Source of the DNA: Escherichia coli
GTDB taxonomy: Bacteria > Pseudomonadota > Gammaproteobacteria > Enterobacterales > Enterobacteriaceae
Length of the DNA stretch: 64,000 nucleotides
Assembly: GCF_016026235.1 (NCBI RefSeq)
Contig: NZ_CP065613.1
Direction: 5' to 3' (one strand)
Position numbers and translations under genes: made by a program
The notes under the pieces: model-generated
What the model was told of the DNA's origin: nothing
The model's input: only the letters and a program-made list of their open reading frames with translations
The model's database searches: none
Shown: piece after piece, positions 1-64,000 of the stretch
Layout of the letters: every line of letters begins with the position of its first letter
Position numbering within the stretch: the first letter of the stretch is position 1

Positions 1-1141
1 CAATACCATTTGCCGACAGCGGCGGCTGGATATATGGCCCACGGCTGAACGACGACATCGGCAGATCAAAGAACGGTGCTAACGGACGCAGAATCGACTC
101 CAGCGGGACAAACTCGCCAAACGGCACCAGATGGTTTTTGTTATAACGATCGGCTGATTCGTAGCTGTACGGTGCACCTTTACCCAGCGTGATAATGGTG
201 TTGTAGGTATCGTAGCGGTTCTGCTTATTGAGGCGCGCGTCGACAATCCCGGTTACCAGCGTACTCCCTTTATCGCGCAACTCACCGTCCAGTGCTTTGA
301 GGAACGGTTGCTGATTAATTTCCAGATCGGTTATCGCCGACTCCGGCCAGATAATCAACGATGATTTGCCCATCAGCGGTGCCGTTGCATTGTAGTAAAT
401 CTTCAGCGTATTAAGAAGCTGGCCTTCGTCCCATTTCAGCGATTGCGGAATATCGCCCTGAACCATCGAAACCTGAATGGTTTTCTCCGGTTGCGGGGTA
501 AACCATTGGATGTAACGCAGCGGGAAGGGTAGGGCAAACAGCACGACGGCCACTACCAGCGGACGCCAGTTGCGTTTGACCAACGCCAGTGCCAGCAGGC
601 CACTAACCATCATCAGCAGGAAGTTAATGGCTTCCACGCCCATTATCGGTGCCAGCCCTTTTAACGGGCCGTCAATCTGGCTATAGCCGAACTGTAACCA
701 CGGGAAGCCTGTCAGTACCCAACCGCGCAGAAACTCGGTCACTTGCCAGAGAGCAGGAGCGGCAATCGCCACGCGCAGCCAGGTGGTTTTCGGCCACAGG
801 CGCGACAGCACGCCAGCAAACAGTCCGGTATACAGCGACAAATACGCCGCCAGCAGTACCACCAGGAAGATGTTAACCGGGCCAGGCATTCCGCCAAAGG
901 TCGCGATGCTGACATAGACCCAGTTAATACCGCTGCCAAAGAGGCCAAATCCCCAGCAAAAGCCAATAGCGGCAGACTGGAGTGGACGGCGATTAAAGGT
1001 CAGCGCCTGAAGCCCCATCAGCGAAATAATCGCCGCAGGCCAGACATCGTAAGGAGAGAAGGCCAGCGTTCCGCAGGCACCGAATAATAACGCCAGCAGC
1101 AGGCGAATGCGCTGGCGTTCAATTAATGAGGCAAAAGCCAT
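1..1141 (-). CDS. lnt: Apolipoprotein N-acyltransferase Lnt, 5' portion only (3' end lies beyond window start)
   Basis: Minus-strand ATG at 1141-1139; translation begins [34 protein letters not shown], matching the Lnt N-terminus; open frame runs to position 1; position in the miaB-ybeZ-ybeY-corC-lnt cluster. Confidence 0.85.
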
Positions 1142-1165
1142 GTAGTTATCTATCCAGTTTCGGTT

Positions 1166-2044
1166 TTATTCATCCAGCTTCGGCTGGGGTGAGTCATCCG
1201 GGATTTTGACATGAACCTGAATAATACGCCGACTGTCGGCCATCGCCACTTTGAACTGGTAACCGTCGATGTCGATGGTTTCGCCACGTGCCGGAAGATG
1301 CCCAAATGCCTGCATCACCAGACCACCGATAGTGTCGACTTCTTCATCGCTAAAGTGGGTGCCGAACGCTTCGTTGAAGTCTTCAATGGAAGCCAGTGCG
1401 CGCACGGTCCAGGTATGACGACTCAGCTGACGGAAGTCGATATCATCTTCTTCGTCATATTCGTCTTCAATCTCACCAACAATCAGTTCCAGGATGTCTT
1501 CAATGGTTACCAGACCGGAAACCCCACCGAATTCGTCAATAACGATCGCCATGTGGTAACGCTGAGAGCGAAACTCTTTCAGCATCCGGTCTACGCGCTT
1601 ACTTTCAGGAACGACAACCGCCTGACGTAACACTTTGTCCATGCTGAAGGCTTCAGCATCGCTGCGCATAAACGGCAGCAAGTCTTTCGCCATCAGAATC
1701 CCTTCAATGTGATCTTTGTCTTCGCTAATCACCGGGAAACGTGAGTGGGCGGACTCGATGATGACATCAAGGCATTCGTCCAGCGTCTGGTTGCGTTTCA
1801 GGGTAATCATCTGGGAGCGGGGGATCATGATGTCGCGAACGCGTTGGTCTGCGATGTCCATCACCCCTTCGAGCATATCGCGCGTATCTTCGTCGATAAG
1901 GTCGTTCTGCCCGGAATCACGGATCAGCGCCAGCAGTTCGTCACGGTTTTTCGGTTCACCGTGGAAAAGTTGGCTGAGTAACAGGGAGAAAAATCCCTTC
2001 TTGTTGCTTATCGTGTCACTACTGTGTGAATTGTCGTCGCTCAT
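1166..2044 (-). CDS. corC: Mg2+/Co2+ efflux protein CorC (YbeX), CBS-domain protein, 292 aa
   Basis: Complete [19 protein letters not shown]...; recognised sequence and length; synteny. Confidence 0.95.
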
Positions 2045-2133
2045 GGCGTCGTATGGGTTCTCATGTTAGTTAATCAAAACGCCGTCGTTAATCACCAACG
2101 GCGGGGACGTCTGCCAGTCAAATGCCTGGCAAA

Positions 2134-2601
2134 TTATTCTTTCTCGGCAATGTACGGATCCTCATAGCCCAGAGCAAGCATAATCTCTGTTTCGAGGGCT
2201 TCCATTTCTTCTGCTTCGTCATCTTCGATGTGATCGTAACCTAACAAATGCAGACTGCCGTGCACCACCATATGCGCCCAGTGCGCCTCCAGTGGTTTGC
2301 CTTGCTCCTGTGCTTCCTTCTCAACCACCTGACGGCAGATAACCAGATCGCCCAGTAGCGACATCTCCATGCCGGGCGGCACTTCAAACGGGAAGGAGAG
2401 CACGTTGGTCGGCTTATCCTTACCGCGATAGGTCAGATTGAGACTGTGGCTTTCGGCGGTATCGACCACGCGAATCGTCACTTCCGACTCTTCCTGAAAC
2501 TGCGGGATCACCGCATTCAGCCATGTTTGAAACTGGCTCTCTTCCGGCAATCCGGAGTTATCTTCACATGCCAGTTGTAAATCGAGGATCACCTGACTCA
2601 T
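2134..2601 (-). CDS. ybeY: Endoribonuclease YbeY (rRNA maturation factor), 155 aa
   Basis: ORF with metal-binding motif [11 protein letters not shown]; 4-bp overlap with ybeZ stop. Confidence 0.95.
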
Positions 2602-3677
2602 TTTTGTTCCTGTTCTTCGCGCTTGCGTTCTGCCGCCAGCGCCGCTTTACGTTTTTGTTCGGCTTCTTCCCAGGCTTCATAGGCGTTAACGATACGCGCC
2701 ACCACCGGGTGACGAACCACGTCTTCGCTGTGGAAGAAGTTAAAGCTGATCTCTTCGACATCGGCCAGCACTTCGATGGCATGACGTAAGCCTGATTTAG
2801 TATTACGCGGCAGGTCGATCTGTGTGACGTCACCGGTGATAACCGCTTTTGAGTTAAAACCGATACGGGTCAGGAACATCTTCATCTGTTCGATGGTGGT
2901 GTTCTGGCTCTCATCGAGAATGATAAAGGCGTCATTCAGCGTACGACCACGCATATAGGCCAGCGGCGCGACTTCAATAACGTTGCGCTCAATCAGTTTC
3001 TCGACTTTCTCAAAGCCCAGCATTTCAAACAGCGCGTCGTACAGTGGGCGCAGATACGGGTCTACTTTCTGGCTTAAATCGCCAGGCAGGAAGCCCAGTT
3101 TCTCACCGGCTTCTACTGCCGGACGAGTCAGCAGAATACGGCGAATTTCCTGACGCTCCAGGGCATCAACTGCTGCAGCCACTGCCAGGTAGGTTTTACC
3201 CGTACCCGCCGGGCCAACGCCGAAGGTAATGTCATGGTCGAGAATATTGGCGATGTACTGCGCCTGGTTTGGCGTGCGCGGCTTAATTACGCCGCGTTTG
3301 GTTTTGATATTGACCGCTTTGCCGTACTCCGGCACGCTCTCCGCGCTTTGCTCCAGTACCCTTGCTTCTTTAATCGCAAGGTGGATCTGTTCCGGTTCGA
3401 TATCCTGAATCTGACCGCGCATCGGGGCAGTATCGACATACAGGCTACGCAGAATGTCTGCCGCAGCGGTGACGCAAATCGGACGGCCGGTCAGTTTAAA
3501 GTGGTTATCGCGGCGATTGATCTCGATGCCGAGACGGCGTTCGAGCTGCTTGATGTTGTCATCAAACGGGCCGCACAGGCTCAACAGACGCGCATTGTCT
3601 GCTGGCTCCAGGGTGATTTCGCGAGTGTCTATGTTCAAACCGTTCCTCTTATCTGTATGCCGCCGGAAGCTGAACAT
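2598..3677 (-). CDS. ybeZ: PhoH-like ATPase YbeZ
   Basis: Walker A GPAGTGKT in the ORF; synteny between miaB and ybeY; exact start codon uncertain (ORF maximum given). Confidence 0.9.
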
Positions 3678-3790
3678 TCACCGGCCTATAAGGAAATTAT
3701 TCACGCCACAGGAAAAAGGCGCAAGCATTGCGATAAAGATGGGGATAAAGAGAGAAAAAACAAGGCCCACCGGAACGGCAGGCCTGAGAA

Positions 3791-5215
3791 TTACGGCTGA
3801 TAATAACCCACACCAAGGTCGTTTTCTTTGCGAGTACGGGCAATCACCGATTCCGGTGTTTCTGCCACGCGCAGACCCATTTCATCTTCAGTACGCACCA
3901 CTTTACCGCGCAGAGAGTTCGGGTAGACGTCGGTAATTTCTACATCGACGAATTTACCGATCATATCCGGTGTGCCCTCGAAGTTGACCACGCGGTTATT
4001 TTCGGTACGCCCGGAAAGCTCCATGATGCTCTTACGCGAAGTCCCTTCTACCAGAATACGCTGGGTGGTGCCGAGCATCCGGCGGCTCCATGCCATCGCT
4101 TGCTGATTGATACGTTCTTGCAGAATATACAGACGTTGCTTCTTCTCTTCTTCCGGAACATCATCAACCATATCGGCGGCTGGTGTACCCGGACGTGCAG
4201 AGAAGATAAAGCTGTAGCTCATGTCGAAATTGACGTCGGCAATCAGCTTCATCGTTTTCTCGAAGTCTTCGGTGGTTTCGCCAGGGAAGCCAACGATGAA
4301 ATCAGAACTGATCTGAATATCTGGACGCGCCGCACGCAGTTTACGGATGATCGCTTTGTACTCCAGCGCCGTATGGGTACGTCCCATCAGGTTCAGAATG
4401 CGATCGGAACCGCTCTGTACCGGCAGATGCAGGAAGCTCACCAGCTCCGGCGTGTCGCGATACACTTCGATGATATCGTCGGTGAATTCGATCGGATGGC
4501 TGGTGGTAAAGCGAATACGATCGATCCCGTCGATCGCAGCAACCAGACGCAACAGATCGGCAAACGATCCGGTGGTGCCGTCGTAGTTCTCACCACGCCA
4601 GGCATTCACATTCTGACCGAGCAGGTTGACTTCACGCACGCCCTGAGCCGCAAGCTGGGCGATCTCAAACAGAATATCGTCGGACGGACGGCTTACCTCT
4701 TCACCACGGGTGTAAGGCACCACGCAGTAGGTGCAATATTTATTGCAGCCTTCCATGATGGAGACAAACGCGGTCGGCCCTTCGGCGCGCGGTTCCGGTA
4801 GACGGTCAAACTTCTCGATTTCGGGGAAGCTGATATCTACAACCGGGCTGCGGTCGCCGCGCACGGAGTTGATCATCTCCGGCAGACGGTGCAGCGTTTG
4901 CGGCCCAAAAATAATATCGACATAGTGGGCGCGCTGGCGAATGTGCTCGCCTTCTTGCGATGCCACGCAGCCACCGACGCCGATAATCAGGTCTGGATTC
5001 TTCTCTTTTAACAGTTTCCAGCGACCCAACTGATGGAAGACTTTTTCCTGAGCCTTCTCGCGGATTGAGCAGGTGTTCAGCAGCAGCACATCCGCTTCTT
5101 CCGCCACGTCGGTCAGTTGATAGCCGTGGGTGGCATCCAGCAGATCGGCCATCTTCGATGAATCGTACTCGTTCATCTGACAGCCCCAGGTTTTAATATG
5201 GAGTTTTTTGGTCAT
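3791..5215 (-). CDS. miaB: tRNA i6A37 methylthiotransferase MiaB (radical SAM), 474 aa
   Basis: [22 protein letters not shown]...; radical-SAM cysteine motif CNKYCTYC; expected length. Confidence 0.95.
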
Positions 5216-5360
5216 CGACTTGCTCTTGCGAAATAGTAGCCAGGAATGCAGGGCGCATAGTGTAATGCTTTGCTGCCGTTGTGACCAGTATGAGCGTTAT
5301 CAGCCCTTGGGGGTAAAAATCCTGTAAACTTAAAGCATATTGCTAACAGGATGATTGACC

Positions 5361-6536
5361 ATGACAAATCAACCAACGGAAATTGCCATTGTCGGCGGAG
5401 GAATGGTCGGCGGCGCACTGGCGCTGGGGCTGGCACAGCACGGATTTACGGTAACGGTGATCGAGCACGCAGAACCTGCACCGTTTGTCGCTGATAGCCA
5501 ACCGGACGTGCGGATCTCGGCGATCAGCGCGGCTTCGGTATCATTGCTTAAAGGGTTAGGGGTCTGGGATGCAGTACAGGCTATGCGTTGCCATCCTTAC
5601 CGCAGACTGGAAACGTGGGAGTGGGAAACGGCGCATGTGGTATTTGACGCTGCTGAACTTAAGCTACCGCTGCTTGGCTATATGGTGGAAAACACCGTCC
5701 TGCAACAGGCATTGTGGCAGGCGCTGGAAGCGCATCCGAAAGTAACGTTACGTGTGCCAGGCTCGCTGATTGCATTACATCGAGATAATGATCTTCAGGA
5801 GCTGGAACTGAAGGGCGGTGAAACGATCCGCGCGAAACTGGTGATTGGTGCCGACGGCGCAAATTCTCAGGTGCGGCAGATGGCGGGAATTGGCGTTCAT
5901 GCCTGGCAGTATGCGCAGTCGTGCATGTTGATTAGCGTACAGTGTGAGAACGATCCCGGCGACAGCACCTGGCAGCAATTTACCCCGGACGGACCGCGTG
6001 CGTTTCTGCCGTTGTTTGATAACTGGGCATCGCTGGTGTGGTATGACTCTCCGGCGCGTATTCGCCAGTTGCAGAATATGAATATGGCGCAACTCCAGGC
6101 GGAAATCGCGAAGCATTTCCCGTCGCGTCTGGGTTACGTTACACCGCTTGCCGCTGGTGCGTTTCCGCTGACGCGCCGACATGCGTTGCAGTATGTGCAG
6201 CCGGGGCTTGCGCTGGTGGGCGATGCCGCGCATACCATCCATCCGCTGGCGGGGCAGGGGGTGAATCTTGGTTATCGTGATGTCGATGCCCTGATTGATG
6301 TTCTGGTGAATGCCCGCAACTACGGTGAAGCGTGGGCCAGTTATCCTGTCCTCAAGCGTTACCAGATGCGGCGCATGGCGGATAACTTCATTATGCAAAG
6401 TGGTATGGATCTGTTTTATGCCGGATTCAGTAATAATCTGCCGCCGCTGCGTTTTGTGCGTAATCTCGGGTTAATGGCGGCAGAGCGTGCTGGCGTGTTG
6501 AAACGTCAGGCGCTGAAATATGCGTTAGGGTTGTAG
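5361..6536 (+). CDS. ubiF: Ubiquinone biosynthesis FAD-dependent hydroxylase UbiF, 391 aa
   Basis: FAD-binding fingerprint IAIVGGGMVGGALALGL; ATG at 5361 preceded by AGGA; the ORF table started 2 codons earlier at TTG. Confidence 0.93.
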   Translation: MTNQPTEIAIVGGGMVGGALALGLAQHGFTVTVIEHAEPAPFVADSQPDVRISAISAASVSLLKGLGVWDAVQAMRCHPYRRLETWEWETAHVVFDAAELKLPLLGYMVENTVLQQALWQALEAHPKVTLRVPGSLIALHRDNDLQELELKGGETIRAKLVIGADGANSQVRQMAGIGVHAWQYAQSCMLISVQCENDPGDSTWQQFTPDGPRAFLPLFDNWASLVWYDSPARIRQLQNMNMAQLQAEIAKHFPSRLGYVTPLAAGAFPLTRRHALQYVQPGLALVGDAAHTIHPLAGQGVNLGYRDVDALIDVLVNARNYGEAWASYPVLKRYQMRRMADNFIMQSGMDLFYAGFSNNLPPLRFVRNLGLMAAERAGVLKRQALKYALGL

Positions 6537-6544
6537 CCTTACAA

Positions 6545-6640
6545 CATTGCCGGATGCGTGCCAACCGTAGGTCAGATAAGACGCGGCAGCGTCGCATCCG
6601 ACATTGAAGGATAAGACGTGTCAACATCGCATTCGACATT
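6545..6640. repeat. REP (repetitive extragenic palindromic) element cluster
   Basis: REP-like palindromes gccggatgcg... / gtaggtcagataagacgcggcagcgtcgcatccgac between ubiF and the tRNA operon. Confidence 0.7.
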
Positions 6641-6649
6641 GAATGAACG

Positions 6650-6688
6650 CAGAAAAGCAAAAAGCTCGCCGAAGCGAGCTTTTTTAAT
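6650..6688. terminator. Bidirectional intrinsic terminator (ubiF on plus; tRNA operon on minus)
   Basis: Hairpin aaagctcgc-cgaa-gcgagcttt followed by TTTTT on plus and preceded by an A-run (T-run on minus). Confidence 0.7.
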
Positions 6689-6689
6689 G

Positions 6690-6764
6690 TGGCTGGGGTA
6701 CGAGGATTCGAACCTCGGAATGCCGGAATCAGAATCCGGTGCCTTACCGCTTGGCGATACCCCA
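6690..6764 (-). tRNA. glnX: tRNA-Gln (anticodon CUG), 75 nt including CCA
   Basis: Reverse complement matches the E. coli tRNA-Gln2 sequence as recalled: UGGGGUAUCGCCAAGCGGUAAGGCACCGGAUUCUGAUUCCGG...CCA; anticodon loop AUUCUGAUU. Confidence 0.97.
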
Positions 6765-6801
6765 ACTGGGTGCACTTACGATGTAAGCGTCTTGAATAAA
6801 T

Positions 6802-6876
6802 TGGCTGGGGTACGAGGATTCGAACCTCGGAATGCCGGAATCAGAATCCGGTGCCTTACCGCTTGGCGATACCCCA
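6802..6876 (-). tRNA. glnV: tRNA-Gln (anticodon CUG, wild-type, i.e. not the supE CUA allele)
   Basis: Identical in sequence to the copy at 6690-6764; anticodon CUG. Confidence 0.97.
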
Positions 6877-6924
6877 ACAAATTGGTTTTTGAATTTGCCG
6901 AACGTATTCGACACATTCAGAATG

Positions 6925-7001
6925 TGGTGGCTACGACGGGATTCGAACCTGTGACCCCATCATTATGAGTGATGTGCTCTAACCAACTGAGCTACGTAGC
7001 C
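6925..7001 (-). tRNA. metU: Elongator tRNA-Met (anticodon CAU), 77 nt
   Basis: Reverse complement GGCUACGUAGCUCAGUUGGUUAGAGCACAUCACUCAUAAUGAUGGGGUCACAGGUUCGAAUCCCGUCGUAGCCACCA. Confidence 0.97.
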
Positions 7002-7016
7002 AGATTGTTTCTTCGA

Positions 7017-7091
7017 TGGCTGGGGTACCTGGATTCGAACCAGGGAATGCCGGTATCAAAAACCGGTGCCTTACCGCTTGGCGATACCCCA
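7017..7091 (-). tRNA. glnW: tRNA-Gln (anticodon UUG)
   Basis: Reverse complement gives a tRNA-Gln1-type sequence with anticodon loop UUUUGAU; CCA encoded. Confidence 0.97.
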
Positions 7092-7125
7092 ATAACCGGG
7101 CGGTGAACCGCTTACTCGAAGAAGA

Positions 7126-7200
7126 TGGCTGGGGTACCTGGATTCGAACCAGGGAATGCCGGTATCAAAAACCGGTGCCTTACCGCTTGGCGATACCCCA
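7126..7200 (-). tRNA. glnU: tRNA-Gln (anticodon UUG)
   Basis: Identical to the copy at 7017-7091. Confidence 0.97.
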
Positions 7201-7223
7201 TCCGTACAACGCTTTCTGGTGAA

Positions 7224-7308
7224 TGGTGCGGGAGGCGAGACTTGAACTCGCACACCTTGCGGCGCCAGAACCTAAATCTGGTGCGTCTACCAATTTCGCC
7301 ACTCCCGC
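7224..7308 (-). tRNA. leuW: tRNA-Leu (anticodon UAG), 85 nt with long variable arm
   Basis: Reverse complement GCGGGAGUGGCGAAAUUGGUAGACGCACCAGAUUUAGGUUCUGGCGCCGCAAGGUGUGCGAGUUCAAGUCUCGCCUCCCGCACCA. Confidence 0.96.
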
Positions 7309-7316
7309 AAAAAAGA

Positions 7317-7393
7317 TGGTGGCTACGACGGGATTCGAACCTGTGACCCCATCATTATGAGTGATGTGCTCTAACCAACTGAGCTACGTAGCC
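7317..7393 (-). tRNA. metT: Elongator tRNA-Met (anticodon CAU)
   Basis: Identical to the copy at 6925-7001; first gene of the minus-strand tRNA operon. Confidence 0.97.
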
Positions 7394-7733
7394 ATCTTTT
7401 TTTCGCGATACCTTATCGGCGTTGCGGGGCGCATTATGCGTATAGAGCCTTGCAGCGTCAACCTCTTTTTCAAGGAAAATTGCTCGAAAGTGACTGTTTG
7501 GTTAGGTTGCGAACAGCGTGGCGCTATATTCGTCAATTATTGTTTACTTTGTGTTTTTTCCCCACCCTACAGCCATTCTTCTGTCGTACAGGATGAAATT
7601 CGGAATTCAACAATAGTGGTGGGAAATTAATCTATGAAATACTGGCCTACAGTGATGAGTTGTCAAACAGTGATGTGGCAAACCCGGAACATTTCCTTAC
7701 TGCATATCAGAATTAACAAGCACCTCAATAACT

Positions 7734-7766
7734 GAAACAGCCCCGGATTTCACCGGGGCTGTTTCG
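7734..7766 (-). terminator. Intrinsic terminator downstream of asnB
   Basis: GC-rich hairpin cagccccgg...ccggggctg immediately after the asnB stop on the minus strand, followed by a short U-run. Confidence 0.6.
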
Positions 7767-7772
7767 CATTTC

Positions 7773-9437
7773 TTACTTATACGCCGACTGGTGAACGCCA
7801 ACCGCACGACCAGACGGATCGTCCATTTTCTTGAACGCCTCATCCCACTCAATCGCTTTAGCGGAAGAACACGCGACGGAAGGACCGCCCGGTACGCACT
7901 CAGCAGCGCTCGGAAGTGGGAACAGTTCTTCAAAGATCTCCCGGTACAGATACGCTTCTTTGGACGTCGGCGTGTTGTACGGGAAGCGGAAGCGGGCAGT
8001 TTCCAGCTGTTGATCAGAAACCTGCTGCGCCGCCACTTCTTTCAGGGTGTCGATCCAACTGTAACCGACGCCATCGGAGAACTGCTCTTTCTGCCGCCAG
8101 GCCACGCTTGCAGGCAGATACGCTTCAAAACATTCACGCAGGATGTGTTTTTCCATCTTGCCGTTACCGCACATTTTATCCTGCGGGTTAATGCGCATCG
8201 CCACGTCGAGGAATTTCTTGTCGAGGAACGGAACGCGTGCTTCCACGCCCCAGGCTGACATCGCTTTGTTGGCACGCGCGCAGTCATACATATGCAGGGC
8301 CAGCAGTTTACGCACCGTCTCTTCATGCAGTTCTTTGGCATTCGGTGCTTTGTGGAAGTAAAGATAACCGCCGAACACTTCATCAGAACCTTCACCGGAC
8401 AGCACCATTTTAATGCCCATCGCTTTGATCTTACGCGACATTAAATACATCGGTGTTGAAGCGCGAATAGTGGTCACATCATAGGTTTCGATGTGGTAAA
8501 TCACGTCGCGGATGGCGTCCAGACCTTCCTGTACAGTGAAGTGAATTTCATGATGCACAGTGCCCAGATGGTTTGCCACTTCCTGGGCTGCTTTCAGATC
8601 CGGTGAACCCGGCAGACCTACAGCAAAGGAGTGTAACTGCGGCCACCAGGCTTCAGAGCGTTCCTGATCTTCCACGCGACGGGCGGCGTATTTCTTGGTG
8701 ATAGCGGAAATAATTGAGGAATCCAGACCACCAGAAAGCAGCACACCGTAAGGCACATCAGACATCAGATGGCTTTTAACGGAATCTTCCAGAGCCTGAC
8801 GCAGCTCGTTTTTGTCGGTCACGTTATCTTTCACTGCATCAAAGTCGAACCAGTCGCGATGATAATAAGAACGGATTTCGCCGTCCTGGCTCCACAAATA
8901 GCTCCCCGCCGGGAACTCTTTAATCGTGCGGCAAACTGGCACCAGCGATTTCATTTCTGAGGCCACATACAGCTGACCGTGTTCGTCATAGCCCATATAC
9001 AGTGGGATGATCCCCAGATGGTCGCGACCAATCAGGTAGGCATCTTTTTCGCTGTCGTACAGGGCAAAGGCAAACATGCCCTGCAAGTCGTCGAGAAATT
9101 CCGGCCCTTTTTCCTGATACAGCGCGAGGATCACTTCACAGTCAGACCCTGTCTGGAACTGATAACGATCGCCATATTCAGCGCGCAATGCCTGGTGGTT
9201 GTAGATTTCACCGTTTACCGCCAGTACGTGGGTTTTTTGTTGGTTGTAGAGAGGTTGCGCCCCCGCGTTAACGTCAACAATTGACAGACGTTCGTGAGCG
9301 AGAATGGCGTTATCGCTGGCATAAATACCGGACCAGTCCGGGCCACGATGACGCATCAGGCGTGACAGCTCGAGTGCTTTCTTACGCAGCTCAACTGCGT
9401 CTGTTTTGATATCGAATACGCCAAAAATTGAACACAT
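7773..9437 (-). CDS. asnB: Asparagine synthetase B (glutamine-hydrolysing), 554 aa
   Basis: Protein begins MCSIFGVFDIKTD (N-terminal Cys nucleophile after Met); ATG at 9437; the ORF-table N-extension of 27 aa is rejected. Confidence 0.95.
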   Translation of the reverse strand: MCSIFGVFDIKTDAVELRKKALELSRLMRHRGPDWSGIYASDNAILAHERLSIVDVNAGAQPLYNQQKTHVLAVNGEIYNHQALRAEYGDRYQFQTGSDCEVILALYQEKGPEFLDDLQGMFAFALYDSEKDAYLIGRDHLGIIPLYMGYDEHGQLYVASEMKSLVPVCRTIKEFPAGSYLWSQDGEIRSYYHRDWFDFDAVKDNVTDKNELRQALEDSVKSHLMSDVPYGVLLSGGLDSSIISAITKKYAARRVEDQERSEAWWPQLHSFAVGLPGSPDLKAAQEVANHLGTVHHEIHFTVQEGLDAIRDVIYHIETYDVTTIRASTPMYLMSRKIKAMGIKMVLSGEGSDEVFGGYLYFHKAPNAKELHEETVRKLLALHMYDCARANKAMSAWGVEARVPFLDKKFLDVAMRINPQDKMCGNGKMEKHILRECFEAYLPASVAWRQKEQFSDGVGYSWIDTLKEVAAQQVSDQQLETARFRFPYNTPTSKEAYLYREIFEELFPLPSAAECVPGGPSVACSSAKAIEWDEAFKKMDDPSGRAVGVHQSAYK

Positions 9438-9682
9438 AACCTTCTCCGTTAACCTGGTATTTGTTGCTTGTTGTGTTTGCTTGTTTAAAAAAATGCCGCA
9501 AAGCAGCACTGTGCGCAAGCGATTTGGCGGTGAAAAAATAAAAAACGTAATGGTGATTGTCGATTGGTGAAAAAGGGTCTGGTGTGAGGATGTATTTATT
9601 GATGAATCGATAATTTTTAGCGGGTTTTATTGAATGGTTATATTTTACGGGGGCCAAATTGCTGATAAAGTGCGATTTGTTC

Positions 9683-9795
9683 ATGCCGGATGCGGCGTGA
9701 ACGCCTTATCCGGCCTACAAAAGCATGAAAATTCAATATATTGCAGGAGCTGCGTAGGCCTGATAAGCGTAGCGCATCAGGCAGTTTGGCGTTTG
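9683..9795. repeat. BIME/RIP element: two inverted REPs flanking an IHF-like core
   Basis: gccggatgcggcgtgaacgccttatccggcctac ... aattcaatatattgcag ... gtaggcctgataagcgtagcgcatcaggc. Confidence 0.8.
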
Positions 9796-9833
9796 TCATC
9801 AGAGCCAACCACGTCCGCAGACGTGGGTGGTAT

Positions 9834-10586
9834 TCAGATAACGTCGATTTCAGCGACTGACGGGTAAATCCAGCTTGGGCGGAACGGCATACTGTCGATA
9901 TCGTCGAGCGATGAAACACCAGAAAGCACCAGAATCGTCTCCAGACCTGCCTGGAAGCCGGCCAGAATATCGGTACGCAGGTTATCGCCGACAATCACCG
10001 TTTCTTCCGAATGTGCCTGCATTTTGTTTAATGCCGCGCGGATAATCCACGGACTCGGCTTACCAACATAGAACGGTTTGCGCCCGGAGATTTTCTCAAT
10101 CCCTGCACACAACGCGCCACAGGCCGGATAAAAACCGCGCCCGTGAGTATCCGGGTTGGTGGCGATAAAGCGTGCACCGTTAGCGACGAAATAGGCCGCT
10201 TTATGCATCATGTCCCAGTTGTAGGAACGCGTTTCGCCAACAATCACAAAATCAGGGTTCACATCGGTAATAGTGAAACCGGCTTTGTACAGTTCATGAA
10301 TCAGTGCGCCTTCGCCCACCACATATGCTTTCTTGCCTTCCTGGCGACGCAGGAAATCGGCGGTCGCCATCGCAGAGGTATAAAACACGCTATCCGGCAC
10401 ATCGACACCGGCAGTGGCAAAGCGGTTCGCCAGATCTTGCCCGGTCTGCGAAGGATAGTTGGTCAGCAACACCAGCGGCAGGCCTTTATCCATAATCCCG
10501 TGCAAAAATTCCGCTGCACCCAGTACGGCGACGTTATCGTGCATCAGCACGCCGTCGATATCGCAAATTACATTTTTAATGGTCAT
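9834..10586 (-). CDS. umpH: UMP phosphatase UmpH (NagD), HAD superfamily, 250 aa
   Basis: ORF MTIKNVICDIDGVLMHDN... with HAD motif DxDGV; last gene of the nag operon. Confidence 0.95.
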   Translation of the reverse strand: MTIKNVICDIDGVLMHDNVAVLGAAEFLHGIMDKGLPLVLLTNYPSQTGQDLANRFATAGVDVPDSVFYTSAMATADFLRRQEGKKAYVVGEGALIHELYKAGFTITDVNPDFVIVGETRSYNWDMMHKAAYFVANGARFIATNPDTHGRGFYPACGALCAGIEKISGRKPFYVGKPSPWIIRAALNKMQAHSEETVIVGDNLRTDILAGFQAGLETILVLSGVSSLDDIDSMPFRPSWIYPSVAEIDVI

Positions 10587-10633
10587 GGACTACCCAGAAT
10601 ATTGACAACAATAAGCGCCACTATAAAAGCACA

Positions 10634-11854
10634 TTAATTTTCCAGCAAATGCTGGAGCAAAATACCGTTGAGCATGGCGCGTTTTACCAGCGCAAAAGCG
10701 CCGATTGCCGAGCGGTGATCCAGCTCAGAACGTACCACCGGCAGATTAGTGCGAAACGCCTTCAGCGCCTGGGTATTAATGCAGCTTTCAATAGCAGGGA
10801 GCAGCACTTTATCGGCTTCGGTGATTTCACCGGCAATAACAATTTTTTGCGGATTAAATAAGTTGATAGCAATGGCGATGGTTTTACCCAGATGACGACC
10901 GACATACTCAATTACTTCCGACGCCAGACTATCGCCTTTGTTCGCGGCTTTGCAGATAGTTTTGATGGTGCAGTCGTCCAGCGGCACGCGGCTCTGGTAG
11001 CCCTGCTTTAACAGATTCAACACCCGTTGTTCAATGGCAGCGTTGGCGGCGATAGTTTCCAGGCAGCCAAAGTTGCCGCAGTGGCAGCGTTCACCCAGCG
11101 GTTCGACCTGAATATGGCCAATTTCACCGACGTTACCGTTGCGGCCAATAAAAATGCGCCCGTTAGAGATAATCCCGGCCCCGGTTCCGCGATGGACACG
11201 CACCAGAATGGAGTCTTCGCAATCCTGACTTGCACCGAAGTAGTGCTCCGCCAGCGCCAGACTACGGATATCGTGACCAACGAAACAGGTCACTTTAAAA
11301 CGTTCTTCCAGAGCTTCTACCAGCCCCCAGTTTTCTACCTGAATATGCGGCATGTAATGAATTTTGCCGCTGTCCGGGTCAACAAGCCCTGGCAGGATCA
11401 CCGAAATCGCGATCAGCTCGCGCAGTTTGCGCTGGTAGCTATCAATAAACTGAGCAATGGCATTCAACAGGGCATGTTCCAGCGTTTGCTGGGTACGTTC
11501 CGGCAGCGGGTAATGTTCTTCTGCCAGCACTTTGCTGCTGAGATCAAACAGGGTGATGGTGGCGTCGTGACGACCAAGCCGTACGCCGATTGCGTGGAAA
11601 TTGCGGGTTTCGGTGACGATGGAGATAGCGCGGCGGCCCCCGGTGGAGGCCTGCTGATCAACTTCTTTGATCAGCCCGCGTTCGATAAGCTGACGCGTAA
11701 TTTTGGTTACGCTGGCGGGGGCAAGCTGGCTTTGCTCGGCAATCTGAATCCGCGAGATTGGCCCGTACTGGTCAATCAGGCGATAAACCGCCGCGCTGTT
11801 AAGCTGTTTTACGAGATCAACATTACCTATCTGAGCTTGTCCGCCTGGTGTCAT
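10634..11854 (-). CDS. nagC: N-acetylglucosamine repressor NagC (ROK family), 406 aa
   Basis: ORF MTPGGQAQIGNVDLVKQLNSAAVYRLIDQYGPISRIQIAE... with HTH and ROK signature; synteny. Confidence 0.95.
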   Translation of the reverse strand: MTPGGQAQIGNVDLVKQLNSAAVYRLIDQYGPISRIQIAEQSQLAPASVTKITRQLIERGLIKEVDQQASTGGRRAISIVTETRNFHAIGVRLGRHDATITLFDLSSKVLAEEHYPLPERTQQTLEHALLNAIAQFIDSYQRKLRELIAISVILPGLVDPDSGKIHYMPHIQVENWGLVEALEERFKVTCFVGHDIRSLALAEHYFGASQDCEDSILVRVHRGTGAGIISNGRIFIGRNGNVGEIGHIQVEPLGERCHCGNFGCLETIAANAAIEQRVLNLLKQGYQSRVPLDDCTIKTICKAANKGDSLASEVIEYVGRHLGKTIAIAINLFNPQKIVIAGEITEADKVLLPAIESCINTQALKAFRTNLPVVRSELDHRSAIGAFALVKRAMLNGILLQHLLEN

Positions 11855-11862
11855 ACTTTCTC

Positions 11863-13871
<2,009 letters not shown>

Positions 13872-14031
13872 TATTCACCTCAATAAGTAAAATGTAAGCC
13901 GTTGGCGGATTAGGCATCTTTAAGCGTAACCTGGATTTGCGCAGACAGGCGTCAATCCGACCTGATTTTTTGAATGATAAAATAAGTTTTCTGCTTTAGC
14001 CAGTAAAAGGGAGTGATGATAACGATATTTG

Positions 14032-14047
14032 GTGACAAAACTCACAA
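14032..14047. promoter_or_regulatory. CRP (cAMP receptor protein) site in the divergent nagE / nagBACD control region
   Basis: gGTGAcaaaacTCACA fits TGTGA-N6-TCACA; lies centrally in the 332-bp nagB-nagE intergenic region. Confidence 0.55.
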
Positions 14048-14203
14048 AAGGCACGCGTTTAATTTGCGATACGAATTAAATTTTCACACACTCTGTAGCA
14101 GATGATCTAACAATCTGATTACAGAACATCGGCAGTACAATTTGCAGCAAAATAAAAATACGGCTTTAAACGAGCCAAATAGGGTTCTCGTAGGGGGAAT
14201 AAG

Positions 14204-16150
14204 ATGAATATTTTAGGTTTTTTCCAGCGACTCGGTAGGGCGTTACAGCTCCCTATCGCGGTGCTGCCGGTGGCGGCACTGTTGCTGCGATTCGGTCAGC
14301 CAGATTTACTTAACGTTGCGTTTATTGCCCAGGCGGGCGGTGCGATTTTTGATAACCTCGCATTAATCTTCGCCATCGGTGTGGCATCCAGCTGGTCGAA
14401 AGACAGCGCAGGTGCGGCGGCGCTGGCGGGTGCGGTAGGTTACTTTGTGTTAACCAAAGCGATGGTGACCATCAACCCAGAAATTAACATGGGTGTACTG
14501 GCGGGTATCATTACCGGTCTGGTTGGTGGCGCAGCCTATAACCGTTGGTCCGATATTAAACTGCCGGACTTCCTGAGCTTCTTCGGCGGCAAACGCTTTG
14601 TGCCGATTGCCACCGGCTTCTTCTGCCTGGTGCTGGCGGCCATTTTTGGTTACGTCTGGCCGCCAGTACAGCACGCTATCCATGCAGGCGGCGAGTGGAT
14701 CGTTTCTGCAGGCGCGCTGGGTTCCGGTATCTTTGGTTTCATCAACCGTCTGCTGATCCCAACCGGTCTGCATCAGGTGCTGAACACCATCGCCTGGTTC
14801 CAGATTGGTGAATTCACCAACGCGGCGGGTACGGTTTTCCACGGCGACATCAACCGTTTCTACGCTGGTGACGGCACCGCGGGGATGTTCATGTCCGGCT
14901 TCTTCCCGATCATGATGTTCGGTCTGCCGGGTGCGGCGCTGGCGATGTACTTCGCAGCACCGAAAGAGCGTCGTCCGATGGTTGGCGGGATGCTGCTTTC
15001 TGTTGCTGTTACTGCGTTCCTGACCGGTGTGACTGAGCCGCTGGAATTCCTGTTCATGTTCCTTGCTCCGCTGCTGTACCTCCTGCACGCACTGCTGACC
15101 GGTATCAGCCTGTTTGTGGCAACGCTGCTGGGTATCCATGCTGGCTTCTCTTTCTCTGCGGGGGCTATCGACTACGCGTTGATGTATAACCTGCCGGCCG
15201 CCAGCCAGAACGTCTGGATGCTGCTGGTGATGGGTGTTGTCTTCTTCGCTATCTACTTCGTGGTGTTCAGTTTGGTTATCCGCATGTTCAACCTGAAAAC
15301 GCCGGGTCGTGAAGATAAAGAAGACGAGATCGTTACTGAAGAAGCCAACAGCAACACTGAAGAAGGCCTCAATCAACTGGCGACCAACTATATTGCTGCG
15401 GTTGGCGGCACTGACAACCTGAAAGCAATTGACGCCTGTATCACCCGTCTGCGCCTGACCGTGGCTGACTCTGCCCGCGTCAACGATACGATGTGTAAAC
15501 GTCTGGGTGCTTCTGGTGTAGTGAAACTGAACAAACAGACTATTCAGGTGATTGTTGGCGCGAAAGCAGAATCCATCGGCGATGCGATGAAGAAAGTCGT
15601 TGCCCGTGGTCCGGTAGCCGCTGCGTCAGCTGAAGCAACTCCGGCAACTGCCGCGCCTGTAGCAAAACCGCAGGCTGTACCAAACGCGGTATCTATCGCG
15701 GAGCTGGTATCGCCGATTACCGGTGATGTCGTGGCACTGGATCAGGTTCCTGACGAAGCATTCGCCAGCAAAGCGGTGGGTGACGGTGTGGCGGTGAAAC
15801 CGACAGATAAAATCGTCGTATCACCAGCCGCAGGGACAATCGTGAAAATCTTCAACACCAACCACGCGTTCTGCCTAGAAACCGAAAAAGGCGCGGAGAT
15901 CGTCGTCCATATGGGTATCGACACCGTAGCGCTGGAAGGTAAAGGCTTTAAACGTCTGGTGGAAGAGGGTGCGCAGGTAAGCGCAGGGCAACCGATTCTG
16001 GAAATGGATCTGGATTACCTGAACGCTAACGCCCGCTCGATGATTAGCCCGGTGGTTTGCAGCAATATCGACGATTTCAGTGGCTTGATCATTAAAGCTC
16101 AGGGCCATGTTGTGGCGGGTCAAACACCGCTGTATGAAATCAAAAAGTAA
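14204..16150 (+). CDS. nagE: PTS N-acetylglucosamine-specific EIICBA component NagE, 648 aa
   Basis: ORF MNILGFFQRLGRALQLPIAVLPVAALLLRFGQ...; membrane EIIC domain plus C-terminal EIIB/EIIA. Confidence 0.95.
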   Translation: MNILGFFQRLGRALQLPIAVLPVAALLLRFGQPDLLNVAFIAQAGGAIFDNLALIFAIGVASSWSKDSAGAAALAGAVGYFVLTKAMVTINPEINMGVLAGIITGLVGGAAYNRWSDIKLPDFLSFFGGKRFVPIATGFFCLVLAAIFGYVWPPVQHAIHAGGEWIVSAGALGSGIFGFINRLLIPTGLHQVLNTIAWFQIGEFTNAAGTVFHGDINRFYAGDGTAGMFMSGFFPIMMFGLPGAALAMYFAAPKERRPMVGGMLLSVAVTAFLTGVTEPLEFLFMFLAPLLYLLHALLTGISLFVATLLGIHAGFSFSAGAIDYALMYNLPAASQNVWMLLVMGVVFFAIYFVVFSLVIRMFNLKTPGREDKEDEIVTEEANSNTEEGLNQLATNYIAAVGGTDNLKAIDACITRLRLTVADSARVNDTMCKRLGASGVVKLNKQTIQVIVGAKAESIGDAMKKVVARGPVAAASAEATPATAAPVAKPQAVPNAVSIAELVSPITGDVVALDQVPDEAFASKAVGDGVAVKPTDKIVVSPAAGTIVKIFNTNHAFCLETEKGAEIVVHMGIDTVALEGKGFKRLVEEGAQVSAGQPILEMDLDYLNANARSMISPVVCSNIDDFSGLIIKAQGHVVAGQTPLYEIKK

Positions 16151-16159
16151 TCTGCTTTA

Positions 16160-16250
16160 TGCCTGATGCGACGCTTGACGCGTCTTATCAGGCCTACAAA
16201 AGCTCAGTCCAGGTTGGATAAGACGCTTAAGCGTCGCATCCAACAATGAC
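16160..16250. repeat. REP element pair
   Basis: gcctgatgcgacgcttgacgcgtcttatcaggcctac ... ggataagacgcttaagcgtcgcatcc. Confidence 0.8.
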
Positions 16251-16417
16251 GCAGGACTGGCAAAAGCGGTGGAGATCTTCTCTGCCGCTTTTTTTTTCAT
16301 CAATCATCCCCATAATCCTTGTTAGATTATCAATTTTAAAAAACTAACAGTTGTCAGCCTGTCCCGCTTATAAGATCATACGCCGTTATACGTTGTTTAC
16401 GCTTTGAGGAATCCACG

Positions 16418-18082
16418 ATGAGTGAGGCAGAAGCCCGCCCGACTAACTTTATCCGTCAGATCATCGATGAAGATCTGGCCAGTGGTAAGCACACCACAGT
16501 ACACACCCGTTTCCCGCCGGAGCCGAATGGCTATCTGCATATTGGCCATGCGAAATCTATCTGCCTGAACTTCGGGATCGCCCAGGACTATAAAGGCCAG
16601 TGCAACCTGCGTTTCGACGACACTAACCCGGTAAAAGAAGATATCGAGTATGTCGATTCGATCAAAAACGACGTTGAGTGGTTAGGTTTTCACTGGTCTG
16701 GTAACGTCCGTTACTCCTCCGATTATTTTGATCAGCTCCACGCCTATGCGATCGAACTGATCAATAAAGGCCTGGCGTACGTTGATGAACTGACGCCGGA
16801 ACAGATCCGCGAATACCGCGGCACCCTGACGCAGCCTGGTAAAAACAGCCCGTACCGCGACCGTAGCGTTGAAGAGAACCTGGCGCTGTTCGAGAAAATG
16901 CGTACCGGCGGTTTTGAAGAAGGTAAAGCCTGCCTGCGTGCGAAAATCGACATGGCTTCACCGTTTATCGTGATGCGCGATCCGGTGCTGTACCGCATTA
17001 AATTTGCTGAACACCACCAGACTGGCAACAAGTGGTGCATCTACCCGATGTACGACTTCACCCACTGCATCAGCGATGCTCTGGAAGGTATTACGCACTC
17101 TCTGTGTACGCTTGAGTTCCAGGATAACCGTCGTCTGTACGACTGGGTACTGGACAACATCACCATTCCTGTTCACCCGCGCCAGTACGAATTCTCGCGC
17201 CTGAATCTGGAATACACTGTGATGTCCAAGCGTAAGCTGAACCTGCTGGTGACCGATAAGCACGTTGAAGGCTGGGATGACCCGCGTATGCCGACCATTT
17301 CCGGTCTGCGTCGTCGTGGTTACACTGCGGCTTCTATTCGTGAGTTCTGCAAACGCATCGGCGTGACCAAGCAGGACAACACCATTGAGATGGCGTCGCT
17401 GGAATCCTGCATCCGTGAAGATCTCAACGAAAATGCGCCGCGCGCAATGGCGGTTATCGATCCGGTGAAACTGGTTATCGAAAACTATCAGGGCGAAGGC
17501 GAAATGGTTACCATGCCGAACCATCCGAACAAACCGGAAATGGGCAGCCGTCAGGTGCCGTTTAGCGGTGAGATTTGGATCGATCGCGCCGATTTCCGCG
17601 AAGAAGCTAACAAGCAGTACAAACGTCTGGTGCTCGGTAAAGAAGTGCGTCTGCGTAATGCTTATGTGATTAAGGCAGAACGCGTCGAGAAAGATGTCGA
17701 AGGTAATATCACCACCATCTTCTGTACTTATGACGCCGATACCTTAAGCAAAGATCCGGCAGATGGTCGTAAAGTCAAAGGTGTTATTCACTGGGTGAGC
17801 GCGGCACATGCGCTGCCGGTTGAAATCCGTTTGTATGACCGTCTGTTCAGCGTGCCGAACCCAGGTGCTGCGGATGATTTCCTGTCGGTGATTAACCCGG
17901 AATCGCTGGTGATCAAACAGGGCTTTGCTGAACCGTCGCTGAAAGATGCGGTAGCGGGTAAAGCATTCCAGTTTGAGCGTGAAGGTTACTTCTGCCTCGA
18001 CAGCCGCCATTCCACTGCCGAAAAACCGGTATTTAACCGCACCGTTGGGCTGCGTGATACCTGGGCGAAAGTTGGCGAGTAA
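16418..18082 (+). CDS. glnS: Glutaminyl-tRNA synthetase GlnRS, 554 aa
   Basis: Class I signatures HIGH (LHIGHAKSI) and VMSKR (KMSKS-type); recognised N-terminus [24 protein letters not shown]. Confidence 0.97.
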
Positions 18083-18094
18083 TTTTAAGTTTCG

Positions 18095-18275
18095 CTATGC
18101 CGGATGGGGCGTTTACGTCGCATCCGGCAAGGAACAGACAAACAGTTTCAAACGCTAAATTGCCTGATGCGCTACGCTTATCAGGCCTACATGATCTCTG
18201 CAATATATTGAGTTTGCGTGCTTTTGTAGGCCGGATAAGGCGTTCACGCCGCATCCGGCAAGAAACATGCAAACA
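18095..18275. repeat. REP/BIME cluster (RIP-type with IHF-like core)
   Basis: atgccggatggggcgtttacgtcgcatccggc, gcctgatgcgctacgcttatcaggcctac, tgcaatatattgag core, gtaggccggataaggcgttcacgccgcatccggc. Confidence 0.8.
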
Positions 18276-18282
18276 ATCCTAA

Positions 18283-18308
18283 ACGCCGCGGTCTGCGGCG
18301 TTTTTTTC
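18283..18308 (+). terminator. Intrinsic terminator (glnS transcript)
   Basis: cgccgcggtctgcggcg hairpin followed by TTTTTTT. Confidence 0.75.
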
Positions 18309-18641
18309 TGCTTTTCTTCACGAATTAATTCCGCTTCGCAATTTATCCATAAAATAAATTTAAAATAACAAAACATAATTAAATAAAATGTAACCGCTTT
18401 CATCTTGCTGGAAATTCACGCTTTTATTCTTCTGCAAGCCTTTCAACCGCAAACTTAAGCCTTGTAACAAAAATCATCAAAATATGTGCGGTTGCTCATG
18501 TTCTTACATTCTGGTTACAGAAAGAGATTGATAATTCGCGCCGCGAAAAATAGTCTGTTCCTGTAGTCAGCGAGACTTTTCTCAACGCTACTTTTTTAAT
18601 TTTTATTTTTTCGCTGTTCACCTTTGGTGCAGCAATTTATA

Positions 18642-18654
18642 CGTCAAAGAGGAT
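18642..18654 (+). promoter_or_regulatory. Probable ChiX sRNA pairing site overlapping the chiP Shine-Dalgarno
   Basis: cgtcaaagaggat just upstream of the chiP ATG is complementary to the ChiX seed as I recall it (UCCUCUUUGACG); from memory, not verified. Confidence 0.5.
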
Positions 18655-18660
18655 TAACCC

Positions 18661-20067
18661 ATGCGTACGTTTAGTGGCAAACGTAGTACGCTGGCGCTGG
18701 CTATCGCCGGTGTTACAGCAATGTCGGGCTTTATGGCAATGCCGGAGGCTCGCGCCGAAGGATTCATCGACGATTCAACCTTAACCGGCGGTATCTATTA
18801 CTGGCAGCGTGAACGCGACCGTAAAGATGTTACCGACGGCGACAAATACAAAACCAACCTTTCTCACTCCACCTGGAATGCCAACCTCGATTTTCAGTCC
18901 GGTTATGCTGCTGATATGTTCGGCCTTGATATTGCTGCGTTTACGGCGATTGAAATGGCGGAAAACGGCGACAGCTCCCACCCGAACGAAATCGCGTTTT
19001 CAAAAAGTAATAAAGCCTATGACGAAGACTGGTCCGGCGACAAAAGCGGTATAAGCCTGTATAAAGCTGCGGCCAAATTTAAATACGGTCCGGTTTGGGC
19101 GAGGGCAGGTTACATTCAGCCAACTGGTCAAACGCTGTTAGCGCCGCACTGGAGCTTTATGCCAGGTACTTATCAGGGGGCGGAAGCCGGGGCGAATTTT
19201 GATTACGGCGATGCTGGTGCCTTGAGTTTCTCCTACATGTGGACCAACGAATACAAAGCGCCGTGGCATCTGGAAATGGATGAGTTTTATCAGAACGATA
19301 AAACCACCAAAGTTGATTATCTGCACTCCATCGGTGCGAAATACGACTTCAAAAATAACTTCGTACTGGAAGCGGCATTTGGTCAGGCGGAAGGGTATAT
19401 CGATCAATATTTTGCCAAAGCCAGCTACAAATTTGATATCGCCGGTAGCCCGTTAACCACCAGCTACCAGTTCTATGGTACCCGCGATAAAGTTGACGAT
19501 CGCAGCGTCAACGATCTTTATGACGGCACCGCCTGGCTGCAAGCGTTGACCTTTGGTTACCGGGCGGCTGACGTAGTGGATTTGCGCCTCGAAGGCACCT
19601 GGGTTAAGGCTGACGGTCAGCAGGGATACTTCCTGCAACGTATGACCCCAACCTACGCTTCCTCCAACGGCCGCCTGGATATCTGGTGGGATAACCGTTC
19701 TGACTTCAACGCCAACGGCGAAAAAGCGGTCTTCTTCGGTGCGATGTATGACCTGAAAAACTGGAATCTTCCAGGCTTCGCCATCGGCGCTTCCTACGTT
19801 TACGCATGGGATGCTAAACCTGCGACCTGGCAGAGCAATCCGGATGCGTACTACGACAAAAACCGGACTATTGAAGAGTCTGCCTACAGCCTGGATGCGG
19901 TCTACACCATTCAGGACGGTCGCGCCAAAGGCACGATGTTCAAACTGCACTTCACCGAATACGACAACCACTCCGACATCCCAAGCTGGGGCGGCGGTTA
20001 CGGTAACATCTTCCAGGATGAGCGTGACGTGAAATTTATGGTAATCGCACCATTCACCATCTTCTGA
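18661..20067 (+). CDS. chiP: Chitoporin ChiP (YbfM), outer-membrane porin, 468 aa
   Basis: [35 protein letters not shown]... with signal peptide; C-terminal aromatic residue (F) typical of beta-barrels. Confidence 0.93.
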
Positions 20068-20116
20068 TGCACGACGCGGCAGGTTTTGTGCCTGCCGCAC
20101 GTTTGAGGAATTTTCA

Positions 20117-20443
20117 ATGAAAAAACTGATTCTCATCGCCATGATGGCATCGGGGCTGGTAGCTTGTGCGCAATCAACCGCACCACAGGAAGACAGCCGT
20201 CTGAAAGAGGCATACAGCGCCTGTATCAACACCGCGCAAGGTTCGCCAGAAAAAATTGAAGCCTGCCAGAGCGTGTTAAACGTGCTGAAGAAAGAGAAAC
20301 AACATCAGCAGTTTGCCGACCAGGAAAGTGTACGCGTACTGGATTATCAGCAGTGTCTGCGTGCAACGCAAACCGGAAATGATCAGGCGGTGAAAGCCGA
20401 TTGTGATAAAGTTTGGCAGGAAATTCGCAGTAATAACAAATAA
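20117..20443 (+). CDS. chiQ: Lipoprotein ChiQ (YbfN), 108 aa
   Basis: Lipobox LVAC in MKKLILIAMMASGLVACAQ; co-oriented immediately downstream of chiP. Confidence 0.9.
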   Translation: MKKLILIAMMASGLVACAQSTAPQEDSRLKEAYSACINTAQGSPEKIEACQSVLNVLKKEKQHQQFADQESVRVLDYQQCLRATQTGNDQAVKADCDKVWQEIRSNNK

Positions 20444-20484
20444 GTGAGAGCTGTAACTCTCGCTTTTCTTATTTCCCTTGCATA

Positions 20485-20512
20485 AAAAAGCCAACCCGCA
20501 GGTTGGCTTTTT
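20485..20512. terminator. Bidirectional intrinsic terminator between chiQ (plus) and fur (minus)
   Basis: aaaaagccaacc-cgca-ggttggcttttt, a hairpin flanked by A-run and T-run. Confidence 0.8.
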
Positions 20513-20527
20513 CTCATTCAGGCTGGC

Positions 20528-20974
20528 TTATTTGCCTTCGTGCGCATGTTCATCTTCGCGGCAATCGCCTTCGGCACAGTGACCGTAAAGATAGAGACTG
20601 TGGTTAGTCAGGCGAATGCCATGTTTTGCGGCAATTTCACGCTGACGCGCTTCGATGGAATCATCACTAAATTCGATAACCTTGCCGCAGTCGAGGCAGA
20701 TCAGGTGATCGTGGTGATGTTGCTGTGTCAGTTCAAATACGGATTTACCGCCTTCAAAATTGTGGCGGGTGACGATACCAGCGTCGTCAAACTGGTTCAG
20801 TACGCGATATACCGTAGCCAGACCAATTTCTTCACCCATATCGATCAGACGTTTGTATAAATCTTCCGCACTGACGTGATGGTTGTCCGGCTCCTGAAGA
20901 ACTTCCAGGATTTTTAAACGAGGAAGCGTTACTTTCAGGCCAGCTTTCTTTAGGGCGGTATTGTTATCAGTCAT
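20528..20974 (-). CDS. fur: Ferric uptake regulator Fur, 148 aa
   Basis: ORF MTDNNTALKKAGLKVTLPRLKILEVLQEPDNHHVSAEDLYKRLIDMGEEIGLATVYRVLNQFDDAGIV...; His/Cys-rich C-terminus. Confidence 0.97.
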   Translation of the reverse strand: MTDNNTALKKAGLKVTLPRLKILEVLQEPDNHHVSAEDLYKRLIDMGEEIGLATVYRVLNQFDDAGIVTRHNFEGGKSVFELTQQHHHDHLICLDCGKVIEFSDDSIEARQREIAAKHGIRLTNHSLYLYGHCAEGDCREDEHAHEGK

Positions 20975-21053
20975 GCGGAATCTGTCCTGTTACTAAGCGG
21001 TTCACTTCATTAGAAGAAGTGACAGAATTTGCTCTTGAGATAATGCGTATCAT
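20967..21053 (-). CDS. uof: Fur leader peptide Uof, 28 aa, translationally coupled to fur
   Basis: Small ORF MIRIISRANSVTSSNEVNRLVTGQIPHD; its TGA stop overlaps the fur ATG (catgACTGA context). Confidence 0.7.
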   Translation of the reverse strand: MIRIISRANSVTSSNEVNRLVTGQIPHD

Positions 21054-21229
21054 TATAGAATTGCCACGCCTAAATGAAAACCACAAGTCCCTGGCAAATA
21101 TTGTTAATAAAAACGTGGCACAGCTTACATTTACAACGGCAAGGCCACTTGAACACCGGGACATTGTACAGGTACAACAGCAAAAGTTACAAATTTGTAG
21201 CAATTATTTTGATTGGCATTATCTATTAA

Positions 21230-21256
21230 TACGGCGTAGACATGAGTCTACGCCGC
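21230..21256 (-). terminator. Hairpin downstream of fldA (putative terminator or processing site)
   Basis: cggcgtagac-atga-gtctacgccg perfect 10-bp stem immediately after the fldA stop on the minus strand. Confidence 0.5.
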
Positions 21257-21262
21257 ATCACA

Positions 21263-21793
21263 TCAGGCATTGAGAATTTCGTCGAGATGCAACTCTTCAG
21301 AAATCTGTTTAACCCATTTTTCTACACGTTCAGCGGTCAGTTCCGGCTGACGGTCTTCGTCGATAGCCAGACCGACAAAGTGGTCGTCATCTGCCAGACC
21401 TTTTGATGCTTCGAAATGATAGCCCGCAGTTGGCCAGTGACCAACGATGGTTGCACCGCGCGGTTCAATGATGTCGCGGATGGTGCCCAATGCATCGCAG
21501 AAATATTCGGCGTAATCTTCCTGGTCACCACAACCAAACAGCGCAACCAGTTTGCCATTGAAATCAATCTCTTCGAGAGTCGGGAAGAAGTCATCCCAGT
21601 CACACTGCGCTTCGCCATAATACCAGGTTGGGATGCCCAGCAGCAGAATGTCATAAGCTTCCAGATCTTCTTTGCTGCTTTTTGCAATGTCATGGACATC
21701 GGCAACGTCTTTACCAAGCTGTTTTTGAATCATTTTTGCGATATTTTCGGTATTACCGGTGTCGCTGCCGAAAAAGATGCCAGTGATAGCCAT
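21263..21793 (-). CDS. fldA: Flavodoxin 1 FldA, 176 aa
   Basis: Protein begins [20 protein letters not shown] (flavodoxin FMN-binding signature); ATG at 21793; the 39-aa ORF-table N-extension is rejected. Confidence 0.95.
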
Positions 21794-21932
21794 GAGTGAA
21801 ATAACCTCTTGAAACTTATTGAAATGGGGGTGGAAAATTGCCCACGGATAAAGGCAATCATAGCAGAACAGGCAGTCTTGCGGAATCAGCAAACGAGCAG
21901 GACTGCACACTGTGCTACATGAAACTGGAAAT

Positions 21933-22226
21933 TTAAACGATGCCCTGACTACGCAGCGCCGCCAGTTGCTGCATTAACATCTCTTCGATCAGTTCGCTAC
22001 GGCTCATATTGCGCGATTCCGCCAGCTCGTTCAGCGCCTCGACAGCTTCCGCGTTCAGCTTCAGTTCGACACGCTTAAGGCCACGTACTTTGTCGCGTTT
22101 TAGCTGGTTGCGTTTATTAATACGCAGCTGTTCATCGCGCGAAAGCGGATTAGTTTTCGGTCGTCCCGGTCGACGCTCGTGCGCGAACAGATCTAATGTC
22201 GTACGGTCCGTTTGTTCTTTGGCCAT
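21933..22226 (-). CDS. ybfE: LexA-regulated protein YbfE, 97 aa
   Basis: [49 protein letters not shown]...; the start at 22226 is chosen from the remembered protein, the ORF table extends 23 aa upstream. Confidence 0.8.
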
Positions 22227-22344
22227 GATCTTGGTGACTTCGGGGGAAACAATCAGCCAGGCCTCTGCCCGGATGGATAGCGCGCCATAATACATCAGCG
22301 CGATGAGTCACGCCAACGCCCACGCGCGGAAAGCGACGCGGACG

Positions 22345-22360
22345 CTGGGTTTTTAATCAG
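22345..22360 (-). promoter_or_regulatory. Candidate LexA box (CTG-N10-CAG) upstream of ybfE
   Basis: Minus-strand CTGATTAAAAACCCAG about 120 nt upstream of the ybfE start, immediately after the ybfF stop. Confidence 0.5.
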
Positions 22361-22365
22361 TTGCG

Positions 22366-23130
22366 TTAATCATTGAGATAGCGACGGATAGCGCGTAATA
22401 CCGCATCCGGTTTTTCAGCATGGACCCAGTGACCCGCGCCTGCAATCACATGCGCCCGTGCCTGTGGAAATTGTGCCAGTAAATCATCACGGTACTGCTC
22501 GCTAACATACGGAGAATTGCCGCCAGGGATAAACAGGGCAGGGTGATCCCATGCCGGGATTTTCTCCCAACCCACAATATGCGGATACTGATCCCACAAT
22601 ACCGGCACGTTAAAGCGCCACTCCCCGTCAACAAAAGATTTCAACAGAAACTGAATCACCCCTTCTTCATTAAGATGCTGGCGCATTATTGCTGCTGCTT
22701 GCTGGCGAGTTTGTGCGTCCGATTCACTGACCGCGTTGATAGCTGCGAAAATCTCATCATGACGGCGTACGTGATAGTCGACCGGTGCGATATCGATCGC
22801 CACCAGTTTATCGATGCGATCGGGGGCCAGTGCAGTAAGTGCCATTACCGCTTTACCGCCCATGGAGTGACCGATAAATGTTGCTTTGTCGATCTGCAGT
22901 GCATCCAGGGTATCAACAAGATCCTGCGCCATCGCCGGGTAATTCATTACCGGCTCTCTCGGTGAAAGACCGTGGTTACGCATATCAACCTGGATGATAT
23001 TGTGATCGTTTACCAGATCGCGAGCCAGTACGCCAAGGTTGTCGAGGCTACCAAACAGACCATGGACAAGAACGATGGGAGAATTATTGTGCTGGTTTTG
23101 TGCAGTTTGCGCGCGGATATTCAATTTCAT
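22366..23130 (-). CDS. ybfF: Esterase YbfF (alpha/beta hydrolase), 254 aa
   Basis: Nucleophile elbow GHSMGG; recognised sequence MKLNIRAQTAQNQHNNSPIVLVHGLFGSLDNLG. Confidence 0.93.
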   Translation of the reverse strand: MKLNIRAQTAQNQHNNSPIVLVHGLFGSLDNLGVLARDLVNDHNIIQVDMRNHGLSPREPVMNYPAMAQDLVDTLDALQIDKATFIGHSMGGKAVMALTALAPDRIDKLVAIDIAPVDYHVRRHDEIFAAINAVSESDAQTRQQAAAIMRQHLNEEGVIQFLLKSFVDGEWRFNVPVLWDQYPHIVGWEKIPAWDHPALFIPGGNSPYVSEQYRDDLLAQFPQARAHVIAGAGHWVHAEKPDAVLRAIRRYLND

Positions 23131-23314
23131 GGCAAAGTTCTTTTTTTCGCGTTGTCGGGTTAGGGTATTATGTTGACCATTGTGCCACAGGGCTGCAACA
23201 AATAAGGTTTATTCCGAGTTTTTCTGCAAGCCAGGCTTGACGCTATCCGCTGCCGGGATTTATTCATATACTCCTGGCGACTTGTATTCAGCTAAGACAC
23301 TGCACTGGATTAAG

Positions 23315-23860
23315 ATGAAAACGATTGAAGTTGATGATGAACTCTACAGCTATATTGCCAGCCACACTAAGCATATCGGCGAGAGCGCATCCGACATTTT
23401 ACGGCGTATGTTGAAATTTTCCGCCGCATCACAGCCTGCTGCTCCGGTGACGAAAGAGGTTCGCGTTGCGTCACCTGCTATCGTCGAAGCGAAGCCGGTC
23501 AAAACGATTAAAGACAAGGTTCGCGCAATGCGTGAACTTCTGCTTTCGGACGAATACGCAGAGCAAAAGCGAGCGGTCAATCGCTTTATGCTGCTGTTGT
23601 CTACACTATATTCTCTTGACGCCCAGGCGTTTGCCGAAGCAACGGAATCGTTGCACGGTCGTACACGCGTTTACTTTGCGGCAGATGAACAAACGCTGCT
23701 GAAAAATGGTAATCAGACCAAGCCGAAACATGTGCCAGGCACGCCGTATTGGGTGATCACCAACACCAACACCGGCCGTAAATGCAGCATGATCGAACAC
23801 ATCATGCAGTCGATGCAATTCCCGGCGGAATTGATTGAGAAGGTTTGCGGAACTATCTAA
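23315..23860 (+). CDS. seqA: Replication-origin sequestration protein SeqA, 181 aa
   Basis: Protein begins [36 protein letters not shown] at 23315; the ORF-table N-extension is rejected. Confidence 0.95.
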
Positions 23861-23885
23861 AACGTTGCAGACAAAGGACAAAGCA

Positions 23886-25526
23886 ATGGCAATCCACAAT
23901 CGTGCAGGCCAACCTGCACAACAGAGTGATTTGATTAACGTCGCCCAACTGACGGCGCAATATTATGTACTGAAACCAGAAGCAGGGAATGCGGAGCACG
24001 CGGTGAAATTCGGTACTTCCGGTCACCGTGGCAGTGCAGCGCGCCACAGCTTTAACGAGCCGCACATTCTGGCGATCGCTCAGGCAATTGCTGAAGAACG
24101 TGCGAAAAACGGCATCACTGGCCCTTGCTATGTGGGTAAAGATACTCACGCCCTGTCCGAGCCTGCGTTCATTTCCGTACTGGAAGTGCTGGCAGCGAAC
24201 GGCGTTGATGTCATTGTGCAGGAAAACAATGGCTTCACTCCGACGCCTGCCGTTTCCAATGCCATCCTGGTTCACAATAAAAAAGGTGGCCCGCTGGCAG
24301 ACGGTATCGTGATTACACCGTCCCATAACCCGCCGGAAGATGGTGGTATCAAGTACAATCCGCCAAATGGTGGCCCGGCTGATACTAACGTCACCAAAGT
24401 GGTGGAAGACAGGGCCAACGCACTGATGGCCGATGGCCTGAAAGGCGTGAAGCGTATCTCCCTCGACGAAGCGATGGCATCCGGTCATGTGAAAGAGCAG
24501 GATCTGGTGCAGCCGTTCGTGGAAGGGCTGGCCGATATCGTTGATATGGCGGCGATTCAGAAAGCGGGCCTGACGCTGGGCGTTGATCCGTTGGGCGGTT
24601 CCGGTATCGAATACTGGAAGCGCATTGGCGAGTATTACAACCTCAACCTGACCATCGTTAACGATCAGGTCGATCAAACCTTCCGCTTTATGCACCTCGA
24701 TAAAGACGGTGCGATCCGTATGGACTGCTCCTCCGAGTGTGCGATGGCGGGTCTGCTGGCACTGCGTGATAAGTTCGATCTGGCGTTTGCTAACGACCCG
24801 GATTATGACCGTCACGGTATCGTCACTCCGGCAGGTTTGATGAATCCGAACCACTACCTGGCGGTGGCGATCAACTACCTGTTCCAGCATCGTCCGCAGT
24901 GGGGCAAAGATGTTGCTGTCGGTAAAACGCTGGTTTCTTCTGCGATGATCGACCGTGTGGTCAATGACTTGGGCCGTAAGCTGGTAGAAGTACCGGTAGG
25001 TTTCAAATGGTTTGTTGATGGTCTGTTCGACGGCAGCTTCGGCTTTGGCGGCGAAGAGAGCGCAGGGGCTTCCTTCCTGCGTTTCGACGGCACGCCGTGG
25101 TCCACCGACAAAGACGGCATCATTATGTGTCTGCTGGCGGCGGAAATCACCGCTGTCACCGGTAAGAACCCGCAGGAACACTACAACGAACTGGCAAAAC
25201 GCTTTGGTGCGCCGAGCTACAACCGTTTGCAGGCAGCTGCGACTTCCGCACAAAAAGCGGCGCTGTCTAAGCTGTCTCCGGAAATGGTGAGCGCCAGCAC
25301 CCTGGCAGGTGACCCGATCACCGCGCGCCTGACTGCTGCTCCGGGCAACGGTGCTTCTATTGGCGGTCTGAAAGTGATGACTGACAACGGCTGGTTCGCC
25401 GCGCGTCCGTCAGGCACGGAAGACGCATATAAGATCTACTGCGAAAGCTTCCTCGGTGAAGAACATCGCAAGCAGATTGAGAAAGAAGCGGTTGAGATTG
25501 TTAGCGAAGTTCTGAAAAACGCGTAA
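23886..25526 (+). CDS. pgm: Phosphoglucomutase Pgm, 546 aa
   Basis: Protein begins [21 protein letters not shown]; active-site region GTSGHRG; ATG at 23886. Confidence 0.95.
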
Positions 25527-25542
25527 ACACATTTAATAAAAA

Positions 25543-25570
25543 AAGGGCGGTCGCAAGATCGCCCTTTTTT
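25543..25570 (+). terminator. Intrinsic terminator of pgm
   Basis: gggcggtc-gcaa-gatcgccc hairpin followed by TTTTTT. Confidence 0.8.
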
Positions 25571-25589
25571 ACGTATGACAAACACAGAA

Positions 25590-25690
25590 TTGCCTGATGC
25601 GCTACGCTTATCAGGCCTGCGAGGATGGTGCAATATATTGAATTTAAGCGATTTTGTAGGCCGGATAAGGCGTTCATGCCGGATCCAGCA
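25590..25690. repeat. BIME/RIP element (two inverted REPs plus IHF-like core) at the pgm-kdpE junction
   Basis: gcctgatgcgctacgcttatcaggcctgc ... caatatattgaatttaagcg ... gtaggccggataaggcgttcatgccggatcc. Confidence 0.8.
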
Positions 25691-25699
25691 TTTAACCGC

Positions 25700-26377
25700 C
25701 TAAAGCATAAACCGATACCCAATACCGGTTTCAGTAATGAAATGGCGGGGGCGAGTGGGATCCTGTTCCAGTTTTTGTCGCAGATGTCCCATATAAATAC
25801 GCAAATAATGACTGTGTTCGACCGCGTTTGGCCCCCACACCTGGTTAAGGAGTTGGCGCTGGGTGAGCACTTTCCCGGCATTATTCAGCAGCACCGCCAG
25901 CAGGCGGAATTCAATCGGCGTGAGATGCACCTCTTCCTCACCCCGGTGAATCACGCGGGCGGCTAAATCGACGGTAACATCGGAAAATTTCACCAGCGGA
26001 TCTGGCGCGGCGGTGGCGGAGTGGCGGCGTAAAGCGACGCGCAGACGGGCCTGCAATTCGCCAATGCCAAACGGCTTACTTAGATAATCATCCGCTCCGG
26101 CATCCAGCGCGGCGATTTTGTCGCTCTCTTCGCTGCGTGCGGAAAGCACAATCACCGGCACCGCGCTCCACTGGCGCAGGTCGCGGATAAACTCAATCCC
26201 ATCACCATCGGGCAGGCCGAGATCGAGAATAATCAAATCTGGCTTACGGGTTGCCGCTTCCAGCAAGCCGCGTTGCAGCGTTTCGGCCTCAAAGACGCGC
26301 ATACCGTCGCCCTCCAGCGCCGTGCGCAGAAAGCGACGAATAGCCTGTTCATCTTCAACAATCAGAACGTTTGTCAC
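25700..26377 (-). CDS. kdpE: Response regulator KdpE (OmpR family), 225 aa
   Basis: [66 protein letters not shown]...; receiver plus winged-helix domains. Confidence 0.96.
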   Translation of the reverse strand: MTNVLIVEDEQAIRRFLRTALEGDGMRVFEAETLQRGLLEAATRKPDLIILDLGLPDGDGIEFIRDLRQWSAVPVIVLSARSEESDKIAALDAGADDYLSKPFGIGELQARLRVALRRHSATAAPDPLVKFSDVTVDLAARVIHRGEEEVHLTPIEFRLLAVLLNNAGKVLTQRQLLNQVWGPNAVEHSHYLRIYMGHLRQKLEQDPTRPRHFITETGIGYRFML

Positions 26378-29058
26378 ATATCCTCATGAAATTCTTCAAG
26401 TTCAGGGGCAGTTTGCTGGGGAAGTGTAACACGAAAACAGGCACCACCTTCCGGTCGGTTGAACGCGGTAATAGTGCCCCCGTGTACATCCACTATCGCC
26501 CGACAAATTGCCAGTCCAAGCCCTACACCCGGTACTGCCGACTCTTTATTCCCGCGAGCAAATTTATCAAATATCGTCTGCTCCTGGCCTGGCGGAAGAC
26601 CGGGGCCGTTATCCCAGACATCCAGTTGTAGATTTTCGCCCTCAACGTGGGCATCGATACCAATTTCCGCCTGCGCACCCGCATATTTCACCGCGTTCTC
26701 CAGCAGATTAATCAGCACCCGTTCAAAGAGTGGCCCGTCAACGTGGATTAAGGTCAGCGGTTCTGGCAGAGAAAGGTTGATGGGCGACGATAAACCCGGT
26801 TCCAGCATTTGCAGCGCGCTGCCGACTACTTCTTCCAGCGTTAACCACTCTTTCTTCAAATTAAAGCCGCCGGACTGAATTCGCGCCATATCCAGTAGAT
26901 TATTCACCAGTCGGGTAGTGTTCAGCACATGCTGACGAATCTCGCTGGCCTGGCGGGCGTGGGGCGATCCTTCGCTTGCCAGATCGAGCGTTAAGATTTC
27001 TGCCTGACCGAACAACACCGTGAGCGGAGTGCGTAAATCATGCGAAAGCGCCGCCAGCAGGGCGTTGCGGATCTGTTCACGTTCGCTTGCCATCCGCGCC
27101 TGTTCTTCGCTGGCGGTCAGCGTCAGCCGCTCAAGCGCATTGGCGACTAACAGCGTAAACGTCTCCAGCAGGCGCTGCTGTTCCGGGATCATCAACTGAC
27201 GCAGATTCCCCGGTTCCACCACCACCAGCCCGTAGGTTTTCTCACCGCTTTTTAACGGCAAAATCTGGTACGGCACGCCGGGTAACGTGTCGGTGCCCGC
27301 GCCCGCAGGCAGGCCTTTATCAAAACTCCACTGCGCGATGGCATCGTCCCACGGCGTCATTCCTTGCGGATGTGTTAACGGCTGCAATTTACCGTTGTCA
27401 TCGGGCAACAACACCTGACTGCGGGCATGAAACGTGGAGGCAATAAATTGTTCGCTGGTGGCGGCGATGTCCTGCGGACTGCGGCCCACCGCCAGAGCTT
27501 TCGACATTTCATATAAGTGCCGTGTGCGTTGCTCGCGGTAACGGGCTACCCGCGCCTGATAACGCACACCCGCAGTAAGATTCCCGATCACCAGCCCGAC
27601 GGTTAACATCACCGCGAAGGTCAGCAGATATTGCACATCAGAGACGGCGAGCGTGCCGCGTGGGGCGATAAAAAAGAGATCGAAACTCACCACATTAATG
27701 ACGGTAGCAACCACCGAAGGCCAGCGTCCATAAAATAGCGCCACCACCACCACGCCAAGTAGATACAGCATCACCAGGTTGGCGGCATCAAACGCCATCA
27801 GCCACTGCATGGCAATTAAGGTGATAACGGCGCATAACGCGGCGGCAACCACGCATCCCTGAATCTGTACCCGCCACTTGTCTTTAAAAGAGCGGCTATC
27901 CGGCGCGTTGTTAATCGTGCGGGCGGGTGGTTCATCAAGCGCGACCAGCACCTGATCGAGATCGGGGGCGATGCGCGCCAGTCGGTCAGCAAACGTTTCC
28001 CGACGCCACCAGCGGCGCGAGGCTGGGCGACCGAGAATAATCTTGCCGAGATTATGTTCACGGGCATAACGCACTACCGCTTTCTCTTCCGCTGGATCAG
28101 AAAGTGTTGCCGTCTCCGCGCTCAGCTCCTGCGCCAGACGTAAGGCGCTGAGAATTGCCCGACGTTTTTTCTCCGGTAAGCGATGCAGGGCAGGGGTTTC
28201 AACATACACCGCGTGCCAGACGCTCCCCAGCCGCGACGCCAGCCGCGACGCCGCGCGGACCAGTTTCTCACTGCCGGTGTTATGGCCGATGCATAAAAGG
28301 ATCGCGTCGCGCGTGTGCCAGACTTTCTCTTCGCCAGGATGCCCCCGCCAGGCGCGCATTTGCTCATCTACGCGATCGGCAGTACGGCGCAGTGCCAGTT
28401 CGCGCAGGGCGATCAGATTGCCTTTGCGGAAAAAATGTTCAATGGCGCGCTCCGCCTGCCCGGCAATATAGACTTTGCCTTCTTTCAGCCGCTGGCGCAG
28501 ATCGTCCGGGGGCAAGTCCACCAGCACCACGTCGTCGGCGGCATCGAAAAAAGGATCGGGCACGGTTTCCCGTACCTGAATTCCGGTGACGCCGCTGACC
28601 ACATCATTCAGGCTTTCCAGATGTTGAACGTTGACGGTAGTAAAAACATCAATGCCTGCTTCCAGCAGCTCTTCAATATCCTGCCAGCGTTTGGGATGAC
28701 GAGAACCAGGTGCATTACTGTGCGCCAGTTCGTCCATTAAGATCAGCGCCGGACGGCGGGCGAGGGCGGCATCGAGATCAAACTCGCTGATGTGCCGCCC
28801 ACGGTACGCCTGGCGTTTTGGCGGTAGAACAGCCAGCCCTTCGAGCATTGCTGCAGTATCTTTCCGCCCGTGGGTTTCTACCACGCCAACCACAATATCC
28901 AGCCCTTGCGCCCGCAGTCGCTGGGCTTCTGCCAGCATCGCCCAGGTCTTCCCGACGCCTGCGCAGGCACCGAAGAAAACTTTCAGCTTCCCCCGATGCG
29001 GCGCGGCAGTTTGTTCCAGCAGACGATCGGGGTCGGGACGTAAGGGTTCGTTATTCAT
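26374..29058 (-). CDS. kdpD: Sensor histidine kinase KdpD, 894 aa
   Basis: Protein begins [15 protein letters not shown]-terminal Walker-type [10 protein letters not shown]-box [16 protein letters not shown] at 29058; 4-bp overlap with kdpE. Confidence 0.95.
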
Positions 29059-29623
29059 CAAGTTTATCCAGCGCCAGATTGAGTTCGACAATGTTGACGA
29101 CCGGCTGGCCGATATATTTCACCAGTGGTTGTTGGCTGTATTTTGCGATCAGTTGCGTGAGCTGTTCAACGCTGAGATTACGCGCTTTCGCTACGCGTGG
29201 GATCTGCCAGGCCGCCGCTTGCGGGGTGATGTTATTGTCCAGCCCGCTTGCCGACGCCGTCACCAGTTCAACCGGAACGCTCGTGCTGGCATTCGGGTTA
29301 GCGGCCCGTAATGCAGCAACGCGTGCGGCTATTAGTTTATCCAGCTCAGGGTTACTGACCGCCAGATTGCTCCCGCCAGAAGCCTGTGGATTATAAGGCA
29401 TTTCTGCCGTTGCCGACGGGCGACCATGAAAATAGCCGTTGCCGGTAAAATTCTGCCCGATTAATGCCGAACCGCGCACCGTATCACCTTCACGGATCAA
29501 CGAACCGTTGGCCTGCCAGGGAAACCACCATTGCCCCAGCGCGGTGGTCAGCAGCGGGTAAACGCCGCCAGTAATCAATAACAGAAAGATAAATGTCGAT
29601 AATGCCGGACGTAATCCACGCAT
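29051..29623 (-). CDS. kdpC: K+-transporting ATPase subunit KdpC, 190 aa
   Basis: ATG at 29623 preceded by GAGGT; protein continues [23 protein letters not shown]...; 8-bp overlap with kdpD start. Confidence 0.93.
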
Positions 29624-29631
29624 GGTAAACC

Positions 29632-31680
29632 TCACACCAGACCGCAAACGGTCAGCAGTAAATCAATGACTTTGATACCAATAAACGGCACCAGCAGCCC
29701 ACCCAGACCGTAAATCCATAAGTTACGGCGCAACATGGCAGAAGCGGTAAGCGGTTTATAACTCACGCCTTTTAACGCCAGGGGAATCAAAAAGACGATA
29801 ATCAAGGCGTTGAAAATCACCGCACTGAGAATGGCGGAGTCGGGCGAATGCAGGCGCATGATGTTCAGCGCATTTAACTGCGGATACGTTGCCGCGAACG
29901 CCGCCGGAATAATGGCGAAATATTTCGCCACATCGTTGGCAATGCTGAAGGTGGTCAGCGAGCCACGGGTAATCAGCATCTGTTTGCCAATATGCACCAC
30001 CTCGATCAACTTGGTCGGGTTAGAGTCGAGATCCACCATATTGCCCGCTTCTTTCGCCGCCTGAGTACCGGAGTTCATCGCCACCGCGACATCTGCCTGC
30101 GCCAGCGCCGGAGCATCATTGGTGCCGTCGCCAGTCATCGCTACCAAACGGCCTTCCGCCTGATACTGACGAATCAATGCCAGCTTGGCCTCCGGTGTCG
30201 CTTCGGCGAGGAAATCATCGACGCCCGCTTCCGCAGCTATCGCGGCGGCAGTCAGACGGTTATCGCCAGTAATCATCACCGTTTTAATGCCCATTTGGCG
30301 CAGTTGCGCGAAGCGTTCTTTAATGCCGCCTTTAACGATATCTTTCAGCGCAATAACGCCCAGCACACGGGAACCTTCCACCACCACCAGCGGCGTGGCT
30401 CCCTGACGCGCAACCTGATCGACTTTTTGATCGACATCGGCAGGGAAGTGACCACCGTTAGCCTCAACATGGCGGCGAATGGCATCGACAGAGCCTTTAC
30501 GGATCATACGGTTGTCGATGTTGATCCCGCTCATCCGGCTTTGCGCAGTAAACGGTACAAAGGTGGCATGGAGCGACTGCACATCGCGCTCGCGCAGGTT
30601 AAAACGCTGCTTGGCGAGGATCACAATACTGCGGCCTTCCGGCGTTTCATCAGCCAGCGAAGCCAGTTGTGCGGCGTCAGCCAGCGTTTTTTCATCCACG
30701 CCCTGCGCAGGGATAAACTCCGATGCCTGACGGTTACCGAGTGTGATGGTGCCGGTTTTATCCAGCAGCAGAACGTCAACGTCACCTGCCGCTTCAACTG
30801 CACGTCCGCTGGTGGCAATCACATTCGCGCCCAGCATCCGACTCATCCCGGCGACGCCGATCGCTGACAACAGGCCGCCAATAGTGGTTGGGATCAGACA
30901 GACCAGCAGCGCCACCAGTACCGTTACGCTGACTGCATTACCGCCCCACGCGGAAAACGGCCACAGCGTGGCGGTTGCCAGTAAAAAGACGATAGTCAGG
31001 GCAATCAGCAGGATGGTCAGGGCAATCTCGTTCGGCGTTTTGCGTCGCTGTGCGCCTTCCACCATCGCGATCATCCGATCCAGAAATGTCTCGCCGGGGT
31101 TAACGCTACACTCAATCACCAGCCAGTCAGAAAGAATACGCGTGCCGCCGGTGACGGAGGCAAAATCGCCGCCGGATTCACGGATCACCGGTGCCGATTC
31201 CCCGGTGATGGCGCTTTCATCGACCGATGCGCCGCCTTCAATAACTTCACCATCGCAGGGGATAATATCGCCTGCTTCTACCAGTACGATATCGCCTTTA
31301 CGCAGTTGATCGGCGGGAACTTTGTCCGCCGCAGCGCCATATTTCGGCTCACGCAGCTTGCGGGCAAAGGCCGTTTTTTTCACCCCTTTCAGGCTGTTGG
31401 CCTGCGCTTTACTGCGGCCTTCTGCCAGCGCCTCGGCGAAATTAGCGAACAGTACGGTGACCCACAGCCAGCCGCTAATGGCCACGCTAAACAGCGCATT
31501 GCCAGGCATCGCGCCGCTTGCCATCGCGATGCTAATACAGGTGGTCAGCAGACTGCCGATCCAGACGATAAACATCACCGGATTGCGCCATTGCGCCTGC
31601 GGGTTTAATTTTTTCACCGCTTCTTTCAGCGCCTGAACGACAAGTGTTGGTTCGAATAGCGCCAGTTGTTTACGACTCAT
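29632..31680 (-). CDS. kdpB: K+-transporting P-type ATPase subunit KdpB, 682 aa
   Basis: P-type ATPase phosphorylation motif DKTGTIT and hinge motif [10 protein letters not shown]. Confidence 0.97.
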
Positions 31681-31702
31681 ATTCAGTGCTCACTCAATAT
31701 CA

Positions 31703-33376
31703 TCAGGAGAGATATTCCGCCACCGGACCAAGCGCCAGGGCAGGGATAAAGGTCAGTGCGCCAACCAGCAACACGGTGCCGATTAACAGGCCAACAAACA
31801 GCGGGCCGTGCGTTGGCAGCGTGCCGGAGCTGGCGGGTTGGCTCTTTTTACTCACCAGCGAACCGGCAATTGCCATCACCGGGATAATCACCCCGAAGCG
31901 ACCGACAAACATGCAGAACGCCAGTAAACAGTTCCAGAACGGAGAGTTGGCGCTTAATCCGGCAAAGGCGCTGCCGTTGTTGTTAGCGGCGGATGACACG
32001 GCGTACAGCACTTCGCTAAAACCATGCGGGCCAGGGTTGAGCATGGCGCTACGTCCGGCGTCGGTCATCATTGCCAGCGCCGCGCCCATCAGCACCAGCG
32101 TCGGGGTGACCAGAATCGCCAGTGCAGTCAGTTTCATCTCACGTACGTCGATTTTTTTACCCAGATATTCCGGTGTACGACCAATCATCAGCCCGGCAAT
32201 AAACACCGCCAGCAGGACAAACAGCATCATGCCGTAAAGACCAGAACCGACACCGCCGAATACCACTTCACCAATTTGCATCAGCCACATCGGCACCATG
32301 CCACCGAGAGCGGTAAACGAATCATGCATCGCAATCACCGCGCCACAGGACGCCGCCGTAGTCACGACCGCAAACAGGCTACTGACCAGCACGCCGAAAC
32401 GGCTCTCTTTACCTTCCATATTGATGCTGCTGTCTGCGCCGAGCGCCAGCAGATGAGGATTACCCTGAACTTCTGCCCACATCACCACGCCTACGCAGAT
32501 GACAAAAATCACTGACATCGCCCACAGCAACATGCGCCCCTGGCGGCGATCGCCCGTCACTTCACCAAAGGCAAAGCACAGCGCTGTTGGGATCAAGAAG
32601 ATCGCCAGCATCTGCACGAAGTTGGTCAGTGCGGTTGGGTTTTCAAACGGATGCGACGAGTTGGCATTAAAGAAGCCACCGCCGTTAGTACCGAGCATCT
32701 TGATCGCTTCCTGAGAAGCTACTGGCCCCATGGGTAACAGCTGTTGCGCTCCTTCAACGGTATTCACTGCCTGATAGGGCAGAAAGTTTTGCAGCGCACC
32801 TTGTTGAATAAAAAACAGTGCGATCAACAACGCCACAGGGACTAGCACCCATAACGTGATGCGTAGCAGATCGACCCAGGCATTCCCGAGTGTGCTCATG
32901 CTCTGGCGGGTAAATGCACGGATGAAGGCAAAAATCACCGCAATCCCGCTGGCGGCAGAAAGAAAGTTTTGCACCGTTAAGCCCGCCATCTGGCTGAAAT
33001 AGCTCAACGTGGTTTCACCGCTATAAGATTGCCAGTTGGTATTGGTGACAAAGCTGACGGCGGTATTCAGCGCCAGATCCCACGACAGCCCCGGCAACTG
33101 CTGTGGATTAAGCGGCAGATAGTGCTGACCGAGCAACATAAAAAACAGCACCGCCAGCCCCAGCATGTTCAGGCCGAGAATGGCACAAAGATATTGCTTC
33201 CAGTTCATCTCATGGTCAGAGACGCCAGGTAAACGAAAGAGTATACGTTCAACGCCCGCTGTACCTGGAAGAGGAATGTCATTAATCAGCCGCGCCAGCC
33301 CGCTGCCTAAAGGACGCGCCAGCACCATTAACACCAGTAAAAACGTGGCGATCAGTAAGAACCCTTGCGCAGCCAT
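31703..33376 (-). CDS. kdpA: K+-transporting ATPase channel subunit KdpA, 557 aa
   Basis: Protein begins [30 protein letters not shown]; polytopic membrane protein; ATG at 33376 overlapping the kdpF stop. Confidence 0.95.
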
Positions 33377-33465
33377 CAGAACGCCTCCGCATTGATCAGG
33401 GCATAAACCAGATAACCCAGTAATAAAAACACCAGCAATACGCCGGTTATCACGCCTGCACTCAC
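33376..33465 (-). CDS. kdpF: KdpF, 29-aa membrane peptide of the Kdp complex
   Basis: GTG start at 33465 preceded by GGAGG; peptide (M)[32 protein letters not shown] overlap with kdpA. Confidence 0.8.
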
Positions 33466-33540
33466 AGTGCACCTCCAGTGGCCTAAAAGTGATACCGGAA
33501 GGGTAGAATTCTGGCTGCAAAGATTTCGCAAAAATCTGCG

Positions 33541-33570
33541 GACGGGGTGTAAAAAAAGTATAAAAATGGC
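33541..33570 (-). promoter_or_regulatory. KdpE binding site / kdpFABC promoter region
   Basis: Minus-strand CATTTTTATACTTTTTTTACACCCCGTC containing direct half-site repeats TTTATAC / TTTTTAC; matches my recollection of the KdpE operator. Confidence 0.55.
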
Positions 33571-33777
33571 AAAAGCCATGATTTAACTAATGTTTAGTAT
33601 TAATTTAACTTTTGTGTAACTTAATTACAGGGTGAATGTAAATAAACCATCAATAAGCAAAAATAAGTGGTCGGATGAGTAGTAAAATTACACAAAAGGC
33701 GGTACTATTTTCATCAGATAAACAAATTCATTTTTCCGGTGCTATTCACCGGGTAGATACAAAAGGGGGAGAAAAGT

Positions 33778-33984
33778 ATGGAACTCTACAGAGAATATCC
33801 TGCATGGCTTATCTTTTTACGCCGTACTTATGCGGTTGCAGCGGGCGTTCTGGCGCTGCCTTTCATGCTTTTCTGGAAAGACCGCGCCCGCTTTTACAGC
33901 TACCTGCACCGCGTCTGGTCGAAAACCAGCGACAAACCGGTGTGGATGGATCAGGCCGAAAAGGCAACCGGTGATTTTTACTGA
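33778..33984 (+). CDS. ybfA: Small membrane protein YbfA (DUF2517), 68 aa
   Basis: [71 protein letters not shown]. Confidence 0.85.
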
Positions 33985-34004
33985 TTGCTGAGTTTTGAAT
34001 ACAT

Positions 34005-34040
34005 TGAAAACCGCTAGTGGAAACGCTGGCGGTTTTTTTC
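34005..34040 (+). terminator. Intrinsic terminator downstream of ybfA
   Basis: aaccgc...gcggtt hairpin followed by TTTTTTT (34034-34040). Confidence 0.65.
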
Positions 34041-34085
34041 TTATCGCCGTCTACACTTACTCCTGTAAACCGTTCAGGAGCAGTA

Positions 34086-34595
34086 ATGAATCAGCAACGA
34101 TTTGATGACAGCACCCTAATCCGTATCTTCGCCCTTCATGAGTTACATCGACTGAAAGAACATGGCTTAACGCGCGGGGCGCTTCTCGATTATCACAGCC
34201 GCTATAAACTCGTCTTTCTGGCTCATTCCCAGCCGGAATACCGCAAACTTGGCCCGTTCGTGGCTGATATTCACCAGTGGCAAAATCTGGATGACTATTA
34301 CAACCAGTACCGCCAACGCGTAATTGTTTTGCTTTCTCATCCCGCCAACCCGCGCGATCACACCAACGTTTTGATGCACGTTCAGGGGTATTTTCGCCCG
34401 CATATTGATTCCACAGAACGCCAGCAGCTGGCGGCGCTTATCGACAGTTATCGCCGTGGCGAGCAACCGCTTCTTGCGCCGCTGATGCGTATCAAACACT
34501 ATATGGCGCTTTATCCTGACGCCTGGCTTTCAGGGCAGCGTTATTTCGAACTTTGGCCGCGTGTGATTAACTTGCGCCATTCAGGAGTTTTATGA
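34086..34595 (+). CDS. ybgA: YbgA (DUF1722 family), 169 aa
   Basis: ATG at 34086 with AGGAG 7 nt upstream; protein MNQQRFDDSTLIRIFALHELHRLKEHGL...; the ORF-table start at 34017 lies inside the ybfA terminator hairpin and is rejected. Confidence 0.85.
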   Translation: MNQQRFDDSTLIRIFALHELHRLKEHGLTRGALLDYHSRYKLVFLAHSQPEYRKLGPFVADIHQWQNLDDYYNQYRQRVIVLLSHPANPRDHTNVLMHVQGYFRPHIDSTERQQLAALIDSYRRGEQPLLAPLMRIKHYMALYPDAWLSGQRYFELWPRVINLRHSGVL

Positions 34596-48275: not shown

Positions 48276-49559
48276 TTAACGCTTGATATCGCTTTTAAAG
48301 TCGCGTTTTTCATATCCTGTATACAGCTGACGCGGACGGGCAATCTTCATACCGTCACTGTGCATTTCGCTCCAGTGGGCGATCCAGCCAACGGTACGTG
48401 CCATTGCGAAAATGACAGTGAACATGGAAGACGGAATACCCATCGCTTTCAGGATGATACCAGAGTAGAAATCGACGTTCGGGTACAGTTTCTTCTCGAT
48501 AAAGTACGGGTCGTTCAGCGCGATGTTTTCCAGCTCCATAGCCACTTCCAGCAGGTCATCTTTGGTGCCCAGCTCTTTCAGAACTTCATGGCAAGTTTCA
48601 CGCATTACGGTGGCGCGCGGGTCGTAATTTTTGTACACGCGGTGACCGAAGCCCATCAGGCGGAAAGAATCATTTTTATCTTTCGCACGACGAACAAATT
48701 CCGGAATGTGTTTAACGGAGCTAATTTCTTCCAGCATTTTCAGCGCCGCTTCGTTAGCACCACCGTGCGCAGGTCCCCACAGTGAAGCAATACCTGCTGC
48801 GATACAGGCAAACGGGTTCGCACCCGAAGAGCCAGCGGTACGCACGGTGGAGGTAGAGGCGTTCTGTTCATGGTCAGCGTGCAGGATCAGAATACGGTCC
48901 ATAGCACGTTCCAGAATCGGATTAACTTCATACGGTTCGCACGGCGTGGAGAACATCATATTCAGGAAGTTACCGGCATAGGAGAGATCGTTGCGCGGAT
49001 AAACAAATGGCTGACCAATGGAATACTTGTAACACATCGCTGCCATGGTCGGCATTTTCGACAGCAGGCGGAACGCGGCAATTTCACGATGACGAGGATT
49101 GTTAACATCCAGCGAGTCGTGATAGAACGCCGCCAGCGCGCCGGTAATACCACACATGACTGCCATTGGATGTGAGTCGCGACGGAAAGCGTGGAACAGA
49201 CGGGTAATCTGCTCGTGGATCATGGTATGACGGGTCACCGTAGTTTTAAATTCGTCATACTGTTCCTGAGTCGGTTTTTCACCATTCAGCAGGATGTAAC
49301 AAACTTCCAGGTAGTTAGAATCGGTCGCCAGCTGATCGATCGGGAAACCGCGGTGCAGCAAAATACCTTCATCACCATCAATAAAAGTAATTTTAGATTC
49401 GCAGGATGCGGTTGAAGTGAAGCCAGGGTCAAAGGTGAACACACCTTTTGAACCGAGAGTACGGATATCAATAACATCTTGACCCAGCGTGCCTTTCAGC
49501 ACATCCAGTTCAACAGCTGTGTCCCCGTTGAGGGTGAGTTTTGCTTTTGTATCAGCCAT
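48276..49559 (-). CDS. gltA: Citrate synthase GltA (type II), 427 aa
   Basis: [39 protein letters not shown]...; catalytic region GFGHRVYK. Confidence 0.97.
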
Positions 49560-50267
49560 TTAAGGTCTCCTTAGCGCCTTATTGCGTAAGACTGCCGGAA
49601 CTTAAATTTGCCTTCGCACATCAACCTGGCTTTACCCGTTTGTTATTTGGCTCGCCGCTCTGTGAAAGAGGGGAAAACCTGGGTACAGAGCTCTGGGCGC
49701 TTGCAGGTAAAGGATCCATTGATGACGAATAAATGGCGAATCAAGTACTTAGCAATCCGAATTATTAAACTTGTCTACCACTAATAACTGTCCCGAATGA
49801 ATTGGTCAATACTTCCACACTGTTACATAAGTTAATCTTAGGTGAAATACCGACTTCATAACTTTTACGCATTATATGCTTTTCCTGGTAATGTTTGTAA
49901 CAACTTTGTTGAATGATTGTCAAATTAGATGATTAAAAATTAAATAAATGTTGTTATCGTGACCTGGATCACTGTTCAGGATAAAACCCGACAAACTATA
50001 TGTAGGTTAATTGTAATGATTTTGTGAACGGCCTATACTGCCGCCAGGTCTCCGGAACACCCTGCAATCCCGAGCCACCCAGCGTTGTAACGTGTCGTTT
50101 TCGCATCTGGAAGCAGTGTTTTGCATGACGCGCAGTTATAGAAAGGACGCTGTCTGACCCGCAAGCAGACCGGAGGAAGGAAATCCCGACGTCTCCAGGT
50201 AACAGAAAGTTAACCTCTGTGCCCGTAGTCCCCAGGGAATAATAAGAACAGCATGTGGGCGTTATTC
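49560..50267. promoter_or_regulatory. Divergent gltA / sdhCDAB-sucABCD control region including a long sdhC 5'UTR
   Basis: About 700-bp AT-rich intergenic region between divergent TCA-cycle operons; established regulatory hub in E. coli; individual sites not resolved by eye. Confidence 0.6.
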
Positions 50268-50657
50268 ATGATAAGAAATGTGAAAAAACAAAGACCTGTT
50301 AATCTGGACCTACAGACCATCCGGTTCCCCATCACGGCGATAGCGTCCATTCTCCATCGCGTTTCCGGTGTGATCACCTTTGTTGCAGTGGGTATCCTGC
50401 TGTGGCTTCTGGGTACCAGCCTCTCTTCCCCTGAAGGTTTAGAGCAAGCTTCCGCGATTATGGGCAGCTTTTTCGTCAAATTTATCATGTGGGGCATCCT
50501 TACCGCTCTGGCGTATCACGTCGTCGTAGGTATTCGCCACATGATGATGGATTTTGGCTATCTGGAAGAAACATTCGAAGCGGGTAAACGCTCCGCCAAA
50601 ATCTCCTTTGTTATTACTGTCGTGCTTTCACTTCTCGCAGGAGTCCTCGTATGGTAA
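50268..50657 (+). CDS. sdhC: Succinate dehydrogenase cytochrome b556 subunit SdhC, 129 aa
   Basis: Protein begins [37 protein letters not shown] at 50268; ORF-table N-extension rejected. Confidence 0.95.
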
Positions 50658-50998
50658 GCAACGCCTCCGCATTAGGACGCAATGGCGTACATGATTTCAT
50701 CCTCGTTCGCGCTACCGCTATCGTCCTGACGCTCTACATCATTTATATGGTCGGTTTTTTCGCCACCAGTGGCGAGCTGACATATGAAGTCTGGATCGGT
50801 TTCTTCGCCTCTGCGTTCACCAAAGTGTTCACCCTGCTGGCGCTGTTTTCTATCTTGATCCATGCCTGGATCGGCATGTGGCAGGTGTTGACCGACTACG
50901 TTAAACCGCTGGCTTTGCGCCTGATGCTGCAACTGGTGATTGTCGTTGCACTGGTGGTTTACGTGATTTATGGATTCGTTGTGGTGTGGGGTGTGTGA
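50651..50998 (+). CDS. sdhD: Succinate dehydrogenase membrane anchor SdhD, 115 aa
   Basis: [40 protein letters not shown]... Confidence 0.95.
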
Positions 50999-52764
50999 TG
51001 AAATTGCCAGTCAGAGAATTTGATGCAGTTGTGATTGGTGCCGGTGGCGCAGGTATGCGCGCGGCGCTGCAAATTTCCCAGAGCGGCCAGACCTGTGCGC
51101 TGCTCTCTAAAGTCTTCCCGACCCGTTCCCATACCGTTTCTGCGCAAGGCGGCATTACCGTTGCGCTGGGTAATACCCATGAAGATAACTGGGAATGGCA
51201 TATGTACGACACCGTAAAAGGGTCGGACTATATCGGTGACCAGGACGCGATTGAATATATGTGTAAAACCGGGCCGGAAGCGATTCTGGAACTCGAACAC
51301 ATGGGCCTGCCGTTCTCGCGTCTTGATGATGGTCGTATCTATCAACGTCCGTTTGGCGGTCAGTCGAAAAACTTCGGCGGCGAGCAGGCGGCACGCACTG
51401 CGGCGGCGGCTGACCGTACCGGTCACGCACTGTTGCACACGCTTTATCAGCAGAACCTGAAAAACCACACCACCATTTTCTCCGAGTGGTATGCGCTGGA
51501 TCTGGTGAAAAACCAGGATGGCGCGGTGGTGGGTTGTACCGCACTGTGCATCGAAACCGGTGAAGTGGTTTATTTCAAAGCCCGCGCTACCGTGCTGGCG
51601 ACTGGCGGGGCAGGGCGTATTTATCAGTCCACCACTAACGCCCACATTAACACTGGCGACGGTGTCGGCATGGCTATCCGCGCAGGCGTACCGGTGCAGG
51701 ATATGGAAATGTGGCAATTCCACCCGACCGGCATTGCCGGTGCGGGCGTACTGGTCACCGAAGGTTGCCGTGGTGAAGGCGGTTATCTGCTGAACAAACA
51801 TGGCGAACGCTTTATGGAGCGTTATGCGCCGAACGCCAAAGACCTGGCGGGCCGTGATGTGGTGGCGCGTTCCATCATGATTGAAATCCGTGAAGGTCGC
51901 GGCTGTGATGGTCCGTGGGGGCCACACGCGAAACTGAAACTCGATCACCTGGGTAAAGAAGTTCTCGAATCCCGTCTGCCGGGTATCCTGGAGCTTTCCC
52001 GTACCTTCGCTCACGTCGATCCGGTGAAAGAGCCGATTCCGGTTATCCCAACCTGTCACTACATGATGGGCGGTATTCCGACCAAAGTGACCGGTCAGGC
52101 GCTGACGGTGAACGAGAAAGGCGAAGATGTGGTTGTTCCGGGGCTGTTTGCCGTTGGTGAAATCGCTTGTGTATCGGTACACGGCGCTAACCGTCTGGGC
52201 GGCAACTCGCTGCTGGACCTGGTGGTCTTTGGTCGTGCGGCAGGTCTGCATCTGCAAGAGTCTATCGCCGAACAGGGCGCATTGCGCGATGCCAGCGAGT
52301 CTGATGTTGAAGCATCTCTGGATCGTCTGAACCGCTGGAACAATAATCGTAACGGTGAAGATCCGGTGGCGATTCGTAAAGCGCTGCAAGAATGTATGCA
52401 GCATAACTTCTCGGTCTTCCGTGAAGGTGATGCGATGGCGAAAGGGCTTGAGCAGTTGAAAGTTATCCGCGAGCGTCTGAAAAATGCCCGTCTGGATGAC
52501 ACTTCCAGCGAGTTCAACACCCAGCGCGTTGAGTGCCTGGAACTGGATAACCTGATGGAAACGGCGTATGCAACGGCTGTTTCTGCCAACTTCCGTACCG
52601 AAAGCCGTGGCGCACATAGCCGCTTCGACTTCCCGGATCGTGATGATGAAAACTGGCTGTGCCACTCCCTGTATCTGCCAGAGTCGGAATCCATGACGCG
52701 CCGAAGCGTCAACATGGAACCGAAACTGCGCCCGGCATTCCCGCCGAAGATTCGTACTTACTAA
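50998..52764 (+). CDS. sdhA: Succinate dehydrogenase flavoprotein SdhA, 588 aa
   Basis: Protein begins [24 protein letters not shown] (FAD fold); ATG at 50998 overlapping the sdhD TGA (TGATG). Confidence 0.97.
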
Positions 52765-52779
52765 TGCGGAGACAGGAAA

Positions 52780-53496
52780 ATGAGACTCGAGTTTTCAATT
52801 TATCGCTATAACCCGGATGTTGATGATGCTCCGCGTATGCAGGATTACACCCTGGAAGCGGAAGAAGGTCGCGACATGATGCTGCTGGATGCGCTTATCC
52901 AGCTGAAAGAGAAAGATCCCAGCCTGTCGTTCCGCCGCTCCTGTCGTGAAGGTGTGTGCGGTTCCGACGGTCTGAACATGAACGGCAAGAATGGTCTGGC
53001 CTGTATTACCCCGATTTCGGCACTCAACCAGCCGGGCAAGAAGATTGTGATTCGCCCGCTGCCAGGTTTACCGGTGATCCGCGATTTGGTGGTAGACATG
53101 GGACAATTCTATGCGCAATATGAGAAAATTAAGCCTTACCTGTTGAATAATGGACAAAATCCGCCAGCTCGCGAGCATTTACAGATGCCAGAGCAGCGCG
53201 AAAAACTCGACGGGCTGTATGAATGTATTCTCTGCGCATGTTGTTCAACCTCTTGTCCGTCTTTCTGGTGGAATCCCGATAAGTTTATCGGCCCGGCAGG
53301 CTTGTTAGCGGCATATCGTTTCCTGATCGATAGCCGTGATACCGAGACTGACAGCCGCCTCGACGGTTTGAGCGATGCATTCAGCGTATTCCGCTGTCAC
53401 AGCATCATGAACTGCGTCAGTGTATGTCCGAAGGGGCTGAACCCGACGCGCGCCATCGGCCATATCAAGTCGATGTTGTTGCAACGTAATGCGTAA
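52780..53496 (+). CDS. sdhB: Succinate dehydrogenase iron-sulfur subunit SdhB, 238 aa
   Basis: Cys clusters CREGVCGSDGLNMNG and CILCACCSTSCP. Confidence 0.97.
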   Translation: MRLEFSIYRYNPDVDDAPRMQDYTLEAEEGRDMMLLDALIQLKEKDPSLSFRRSCREGVCGSDGLNMNGKNGLACITPISALNQPGKKIVIRPLPGLPVIRDLVVDMGQFYAQYEKIKPYLLNNGQNPPAREHLQMPEQREKLDGLYECILCACCSTSCPSFWWNPDKFIGPAGLLAAYRFLIDSRDTETDSRLDGLSDAFSVFRCHSIMNCVSVCPKGLNPTRAIGHIKSMLLQRNA

Positions 53497-53499
53497 ACC

Positions 53500-53640
53500 G
53501 TAGGCCTGATAAGACGCGCAAGCGTCGCATCAGGCAACCAGTGCCGGATGCGGCGTGAACGCCTTATCCGGCCTACAAGTCATTACCCGTAGGCCTGATA
53601 AGCGCAGCGCATCAGGCGTAACAAAGAAATGCAGGAAATC
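53500..53640. repeat. Cluster of three REP elements between sdhB and sucA
   Basis: gtaggcctgataagacgcgcaagcgtcgcatcaggc; gccggatgcggcgtgaacgccttatccggcctac; gtaggcctgataagcgcagcgcatcaggc. Confidence 0.85.
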
Positions 53641-53796
53641 TTTAAAAACTGCCCCTGACACTAAGACAGTTTTTAAAGGTTCCTTCGCGAGCCACTACGT
53701 AGACAAGAGCTCGCAAGTGAACCCCGGCACGCACATCACTGTGCGTGGTAGTATCCACGGCGAAGTAAGCATAAAAAAGATGCTTAAGGGATCACG

Positions 53797-56598
53797 ATGC
53801 AGAACAGCGCTTTGAAAGCCTGGTTGGACTCTTCTTACCTCTCTGGCGCAAACCAGAGCTGGATAGAACAGCTCTATGAAGACTTCTTAACCGATCCTGA
53901 CTCGGTTGACGCTAACTGGCGTTCGACGTTCCAGCAGTTACCTGGTACGGGAGTCAAACCGGATCAATTCCACTCTCAAACGCGTGAATATTTCCGCCGC
54001 CTGGCGAAAGACGCTTCACGTTACTCTTCAACGATCTCCGACCCTGACACCAATGTGAAGCAGGTTAAAGTCCTGCAGCTCATTAACGCATACCGCTTCC
54101 GTGGTCACCAGCATGCGAATCTCGATCCGCTGGGACTGTGGCAGCAAGATAAAGTGGCCGATCTGGATCCGTCTTTCCACGATCTGACCGAAGCAGACTT
54201 CCAGGAAACCTTCAACGTCGGTTCATTTGCCAGCGGCAAAGAAACCATGAAACTCGGCGAGCTGCTGGAAGCACTCAAGCAAACCTACTGTGGCCCGATT
54301 GGTGCCGAGTATATGCACATTACCAGCACCGAAGAAAAACGCTGGATCCAACAGCGTATCGAGTCTGGTCGCGCGACTTTCAATAGCGAAGAGAAAAAAC
54401 GCTTCTTAAGCGAACTGACCGCCGCTGAAGGCCTTGAACGTTACCTCGGCGCAAAATTCCCTGGCGCAAAACGCTTCTCGCTGGAAGGCGGTGACGCGTT
54501 AATCCCGATGCTTAAAGAGATGATCCGCCACGCTGGCAACAGCGGCACCCGCGAAGTGGTTCTTGGGATGGCGCACCGTGGTCGTCTGAACGTGCTGGTG
54601 AACGTGCTGGGTAAAAAACCGCAAGACTTGTTCGACGAGTTTGCCGGTAAACATAAAGAACACCTCGGCACGGGTGACGTGAAATACCACATGGGCTTCT
54701 CGTCTGACTTCCAGACCGATGGCGGCCTGGTGCACCTGGCGCTGGCGTTTAACCCGTCTCACCTTGAGATTGTAAGCCCGGTAGTTATCGGTTCTGTTCG
54801 TGCCCGTCTGGACAGACTTGATGAGCCGAGCAGCAACAAAGTGCTGCCAATCACCATCCACGGTGACGCCGCAGTGACCGGGCAGGGCGTGGTTCAGGAA
54901 ACTCTGAACATGTCGAAAGCGCGTGGTTATGAAGTTGGCGGTACGGTACGTATCGTTATCAACAACCAGGTTGGTTTCACCACCTCTAATCCGCTGGATG
55001 CTCGTTCTACACCGTACTGTACTGATATCGGTAAGATGGTTCAGGCACCGATTTTCCACGTTAACGCGGATGATCCGGAAGCCGTTGCCTTTGTGACCCG
55101 TCTGGCGCTCGATTTCCGTAACACCTTTAAACGTGATGTCTTCATCGACCTGGTGTGCTACCGCCGTCACGGCCACAACGAAGCCGACGAGCCGAGCGCA
55201 ACCCAGCCGCTGATGTATCAGAAAATCAAAAAACATCCGACACCGCGCAAAATCTACGCTGACAAGCTGGAGCAGGAAAAAGTGGCGACGCTGGAAGATG
55301 CCACCGAGATGGTTAACCTGTACCGCGATGCGCTGGATGCTGGCGATTGCGTAGTGGCAGAGTGGCGTCCGATGAACATGCACTCTTTCACCTGGTCGCC
55401 GTACCTCAACCACGAATGGGACGAAGAGTACCCGAACAAAGTTGAGATGAAGCGCCTGCAGGAGCTGGCGAAACGCATCAGCACGGTGCCGGAAGCAGTT
55501 GAAATGCAGTCTCGCGTTGCCAAGATTTATGGCGATCGCCAGGCGATGGCTGCCGGTGAGAAACTGTTCGACTGGGGCGGTGCGGAAAACCTCGCTTACG
55601 CCACGCTGGTTGACGAAGGCATTCCGGTTCGCCTGTCGGGTGAAGACTCCGGTCGCGGTACCTTCTTCCACCGCCACGCGGTGATCCACAACCAGTCTAA
55701 CGGTTCCACTTACACGCCGCTGCAACATATTCATAACGGCCAGGGCGCGTTCCGTGTCTGGGACTCCGTTCTGTCTGAAGAAGCAGTGCTGGCGTTTGAA
55801 TACGGTTATGCCACCGCAGAACCACGCACTCTGACTATCTGGGAAGCGCAGTTCGGTGACTTCGCCAACGGTGCGCAGGTGGTTATCGACCAGTTCATCT
55901 CCTCTGGCGAGCAGAAATGGGGCCGGATGTGTGGTCTGGTGATGTTGCTGCCGCACGGTTACGAAGGGCAGGGGCCGGAGCACTCCTCCGCGCGTCTGGA
56001 ACGTTATCTGCAACTTTGTGCTGAGCAAAACATGCAGGTGTGCGTACCGTCTACCCCGGCACAGGTTTACCACATGCTGCGTCGTCAGGCGCTGCGCGGG
56101 ATGCGTCGTCCGCTGGTCGTGATGTCGCCGAAATCCCTGCTGCGTCATCCGCTGGCGGTTTCCAGCCTCGAAGAACTGGCGAACGGCACCTTCCTGCCAG
56201 CCATCGGTGAAATCGACGAGCTTGATCCGAAGGGCGTGAAGCGCGTAGTGATGTGTTCTGGTAAGGTTTATTACGACCTGCTGGAACAGCGTCGTAAGAA
56301 CAATCAACACGATGTCGCCATTGTGCGTATCGAGCAACTCTACCCGTTCCCGCATAAAGCGATGCAGGAAGTGTTGCAGCAGTTTGCTCACGTCAAGGAT
56401 TTTGTCTGGTGCCAGGAAGAGCCGCTCAACCAGGGCGCATGGTACTGCAGCCAGCATCATTTCCGTGAAGTGATTCCGTTTGGGGCTTCTCTGCGTTATG
56501 CAGGCCGCCCGGCCTCCGCCTCTCCGGCGGTAGGGTATATGTCCGTTCACCAGAAACAGCAACAAGATCTGGTTAATGACGCGCTGAACGTCGAATAA
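53797..56598 (+). CDS. sucA: 2-oxoglutarate dehydrogenase E1 component SucA, 933 aa
   Basis: [41 protein letters not shown]...; expected length. Confidence 0.97.
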
Positions 56599-56612
56599 AT
56601 AAAGGATACACA

Positions 56613-57830
56613 ATGAGTAGCGTAGATATTCTGGTCCCTGACCTGCCTGAATCCGTAGCCGATGCCACCGTCGCAACCTGGCATAAAAAACCCGGCGACG
56701 CAGTCGTACGTGATGAAGTGCTGGTAGAAATCGAAACTGACAAAGTGGTACTGGAAGTACCGGCATCAGCAGACGGCATTCTGGATGCGGTTCTGGAAGA
56801 TGAAGGTACAACGGTAACGTCTCGTCAGATCCTTGGTCGCCTGCGTGAAGGCAACAGCGCCGGTAAAGAAACCAGCGCCAAATCTGAAGAGAAAGCGTCC
56901 ACTCCGGCGCAACGCCAGCAGGCATCTCTGGAAGAGCAAAACAACGATGCGTTAAGCCCGGCGATCCGTCGCCTGCTGGCTGAACACAATCTCGACGCCA
57001 GCGCCATTAAAGGCACCGGTGTGGGTGGTCGTCTGACTCGTGAAGATGTGGAAAAACATCTGGCGAAAGCCCCGGCGAAAGAGTCTGCTCCGGCAGCGGC
57101 TGCTCCGGCGGCGCAACCGGCTCTGGCTGCACGTAGTGAAAAACGTGTCCCGATGACTCGCCTGCGTAAGCGTGTGGCAGAGCGTCTGCTGGAAGCGAAA
57201 AACTCCACCGCCATGCTGACCACGTTCAACGAAGTCAACATGAAGCCGATTATGGATCTGCGTAAGCAGTACGGTGAAGCGTTTGAAAAACGCCACGGCA
57301 TCCGTTTGGGCTTTATGTCCTTCTACGTGAAAGCGGTGGTTGAAGCCCTGAAACGTTACCCGGAAGTGAACGCGTCTATCGACGGCGATGACGTGGTTTA
57401 CCACAACTATTTCGACGTCAGCATGGCGGTTTCTACGCCGCGCGGCCTGGTGACGCCGGTATTGCGTGATGTCGATACCCTCGGCATGGCAGACATCGAG
57501 AAGAAAATCAAAGAGCTGGCAGTTAAAGGCCGTGACGGCAAGCTGACGGTTGAAGATCTGACCGGTGGTAACTTCACCATCACCAACGGTGGTGTGTTCG
57601 GTTCCCTGATGTCTACGCCGATCATCAACCCGCCGCAGAGCGCAATTCTGGGTATGCACGCTATCAAAGATCGTCCGATGGCGGTGAATGGTCAGGTTGA
57701 GATCCTGCCGATGATGTACCTGGCGCTGTCCTACGATCACCGTCTGATTGATGGTCGCGAATCCGTGGGCTTCCTGGTAACGATCAAAGAGTTGCTGGAA
57801 GATCCGACGCGTCTGCTGCTGGACGTGTAG
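56613..57830 (+). CDS. sucB: Dihydrolipoyllysine succinyltransferase E2 SucB, 405 aa
   Basis: Lipoyl domain [12 protein letters not shown]; catalytic C-terminus ...[10 protein letters not shown]. Confidence 0.97.
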
Positions 57831-57854
57831 TAGTTTAAGTTTCACCTGCACTGT

Positions 57855-58040
57855 AGACCGGATAAGACATTATCGCCTTCTCCGGCAATTGAAGCCTGAT
57901 GCGACGCTTAACGCGTCTTATCAGGCCTACGGGAAGCACCGATGTAGGTCGGATAAGGCGCTCGCGCCGCATCCGACAAGCGATGCCAGATGCGACGCTT
58001 ACACGTCTTATCAGGCCTACGGGTGACCGACAATACCCGG
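57855..58040. repeat. REP element cluster between sucB and sucC
   Basis: gcctgatgcgacgcttaacgcgtcttatcaggcctac, gtaggtcggataaggcgctcgcgccgcatccgac, gccagatgcgacgcttacacgtcttatcaggcctac. Confidence 0.85.
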
Positions 58041-58105
58041 AAGCGATACGAAATATTCGGTCTACGGTTTAAAAGATAACGATTACTGAAGGATGGACAG
58101 AACAC

Positions 58106-59272
58106 ATGAACTTACATGAATATCAGGCAAAACAACTTTTTGCCCGCTATGGCTTACCAGCACCGGTGGGTTATGCCTGTACTACTCCGCGCGAAGCAGA
58201 AGAAGCCGCTTCAAAAATCGGTGCCGGTCCGTGGGTAGTGAAATGTCAGGTTCACGCTGGTGGCCGCGGTAAAGCGGGCGGTGTGAAAGTTGTAAACAGT
58301 AAAGAAGACATCCGTGCTTTTGCAGAAAACTGGCTGGGCAAGCGTCTGGTAACGTATCAAACAGATGCCAATGGCCAACCGGTTAACCAGATTCTGGTTG
58401 AAGCGGCGACCGATATCGCTAAAGAGCTGTATCTCGGTGCCGTTGTAGACCGTAGTTCCCGTCGTGTGGTCTTTATGGCCTCCACCGAAGGCGGCGTGGA
58501 AATCGAAAAAGTGGCGGAAGAAACTCCGCACCTGATCCACAAAGTTGCGCTTGATCCGCTGACTGGCCCGATGCCGTATCAGGGACGCGAGCTGGCGTTC
58601 AAACTGGGTCTGGAAGGTAAACTGGTTCAGCAGTTCACCAAAATCTTCATGGGCCTGGCGACCATTTTCCTGGAGCGCGACCTGGCGTTGATCGAAATCA
58701 ACCCGCTGGTCATCACCAAACAGGGCGATCTGATTTGCCTCGACGGCAAACTGGGCGCTGATGGCAACGCACTGTTCCGCCAGCCTGATCTGCGCGAAAT
58801 GCGTGACCAGTCGCAGGAAGATCCACGTGAAGCACAGGCTGCACAGTGGGAACTGAACTACGTTGCGCTGGACGGTAACATCGGTTGTATGGTTAACGGC
58901 GCAGGTCTGGCGATGGGTACGATGGACATCGTTAAACTGCACGGCGGCGAACCAGCTAACTTCCTTGACGTTGGCGGCGGCGCAACCAAAGAACGTGTAA
59001 CCGAAGCGTTCAAAATCATCCTCTCTGACGACAAAGTGAAAGCCGTTCTGGTTAACATCTTCGGCGGTATCGTTCGTTGCGACCTGATCGCTGACGGAAT
59101 CATCGGCGCGGTAGCGGAAGTGGGTGTTAACGTACCGGTCGTGGTACGTCTGGAAGGTAACAACGCCGAACTCGGCGCGAAGAAACTGGCTGACAGCGGC
59201 CTGAATATTATTGCAGCAAAAGGTCTGACGGATGCAGCTCAGCAGGTTGTTGCCGCAGTGGAGGGGAAATAA
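58106..59272 (+). CDS. sucC: Succinyl-CoA synthetase beta subunit SucC, 388 aa
   Basis: ATP-grasp N-terminus [18 protein letters not shown]; expected length. Confidence 0.97.
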
Positions 59273-60141
59273 TGTCCATTTTAATTGATAAAAACACCAA
59301 GGTTATCTGCCAGGGCTTTACCGGTAGCCAGGGGACTTTCCACTCAGAACAGGCTATTGCATACGGCACTAAAATGGTTGGCGGCGTAACCCCAGGTAAA
59401 GGCGGCACCACCCACCTCGGCCTGCCGGTGTTCAACACCGTGCGTGAAGCTGTTGCTGCTACTGGCGCTACCGCTTCTGTTATCTACGTACCAGCACCGT
59501 TCTGCAAAGACTCCATTCTGGAAGCCATCGATGCAGGCATCAAACTGATTATCACCATCACTGAAGGCATCCCGACGCTGGATATGCTGACCGTGAAAGT
59601 GAAGCTGGATGAAGCAGGCGTTCGTATGATCGGCCCGAACTGCCCAGGCGTTATCACTCCGGGTGAATGCAAAATCGGTATCCAGCCTGGTCACATTCAC
59701 AAACCGGGTAAAGTGGGTATCGTTTCCCGTTCCGGTACACTGACCTATGAAGCGGTTAAACAGACCACGGATTACGGTTTCGGTCAGTCGACCTGTGTCG
59801 GTATCGGCGGTGACCCGATCCCGGGCTCTAACTTTATCGACATTCTCGAAATGTTCGAAAAAGATCCGCAGACCGAAGCGATCGTGATGATCGGTGAGAT
59901 CGGCGGTAGCGCTGAAGAAGAAGCTGCTGCGTACATCAAAGAGCACGTTACCAAGCCAGTTGTGGGTTACATCGCTGGTGTGACTGCGCCGAAAGGCAAA
60001 CGTATGGGCCACGCGGGTGCCATCATTGCCGGTGGGAAAGGGACTGCGGATGAGAAATTCGCTGCTCTGGAAGCTGCAGGCGTGAAAACCGTTCGCAGCC
60101 TGGCGGATATCGGTGAAGCACTGAAAACTGTTCTGAAATAA
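59272..60141 (+). CDS. sucD: Succinyl-CoA synthetase alpha subunit SucD, 289 aa
   Basis: CoA-binding start [27 protein letters not shown]; catalytic His region [12 protein letters not shown]; start overlaps sucC stop. Confidence 0.97.
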
Positions 60142-60214
60142 ATATCTGTAATAAGAAATAGCCCTCGCCGCTTCCCTCTACAGGAATGGCGAAGGGCTGT
60201 CGGTTTCGACATGG
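60142..60214 (+). ncRNA. sdhX: sucD 3'UTR, i.e. the 5' portion of the SdhX (RybD) sRNA locus, separated from its terminator by IS1
   Basis: Position directly after the sucD stop; the intrinsic terminator that would normally end this UTR lies at 60994-61017 beyond the IS1 insertion; the sRNA identity is from memory of K-12 and not verified. Confidence 0.4.
60206..60214. repeat. IS1 target-site duplication, left copy (tcgacatgg)
   Basis: Perfect 9-bp direct repeat flanking IS1; other copy at 60983-60991. Confidence 0.9.
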
Positions 60215-60269
60215 GGTAATGCTGCCAACTTACTGATTTAGTGTATGATGGTGATTTTAAGGTGCTTGC

Positions 60270-60545
60270 GTGGCTTCCATTTCCATCAGATGTCCTTCCT
60301 GCTCCGCTACTGAAGGCGTGGTGCGTAACGGCAAAAGCACTGCCGGACATCAGCGCTATCTCTGCTCTCATTGCCGTAAAACATGGCAACTACAGTTCAC
60401 TTACACCGCCTCTCAGCCCGGTACGCACCAGAAAATCATTGATATGGCCATGAATGGCGTCGGATGTCGCGCCAGTGCACGCATTATGGGCGTTGGCCTC
60501 AACACGGTTTTACGTCACTTAAAAAACTCAGGCCGCAGTCGGTAA
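60270..60545 (+). CDS. insA: IS1 protein InsA (transposition inhibitor / N-terminal part of transposase), 91 aa, GTG start
   Basis: [40 protein letters not shown]... zinc-finger and HTH; differs at several residues from the canonical IS1 InsA as I recall it. Confidence 0.93.
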
Positions 60546-60967
60546 CCTCGCGCATACAACCGGGCAGTGATGTGATTGTCTGCGCTGAAATGGACGAACA
60601 GTGGGGCTACGTCGGTGCTAAATCACGTCAGCGCTGGCTGTTTTACGCGTATGACAGGATACGGAGGACGGTTGTGGCGCACGTCTTCGGTGAACGCACT
60701 CTGGCCACACTGGAGCGTCTTCTGAGCCTGCTGTCGGCCTTTGAGGTCGTGGTATGGATGACGGATGGCTGGCCGCTGTATGAATCACGCCTGAAGGGAA
60801 AGCTGCACGTTATCAGCAAGCGTTACACTCAGCGCATTGAGCGACATAATCTGAATCTGAGACAACATCTGGCAAGGCTGGGACGGAAGTCACTGTCGTT
60901 CTCAAAATCGGTGGAGCTGCATGACAAGGTCATCGGGCATTATCTGAACATAAAACACTATCAGTAA
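60464..60967 (+). CDS. insB: IS1 insB frame (expressed as InsAB' transposase after -1 frameshift)
   Basis: ORF in the -1 frame relative to insA containing the conserved IS1 transposase sequence ...[39 protein letters not shown]... Confidence 0.9.
60521..60527 (+). promoter_or_regulatory. Programmed -1 ribosomal frameshift site (A6C) of IS1
   Basis: ttAAAAAACtc near the end of insA, in the insA/insB overlap. Confidence 0.8.
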
Positions 60968-60982
60968 GTTGGAGTCATTACC

Positions 60983-64000: not shown

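Follow-up and report, generated by a model that had tools for sequence, protein, structure and literature searches.

The metT operon of Escherichia coli K-12 is a well-described example of a transcript that carries several different tRNAs. Northern blots in K-12 reveal a full-length species that contains all seven tRNAs together with the terminator (PMC2241853). RNase E or RNase G strips the terminator before RNase P acts efficiently, as a retained terminator inhibits RNase P, and the five upstream tRNAs are separated by RNase P; in the rnpA49 mutant, metT RNA that is still unprocessed at its 5′ end builds up (PMC2241853). Clarke et al. located two direct-entry sites for RNase E on the downstream side of metU, at distances of 2 nt and 39 nt (PMC4191395), and RNase E cleavage in the metU–glnV spacer also requires the upstream glnW tRNA (PMC9841416). 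Shetty et al. noted that metT and metU encode an identical tRNA-Met and that the seven-gene operon can be deleted only with support from a plasmid (PMC6265465).

Several other E. coli loci, namely glyV-glyX-glyY, tyrT-tyrV, valU-X-Y and metZ-W-V, likewise consist of head-to-tail identical tRNA genes within one transcript and are prone to gaining or losing copies through unequal homologous recombination. The instability of tandem tyrT is classical, and unequal recombination between tandem tRNA genes and the concerted evolution of paralogues are both classical phenomena. The rrn operons and the tufA/tufB genes provide the best comparison for the latter, with paralogues that are identical within a genome and orthologues that differ between species, a pattern implying gene conversion. 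For glyVXY, three or four identical copies are reported across E. coli (PMC4539685). The metT operon differs from arrays of the glyVXY type in that it interleaves three different repeated genes. Recombination is thereby possible at two scales, involving either single-gene units of 109 and 112 bp or a 392-bp Met-to-Met unit consisting of metT-leuW-glnU-glnW, which includes leuW and both Gln(UUG) genes.

The DNA analysed here, referred to as the window, is a 64-kb stretch from an E. coli genome. ARAGORN finds seven tRNA genes in total within it, every one of them encoded on the minus strand in the 704 bp from 6690 to 7393. In the order of transcription these are as follows, each being called by both ARAGORN and Rfam and equal to its K-12 counterpart.

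7317..7393, minus strand: metT, assigned as elongator tRNA-Met(CAU), 77 nt, K-12 b0673, 77/77 identical to metU
7224..7308, minus strand: leuW, tRNA-Leu(UAG), 85 nt, K-12 b0672, the sole unpaired gene
7126..7200, minus strand: glnU, tRNA-Gln(UUG), 75 nt, 75/75 identical to glnW
7017..7091, minus strand: glnW, tRNA-Gln(UUG), 75 nt
6925..7001, minus strand: metU, assigned as elongator tRNA-Met(CAU), 77 nt
6802..6876, minus strand: glnV, tRNA-Gln(CUG), 75 nt, wild-type anticodon CTG at 6844..6842
6690..6764, minus strand: glnX, tRNA-Gln(CUG), 75 nt, anticodon CTG at 6732..6730, 75/75 identical to glnV

The array thus reads Met(CAU)-Leu(UAG)-Gln(UUG)-Gln(UUG)-Met(CAU)-Gln(CUG)-Gln(CUG) on one strand, and ARAGORN returns the same calls for the K-12 locus. 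All seven genes score between 57.6 and 71.1 bits against the tRNA family RF00005, for which the gathering threshold is 29. [quoted passage not shown] A CAT anticodon is also carried by the genes for initiator tRNA-fMet and lysidine-modified tRNA-Ile2, and both of these assignments are ruled out for the two Met(CAU) genes by their identity to K-12 metT and metU. Judged by this sequence identity, the genes are those of elongator tRNA-Met (PMC6265465).

The locus is the long-known metT operon, and nothing contradicts this identification. The region around the array is colinear with 694.5–699.5 kb of K-12 (97.9% identity over 5 kb), and the array lies between ubiF and asnB. The K-12 MG1655 counterparts glnX, glnV, metU, glnW, glnU, leuW and metT (b0664–b0673) are all base-for-base equal to the genes in the window, as are the 45 nt on the 3′ side of glnX, which include the terminator. 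The two loci therefore share gene order, strand, the ubiF and asnB flanks, seven gene sequences, promoter core and terminator, and each sequence feature by which the operon is recognized (order, sequence identity to K-12, position between ubiF and asnB, a single promoter and terminator) is found in the window. The differences from K-12 are small and consist of two substitutions in the glnV–glnX spacer, 1-nt length changes in the metU–glnV and metT–leuW spacers, and a change of 1 nt in the A-run of the leader. The surrounding genome is approximately 98% identical to K-12, which marks the window as another E. coli lineage. The closest complete E. coli genome is 98.9% identical over 25 kb, and the operon flanks are 99.9% identical to those of FDAARGOS_943. 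A 1.4-kb region covering the array is matched in 5,424 of 5,426 complete E. coli genomes, and the annotation of the matching genomes reads ubiF, four tRNA-Gln, two tRNA-Met and one tRNA-Leu, then asnB. The leuW gene with its spacer is found in 5,413 of the 5,426, at an identity of at least 99% in 5,412.

Exact pairwise comparison supports the earlier description of three gene pairs as 100% identical over their full lengths (metT/metU 77/77, glnU/glnW 75/75, glnV/glnX 75/75). The probability of such identity arising by chance over 75–77 nt is negligible. The identity is restricted to the genes, ceasing 0–2 nt from their ends, and none of the six spacers (8, 23, 34, 15, 48 and 37 nt) resembles another. 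Seven of the 75 positions distinguish Gln(UUG) from Gln(CUG), namely the wobble base and three compensated stem pairs.

The preferred reading, to which we assign a probability of about 0.96, is that the metT operon is transcribed as a single precursor, and that its three pairs are old duplicates which have been homogenized by gene conversion and which occasionally undergo unequal recombination. It draws on what this analysis observed, namely the genes present and the identity of the pairs, the promoter, the terminator, synteny, copy-number variants between strains and cross-genus alleles, and takes the transcript and its RNases from the literature.

The origin of the pair identity was addressed by scanning for the metT–leuW junction in one genome per species of Enterobacterales, giving at least 120 loci in which genes were then called by ARAGORN. 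At least 46 complete loci have the canonical seven-gene order, and at least 23 have six genes, with a single Gln(CUG). Rarer forms among the listed loci contain one to four Gln(UUG) genes, one to three Gln(CUG) genes or, in Budvicia, a repeated Met-Leu-Gln unit. Paralogues within a genome are mostly identical among these listed loci: 73 identical against 26 not for Gln(UUG), 35 against 24 for Gln(CUG), and 70 against 30 for Met. The differences within genomes are 0.95, 1.60 and 0.47 nt for Gln(UUG), Gln(CUG) and Met, respectively, against 3.69, 4.59 and 1.17 nt between genomes, again among the listed loci. None of 2000 shuffles reaches this separation among those loci, in a permutation that ignores phylogenetic non-independence. 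The spacers are positionally orthologous in Escherichia, Citrobacter, Kluyvera, Enterobacter and Pseudocitrobacter, which places the duplications before these genera. Over these orthologous spacers the alleles in the glnV and glnX slots are A/A in E. coli, B/B in both C. gillenii and Kluyvera, and mixed in C. werkmanii (A/B) and Pseudocitrobacter (B/A). In Citrobacter both Met genes carry the same substitution relative to E. coli. E. albertii, C. amalonaticus and Trabulsiella have decayed relics of tRNA-Gln genes in their spacers, indicating that copies also arise and die.

Purifying selection alone, with no conversion or other form of homogenization, could in principle keep the pairs identical, since strong constraint acts on tRNA sequences. 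At least 72 species loci indeed have the commonest Gln(UUG) allele and at least 80 the commonest Met allele, and Trabulsiella and C. amalonaticus share the E. coli alleles without any change. However, selection does not impose a single sequence, as several alleles are functional (at least 29 Gln(UUG), 22 Gln(CUG) and 16 Met alleles among the listed loci). Moreover, ten different Gln(UUG) alleles, five Gln(CUG) alleles and three Met alleles occur among these loci as sets that are all identical within a genome, and the succession of A and B alleles in the Gln(CUG) slots requires alleles to move between slots. An explanation by selection alone is consequently improbable.

The slot-allele pattern over orthologous spacers points instead to gene conversion that does not reach beyond the gene bodies, alongside purifying selection, and it is these two processes that would hold the pairs identical. 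Gene conversion is here deduced from the distribution of alleles. Compared with the rrn operons and tufA/tufB, the conversion tracts of the metT operon would be very short, lying within gene bodies of 75–77 bp, and the copies are adjacent rather than dispersed. The cross-genus pattern may thus represent a compact natural example of conversion within 75-bp genes that lie between orthologous spacers. Enterobacteriaceae LSJC7 has a Gln(CUG) gene in place of glnW, which was considered as a possible anticodon switch; the body of this gene is of the Gln(CUG) type throughout, so that it represents a replacement or conversion and not a point switch.

The earlier note had also proposed that identical genes in tandem provide substrates for recombination, through which their number varies, with a comparison across strains as the check. 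This was carried out by BLAST of junction queries against the 5,426 complete E. coli genomes. Each query consisted of left flank, gene and right flank, which are contiguous only in a recombinant, and its size was chosen to hold a wild-type match below 80% of the query. Both Gln pairs and the Met unit vary. The Gln(CUG) pair is reduced to one gene in about 150 of the 5,426 genomes (152 pass the filter, a few of them being two-piece joins), and three or more copies are found in 27 clean single-piece matches and two odd ones. The Gln(UUG) pair is reduced to one gene in 71 of the genomes, using a query with a 27-nt metU tail, and three or more copies occur in 35. The 392-bp Met-to-Met unit is duplicated in 10 genomes, counting only full-length single-piece matches since the partial match of the wild type covers 84%, and is deleted in 8. 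Clonal relatives were counted individually, so that these numbers of genomes are not numbers of events; they are also upper bounds, and the canonical seven genes are kept in about 95% of genomes. The prediction of the note is therefore borne out, although part of the variation is artefactual (see below).

The genomes with a single Gln(CUG) include E24377A, E2348/69 and O26 RM10386. K-12 GM4792 carries five Gln(CUG) genes in tandem, and the array of Origami2-DE3, Met-Leu-Gln1x3-Met-Leu-Gln1-Met-Gln2x2, contains 11 genes. ARAGORN confirms six-gene arrays in AS19-RrmA- and UTAK-13 and a tandem of three Gln(CUG) genes in IH5. The junctions of the variants are exactly those expected for recombination between identical genes, and several classes of flank identity among the variants suggest several independent events. 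The identities of 75–77 bp would permit unequal homologous recombination, with RecA-type crossing-over as the presumed mechanism, leading to the occasional loss or gain of a Gln gene or of the 392-bp Met-to-Met unit.

Some assemblies give reason to ask whether all of the differences between strains might be artefacts of an invariant locus. In 13 assemblies, including 536 and MC1061, leuW is absent from the entire genome and the best match to Gln(UUG) is only at the level of Gln(CUG). The RefSeq record of 536 contains only Met-Gln-Gln between asnB and ubiF, and in MC1061 the array is reduced to Met-Gln. Deletion of the Met-to-Met unit removes the sole tRNA-Leu(UAG) and both Gln(UUG) genes, which by wobble rules leaves the CUA and CAA codons with no cognate tRNA. 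A state lacking both leuW and Gln(UUG) should not be viable, and such assemblies are almost certainly assembly or cloning collapses. Similarly, a Gln(UUG) triplication is common to six laboratory-strain assemblies with adjacent accessions (CP080620–CP084529) in both B and K-12 backgrounds, namely TOP10, XL1-Blue, XL10-Gold, Stbl4, BL21(DE3) and Origami2. It is missing from other assemblies of those strains and looks like a pipeline effect. The third copy in HS30-1 is degenerate in a manner resembling error. Against a wholly artefactual origin, two E2348/69 records agree in having a single Gln(CUG), the same form recurs among related strains (several AVS strains, three BH100 substrains and two O139:H1 strains), and finished genomes, E24377A among them, have it as well. 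The species representatives of Enterobacterales span the same range of copy number, and the decayed spacer relics described above record real birth and death of copies. It is thus very unlikely that the locus is invariant in E. coli. The metT locus combines recurrent, real changes in copy number with assembly collapse. As 13 “complete” assemblies lack the sole tRNA-Leu(UAG) and the Gln(UUG) genes, the locus is useful as a sanity check on assemblies, and also on the tRNA-gene counts that feed models of codon usage. In a search of the literature, no previous population survey of copy number in the metT operon came up; this is weak evidence, as coverage of subscription journals was thin.

The perfect identity of the pairs, and the readiness with which expansions arise in present-day strains, could also be taken to mean that the duplications are recent and occurred within the Escherichia lineage. 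This is highly improbable given that the seven-gene order is shared by so many species loci across Enterobacterales and that the E. coli glnU–glnW, metU–glnV and glnV–glnX spacers align with those of Citrobacter, Kluyvera and Enterobacter. In addition, had the tandem duplications been recent, each spacer would have been duplicated along with its gene, whereas the two spacers that flank a pair in E. coli are unrelated to each other. The three pairs would instead be old tandem duplicates that predate the split of Escherichia, Citrobacter, Kluyvera and Enterobacter.

The elements that would control transcription of the array lie directly upstream of metT and downstream of glnX.

7433..7461, minus strand: operon promoter, −35 TTGACG at 7461..7456, 17-nt spacer, −10 CATAAT at 7438..7433, matching the consensus at 10 of 12 positions
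7394..7432, minus strand: 5′ leader running from the promoter to the start of mature metT and cleaved off by RNase P, positioned from the gene and promoter calls
6650..6684, minus strand: Rho-independent terminator from a terminator scan, with an 11-bp stem AAAAAGCUCGC / GCGAGCUUUUU, a UUCG loop and a U-rich tail

This promoter is the sole sigma-70-like site within 6300–7900. A GC-rich discriminator, GCGCCCCGC, directly follows the −10 CATAAT; such discriminators are typical of stringently controlled tRNA and rRNA promoters. Promoter, discriminator and leader are equal to those of K-12 except for the one A in the A-run, and the promoter core is conserved in E. albertii, Citrobacter, Enterobacter, Kluyvera, Serratia and Morganella. 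The terminator begins 5 nt past glnX and has a predicted folding energy of −17.9 kcal/mol (z = −4.49; none of 200 shuffles as good). Division of the array into several transcription units by internal promoters or terminators is the least probable alternative, since the small spacer hairpins that might in principle attenuate transcription have no U-tract, no second promoter-like site was found within 6300–7900, and the northern blots detect the full-length seven-tRNA species (PMC2241853).

As the genes, promoter and terminator are identical in the two strains, the K-12 mechanism can be carried over to the window strain, from which we infer a shared single seven-tRNA precursor and the same RNase E/G and RNase P pathway. 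One strong sigma-70 promoter with its GC-rich discriminator would start transcription and one intrinsic terminator would end it, to give a precursor of seven tRNAs. RNase E (or RNase G) would take off the terminator and make cuts in the AU-rich spacers that surround metU, glnV and glnX. Cleavage by RNase P would then generate the mature 5′ ends and free the individual tRNAs, whose 3′ ends would be trimmed by exonucleases. The operon would in this way be the source of all elongator tRNA-Met, both tRNA-Gln isoacceptors and the sole tRNA-Leu(UAG).

Two of the spacers contain a hairpin.

6772..6791, minus strand: conserved hairpin in the glnV-to-glnX spacer (RNAalifold), preceded by an AU-rich single-stranded stretch
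6887..6919, minus strand: hairpin in the metU-to-glnV spacer (folding), core CGAA-UACG-UUCG, with AU-rich single-stranded flanks

The glnV–glnX hairpin consists of 8 pairs, 6 of which show compensatory double changes among 32 distinct Enterobacteriaceae spacers (RNAalifold). In this alignment 98.4% of cells are paired, compared with 86.1% after shuffling (0 of 500 shuffles reach the observed value) and 25–53% in slid registers. As a single sequence it folds with −6.1 kcal/mol. The metU–glnV hairpin is more stable (−11.4 kcal/mol, z = −3.07) and is positioned between the two mapped RNase E sites (PMC4191395). An AU-rich single strand beside a hairpin fits the known context of RNase E substrates, and both hairpins are read here as processing elements. 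For the glnU–glnW spacer RNAalifold gives no consensus structure, and as a single sequence it folds no better than its shuffles (z = −0.36), despite an invariant GCGG...CCGC motif. No specific discussion of the glnV–glnX hairpin was found in the literature on processing of the operon.

A broader reading of these observations is that the array acts as a selectable dial of tRNA dosage, in which changes in the Gln genes (1 to 5 copies) and in the Met-Leu-Gln unit are adaptive in some lineages and not merely neutral, and that the covarying spacer hairpins, especially that between glnV and glnX, have a role beyond the RNase E context. They might, for example, insulate the folding of adjacent identical tRNAs, or give rise to stable spacer RNAs like the known tRNA-spacer sponges. 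Taken as a whole this proposal is improbable.

The glnV slot is also the site of supE44 (glnV44), in which the suppressor anticodon is CUA. Both glnV and glnX of the window have CTG, so that neither belongs to the glutamine amber suppressors (CUA). TP10-2 serves as a positive control, as its glnV slot carries CTA through a single G35A change, a supE44-type allele. The TP10-2 gene with CTA is labelled Pyl by ARAGORN and left unannotated by RefSeq. The earlier note was thus correct in calling glnV of the window wild-type and non-suppressor, and it had connected this state with an amber codon in ybgQ, which is likewise found.

47260..44810, minus strand: ybgQ orthologue, full length and in frame save for TAG at codon 309 (46336..46334)

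The product is 95.7% identical to K-12 YbgQ over 815 residues, the one internal stop being a TAG in place of K-12 CAG. A glnV amber suppressor would accordingly restore the glutamine of K-12. With no glutamine amber suppressor in the window strain, the TAG should terminate translation, and ybgQ is probably truncated and a pseudogene in this strain.

The spacer between glnV and glnX, the two tRNA-Gln(CUG) genes at the end of the metT operon, contains a small structured element with an AU-rich stretch preceding it.

Window 6772-6791, minus strand: small hairpin in the glnV-to-glnX spacer

The hairpin is retained with compensatory base changes in a set of 32 Enterobacteriaceae spacers. Double changes are seen in six of its 8 pairs, and positions are paired in 98.4% of cases compared with 86.1% in shuffles. 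The element probably represents an RNase E processing context; an explicit description of it was not found in the literature searched.

The spacers of related operons also record earlier gene copies. Decayed tRNA-Gln-like remnants (TGGGG..ATC.CCAGGCTGTAAG...) are observed in the 100-104 nt spacers of three loci; they are degenerated relics of additional Gln copies.

Escherichia albertii (locus L013), leuW-to-glnU spacer: tRNA-Gln-like remnant
C. amalonaticus (locus L064), leuW-to-glnU spacer: tRNA-Gln-like remnant
Trabulsiella (locus L108), glnV-to-glnX spacer: tRNA-Gln-like remnant

In Enterobacteriaceae bacterium LSJC7 (locus L071) the glnW slot is occupied by a Gln(CUG) gene. A point switch of the anticodon is ruled out as the entire gene body is of the Gln(CUG) type: one isoacceptor family has ectopically replaced or converted a gene of the other.

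Variant forms of the operon are also found within E. coli. In strain TP10-2 (L005, NZ_CP139661.1; locus positions 701-775) one base change, G35A, has turned the anticodon in the glnV slot into CTA, an allele of the supE44 amber-suppressor type. This gene is called tRNA-Pyl by ARAGORN and has no RefSeq annotation, illustrating how suppressor alleles are lost from automatic tRNA counts. Strain IH5 (L004, NZ_CP168269.1) has three tandem Gln(CUG) genes and one Met gene; homology to the operon stops precisely where the Met gene begins at its 5' end, after which ivbL-ilvB follows. The genome has therefore been either rearranged or misjoined at the tRNA-Met repeat. Finally, some lineages, represented by strain DFL.5 (L006) and the similar strains H27, H29, H32 and H33, carry an insert of ~430 bp, with a 438-nt hypothetical ORF, between asnB and the metT promoter region; the window lacks this insert.

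Three Gln(UUG) genes are present in each of six assemblies of laboratory strains whose accession numbers lie close together (NZ_CP080620, CP081007, CP081008, CP081009, CP081489 and CP084529). The strains (TOP10, XL1-Blue, XL10-Gold, Stbl4, BL21(DE3) and Origami2-DE3) represent both B and K-12 backgrounds, and the triplication common to them has the look of contamination or of an artefact from one shared pipeline. In Origami2-DE3 the Met-Leu-Gln unit is also duplicated to give 11 tRNA genes. The leuW gene is absent from 13 complete assemblies, including RefSeq NC_008253.1 (E. coli 536; L011) and NZ_CP195014.1 (MC1061). These are probably the same 13 in which the best match to a Gln(UUG) query reaches only the Gln(CUG) level, the overlap having been checked directly for 536 and MC1061 only. 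The asnB-to-ubiF interval of strain 536 holds just Met-Gln(CUG)-Gln(CUG). Loss of leuW almost certainly reflects repeat collapse during assembly or cloning and not biology.

The state of glnV and glnX bears on one further gene of the window.

Window 44810-47260, minus strand: ybgQ orthologue (fimbrial usher), with a stop codon at 46334-46336

A single TAG at codon 309, which is CAG (Gln) in K-12, interrupts an otherwise in-frame and full-length ybgQ orthologue. As neither glnV nor glnX is a suppressor, this orthologue is likely to be a pseudogene in the window strain.

The window also differs from K-12 in lacking two segments, each replaced by ~10 nt. The first contains ybfP, ybfG, ybfI, potE, speF and speFL, and the second the RhsC element from rhsC to ybfD. 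Between the operon terminator and ubiF, two imperfect repeats noted by eye look like REP/BIME-type palindromic elements. All of the Rfam matches below exceed the gathering score.

Window 6560-6650: two imperfect repeats, AATGTCG(A/G)ATGCGA...CGTCTTATC
Window 25690-25702: junction of the first missing segment (K-12 715,363-721,057, about 5.7 kb)
Window 34038-34048: junction of the second missing segment (K-12 729,395-738,962, about 9.6 kb)
Window 53503-53573, minus strand: naRNA4 (REP-derived nucleoid-associated RNA), Rfam, 88.4 bits
Window 57947-58017, plus strand: naRNA4, Rfam, 64.9 bits
Window 36073-36115, plus strand: ES036, Rfam, 75.1 bits
Window 9719-9761, plus strand: ES036, Rfam, 41.1 bits

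Follow-up and report, generated by a model that had tools for sequence, protein, structure and literature searches.

The uof–fur leader of Escherichia coli: a K-12 arrangement kept intact, with an upstream reading frame set among promoter, operator and fur start

Main

Does the short reading frame uof, which lies ahead of fur in Escherichia coli, still form an intact unit with fur in the strain studied here, and on what would a coupling between the two depend? As summarized at second hand in papers citing Vecerek et al. (2007), translation of fur is coupled to translation of uof, RyhB blocks initiation at uof, and a MiaB-dependent UCA codon within uof ties its decoding to iron. A sequence-only reading of a 64-kb stretch of E. 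coli DNA (the window, meaning the whole stretch analysed) had described uof as a 28-codon ORF whose TGA overlaps the fur ATG, and had taken this overlap as the basis of the coupling. Here we follow up that reading by examining the junction itself, its match to K-12, the promoter and operator signals around the uof start, the fate of the upstream ORF (uORF) across Enterobacterales, and the predicted RNA structures of the leader.

Results

Reading frames at the junction

Both uof and fur lie on the minus strand, which the sequence-only reading had left unstated. The position that it had given for a 28-codon ORF ahead of fur proved exact: the ORF list and translation place uof, the fur leader peptide, at 20967..21053 (−), with 28 sense codons and a TGA, encoding MIRIISRANSVTSSNEVNRLVTGQIPHD. 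The ORF starts at an ATG at 21053–21051, stops at a TGA at 20969–20967 (−), and reads ATG ATA CGC ATT ATC TCA AGA GCA AAT TCT GTC ACT TCT TCT AAT GAA GTG AAC CGC TTA GTA ACA GGA CAG ATT CCG CAT GAC TGA. The fur coding sequence (20974..20528 (−); 148 amino acids) begins at an ATG at 20974–20972 (−); it was identified from the ORF list, from a match to NCBIfam NF006999 at 309 bits, from Pfam FUR and from RefSeq annotation on identical DNA.

The two ORFs share the 8 nt ATGACTGA (20967..20974 (−)), read directly from the sequence, and the K-12 annotation has the same overlap. The junction as a whole is CCGC-ATGACTGA-TAAC, read in the uof frame as CAT GAC TGA, and the uof TGA corresponds to fur nucleotides +6..+8. 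Hence the earlier statement that the TGA overlaps the fur ATG is loosely worded: the ORFs do overlap by 8 nt, but the stop begins 2 nt past the ATG. The string ATGA contains another TGA (20973–20971), which, being in the third frame, does not terminate uof. Within uof, codons 23–24 include the fur Shine–Dalgarno sequence AGGA (20985..20988 (−), at −14..−11), and codon 6 is UCA (Ser; TCA in the codon table; 21036..21038 (−)), the codon with a reported requirement for MiaB-modified tRNA.

Identity to K-12 and spread within E. coli

Aligned with K-12 MG1655 from the end of fldA into fur, the leader is identical at 331 of 331 positions, which bears out the earlier description of the arrangement as intact; the same fldA–fur spacer is also identical in one of the most divergent strains among the matches listed. 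That the arrangement is known biology is equally borne out. K-12 RefSeq annotates uof (b4637, 'RyhB-regulated fur leader peptide') at 710639–710725 and fur (b0683) at 710200–710646, likewise with an 8-nt overlap; the K-12 uof has the same sequence and position, and its coupling to fur is published.

The Uof peptide passes the NCBIfam equivalog NF011344, 'fur leader peptide', at 85.2 bits (cutoff 71) over its full length (1–28), and the identical DNA of K-12 and other strains is annotated with the protein accession WP_001406816.1. A Pfam search returned no family for the 28-aa peptide. Using a 1.5-kb query, we found full-length matches to the uof–fur region in 5424 of 5426 complete E. coli genomes, and all of the matches listed were annotated 'uof: fur leader peptide'. 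With a 136-nt query centred on uof, identity was 98.5–100%, about three quarters of 40 evenly sampled matches being exactly 100%.

Judged by its sequence, the ORF belongs to the uof family, given its 28 codons on the same strand as fur, its model score, the position of its stop and its UCA codon. The uof–fur leader of the window is thus one that is already described, near-universal in E. coli and unchanged from K-12. Since the standard Fur autoregulatory leader is present, iron regulation at the uof–fur locus of this strain is not unusual.

Several side observations concern the collection and the rest of the window. The junction gave 5427 matches in the E. coli collection, one of them on a plasmid record, and two complete genomes had no match. 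At ~25690–25702, pgm nearly abuts kdpE, and the 5.7-kb ybfP-ybfG-ybfI-potE-speF-speFL segment of K-12 is missing; this contiguous pgm–kdpE junction is common to 353 of 5426 E. coli genomes. Between ybfA and ybgA, at ~34038–34048, the 9.6-kb RhsC element (rhsC-ybfB-ybfO-ybfC-ybfQ-ybfL-ybfD) is missing, and an empty RhsC site is common to 1309 of 5426 genomes. The nagE–glnS spacer (16184–16264) measures ~80 nt compared with ~16 nt in K-12, a small insertion. From colinearity with K-12, miaB, the gene for the Fe–S tRNA methylthiolase implicated in uof decoding, should lie at ~3790–5215 (−), and sdhCDAB, a classic RyhB target, from ~50260 onward (+). Rfam gave no match over the fur leader (20900–21300); its 11 matches in the window at the gathering threshold are tRNAs and REP-derived families. 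Seven tRNA genes at 6693–7393 (−) correspond to K-12 glnX-glnV-metU-glnW-glnU-leuW-metT. Matches to naRNA4 and ES036, families that we take to be built on REP-type intergenic repeats, fall at 53503–53573 (−), 57947–58017 (+), 36073–36115 (+) and 9719–9761 (+).

Chance expectation and a forced stop

Around 19% of random sequences with the base composition of the spacer stay open for 27 further codons after an ATG, and the length of the uof ORF is by itself unremarkable. The terminal overlap is forced, because the fur start ATG-ACT-GA (Met-Thr-Asp, ATG ACT GAY) puts a stop in both other frames within 8 nt. As fur codons 2–3 create the overlapping stop, any upstream ORF that reaches fur in a non-fur frame ends there.

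These figures favour a rival reading in which uof is largely a by-product: its ATG would come from the −10 element and the Fur box (TATAATGAT...), its stop from fur codons 2–3 (ACT GAY) and its middle from a hairpin, and coupling would add little to Fur output or would do so only in some lineages. We consider this improbable, and weigh it below as the evidence arises. That uof is real rests on the experimentally studied identical allele, not on statistics, and the comparative data add weaker support.

The uof start lies within promoter and Fur box

The classical sigma-70 fur promoter (21052..21080 (−)) consists of a −35 element TTTTCA at 21080–21075, a 17-nt spacer and a −10 hexamer TATAAT at 21057–21052; scoring 10/12 in the promoter scan, it is the best sigma-70-like site of the region. 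The uof ATG (21053–21051) overlaps this −10 hexamer. Uof codons 1–5 together with the four preceding bases also make up a Fur box, TATAATGATACGCATTATC (21039..21057 (−)), with 16/19 consensus matches; it is the sole match in the 64-kb window, with 0 expected by chance, and has been reported to overlap the Pfur-a −10 element. Because the ATG sits in both the −10 hexamer and the Fur box, its conservation is confounded with constraint on promoter and operator. This placement, too, speaks for uof as a by-product.

According to two papers that cite databases, uof has a promoter of its own further upstream, and fur transcription start sites a and b fall within the uof ORF. RNA-seq reportedly supports a ybfE-fldA-uof-fur operon with three promoters, and in one study RyhB lowered the shorter fur mRNA and not the uof–fur mRNA. 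The start sites used here combine these literature statements with promoter geometry. Accordingly placed, transcripts from the classical promoter should start ~7 nt past TATAAT, near 21046–21044, inside uof. Starting past the uof AUG and the RyhB site, they would contain neither and would escape RyhB/uof control. With the uof ATG and the RyhB site located at the −10 element or upstream of it, only transcripts with a start further upstream can be subject to coupling. The reported starts inside uof again lend weight to the by-product reading.

A conserved regulatory block upstream (21163..21240 (−)), most positions of which are at least 90% conserved among 18 Enterobacteriaceae spacers, contains a second promoter-like site (−35 TTGTAA at 21192–21187 and −10 TACAAT at 21168–21163; 9/12 in the scan). 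This site is the likely source of uof-containing transcripts, which would be expected to start near 21156. Read-through from fldA, the flavodoxin 1 gene (21263..21793 (−); identified as an ORF and by annotation of identical DNA), also carries uof–fur. Directly after the fldA stop lies a perfect 10-bp stem with a 4-nt loop (21232–21255 (−)), followed by TATTAATAG with no T run; it was not called as a terminator, and a stem that lacks a T tract is compatible with the known fldA–fur read-through.

The upstream ORF across Enterobacterales

For comparison we used 80 species-level Enterobacterales loci from one Fur scan. Exact copies of the promoter TTTTCA-N17-TATAAT occur in 59 of the 80 species and near-exact ones in 72, among them species that have no uORF, a point for the by-product reading. 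The ATG embedded in the promoter is present in 72/80. In 48 of these 72 species the ORF that it opens runs as far as the fur start: 37 times in the E. coli frame, ending ACTGA, 7 times in the other frame with a true ATGA at its end, and 4 times in the fur frame, where no stop intervenes. In 24/72 the ORF closes early. Altogether, 32 of the 80 species have a uORF that is closed early or has no ATG. Salmonella enterica subsp. arizonae, Citrobacter sedlakii and Atlantibacter are among them, and in Trabulsiella the ATG is lost. In Salmonella enterica subsp. arizonae and Citrobacter sedlakii, the uORF has 16 codons and terminates 30 nt short of fur. Early stops recur through single-base length changes, mostly in the loop of the hairpin described below (Citrobacter sedlakii, Citrobacter sp. 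Awk 4, Salmonella enterica subsp. arizonae, Enterobacter sp. Bisph1, Pluralibacter sp. and Klebsiella/Raoultella). Such independent 1-nt changes break the frame in L008, L017, L020, L030, L044 and L040/L055 with the hairpin persisting, a further point for the by-product reading.

Some loci have unusual junctions. In Enterobacter asburiae (L048), the uORF has no TGA because of a synonymous ACT-to-ACA change at fur codon 2, and extends to 49 codons, ~70 nt into fur. In Buttiauxella, Dryocola and Enterobacter sp. R1 (L059, L060, L062, L065), the ATG is in frame with fur and opens a formal, N-terminally extended Fur ORF of 172–173 codons. At L040, L055, L025 and L033 (Klebsiella oxytoca, Raoultella and Kluyvera), the hairpin loop holds an ATG ~37 nt ahead of fur, which begins at 1501 in these loci. 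Klebsiella oxytoca and Raoultella have no full uORF, and the loop ATG gives them a 14-codon ORF, MEVDRLATGQIPHD, that keeps the frame and the stop of E. coli; Kluyvera has the ATG embedded in the promoter as well.

Other comparative patterns count against uof as a by-product. The ATG frame is stop-free to fur in 48/80 species, compared with 3/80 and ~27/80 for the two other frames, counts that are not phylogenetically independent. The ORF is still open after frame-changing indels in Mangrovibacter, Cedecea and Buttiauxella, and Klebsiella and Kluyvera offer an in-frame alternative ATG. Variation in uof codons 18–21 falls mostly at third positions (entropy 0.18/0.11/0.69). Published genetics on the exact allele of the window, as given in secondary summaries, contradict the by-product reading as well. 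Taken together, the comparative patterns are suggestive of selection on uORF translation; they go no further because the species counts lack phylogenetic independence.

Conservation of the peptide and of its UCA codon is limited. Uof residues 5–15 are poorly conserved, which also fits a by-product. In the 28-codon uORFs of other genera, codon 6 encodes Pro in 11 and Ser in 11, CCA replacing UCA in half of the distinct uORFs; conservation of the UCA codon is confined to Escherichia and Citrobacter.

A covarying hairpin inside uof

Codons 11–17 of uof form a predicted hairpin, UCACUUC-UUCUAAU-GAAGUGA (21002..21022 (−); −48..−28 from the fur AUG), which is present in both minimum free energy (MFE) folds. 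In E. coli it has a 7-bp stem, a ΔG of −8.5 kcal/mol and a z score of about −2.8, and the fur Shine–Dalgarno sequence lies outside it. Searched species by species, nearly all Enterobacteriaceae have a hairpin in this position, with loops of 3–8 nt and stems that differ between species (ACUUCC/GGAAGU, UUGCUCC/GGAGCGA, CGCUCA/UGAGCG and GCCC/GGGC). Erwiniaceae and Pectobacteriaceae have just a weaker GGCU/AGCC stem; with both families included, the mean z is −1.7 over 71 distinct leaders.

The stem shows covariation. In a MAFFT alignment of 36 leaders, 80.3% of cells pair compared with 70.6% after shuffling (0 of 500 shuffles reach this value), double changes occur in 7 of 8 pairs, and sliding the partner lowers pairing to 30–49%. 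Covariance-model realignment of 49 sequences gave 83.7% pairing compared with 73.4%, and a covariation score of 0.330 compared with 0.189 (0/500). Examples are a position with AU in 32 and GC in 9 leaders, and another with UA in 32, CG in 9 and UG in 4. The hairpin emerged only with local alignment and covariance-model realignment; RNAalifold on the MAFFT alignment of all Enterobacterales returned invariant GG/CC pairs alone, the hairpin being out of register between clades. No Rfam family covers the hairpin, and it is unmentioned in the literature searched, though structure probing from 2007 may already describe it.

Loop length varies freely, so the frame of the uORF has been destroyed repeatedly (Salmonella arizonae, Citrobacter sedlakii, Pluralibacter and others). 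That the hairpin covaries is one more observation in keeping with uof as a by-product. We tentatively raise the possibility, itself doubtful, that the most strongly conserved elements of the fur leader are the promoter, the Fur box and the mid-uof hairpin rather than the uORF, with coupling through uof an addition, restricted to some lineages, to an older RNA element that might serve mRNA stability, ribosome pausing or protein binding. If this were true, RyhB would have to control Fur in a different way in those genera whose uORF is broken.

A further rival reading is trpL-type attenuation, in which ribosome stalling on uof would switch a terminator and an antiterminator and thereby control transcription into fur. 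The ORF is short and contains rare or modification-sensitive codons (AUA, AGA, UCA, UCU three times and UUA), and EcoCyc lists uof among 'leader peptides'. However, no terminator-like stem with a T tract occurs between 21053 and 20974, the terminator-like sites in 20400–22400 all being elsewhere, and the sequence after the single hairpin is AACCGCUUAGUAAC, with no U tract. Because the uof stop sits inside fur, there is no room for an attenuator; 3′-end evidence for one was not found in the literature searched. We regard attenuation as very unlikely. Least credible of all is that the 28-aa Uof is a functional small protein whose product matters beyond its translation: where the ORF is present, the peptide keeps its C-terminal half (EVNRLATGQIPHD), but this conservation coincides with the 3′ arm of the hairpin, the fur Shine–Dalgarno sequence and the fur start, which are kept even in species with a broken frame, and the N terminus coincides with the Fur box, residues 5–15 vary, Pfam has no family for the peptide and the ORF has been lost repeatedly.

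RyhB pairing and the fur initiation region

A candidate RyhB pairing site, UAGGCGUGGCAAUUCU (21057..21072 (−)), lies just 5′ of the uof AUG and would pair with RyhB nucleotides 37–57 at −11.0 kcal/mol (RNAduplex), the RyhB sequence being taken from the K-12 record. In the candidate duplex, RyhB G44 and C45 pair with the GC of GGCAAU, and the RyhB G44C/C45G exchange has been reported to abolish uof/fur repression. The duplex at the uof start (−11 kcal/mol) is no better than shuffled controls, and the best RyhB duplex anywhere in the leader (−13.8 kcal/mol) is weaker than the mean best of shuffled leaders (−16.1 kcal/mol). The pairing is therefore not confirmed computationally, in agreement with a benchmarking paper in which none of the computational methods evaluated predicted the published RyhB–uof interaction.

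Neither the uof nor the fur AUG has a strong Shine–Dalgarno sequence: anti-Shine–Dalgarno duplexes reach −3.6 kcal/mol for uof and −4.0 kcal/mol for fur, compared with −6.5 kcal/mol for fldA. The weak uof site also accords with the by-product reading. The MFE fold contains two pairings here: the GGA of the fur Shine–Dalgarno sequence, which is the same in all 69 aligned Enterobacterales leaders, with a UCC that lies 5 bases further downstream, and UUAGU with ACUGA, spanning the fur start codon. Pairing at the fur start is weak (a 3-bp GGA/UCC helix; overall z −1.86), and the GGA/UCC columns are invariant, so they show no covariation. The predicted fold around the fur start fits, weakly, a masked initiation region.

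We also considered a long-range 10-bp helix in the E. coli MFE fold (−12.5 kcal/mol) between UUUAGG.GUGG 5′ of uof and fur +17..+26, CCGCCCUAAA, and rejected it on conservation. The mean energy of the cognate duplex over 70 distinct species leaders is −5.0 kcal/mol, compared with −5.5 kcal/mol for shuffled arms. The complementarity (21064–21074 with 20948–20958 (−), in fur codons 6–9) is Escherichia-specific: E. coli has GCC CTA there, and other genera have GCA TTA.

Discussion

The explanation that we hold with good confidence is that the window carries the E. coli uof–fur leader unchanged from K-12, together with its published mechanism, which would act on long transcripts only. RyhB- and MiaB-sensitive coupling at the allele of the window is supported, in so far as this allele is identical to the one tested in K-12. 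The sequence-only reading had gone further in naming the overlap as the basis of the coupling; that the 8 nt themselves play this part is an assumption, the sources stating only that the two translations are coupled.

Under the proposed mechanism, fur mRNAs whose 5′ end lies upstream of 21053, made from an upstream promoter or by fldA read-through, would offer ribosomes the uof AUG as a start. The ribosomes would cross 28 codons, the 7-bp hairpin and the fur Shine–Dalgarno sequence and terminate at the UGA, 2 nt beyond the fur AUG, and Fur synthesis would depend on this passage of ribosomes through uof, that is, on translational coupling. When iron is scarce, Fur would release ryhB, and RyhB would pair just 5′ of the uof AUG, block uof initiation and lower Fur synthesis. 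An inactive MiaB, an Fe–S enzyme, would lead to poor decoding of the uof UCA and so provide a second brake.

The textbook coupling of uof and fur thus depends on an ORF that owes its start and its stop to other signals, is absent or frameshifted in several close relatives and can act on only a subset of fur transcripts. What we add is the placement of its start codon in the −10 element and Fur box, the stop forced by fur, the patchy distribution of the uORF and the covarying hairpin, and these should be of modest use for work on Fur, RyhB and uORFs.

The closest known system is K-12 uof–fur itself (Vecerek, Moll & Blasi, EMBO J 2007), with the same 87-nt ORF, 331-nt spacer, overlap, Fur box, promoter elements and UCA codon. 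The leader shows no differences from it, whereas the surrounding window differs in lacking the speF–potE region and the RhsC element. In Pseudomonas aeruginosa, the sRNA PhrS likewise acts at the initiation region of a short uORF that is coupled to a downstream regulator gene (PhrS–uof–pqsR). PhrS, however, activates by opening structure at the ribosome-binding site of the uORF, whereas RyhB represses, and the sequences and regulon are unrelated. The action of GcvB on the thrL and ivbL leader peptides is similar in that an sRNA blocks leader initiation and downstream expression falls; these leaders use transcription attenuation, whereas uof–fur has no attenuator. Termination–reinitiation pairs of the ATGA/TGATG type likewise have a stop within a few nucleotides of the downstream start and a Shine–Dalgarno sequence inside the upstream ORF. 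In such pairs the stop and start share bases, whereas the uof stop comes 2 nt after the fur start codon; a true ATGA does close the uORF homologue of Mangrovibacter, Cedecea and some other genera.

Follow-up and report, generated by a model that had tools for sequence, protein, structure and literature searches.

The LexA box of Escherichia coli ybfE: a catalogued, marginal site upstream of a conserved promoter

The LexA boxes of Escherichia coli are described by the consensus TACTG(TA)5CAGTA, in which a CTG-N10-CAG core surrounds an A/T-rich spacer. Accepted boxes extend to weak members such as those of polB, dinB, dinG, and ftsK. In the transcription start site (TSS) dataset of Kim et al. 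2012, the boxes of uvrB (-30 to -11), sulA (-12 to +8), and dinI (-1 to +19) all overlap the core promoter. The box of ybfE is a published LexA box as well, and ybfE has been part of E. coli LexA regulon listings since 2000; the finding dealt with here is thus already known. Northern blots with lexA(Def) and lexA(Ind-) strains, reportedly performed by Fernandez De Henestrosa et al. in 2000, are said to have revealed LexA-dependent expression of ybfE and to have led to its addition to the regulon. The 16-mer of the present study has been printed in identical form as the ybfE LexA site (PMC2585105), ybfE has been counted among the classical SOS genes, its box being termed "predicted (weak)" and given the Courcelle 2001 value of 11 for the heterology index (HI) (PMC11228462), and a 2019 review lists ybfE among the genes with an SOS box.

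The published expression data for ybfE conflict. One study scored the activity of 14 SOS promoters as a function of UV dose; the ybfE promoter-GFP reporter among them was an outlier that was strongly down-regulated at late times and then excluded (PMC5999292). Upon exposure to AZT (zidovudine), ybfE was 4-fold up in RNA-seq with a lexA dependence of 0.74, i.e., none, so that, unlike for established LexA boxes, the LexA dependence of ybfE was not reproduced in this recent dataset (PMC11228462). Ciprofloxacin did not induce ybfE in K-12, nor in EHEC. In Salmonella, ybfE was not induced by the mutagen MX and was induced by nalidixic acid, and no SOS box was found there.

This study examined the ybfE box in a 64,000-nucleotide stretch of E. 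coli DNA (the window). Its sequence, score, TSS-relative position, and conservation are results of the analysis itself, and the literature supplies the LexA-box designation as well as the expression data. The region corresponds to E. coli fur-fldA-ybfE-ybfF-seqA within the gene block chiP-chiQ-fur-uof-fldA-ybfE-ybfF-seqA-pgm, and a 601-nt query spanning the box is present at an identity of at least 95% in 5,424 of the 5,426 complete E. coli genomes. The ybfF product matches Pfam Abhydrolase_1 (E = 2e-27), and the ybfE product, named "LexA regulated protein" in RefSeq, is a ribbon-helix-helix protein of the CopG family (Pfam RHH_1, E = 1.7e-10, residues 52-89).

Sequence, score, and placement of the ybfE box

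The sequence-only reading of this DNA had placed a LexA box on the minus strand about 120 nt before the ybfE start, abutting the ybfF stop codon, and had taken it for the SOS box of ybfE. The letters match exactly: the plus strand at 22345-22360 is CTGGGTTTTTAATCAG, and its reverse complement CTGATTAAAAACCCAG carries the palindromic CTG-N10-CAG core of LexA operators (Table 1). The distance from the box edge at 22345 to the ybfE ATG is 119 nt, and the gap between the ybfF stop (TAA) and the 16-mer is 5 nt. The assignment to ybfE agrees with both the RefSeq name and the published 16-mer (PMC2585105). The start codon used here is that of the 97-aa form of ybfE. A program-made list of open reading frames also contained a 120-aa ybfE frame starting from an ATG at 22295 (22293-22295, minus strand), which would have set the box 48 nt from the start codon. 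This ATG overlaps the -10 hexamer and, because it lies upstream of the mapped TSS at 22278, the 97-aa annotation is correct and the 120-aa frame is not real.

Table 1. Coordinates of the features around the ybfE box in the window.
Feature	Position	Strand	Basis and remarks
LexA-box core CTGATTAAAAACCCAG, CTG-N10-CAG	22360..22345	minus	read from sequence
Full 20-mer box AACTGATTAAAAACCCAGCG	22362..22343	minus	-84 to -65 from the ybfE TSS, centre -74.5
ybfE -35 hexamer TTGGCG	22311..22316	minus	promoter scan; RpoD genomic SELEX (PMC3946193); invariant in 27 genera
ybfE -10 hexamer TATTAT	22287..22292	minus	promoter scan; PMC3946193; TATGAT in most genera
ybfE TSS (A)	22278	minus	Kim et al. 2012, supplementary table
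ybfE CDS, 97 aa, ATG at 22226	21933..22226	minus	RefSeq annotation
ybfF CDS, 254 aa, alpha/beta-hydrolase esterase	22366-23130	minus	ORF list, RefSeq annotation
ybfF TAA stop	22368..22366	minus	ORF list
TGA in frame within the box (AAC TGA), ancestral ybfF stop	22357..22359	minus	species comparison
H1, sense-strand RNA hairpin	22310..22350	minus	folding, covariation
H2, small leader hairpin CCGGGC-AGAG-GCCUGG, then CUGAUUGUUU	22257..22272	minus	flagged terminator-like

Scoring against a LexA matrix, which had been proposed as a check, places the site first in the window and at the weak end of the known boxes. With an HI matrix based on 18 E. coli LexA boxes from the literature (PMC3009722, Table 4), the 20-mer AACTGATTAAAAACCCAGCG obtained an HI of 10.8, the best among 127,962 positions when both strands of the window are counted and similar to the leave-one-out values of the accepted weak boxes of ftsK, dinB, polB, and dinG (11.4-12.8). 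With a symmetrised matrix its HI rose to 13.2, which is still first in the window, yet worse than all 18 reference boxes. All values (10.8, 13.2 symmetrised, and the published 11) thus fall within the range of LexA-binding boxes, i.e., below about 15, towards its weak end. Position 6 (A, 3.4), position 20 (G, 2.1), and position 7 (T, 1.8) carry the largest penalties. The left half of the box reads CTGAT instead of CTGTA, and unlike the 18 reference boxes, which have CTGT or CTGG and in no case CTGA, the ybfE box begins with CTGA. This left half is shared with the accepted E. coli box of symE (yjiW), CTGATGATATATACAG (PMC2585105), the spacer of which is closer to (TA)n than that of the ybfE box.

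By exact calculation, the probability of an HI of 10.82 or lower is 4e-6 per position, so that chance alone would yield about 0.5 sites of this quality in 64 kb and about 38-50 in a genome; likewise, a site with an equal or better HI appears in 25% of the first-order Markov simulations run for the window. The CTG-N10-CAG core alone is uninformative because CTG and CAG are common codons: the window contains 31 matches versus 13 +/- 3.6 in dinucleotide shuffles, an excess that is as expected from heavy CTG/CAG codon use. Nearly all of these 31 matches fall in coding DNA. With 31 matches in 64 kb, the bare CTG-N10-CAG pattern is of little use as a first filter when looking for LexA sites in coding-rich E. 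coli DNA. The motif is present and is the best local LexA-like site, and judged by sequence statistics alone it would be a plausible candidate rather than a demonstrated operator; its assignment as a LexA site rests on the published record and not on such statistics. Another LexA-like 20-mer, CATCGTTTAAATTTCCAGTT (21923-21942, minus strand), ranked fourth in the window with an HI of 12.6 (third with the symmetrised matrix). It overlaps the ybfE stop codon, lies at about -22 to -41 of the fldA TSS (K-12 710796, window 21901), has TCG in place of CTG, and reads CCAG in this strain versus CCAC in K-12; it is probably a chance match.

The ybfE promoter has two independent published sources behind it. 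The promoter scan found one sigma-70-like promoter on the minus strand of the ybfF-ybfE intergenic region, with an 18-nt spacer and the 8-nt GC-rich discriminator GGCGCGCT, and the same hexamers were proposed by Shimada et al. for a constitutive RpoD promoter in this region by genomic SELEX (PMC3946193). Kim et al. 2012 mapped the ybfE TSS to K-12 711173(-), where they counted 889 reads and obtained a 5' UTR of 52 nt; ybfF had only 35 reads in their data. The upstream sequence that they give for ybfE is identical to that of the window, which fixes +1 at 22278. A stretch of about 20 nt around the -10 hexamer is almost invariant in 27 genera. RNA-seq placed ybfE in a ybfE-fldA-uof-fur operon, the ybfE promoter of which is shut off in stationary phase (PMC4161252). 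The 18-nt spacer together with the GC-rich discriminator suggests growth-rate-sensitive or stringent control, which would fit both this shut-off and the late down-regulation of the reporter after UV.

The -35 hexamer follows 26 bp downstream of the proximal edge of the box. Unlike the boxes of uvrB, sulA, and dinI, the ybfE box (-84 to -65) overlaps neither the -35 or -10 hexamer nor the start site. The idea of a cooperating LexA site closer to the core promoter was examined and rejected, as the best HI between 22200 and 22345 was 21.5. A second promoter overlapping the box was likewise rejected: the segment 22330-22380 has no acceptable -35/-10 pair, and only one ybfE TSS has been reported.

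Constraints on the DNA that forms the box

The box shares its DNA with a strong RNA hairpin, H1, which begins 16 nt past the ybfF stop. The 5' arm of H1 holds the right half of the box (CAGCG), which pairs with CGTTG, and its 3' arm holds the ybfE -35 (CGTTGGCG). On the minus strand H1 folds with a minimum free energy of -27.9 kcal/mol (z = -3.7); the plus-strand value is only -16 kcal/mol (z = 0.09). Because of this strand difference H1 is a structure of the sense strand at the RNA level, rich in G.U pairs. Across 70 species, 76% of the cells were paired versus 26-51% in slid controls, four pairs were changed on both sides, and three polymorphisms within E. coli all preserve or improve pairing. 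Detecting H1 in the comparison took a gap-free alignment with the -35 as anchor; RNAalifold on a 220-column intergenic alignment returned only uninformative invariant pairing, and an Rfam search of 21850-22450 gave no match at E <= 1. Read on the plus strand, H1 and the GGGTTTTTAAT that follows it resembled an intrinsic terminator for antisense transcription; this reading was rejected in view of the weak plus-strand fold and a stem that needs G.U pairs.

Some mRNA 3' regions contain stable stem-loops that lack a U-tract and guard the 3' end after Rho-dependent termination or processing. H1 resembles these structures in being strong, GC-rich, sense-strand specific, and without a following U-tract, and it is unusual in containing the -35 of the downstream gene in its 3' arm and half a LexA box in its 5' arm. 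H1 may protect or define the 3' end of the ybfF mRNA. No canonical U-tract terminator was found on the sense strand between ybfF and ybfE, and the 3'-end supplements of Adams 2021 have no ybfE or ybfF entry. The smaller hairpin H2 sits in the 52-nt ybfE leader, 6 nt past the TSS, and is thermodynamically ordinary in E. coli (z = 0.27); other genera have hairpins at the same position with different stem sequences. H2 is followed by a conserved block, UUGUUUCCCCCGAAGUCA, and no clear Shine-Dalgarno sequence precedes the ybfE ATG.

The left half of the box is bound up with the end of ybfF. The TGA within the box terminates ybfF in 16 of 36 representative species, e.g., in C. sedlakii (NDSAN-TGA), and in E. 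coli the gene stops at a TAA three codons earlier (TAA CGC AAC TGA, 22357-22368, minus strand; ND-stop RN-stop versus NDSAN-stop in C. sedlakii). On this comparison, E. coli YbfF appears to have lost three C-terminal residues via a recent upstream stop.

For a wider view of conservation, 80 enterobacterial ybfE loci were fetched, the intergenic region was aligned, and the box position was compared in 75 species. Little or no variation is seen in the ybfE -35, the -10 region (CTGATGTAT[G/T]ATGGCGCGCT), or the initial codons of ybfE. Both CTG and CAG are kept in 15 of the 75 species, namely, three Escherichia, 11 Citrobacter, and Yokenella, and the HI at the box position is 10.8 in Escherichia, 13.5 in Citrobacter, 15.1 in Yokenella, and above 16 in 52 of the 75. 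In S. arizonae, CAT replaces CAG and the HI is 17.1, in agreement with the Salmonella study in which no box was found. Over all 75 species TG..TAAAA and the terminal CG are invariant, and the LexA-critical C3, C16, A17, and G18 vary. The box is therefore not generally kept upstream of ybfE orthologues in related species, although it is invariant within Escherichia: in eight Escherichia haplotypes, including E. albertii, the 20-mer does not change and both flanks do.

Operator, by-product, or look-alike

With roughly two chances in three, AACTGATTAAAAACCCAGCG is what the catalogues say it is, a genuine but marginal and weak LexA operator of ybfE with an HI of about 11. The main competitor, which is judged unlikely, is that the box is a chance look-alike without regulatory function in vivo, and that damage induction of ybfE, where it is seen, would arise via LexA-independent routes. 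Each part of the box can be traced to a constraint other than LexA because the CTG comes from the ancestral Asn-TGA stop of ybfF, the A/T-rich box spacer is the conserved TTAAAAA tract, and the CAG is the 5' arm of H1, which pairs with the TTG of the invariant -35 in a hairpin that covaries. The look-alike reading also draws on the chance expectation of about half a site per window, on the variation of the LexA-critical positions beside the invariant TG..TAAAA and terminal CG, and on the location of the box upstream of the core promoter, as well as on the lexA-independent AZT induction (PMC11228462), the lack of induction by ciprofloxacin, and the nalidixic acid induction of Salmonella ybfE without a detectable box. 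Against it stand the strict invariance of the 20-mer within Escherichia, the scoring of the ybfE reporter for UV-dependent activity beside 13 other SOS promoters (PMC5999292), and the literature in which ybfE is classed as LexA-regulated (PMC11228462, PMC2585105, and the 2019 review). The look-alike reading further has to face what the original study is said to have found. There, Northern blots in lexA mutants reportedly tied ybfE expression to LexA. A related and somewhat less doubtful proposal, held only tentatively here, is that the box is a young operator of the Escherichia/Citrobacter lineage, an accidental product of stop codon, A-tract, and H1 arm that regulates ybfE little or not at all.

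Two further readings give the same DNA another function, and both are very improbable. According to one of these, LexA acts as a roadblock that halts polymerase leaving ybfF, and SOS raises a read-through transcript from ybfF into ybfE(-fldA-uof-fur). The box, 5 nt past the ybfF stop, is well placed for this, the sense strand between the two genes lacks a canonical U-tract terminator, and ybfE is co-transcribed with fldA-uof-fur (PMC4161252); however, a weak operator makes a poor roadblock, no experimental support for LexA roadblocking at the ybfE box was found in the literature, and the ybfF promoter is so weak (35 versus 889 reads, 25-fold; Kim et al. 2012) that read-through would add little. 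The sharing of DNA between ybfF read-through and SOS control, as suggested from the sequence alone, is accordingly borne out in position only, and because of this difference in promoter strength read-through is likely a minor input to ybfE. The other reading, equally remote, takes the conserved AACTGATTAAAAAC element as the site of another factor, for example an activator at a class I-like position near -74, or YbfE itself, a ribbon-helix-helix protein of a class that is often autoregulatory. TG..TAAAA is invariant even where it is not a stop codon (Klebsiella, Siccibacter), yet this conservation may instead stem from the mRNA 3' region, AACTGATTAAAAAC showed neither a repeat nor a known motif, and no factor has been linked to the site.

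If the box is a weak operator of ybfE, as preferred here, its occupancy by a LexA dimer would be expected to be incomplete as long as the cells are undamaged. The strong, conserved sigma-70 promoter has its -35 another 26 bp downstream, so that LexA at the box would be unable to block RNA polymerase on the core promoter, and from its position centred at -74.5 it might at most hinder upstream polymerase contacts or DNA wrapping, resulting in slight repression. Such repression would be lifted early in the SOS response, when RecA-stimulated cleavage of LexA begins. Expression of ybfE would for the most part be set by the promoter itself, which is off in stationary phase, and the effect of the box on ybfE expression is probably small.

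Should the box instead be a lineage-specific by-product, the name "LexA regulated protein" would overstate the biology of ybfE, and the real conserved feature would be the overlap of hairpin and promoter. H1, which joins the 3' end of ybfF to the ybfE -35, is possibly worth a small follow-up. For the SOS regulon of E. coli, ybfE is best treated as a marginal member because its box is weak, lies off the core promoter, is not conserved beyond Escherichia and Citrobacter, and is contradicted by some transcriptomes.

Follow-up and report, generated by a model that had tools for sequence, protein, structure and literature searches.

Within the window (the whole 64-kb stretch of Escherichia coli DNA analysed here), the phosphoglucomutase gene pgm and the response regulator gene kdpE are convergent, and 173 bp separate the stop codon of the former from that of the latter. 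This interval is composed of a terminator-like hairpin, a REP unit, a linker of ~30 bp, a second REP unit and a 10-bp spacer. The following features were distinguished:

23886-25526, + strand: pgm (phosphoglucomutase), delimited by the end of its ORF, with the stop codon TAA at 25524-25526; 3' neighbour of seqA
25539-25570, both strands: terminator-like hairpin, recognized as an inverted repeat (I1) with 14-nt arms, a GC stem and flanking A- and T-runs
about 25592-25624, no strand assigned: REP unit 1, GCCTGATGCGCTACGCTTATCAGGCC..., the left arm of inverted pair I2
25625-25654, core (25631-25643) on the - strand: BIME linker with a putative IHF-like core, ATTCAATATATTG, recognized by motif match
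25655-25690, no strand assigned: REP unit 2, TGTAGGCCGGATAAGGCGTTCATGCCGGATCCAGCA, at whose last base the K-12 homology on the pgm side stops
25690-25699, no strand assigned: 10-bp spacer ATTTAACCGC between REP unit 2 and the kdpE stop codon (position 25690 belongs to REP unit 2 as well, as its final base)
25700-26377, - strand: kdpE (response regulator), intact, 225 aa, recognized as an ORF and from the annotation of a near-identical genome
26374-29058, - strand: kdpD (sensor kinase), followed by kdpCBA(F), from the annotation of a near-identical genome

The coding sequence of pgm (1,641 nt) shares 98.4% identity with its K-12 counterpart. The stop codon of kdpE (25700-25702) reads CTA on the + strand, i.e. 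TAG, and the kdp operon appears intact in the window, with long ORFs extending through kdpA. The kdpE/kdpD region (25700-29058) is unusually diverse in E. coli, with pairs of kdpE genes down to 94.0% nucleotide identity, while the nearby seqA (23315-23860) is at least 98.9% identical across that set of genomes. Over positions 24500-26700 the window is 100% identical to the RefSeq genome of strain FDAARGOS_943, in which pgm, kdpE, kdpD, kdpC and kdpB are annotated, with zero features between pgm and kdpE. An earlier note on this DNA had described a spacing of about 170 bp occupied by a terminator and one BIME/RIP element, and had proposed that speF and potE, encoding the inducible ornithine decarboxylase and the putrescine-ornithine antiporter, respectively, are missing from this position. 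Folding and inverted-repeat analysis confirmed the former, and the latter agrees with the annotation of FDAARGOS_943 and with tblastn searches of the 64-kb window with K-12 queries, in which SpeF and PotE (E≤1e-3), YbfP and YbfG found no match. At the junction itself, none of the 10 Rfam 15 matches reached its gathering score (the best, naRNA4, scored 26.3 bits against a threshold of 59.5).

The hairpin at 25539-25570 folds with -21.5 kcal/mol on the + strand and -17.8 kcal/mol on the - strand (z of -6.3 and -4.4, respectively; equalled by no shuffled sequence), and is followed by a T6 run on the + strand and a T7 run on the - strand. A strict consensus terminator scan of the junction found nothing, the hairpin escaping it through one stem mismatch. 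Because both strands fold strongly, the hairpin looks like a bidirectional intrinsic terminator, predicted to end both of the converging transcripts, that of pgm and that of kdp. It is conserved in all pgm-kdpE allele types described below.

The two REP units contain an inverted pair, CTTATCAGGCCT / AGGCCGGATAAG (25607-25618 and 25658-25669; 92% complementary), and in minus-strand folding each of them makes its own stem-loop, placed on the kdp 3' untranslated side of the convergent gene end. The linker core ATTCAATATATTG differs from the IHF consensus WATCAANNNNTTR by one mismatch, a consensus that by itself shows no enrichment in the window (63 matches against 50 expected); the same or a near-identical core occurs beside REP copies at about 9731, 18201 and 36085. 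By analogy with the known RIP/BIME-1 class, the linker may bind IHF. The REP core GCCGGATAAGGCGTT is present in five copies in the window (0 expected), and queries containing the spacer found a median of 17-18 matching places per E. coli genome. The junction element is thus an ordinary one of the BIME-1/RIP type of enterobacteria, with which it shares the inverted REP pair, the ~30-bp linker with a putative IHF-like core, the extragenic position between convergent genes and the multi-copy occurrence. Nothing distinguishes it from that class, apart from two substitutions in REP unit 2 relative to the K-12 copy (ATGCCGGATCCAGC vs. ACGCCGCATCCGGC). REP unit 1 is also found downstream of pgm in K-12 and in strain 135. 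Three further BIME/RIP-like elements are located in the window (9683-9799, 18149-18267 and 36037-36121); they are 85-90% identical to the junction element and each carries the REP core and a ATTCAATATATTG-type linker. In strain 23CRST026 (locus L093, 7321-8669), the position of the junction BIME, between pgm and ybfP, is occupied by IS1397, an IS3-family element that targets BIMEs (BIME linkers).

In K-12 the stop codons of pgm and kdpE lie 5,857 bp apart (vs. 173 bp in the window), and the order is pgm - BIME - ybfP - ybfG' - ybfI' - potE - speF - speFL - kdpE, where ybfP is annotated as a lipoprotein gene, ybfG' as a DUF2625 pseudogene and ybfI' as encoding a partial winged-helix protein. 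The gene order given for K-12 in the earlier note (ybfP, ybfG, potE and speF between pgm and kdpE) was therefore correct. The window aligns to K-12 at 99.2% identity from within pgm to position 25690, and the alignment resumes at 25702, in the kdpE stop codon. The flanking genes, the pgm terminator and the BIME directly after pgm are shared by both, whereas the window lacks all six features of the K-12 interval (ybfP, ybfG', ybfI', potE, speF and speFL) and has TAG instead of TGA as the kdpE stop codon.

The 142 bp at the 3' end of kdpE of the window align not only to K-12 kdpE, but also, at 88.7% identity, to K-12 ybfI' (locus L001, 11552-11693). Because the same 142 bp align to both, ybfI' is, judging from its sequence, a remnant of the kdpE 3' end, with a TGA stop codon of its own. 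In K-12 this remnant breaks off at a REP half-site; next come ~30 bp with homology to the upstream region of ybfP and then the pgm/potE terminator in a diverged copy (L001, 11693-11775). The REP half-site at the truncation indicates that REP-associated joints recur at this locus. The K-12-type locus looks like a mosaic, in which the speF-potE cassette and kdpE were laid onto a cassette-less pgm-ybfP-ybfG-kdpE allele, and it is K-12 that carries the most rearranged version of the pgm-kdpE locus. Full-text searching of the literature found no report of this polymorphism or of ybfI as a kdpE fragment.

The structure of the locus was then compared across E. coli, with allele structures taken from annotated loci and allele counts from 5,426 complete genomes. 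Four types were distinguished: (i) T1, pgm / potE speF speFL / kdpE, in ~59% of the genomes (about 3,190, by subtraction), where pgm and potE are 57 bp apart and REPs are absent (e.g., EC958 and O157:H7); (ii) T2, the K-12 type, with pgm, BIME, ybfP, ybfG', the kdpE remnant, potE, speF, speFL and kdpE, in 1,848 genomes (~34%); (iii) T3, with pgm, BIME, a ybfP-like gene, a second BIME and kdpE, without speF-potE, in ~5% (e.g., strain 135, NZ_CP080260.1); and (iv) T4, the form of the window, with pgm, BIME and kdpE, in ~1-2%. In 353 of the 5,426 genomes (range 353-360), no more than about 1.1 kb separates pgm from kdpE. The best 60 of these 353 all have the one-piece compact form, while the genome at about rank 92 already has the ybfP form (T3). 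The number of T4 genomes is thus between 60 and about 91, most of the remainder being T3; a shorter query still joined both forms.

The speF-potE cassette was found at a coverage of at least 80% in 5,037-5,038 genomes, whose median is one place per genome, with at most two at the stringent cut-off (at most three by default), almost always chromosomal. No substantial match (E≤1e-100) was obtained in 377 genomes, a number that fits the 353-360 close pgm-kdpE pairs if a few loci disrupted in other ways are added. The cassette is thus missing from about 7% of complete E. coli genomes, including the O145:H28 genomes among the best matches. The whole genome from which the window derives is probably devoid of it too, judged from 64 kb of that genome. 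Candidates for an intermediate allele carrying the BIME and the cassette without ybfP turned out to be K-12-type variants. We also considered whether the K-12 speF-potE is a foreign allele, since it shares 94-95% identity with that of most E. coli, yet EC958 and O157:H7 share only 96.3% with each other, so the cassette is simply diverse and the K-12 copy is not foreign; within E. coli, speF-potE identities are 94.7-96.3%.

The compact junction was aligned in five E. coli alleles (the window, O145:H28, O139:H1, O169:H41 and a pig isolate), and terminator, BIME, ATTTAACCGC spacer and TAG stop codon are common to all five. The 10-bp spacer is a signature of the compact allele, and homologues of it are present in Escherichia whittamii, in SCPM-O-B-8794 and on the right side of the ybfP allele (T3). 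Homologous arrangements (terminator, BIME, about 11 bp and TAG) were found in E. whittamii (175 bp between the two genes) and in SCPM-O-B-8794 (176 bp), whose genome bears the label E. coli but came out of the scan as a species representative of its own. The junctions of O145:H28 (RM12581 and related strains), O169:H41, O139:H1 and FDAARGOS_943 share the architecture of the window, with 93-100% identity over the junction query, although those of O145 and O139 lack 11 bp upstream of REP unit 1 and carry a few REP substitutions relative to the window. The genes flanking the compact alleles, by comparison, diverge by 2-5% (up to 5.6%). The identity of kdpE is 94.4-97.9% within the T4 alleles and 94.0-97.5% between T4 and the cassette-bearing T1 and T2. 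Since the flanks are as diverse as the species, the compact structural allele is not recent, but old in relation to E. coli diversity. The flanks of the window are 97-99% identical to other E. coli and about 92% identical to E. whittamii. A recent import of the region from another species was also considered, and rejected: identity to K-12, O157:H7 and EC958, followed in sliding steps, is 95-99% to the left of the junction as well as to its right.

The edges of the cassette are best seen against T1, with which the homology of the window stops after the T-run of the terminator (25570-25572) and resumes at the kdpE stop codon (25702-25705). Among the Escherichia alleles examined, kdpE ends in TAG in every one without the cassette (T3, T4, E. 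whittamii and SCPM-O-B-8794), and in TGA in every one with it (T1, T2 and E. albertii). The TGA of cassette-bearing kdpE genes belongs to the first half of a palindrome, TGAAT-N4-ATTCA, which is present in E. coli T1, degraded in K-12 and absent from all compact alleles, and which, read by eye, occupies the same spot in 20 of the 29 cassette-bearing species of other genera among the loci listed. In O157:H7 (locus L005, about 13395-13412) it reads TTTGAATTTTTATTCAAT; the palindrome also lies at about 13394-13411 of locus L004 and, directly behind kdpE, in many outgroup loci (from 9676). The TAG/TGA split and the overlap of the palindrome with TGA place the indel boundary within the kdpE stop codon and make the palindrome a part of the cassette. 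It has what we take to be a resemblance to an ArgR site (ARG box), of which a single box is seen; we know of no report of ArgR control of speF.

The earlier note had suggested that the REP pair may mark the recombination site at which speF-potE was lost. This was not borne out: the BIME occupies the same place, with 99.2% identity, in K-12-type genomes that keep the cassette, and no REP was found between pgm and kdpE in the cassette-bearing majority type (EC958 and O157:H7) or in E. albertii. Because it is present in the former and absent from T1, the BIME is not a scar of cassette loss, the cassette being bounded by the kdpE stop codon on one side and by the last position of the pgm terminator (25572) on the other. 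Nor is the junction peculiar to this strain: its architecture is common, base for base, to at least 60 other E. coli, E. whittamii and one more Escherichia representative.

What the REP units do mark is how this allele differs from those containing ybfP. In T3 the ybfP-like gene is flanked by two direct copies of a 36-bp REP, TGTAGGCCGGATAAGGCGTTCACGCCGCATCCGGCA, and the sequence of the window equals the left BIME of T3 joined to the right spacer and kdpE of T3, which relates the two forms by a REP-by-REP exchange. The T3 allele of strain 135 resembles the window in the missing speF-potE, the left BIME, the TAG stop codon and the homologous spacer at kdpE, and differs from it by a gene for a 164-aa ybfP-like lipoprotein and a second BIME (+637 bp). 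A change from T3 to T4 by deletion of ybfP would be mechanistically simple, but an insertion of ybfP at the REP is equally possible, and the occurrence of T4 in E. whittamii and SCPM-O-B-8794 fits T4 as the older form.

In order to place these alleles in a wider context, KdpE was used to scan one genome per species, which gave 80 listed loci, 73 of them classifiable; the list runs without several Escherichia species (among them E. fergusonii, E. marmotae and E. ruysiae), Salmonella and the main E. coli representative. Of the 73 species, 29 have kdpE and pgm tail to tail and no more than 300 bp apart, 12 have them 300-2,000 bp apart and three further apart, while in another 29, all of them Enterobacteriaceae, speF(-potE) lies between them. 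In Pantoea, Serratia, Dickeya, Pectobacterium and Yersinia, no speF intervenes between kdpE and the following pgm at any listed locus with both genes, and presence of speF-potE is mixed within Citrobacter, Enterobacter, Phytobacter and Escherichia (among the loci listed). The adjacency of kdpE and pgm is a deep ancestral synteny of Enterobacterales, and speF-potE stands between them only in a patchy subset of Enterobacteriaceae.

The ancestral junctions (Pantoea, Serratia, Franconibacter and some Citrobacter) share with the compact Escherichia form the tail-to-tail kdpE and pgm, the hairpin and the lack of speF-potE. They differ in length and layout: the shortest are 38-105 bp, with the hairpin right after the kdpE stop codon and no BIME (read by eye), and others reach about 2 kb, whereas in Escherichia a BIME stands between the hairpin and kdpE. 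Compact junctions of other genera are themselves variable, some Citrobacter having TGAAT after the stop codon and others TAA and then the hairpin at once, which is consistent with independent losses. The identity of SpeF to its K-12 counterpart is 94% in E. albertii, 90-92% in Citrobacter, 86-87% in Kluyvera, 84-86% in most Enterobacter and 82-83% in Atlantibacter (an outlying locus labelled C. freundii, L066, has 81%), and the identities of KdpE and Pgm fall by genus in step with it. The shared edge palindrome and the tracking of KdpE and Pgm by SpeF divergence favour one ancient insertion followed by vertical inheritance.

Taken together, these data make it probable that the window carries an old cassette-less pgm-kdpE allele, present in ~1-2% of E. 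coli (~6.5% with the ybfP variant) and also in other Escherichia, in which the BIME is a resident element and not a deletion trace. Most likely, a single ancient insertion would have put the cassette between kdpE and pgm in the ancestor of several genera of Enterobacteriaceae, followed by vertical descent and, across the family, by several independent losses of the cassette. The event that we infer for Escherichia is one old loss, with an end point inside the kdpE stop codon, after which the cassette-less allele would have survived, homologous recombination carrying it from lineage to lineage. The difference between T4 and T3 would have arisen, in one direction or the other, by exchange between the two direct 36-bp REP copies flanking ybfP.

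An extension of this scenario, which we offer tentatively and consider rather doubtful as a whole, would have the speF-potE polymorphism long-lived across Escherichia, maintained by alternating selection on inducible putrescine and by recombination via the flanks, with the lineage of K-12 (~1/3 of E. coli) re-acquiring the cassette and keeping ybfI' as the scar.

The compact allele could also represent an ancestral arrangement that was never interrupted, or was re-imported from a cassette-less relative, its compactness being a deep ancestral state and the BIME a later gain; speF-potE in other E. coli would then be a gain rather than a loss in the compact form. This agrees with the adjacency of kdpE and pgm, which is universal outside Enterobacteriaceae and common within them (among the loci listed), and with the spacer, which contains no remnant of speFL or potE, so that nothing in the sequence itself attests a deletion. 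The 142-bp ybfI' remnant of kdpE between ybfG and potE, an apparent scar, indicates moreover that gains do happen at this locus. On the other hand, E. coli T1, E. albertii, Citrobacter, Kluyvera, Enterobacter, Lelliottia and others all have the cassette at one and the same position and with one and the same edge palindrome, and SpeF has diverged in parallel with the genes that flank it, both of which argue that the ancestor of Escherichia already carried the cassette. A polymorphism kept since before the genera split is unlikely, and the flanks of the window are those of an ordinary E. coli, with no sign of a recent foreign import. We therefore judge uninterrupted absence or re-import to be improbable, and an old loss within Escherichia to be more likely than either.

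A model along the lines of the earlier note, in which a K-12-like ancestor recently, and in this strain alone, lost ybfP-ybfG-potE-speF via the REP pair, draws on the exact stop of K-12 homology at the end of REP unit 2 (25690) and its resumption at the kdpE stop codon, on the REP half-site at the K-12 joint of the kdpE remnant and potE and on the fact that REPs are known substrates for rearrangement, but it is highly improbable in view of the identical junction shared with two further Escherichia representatives and with E. coli of unrelated serotypes (at least 60 other complete genomes), of compact-allele flanking genes that differ by up to 5.6%, of the lack in K-12 of a REP beside the kdpE stop codon that could pair with the pgm-side one, and of the TAG of kdpE here (TGA in K-12), which a simple REP-by-REP deletion does not yield.

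Presence or absence of speF-potE is accordingly an ordinary polymorphism of E. coli; the junction is public and annotated in dozens of complete genomes, and its components are standard. As predicted from gene content, a strain with T3 or T4 should be without an ornithine- and low-pH-inducible decarboxylase and a putrescine/ornithine antiporter from this locus. Such a strain would depend on SpeC and SpeA/SpeB for putrescine, with only the constitutive ornithine decarboxylase route left, and slight shifts in acid tolerance, in putrescine export or in the results of ornithine-decarboxylase tests could follow. The population picture may be of interest to polyamine ecology, though it opens no new mechanism. 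For the scanning of genomes, what is absent by comparison with K-12 often proves to be a common segregating allele, not something that happened in the strain under study.

The closest complete genome, FDAARGOS_943, is 99.94% identical to the window but differs in its mobile elements. It carries (i) an IS5-family element in kdpA (the site, 32842-32845, is intact in the window), (ii) an IS1 by which dtpD is cut short and its neighbour, between dtpD and pxpB, is lost (37549-38639, intact in the window) and (iii) an IS1 near gltA (48007-48015, intact in the window), while the window has an IS1 of its own at 60215-60982, between sucD and mngR. Movement of insertion sequences in the lineage of the window and FDAARGOS_943 is recent, and their differing positions show that the window stems from another strain. 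At about 33520-34020 of the window, kdpF/ybfA is directly followed by ybgA and phrB, as it is in FDAARGOS_943; in K-12 the RhsC element and ybfB-ybfD presumably lie between ybfA and ybgA and, if so, are absent from the window. At 6690-7393 the window contains a cluster of seven tRNA genes (Met, Leu, two Gln(UUG), Met and two Gln(CUG)). Six tRNAs, one Gln fewer, are annotated in FDAARGOS_943, yet the aligned stretch is about 113 bp longer than in the window; the copy number of the tandem tRNA-Gln unit varies between close relatives.

Follow-up and report, generated by a model that had tools for sequence, protein, structure and literature searches.

In Escherichia coli K-12 the genes ybfA and ybgA lie at opposite ends of an Rhs element, RhsC. 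In the stretch of E. coli DNA analyzed here (64,000 nucleotides, hereafter the window) the same two genes are direct neighbors, which raises the question of whether such a compact junction is the site as it was before an element arrived or what remains after an element was lost. The comparisons favor the former. With a probability of roughly 0.9, the 101-bp stretch between the two genes is an unoccupied, ancestral-type allele of the RhsC site, and a single insertion took place early in Escherichia.

That an rhs locus lies between kdpA and phr, and that its presence varies, is already published (Jackson et al. 2009; Archer et al. 2011), and the polymorphism itself is known and ordinary. The kdpA-phr interval is rhs 'locus 5', a position that is often occupied though not universally so (Jackson et al. 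2009, PMC2935791, Table 3). A complete rhs gene occupies locus 5 in E. albertii, the locus was inferred to be older than E. coli, and one group of pathogenic strains is without the Clade I rhs expansion (PMC2935791). The region b0699-b0706 ('RHS 4') has been tabulated across laboratory strains (Archer et al. 2011, PMC3032704). A literature search on ybgA-phr yielded nothing but work on Tn7 and integrons in which these gene names recur.

The gene order in the window is kdpB, kdpA and kdpF on the minus strand, followed by ybfA, ybgA and phrB on the plus strand and then dtpD on the minus strand. The list of open reading frames was compared with the RefSeq annotation of E. coli FDAARGOS_943, which is 100% identical to the window over the junction and supplied the RefSeq positions of ybfA and ybgA. 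Both delimit the intergenic gap to 33985..34085, or 101 bp; the end of ybfA at 33984, the start of ybgA at 34086 and a distance of about 100 bp, as given in the first-pass annotation, are exact. The junction and its flanks comprise the following features:

33778..33984, plus strand: ybfA, encoding a YbfA family protein of 68 aa (open reading frame list; same coordinates as RefSeq ybfA in FDAARGOS_943)
34006..34039, plus strand: predicted intrinsic terminator of ybfA (terminator scan and RNA fold)
34039..34047, no strand assigned: empty-site spacer TCTTATCGC, 9 bases (K-12 blastn and population breakpoints)
34049..34059, plus strand: GTCTACACTTA box, directly right of the insertion point (alignments across genera)
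34060..34085, plus strand: putative ybgA leader (RNA fold; inverted repeat kept within Escherichia)
34086..34595, plus strand: ybgA, YbgA family, 169 aa (open reading frame list and RefSeq annotation of FDAARGOS_943)
34592..36010, plus strand: phrB, its start overlapped by the end of ybgA (open reading frame list)

Two regions close to this junction are intact in the window and disrupted in FDAARGOS_943 (L001), where an IS5-family insertion at 4239..5083 splits kdpA and an IS1 at 9905..10602 has deleted ybgI along with the 5' end of dtpD. The window thus stems from another strain with a lighter IS load.

The terminator hairpin noted in the gap by the first-pass annotation was recovered. A stem-loop of 14 pairs with a GAAA loop (34006..34037) overlaps a run of seven T residues (34033..34039); its predicted stability of -21.3 kcal/mol (z = -6.9) was reached by none of 200 shuffled sequences. 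The arrangement is that of an intrinsic terminator, in which a GC-rich stem-loop behind a gene leads directly into a U run on that gene's strand, and the position of hairpin and T run is conserved in K-12, B2 strains, Citrobacter, Enterobacter and Trabulsiella. Relative to K-12, the 5' arm of the stem carries C-to-T changes at 34015 and 34018 (CCGCCAGCGG to CCGCTAGTGG). Both turn G-C pairs into G-U pairs and the hairpin is kept; the CCGCTAGTGG variant was encountered only in the small genome cluster to which the window belongs. An Rfam scan of 33300..34700 returned no Rfam family and only a chance miRNA match (E = 0.31).

While 34006..34039 would act as the terminator of ybfA, 34060..34085 would serve as the leader of ybgA. 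A Shine-Dalgarno sequence, AGGAG, is located at 34076..34080, 5 nt before the ybgA ATG. In the predicted fold it is paired by an inverted repeat, CTCCTG (34060..34065) and CAGGAG (34075..34080) with nine nucleotides between them, and such a hairpin could sequester the Shine-Dalgarno sequence. The repeat is conserved within Escherichia and different sequences stand in its place in other genera; a consensus fold of the leader from 11 sequences of four genera contained zero predicted pairs. As judged from these folds, the hairpin that pairs the ybgA ribosome-binding site is specific to Escherichia. The GTCTACACTTA box, on the other side of the leader from the start codon, is near-invariant in Escherichia, Citrobacter, Enterobacter and Trabulsiella and lies ~27-37 bp upstream of the start codon of ybgA. 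This box might act as a binding site or as a -10-like element, and the TACACT inside it is a possible candidate for the latter, serving ybgA-phr. Neither the window junction nor the right-hand element ends of K-12 and O55:H7 showed a sigma-70 consensus promoter for ybgA in a promoter scan, so that a -10 role for TACACT is put forward as speculation. Transcription of ybgA-phrB in the compact arrangement might come from read-through of the terminator or from a weak promoter at TACACT.

The exact extent of the empty site was defined by alignment to K-12 and to Rhs-less genomes. In K-12 (strain DH10B) ybfA and ybgA are not adjacent; the 9,660 bp between them contain rhsC, ybfB, an N-terminally truncated RHS core fragment, ybfC, ybfQ, an ISAs1 pseudogene and ybfD; ybfL/ybfD and the ISAs1/H-rpt copies likewise belong to this interval. 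The first-pass annotation had placed an RhsC element with such companions at this point in K-12, and rightly so. Only the two ends of the K-12 interval matched the window in blastn, bases 1-54 corresponding to 33985..34038 and bases 9623-9660 to 34048..34085, which leaves the spacer as the sole part of the junction without an alignment to K-12. At the RhsC locus of K-12 (b0699-b0707) the site and the flanking genes are the same as in the window, and the flanks agree as far as the T run at the left and again starting with GTCTACAC at the right. The window allele differs in being unoccupied, its nine bases being replaced in K-12 by 9,568 bp. The exact element boundary carries an uncertainty of up to ~12 bases, as there is a loose resemblance between the spacer and the element's right end (TTTCTCAAC / TTTACCATC). 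Terminal inverted repeats and a target-site duplication at the ends of the K-12 element were no better than those in shuffled sequences, and the mechanism of insertion is therefore invisible in this element.

Other occupied strains verified these breakpoints. The gap between ybfA and ybgA measures 7,880 bp in O55:H7 and 7,696 bp in 88-3493, and both elements carry an RHS core protein, ybfC, an NTF2-fold immunity gene and an intact ISEc1 transposase. The junctions of O55:H7 are those of K-12, with GGCGGTTTTTT followed by GTATCAGG on the left and the flank resuming at GTCTACAC on the right. Occupied strains thus have an Rhs element of about 7.6-9.6 kb in place of the spacer, and this element always ends directly left of the GTCTACACTTA box. 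No Rhs or ISAs1 homology was detected in the 64-kb window by tblastn with six K-12 element proteins (RhsC, YbfB, the RHS fragment, YbfC and ISAs1 proteins; best E = 0.35), and the alignments place no Rhs core at the site. The make-up of an occupied locus, a GC-rich YD-repeat core reading frame with an AT-rich tip and downstream genes, is found neither at the site nor in the rest of the window. All element genes are absent, and the strain is non-K-12 at this site, as had been proposed.

The frequency of the compact junction was obtained from the complete E. coli genomes that matched a 701-bp junction query, 5,424 in all. The ybfA-ybgA junction is contiguous in 1,310 of them (24%), and the remaining genomes split the query at 340/349, which corresponds to 34039/34048 of the window. 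Contiguous genomes that were sampled include Nissle 1917 and O127:H6 (E2348/69), both of which belong to phylogroup B2. The B2 empty junction has the same terminator, T run, short spacer, GTCTACACTTA box and ybgA leader as the window. It differs in length (100 bp versus 101 bp), in the 20 bases past the ybfA stop, which represent a different haplotype, and in the spacer (TTTTCTTTTT-TCGGC versus TTTTTTTCTTATCGCC). Only three genomes are at least 99% identical to the window at the junction query, namely FDAARGOS_943, the O18ac:H14 strain 873.10 and EC2641, and none of the complete E. coli genomes matches the window exactly. The nearest complete genome is 873.10, with 99.6% identity over 28.9 kb of the window, while 88-3493, which is Rhs-occupied, is the nearest genome outside the three-genome cluster. 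The backbone of the window is nearer to occupied non-B2 strains than to B2 empty-site strains.

The window has further features of its own. The fimbrial usher gene ybgQ (44810..47269, minus strand) contains a premature stop at 46334..46336 (Q312*), compared to an intact gene of 820 aa in 873.10, and owing to this nonsense change ybgQ is probably a pseudogene in the window strain. A second compact junction of 173 bp with REP-like sequence (25527..25699) separates pgm (23886..25526) from kdpE (25700..26377). The corresponding interval of K-12 spans ~5.9 kb and holds a lipoprotein gene (ybfP), a DUF2625 pseudogene, potE, speF and speFL, none of which is present between pgm and kdpE in the window. 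At this site the strain is consequently without the inducible ornithine decarboxylase/antiporter pair. The compact pgm-kdpE form is common to 873.10 and 88-3493. Palindromic repeats of REP type were located at 9683..9799, 18149..18260 and 25570..25690; they are intergenic and match each other at 85-88%.

Whether the occupied or the empty state came first was addressed with outgroup genera. A scan for the YbgA protein in one genome per bacterial species yielded 21 loci. The order kdpA-ybfA-ybgA-phr with ybfA about 100-180 bp from ybgA was found in six Citrobacter species, an Enterobacter and Trabulsiella; among genera further removed, ybfA is located within ~0.5-0.8 kb in Dickeya, Erwinia, Pragia and Budvicia and at a distance of ~2.2 kb in Samsonia. 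In Citrobacter, Enterobacter and Trabulsiella the gene order and the intergenic layout are those of the window, while YbfA is 72-84% and YbgA 57-68% identical and the hairpin and leader sequences differ, with no leader structure in common. The intergenic sequences of these close genera align with that of the window over the hairpin, the T run, a spacer of 9-11 bases and the GTCTACACTTA box. The spacer of the window (CTTATCGCC) is similar, and by alignment homologous, to the Citrobacter spacer (ATGCACGGAC) and to the spacers in other empty Escherichia alleles (GTTTTCGCC, ATGTACGCC); its ending CGCC recurs in the empty alleles of the divergent Escherichia E69 and SCPM-O-B-8794, with a resemblance to Citrobacter. 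A spacer of the window type was found in none of the occupied alleles examined. Since Citrobacter, Enterobacter and Trabulsiella share both the compact layout and a homologous spacer, the empty site is ancestral. The stretch in the window has everything that marks an empty allele: ybfA and ybgA-phrB as flanks, no element genes, homology to occupied alleles that stops at both junctions, and ancestral sequence in between. On the strength of these alignments, the compact junction is the ancestral arrangement and not a deletion scar.

The occupied Escherichia alleles examined have one right junction in common. The sequence CACAAAnnTCATTnnCnAnC immediately followed by GTCTACAC is present in K-12, O55:H7, E. 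albertii NBRC 107761, E. whittamii and the isolates E1V33 and MOD1-EC7003 (Escherichia sp., two unnamed species), and upstream of CACAAAnnTCATTnnCnAnC these alleles show ISAs1 or Rhs sequence or a contig end. The left junction was compared in E. coli strains only, as in the other species the contigs stop within the element or next to it. The shared right junction points to a single old Rhs insertion. The ancestral site would have consisted of the intrinsic terminator of ybfA, a spacer of ~9 bases, the GTCTACACTTA box and a ybgA-phrB leader with its ribosome-binding site. Early in Escherichia, a single insertion would then have placed a block of 7.6-9.6 kb between the T run and the GTCTACAC box in exchange for the spacer, the block being composed of an rhs core gene with a toxin tip, an immunity gene, orphan tips and ISAs1/H-rpt copies. 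The allele of the window lineage would descend from a copy that was never interrupted.

Vertical retention is not the only history that could have brought this allele into the window lineage, because the flanks of the window are 98-99% identical to those of the occupied strains 88-3493 and O55:H7 up to both sides of the junction (500-bp bins) and because 88-3493 is itself occupied. An ancestor of the strain could have carried the Rhs element and then received an empty allele from another Escherichia strain by homologous recombination in the flanks; in that case, too, the junction would represent an empty allele of ancestral type, though not a vertically inherited one. This fits with 88-3493 sharing the compact pgm-kdpE junction and yet carrying the element, and local mosaicism does exist at the site, as strain 500010 is K-12-like on the left side and B2-like on the right. 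No donor allele was found, however: the terminator and spacer variants CTAGTG and CTTATCGCC were seen only in the three-genome cluster of the window, the sampled B2 empty-site genomes are ~92% identical to the window over 701 bp, and the flanks of E69 and SCPM-O-B-8794 are 87-97% identical (500-bp bins). Nor is there a spike of divergence at the junction relative to occupied strains, and the reverse history, in which recombination brought the element into 88-3493, accounts for these observations too. A secondary loss of this kind is regarded as rather unlikely. With uninterrupted descent of the site as the preferred reading, the lineage may have kept the empty allele while its relatives gained the element by recombination.

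Far less probable is a loss in place, in which an Rhs element was excised or deleted by illegitimate recombination and left the 101 bp behind. Rhs loci are known to decay into relics and pseudogenes (PMC2935791), but nothing specific to this junction speaks for such an event. The 9-base spacer is missing from every occupied allele, so a deletion could not recreate it, and still it aligns with other empty alleles and with Citrobacter. Remnants of Rhs, orphan-tip or ISAs1 sequence are absent, and the element ends have no repeats that could support precise excision. With no residual element, no target-site duplication and no lost ancestral bases, a deletion or excision scar was rejected. The collapse of a repeated Rhs/IS region in the window's assembly was also rejected as barely conceivable: Rhs and ISAs1 repeats do break drafts, as seen for the contigs of E. 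albertii, E1V33 and MOD1-EC7003 that end near the site, but the identical junction is present in three independent complete genomes, contiguity extends to 1,310 complete genomes, and a collapse would not yield the ancestral spacer.

An uninterrupted, ancestral site also changes how the missing element is to be read. The first-pass annotation had found the absence of RhsC to fit the accessory, horizontally mobile nature of Rhs loci; the absence is real, but by the outgroups it is the ancestral state and does not signal that a mobile element was lost, and mobility of the element finds no support here. The data fit one old insertion followed by sorting or recombination, which agrees with the view of Jackson et al. 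that rhs loci occupy fixed positions and are not specialised accessory elements (PMC2935791). The empty allele is present in the sampled B2 strains, in the window lineage and in the divergent Escherichia E69 and SCPM-O-B-8794. It is tempting to see the kdpA-phr site as a long-lived trans-species presence/absence polymorphism in which one ancient insertion and the ancestral empty allele coexist, a tentative idea that we hold to be somewhat more doubtful than not. Balancing selection or repeated recombination could maintain both alleles.

In practice, the junction is a clean strain-typing marker that separates Rhs-free from Rhs-bearing kdp-phr alleles and has little significance beyond that. The element always lies directly upstream of the GTCTACACTTA box, and Rhs-positive and Rhs-negative strains would differ in the upstream context, and perhaps in the expression, of the ybgA-phrB photolyase operon. 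Rhs proteins are toxins in competition between bacteria (PMC3150448, PMC2935791), so that a strain without the kdp-phr locus has one toxin/immunity set fewer. The site provides a clear case in which the Rhs-free state is ancestral and the element would have arrived once, between a terminator and the leader of the next operon.

Follow-up and report, generated by a model that had tools for sequence, protein, structure and literature searches.

An intact-looking IS1F-type element within the small RNA gene sdhX of an Escherichia coli strain

A preliminary description of a 64-kb stretch of Escherichia coli DNA (64,000 nucleotides, hereafter the window) had drawn attention to an IS1 element near its right end, and we followed up that element by comparison with reference copies and with other genomes. 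We consider it very probable that window positions 60215-60982 hold an intact IS1 of the IS1F type that works as IS1 does, and that this copy arrived recently by transposition within the lineage, landing in sdhX. The element itself is already known, and the allele that it created is private, an ordinary insertion sequence polymorphism. Its one unusual aspect is the place of insertion, the seed of a small RNA, which might be pursued by a specialist in small RNAs or central metabolism.

Structure and coding capacity of the element

As references we took the IS1F and IS1A that are annotated in E. coli K-12 MG1655, and both aligned with the window copy without gaps. The alignments indicated that the element is a complete IS1 on the plus strand and, as the preliminary description had it, exactly 768 bp long, starting at 60215 with GGTAATGCTGCCAAC and ending at 60982 with GTCATTACC. 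The left inverted repeat (IRL, GGTAATGCTGCCAACTTACTGAT, plus strand, 60215-60237) and the reverse complement of the right end agree at 20 of 23 positions, and the right inverted repeat (IRR, plus strand, 60960-60982), which includes that terminal sequence, does not differ between the window copy and either K-12 reference. The IRL is that of K-12 IS1F, with A in place of the G that is found at position 4 of IS1A; GGTAATG is found at both termini of the window copy, and the A at position 4 makes the two ends more alike. Size and ends are those of the IS1 family, whose members are about 770 bp long and carry imperfect inverted repeats of about 23 bp that begin with GGT(A/G)ATG. Sequence comparison also identified a 9-bp target site duplication, with TCGACATGG present on the left (60206-60214) and on the right (60983-60991) of the element and only once in genomes with an empty site, in keeping with the 8-9 bp expected for IS1 (PMC12428005). 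Besides 60215-60982, a blastn search at word size 11 detected no IS1 sequence in the window, whole or fragmentary, and at E<=1 Rfam gave no match anywhere in 59000-62000, which takes in the IS1 and the two halves of sdhX that flank it.

A consensus scan indicated a promoter-like site in or adjoining the IRL and directed toward insA, composed of CTGCCA, a 16-nt spacer, and TATGAT (plus strand, 60222-60249). The bases of its hexamers are invariant among IS1A, IS1F, and the window copy, and we take the site to be the known IRL promoter of IS1. The insA gene (plus strand, 60270-60545) begins with GTG and encodes the 91 residues that had been quoted, correctly, in the preliminary description; Pfam matches to PF03811 (1.5e-19) and PF12759 (1.8e-27) identify the product as a zinc-ribbon and helix-turn-helix (HTH) repressor or DNA-binding module. 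The A6C motif (AAAAAAC), the site of -1 programmed frameshifting, was located at 60521-60527 on the plus strand, and the insB' frame entered by the -1 shift extends from 60526 to 60967 on the same strand. Joined with 60270-60526, this frame is predicted to give a 232-aa InsAB' transposase that is not interrupted by any stop codon. The motif and both reading frames were intact, as had been proposed, and the arrangement of insA and insB' in the 0 and -1 phases around A6C, with an open conceptual product, would be that of an IS1 family member.

In InsAB', the Pfam domains PF03811 (zinc ribbon), PF12759 (HTH), and PF03400 (DDE_Tnp_IS1) were each matched over their full length with scores far exceeding the cut-off, the last with an E-value of 2.4e-74 over residues 102-232. 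The NCBIfam equivalog model for the IS1 family transposase (NF033558), whose cut-off is 100 bits, gave 245 bits. Apart from the conservative change D159E, every acidic residue in the catalytic domain is conserved, and a block of 51 nt around A6C (60508-60558) is identical to that of IS1A, which is experimentally mobile. If the copy works as IS1 does, the left-end promoter would transcribe insA, and normal translation would produce the 91-aa InsA, whose zinc ribbon and HTH are expected to serve end binding and repression. When, rarely, a ribosome slips by -1 at AAAAAAC, insA would be fused to the insB' frame to generate the 232-aa InsAB' DDE transposase, which would act on the two terminal inverted repeats of about 23 bp and produce the 9-bp target duplication.

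The isoform could be assigned by nucleotide identity. The window copy has 5 mismatches to K-12 IS1F (763/768 identical, 99.35%) but 68 nucleotide differences from K-12 IS1A (91.1% identity), and the two K-12 elements differ from each other at 73 positions (90.5%), a value that has also been published for them (PMC12428005, PMC12903888). Some of the copies that share an identical segment have been named 'IS1-like element IS1F family transposase' by PGAP. In ISfinder practice, isoforms are separated at about 95% nucleotide identity. Near-identity to IS1F and clearly lower identity to IS1A are what an IS1F isoform should display, and by this comparison, which covered the K-12 elements only, IS1F appears to be the closest named reference of the window copy. 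A literature search on the ISfinder isoforms IS1N, IS1SD, IS1X2, IS1H, and IS1G returned resistance-plasmid usage only and no sequence relationships. We also looked for near-identity to IS1A or IS1B, for broken ends, and for a broken frameshift window, and encountered none of these. The preliminary description had called the element a divergent, IS1F-like isoform: the likeness to IS1F holds, while the element can be called divergent only when set against the textbook IS1A/IS1R, its type being present in most E. coli genomes (see below).

Mobility and spread of the IS1F type

The reference IS1F of K-12 (NC_000913.3, 4518472-4519239) shares its 768-bp length, ends, insA upstream region, and frameshift window with the window copy; it is the type 4 IS1 of Umeda and Ohtsubo (1991), according to the citation of that work in PMC12903888. 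It differs by five private substitutions (H34P, T52K, W163stop, S208L, and one silent change), none of which is present in the window copy. H34P lies in the second CxxC of the InsA zinc ribbon, and W163stop lies in insB', which is annotated as the pseudogene insB7 because of this stop codon. At the five private positions of K-12, all of the other full-length IS1F-type copies that we collected (23/23) agree with the window copy. By these comparisons, the K-12 reference is a decayed copy of the IS1F type, and the window copy represents its undamaged form.

K-12 IS1F is the sole member of the type that has been tested, and it was not autonomously mobile (PMC12428005); this can be attributed to the stop codon and H34P, both of which are missing from the window copy. 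The ends of K-12 IS1F, which are the same as those of the window copy, do transpose when transposase is supplied (PMC12903888). The preliminary description had judged the window copy to look transposition-competent, and as far as can be read from the DNA we agree: its open reading frames are intact, its frameshift block equals that of IS1A, its target site duplication is perfect, an empty site exists, and its ends are those of a transposable IS1F. We infer that the window copy would make an active transposase and was moved by its own enzyme. The IS1A and IS1F types are separated by 62 coding nucleotide differences, which have produced 14 amino acid differences (dS 0.36, dN 0.028, dN/dS 0.078), and this low ratio indicates that selection at the protein level has been maintained in both lineages, which have evolved as working protein-coding elements.

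An alternative is that the window copy is intact-looking but non-autonomous and was moved in trans by an IS1A-type transposase encoded elsewhere in the genome. IS1F ends are good substrates for over-produced IS1A InsAB' and accounted for 44% of trans-mobilised events (PMC12903888), and in E. coli FDAARGOS_943, the closest genome, IS1A-type and IS1F-type copies are both found within the corresponding 64-kb region. However, IS1 transposase has a strong cis preference and acted in trans only when its levels were artificially high (PMC12903888), which favors autonomy, and the window copy has none of the changes that inactivate K-12 IS1F. The dN/dS value and the expansion of the type to at least 23 copies at loci of an IS1F-specific probe likewise argue that the type encodes a working enzyme of its own. 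We thus regard mobilization in trans as improbable and retain transposition by the element's own enzyme as the preferred reading.

The distribution of the type was surveyed in 5426 complete E. coli genomes with an IS1F-specific 67-mer, designed to give megablast no seed on the IS1A type, and with an IS1A probe built correspondingly. The 67-nt probe detected the IS1F type in 4234 of the genomes (78%), at a median of 2 and a maximum of at least 41 places per genome, most of them chromosomal. The IS1A-type probe matched 4314 E. coli genomes at a median of 9 places, many of them on plasmids; in this species, the IS1A type is more abundant than the IS1F type and is far more often plasmid-borne. When the full element was used as the query, identical 768-bp copies were recovered from many E. 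coli chromosomes and from plasmids of Shigella boydii, S. dysenteriae, and S. flexneri. Full-length identity in so many places leaves no role for chance in the resemblance.

The GTDB representative genomes were also searched for exact matches to a 69-nt string of the IS1F type. The draft genome of Mixta sp. Marseille-Q2659 contained at least 23 IS1F-type copies that were 99.3-99.7% identical to the window copy, an expansion in which the type has multiplied outside Escherichia and Shigella. Single matches to the same string were found among these representatives in Siccibacter, Leclercia, Pantoea, Citrobacter, and Kluyvera, and the Siccibacter copy was more than 99% identical to the window copy. 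The IS1F type is by no means rare: it forms one of the major IS1 lineages, has spread horizontally, and is evidently active. Most E. coli harbor it alongside the IS1A type, and the textbook K-12 IS1F is a broken representative of a lineage that is widespread, intact, and mobile. Recognition of the intact type is useful for annotation and for the choice of reference sequences, and it leaves the understanding of IS1 unchanged.

Age of the insertion and its effect on sdhX

The flanks put the element between sucD and mngR. The best-matching complete genome, that of FDAARGOS_943, is 99.94-100% identical across the window (about 99.95%), with flanks that are 100% identical over 8215 nt on the left and 99.97% identical, with one mismatch, over 3018 nt on the right. 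In this genome the site is empty and contains a single TCGACATGG, and K-12 likewise has one. Removal in silico of the IS1 and one copy of the duplication yielded an empty-site sequence identical to both K-12 and FDAARGOS_943. Since a genome about 99.95% identical to the window has an empty site, we conclude that the element inserted recently. When the 5426 complete E. coli genomes were searched with the entire locus, IS1 and flanks together, none was found to carry the allele; the exact left junction had 0 matches in GTDB representative genomes, and the exact right junction had 0 matches in JGI metagenome contigs.

Precise excision of IS1 is rare. That the insertion is instead old, with the empty sites produced by precise excision, or that the segment was imported by recombination, is extremely improbable given this rarity, the two identical duplication copies, the near-perfect match of the flanks to an empty-site genome, the absence of the allele from GTDB species representatives and JGI metagenomes, and the finding that query coverage of at least 80% was reached in only three genomes, each with an IS1A-type element at another position and none with the insertion.

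FDAARGOS_943 has three IS insertions that the window does not have. An IS1F-type copy adjoins gltA; it is 1 nt off the window copy, and its flanking matches overlap by 9 bp (window 48007-48015). An IS1A-type copy is accompanied by a 1.1-kb deletion into dtpD (window ~37548-38640), and an IS5-family element is located in kdpA (window ~32845). At least 40 IS1 matches were found in the genome as a whole. The lineage is IS-active, and two near-identical genomes whose insertions differ in both directions are as ongoing transposition of the IS1F type produces.

The two genomes also differ at a tRNA cluster (window 6685-7409), which in the window contains a four-copy repeat family, corresponding to tRNA-Gln genes of FDAARGOS_943, and a two-copy family corresponding to tRNA-Met. 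Only three tRNA-Gln genes are listed for FDAARGOS_943 at this cluster and the blast alignment is interrupted at window 6766-6799, so the genomes differ by one repeat unit, whether through recombination or assembly collapse. Short direct and inverted dispersed repeats elsewhere in the window (9683-9799, 16156-16197, 18149-18264, 25575-25691, 36037-36148, 53493-53625, and 57852-58027) resemble ordinary intergenic palindromic elements of the REP/BIME type (GCCGGATGCGGCGTGAACGCCTTATCCGGCCTAC) and have no link to IS1.

The interruption of sdhX was absent from the preliminary description. In K-12, sdhX is annotated at 765050-765150 and encodes an Hfq-dependent small RNA in the 3'UTR of sucD. On the plus strand of the window, the K-12 annotation places the 5' part of the gene (K-12 nt 1-73, with the first stem-loop and seed copy 1) at 60142-60214, and sequence comparison and a terminator scan place the 3' part (nt 65-101, with seed copy 2 and the Rho-independent terminator) at 60983-61019, where the terminator stem spans 60994-61011 and is followed by a T tract. 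The duplicated TCGACATGG corresponds to sdhX nt 65-73 and the published 11-base seed UUCGACAUGGU to nt 64-74; the element thus interrupts the seed, and 9 of the 11 seed bases are now present twice. The seed of SdhX precedes the terminator stem-loop, and the 38-nt SdhX2 form is functional and sufficient for repression of ackA (PMC6393394).

The two copies of the seed have come to lie in different surroundings. The left copy is joined to sucD and the first stem-loop and no longer has a terminator. On the right (60983-61019), the seed, the terminator hairpin, and the U tract are all retained and together make up the 38-nt SdhX2 minus its first U (37 nt), now placed after IS1, and 768 bp of IS1 separate this SdhX2 module from the sdh-suc operon. 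A scan of the plus strand from sucD to the sdhX hairpin, IS1 included, found no other terminator-like site. IS1 insertions are strongly polar, and it is therefore most likely that much less SdhX is made from the sdh-suc transcript.

A second outcome would make use of the retained module. There being no terminator-like site on the plus strand of IS1, IS1 transcripts that reach the right end would stop at the sdhX terminator. The product could be a chimeric IS1-SdhX RNA with the SdhX seed and the Hfq-binding terminator at its 3' end, by which control of ackA, fdoG, and katG would be rewired from TCA-operon transcription to IS1 transcription; such an RNA would perhaps also bring Hfq to the transposase mRNA. 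We regard this rewiring as unlikely, and simple loss or strong reduction of SdhX as the more likely consequence. The source strain thus probably has a naturally mutated or rewired sdhX. It offers a natural allele in which an IS splits the seed of SdhX, the small RNA that couples the TCA-cycle operon, via ackA, to acetate metabolism, and the allele could matter for work on acetate metabolism or small RNAs that uses this strain.

We considered whether sdhX might be a hot-spot of IS1 insertion and rejected the idea: IS1A/IS1B-type elements near sucD were seen in four other genomes, and in the two that we inspected they lie beyond an intact sdhX. The few matches to the insertion locus at about 80% coverage among the 5426 E. 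coli genomes carry elements of the IS1A/IS1B type. In E. coli JX21CE8 and AHB10, an IS1A- or IS1B-type element is found shortly downstream of sucD, with sdhX intact, and is followed by unrelated genes (LysR-family, cydA). These two cases are IS1-associated rearrangements that removed mngR.

Comparison with known IS1 elements

IS1A and IS1E of K-12, the 'consensus' and experimentally mobile form, are close to the textbook IS1R of R100. They share with the window copy the 768-bp architecture, the right end, the promoter hexamers, the GTG start, the order of domains, and A6C with its identical 51-nt block. The differences from K-12 IS1A are those that the preliminary description had pointed to, and the common InsA sequence that it gave for comparison proved accurate: InsA differs at five residues (V4I, S7R, D15E, T69S, and I80V), and InsAB' as a whole at 14 of 232 (94.0% identical). 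The left end reads GGTAATG in the window copy and GGTGATG in IS1A, as seen in column 4 of the alignment. This position and five others just upstream of the insA start make up 6 differences in the 55 bases that precede insA, a region also correctly described as altered, and the likely ribosome-binding stretch is AAGGTG in the window copy versus GAGGTG in IS1A.

Also among the closest known elements are IS1 copies of the virulence plasmids of S. boydii, S. dysenteriae, and S. flexneri, many of which are 100% identical to the window copy over the full 768 bp. These Shigella plasmid copies are presumably the 'iso-IS1' of S. dysenteriae, which we assume to be listed in ISfinder under names such as IS1N and IS1SD.
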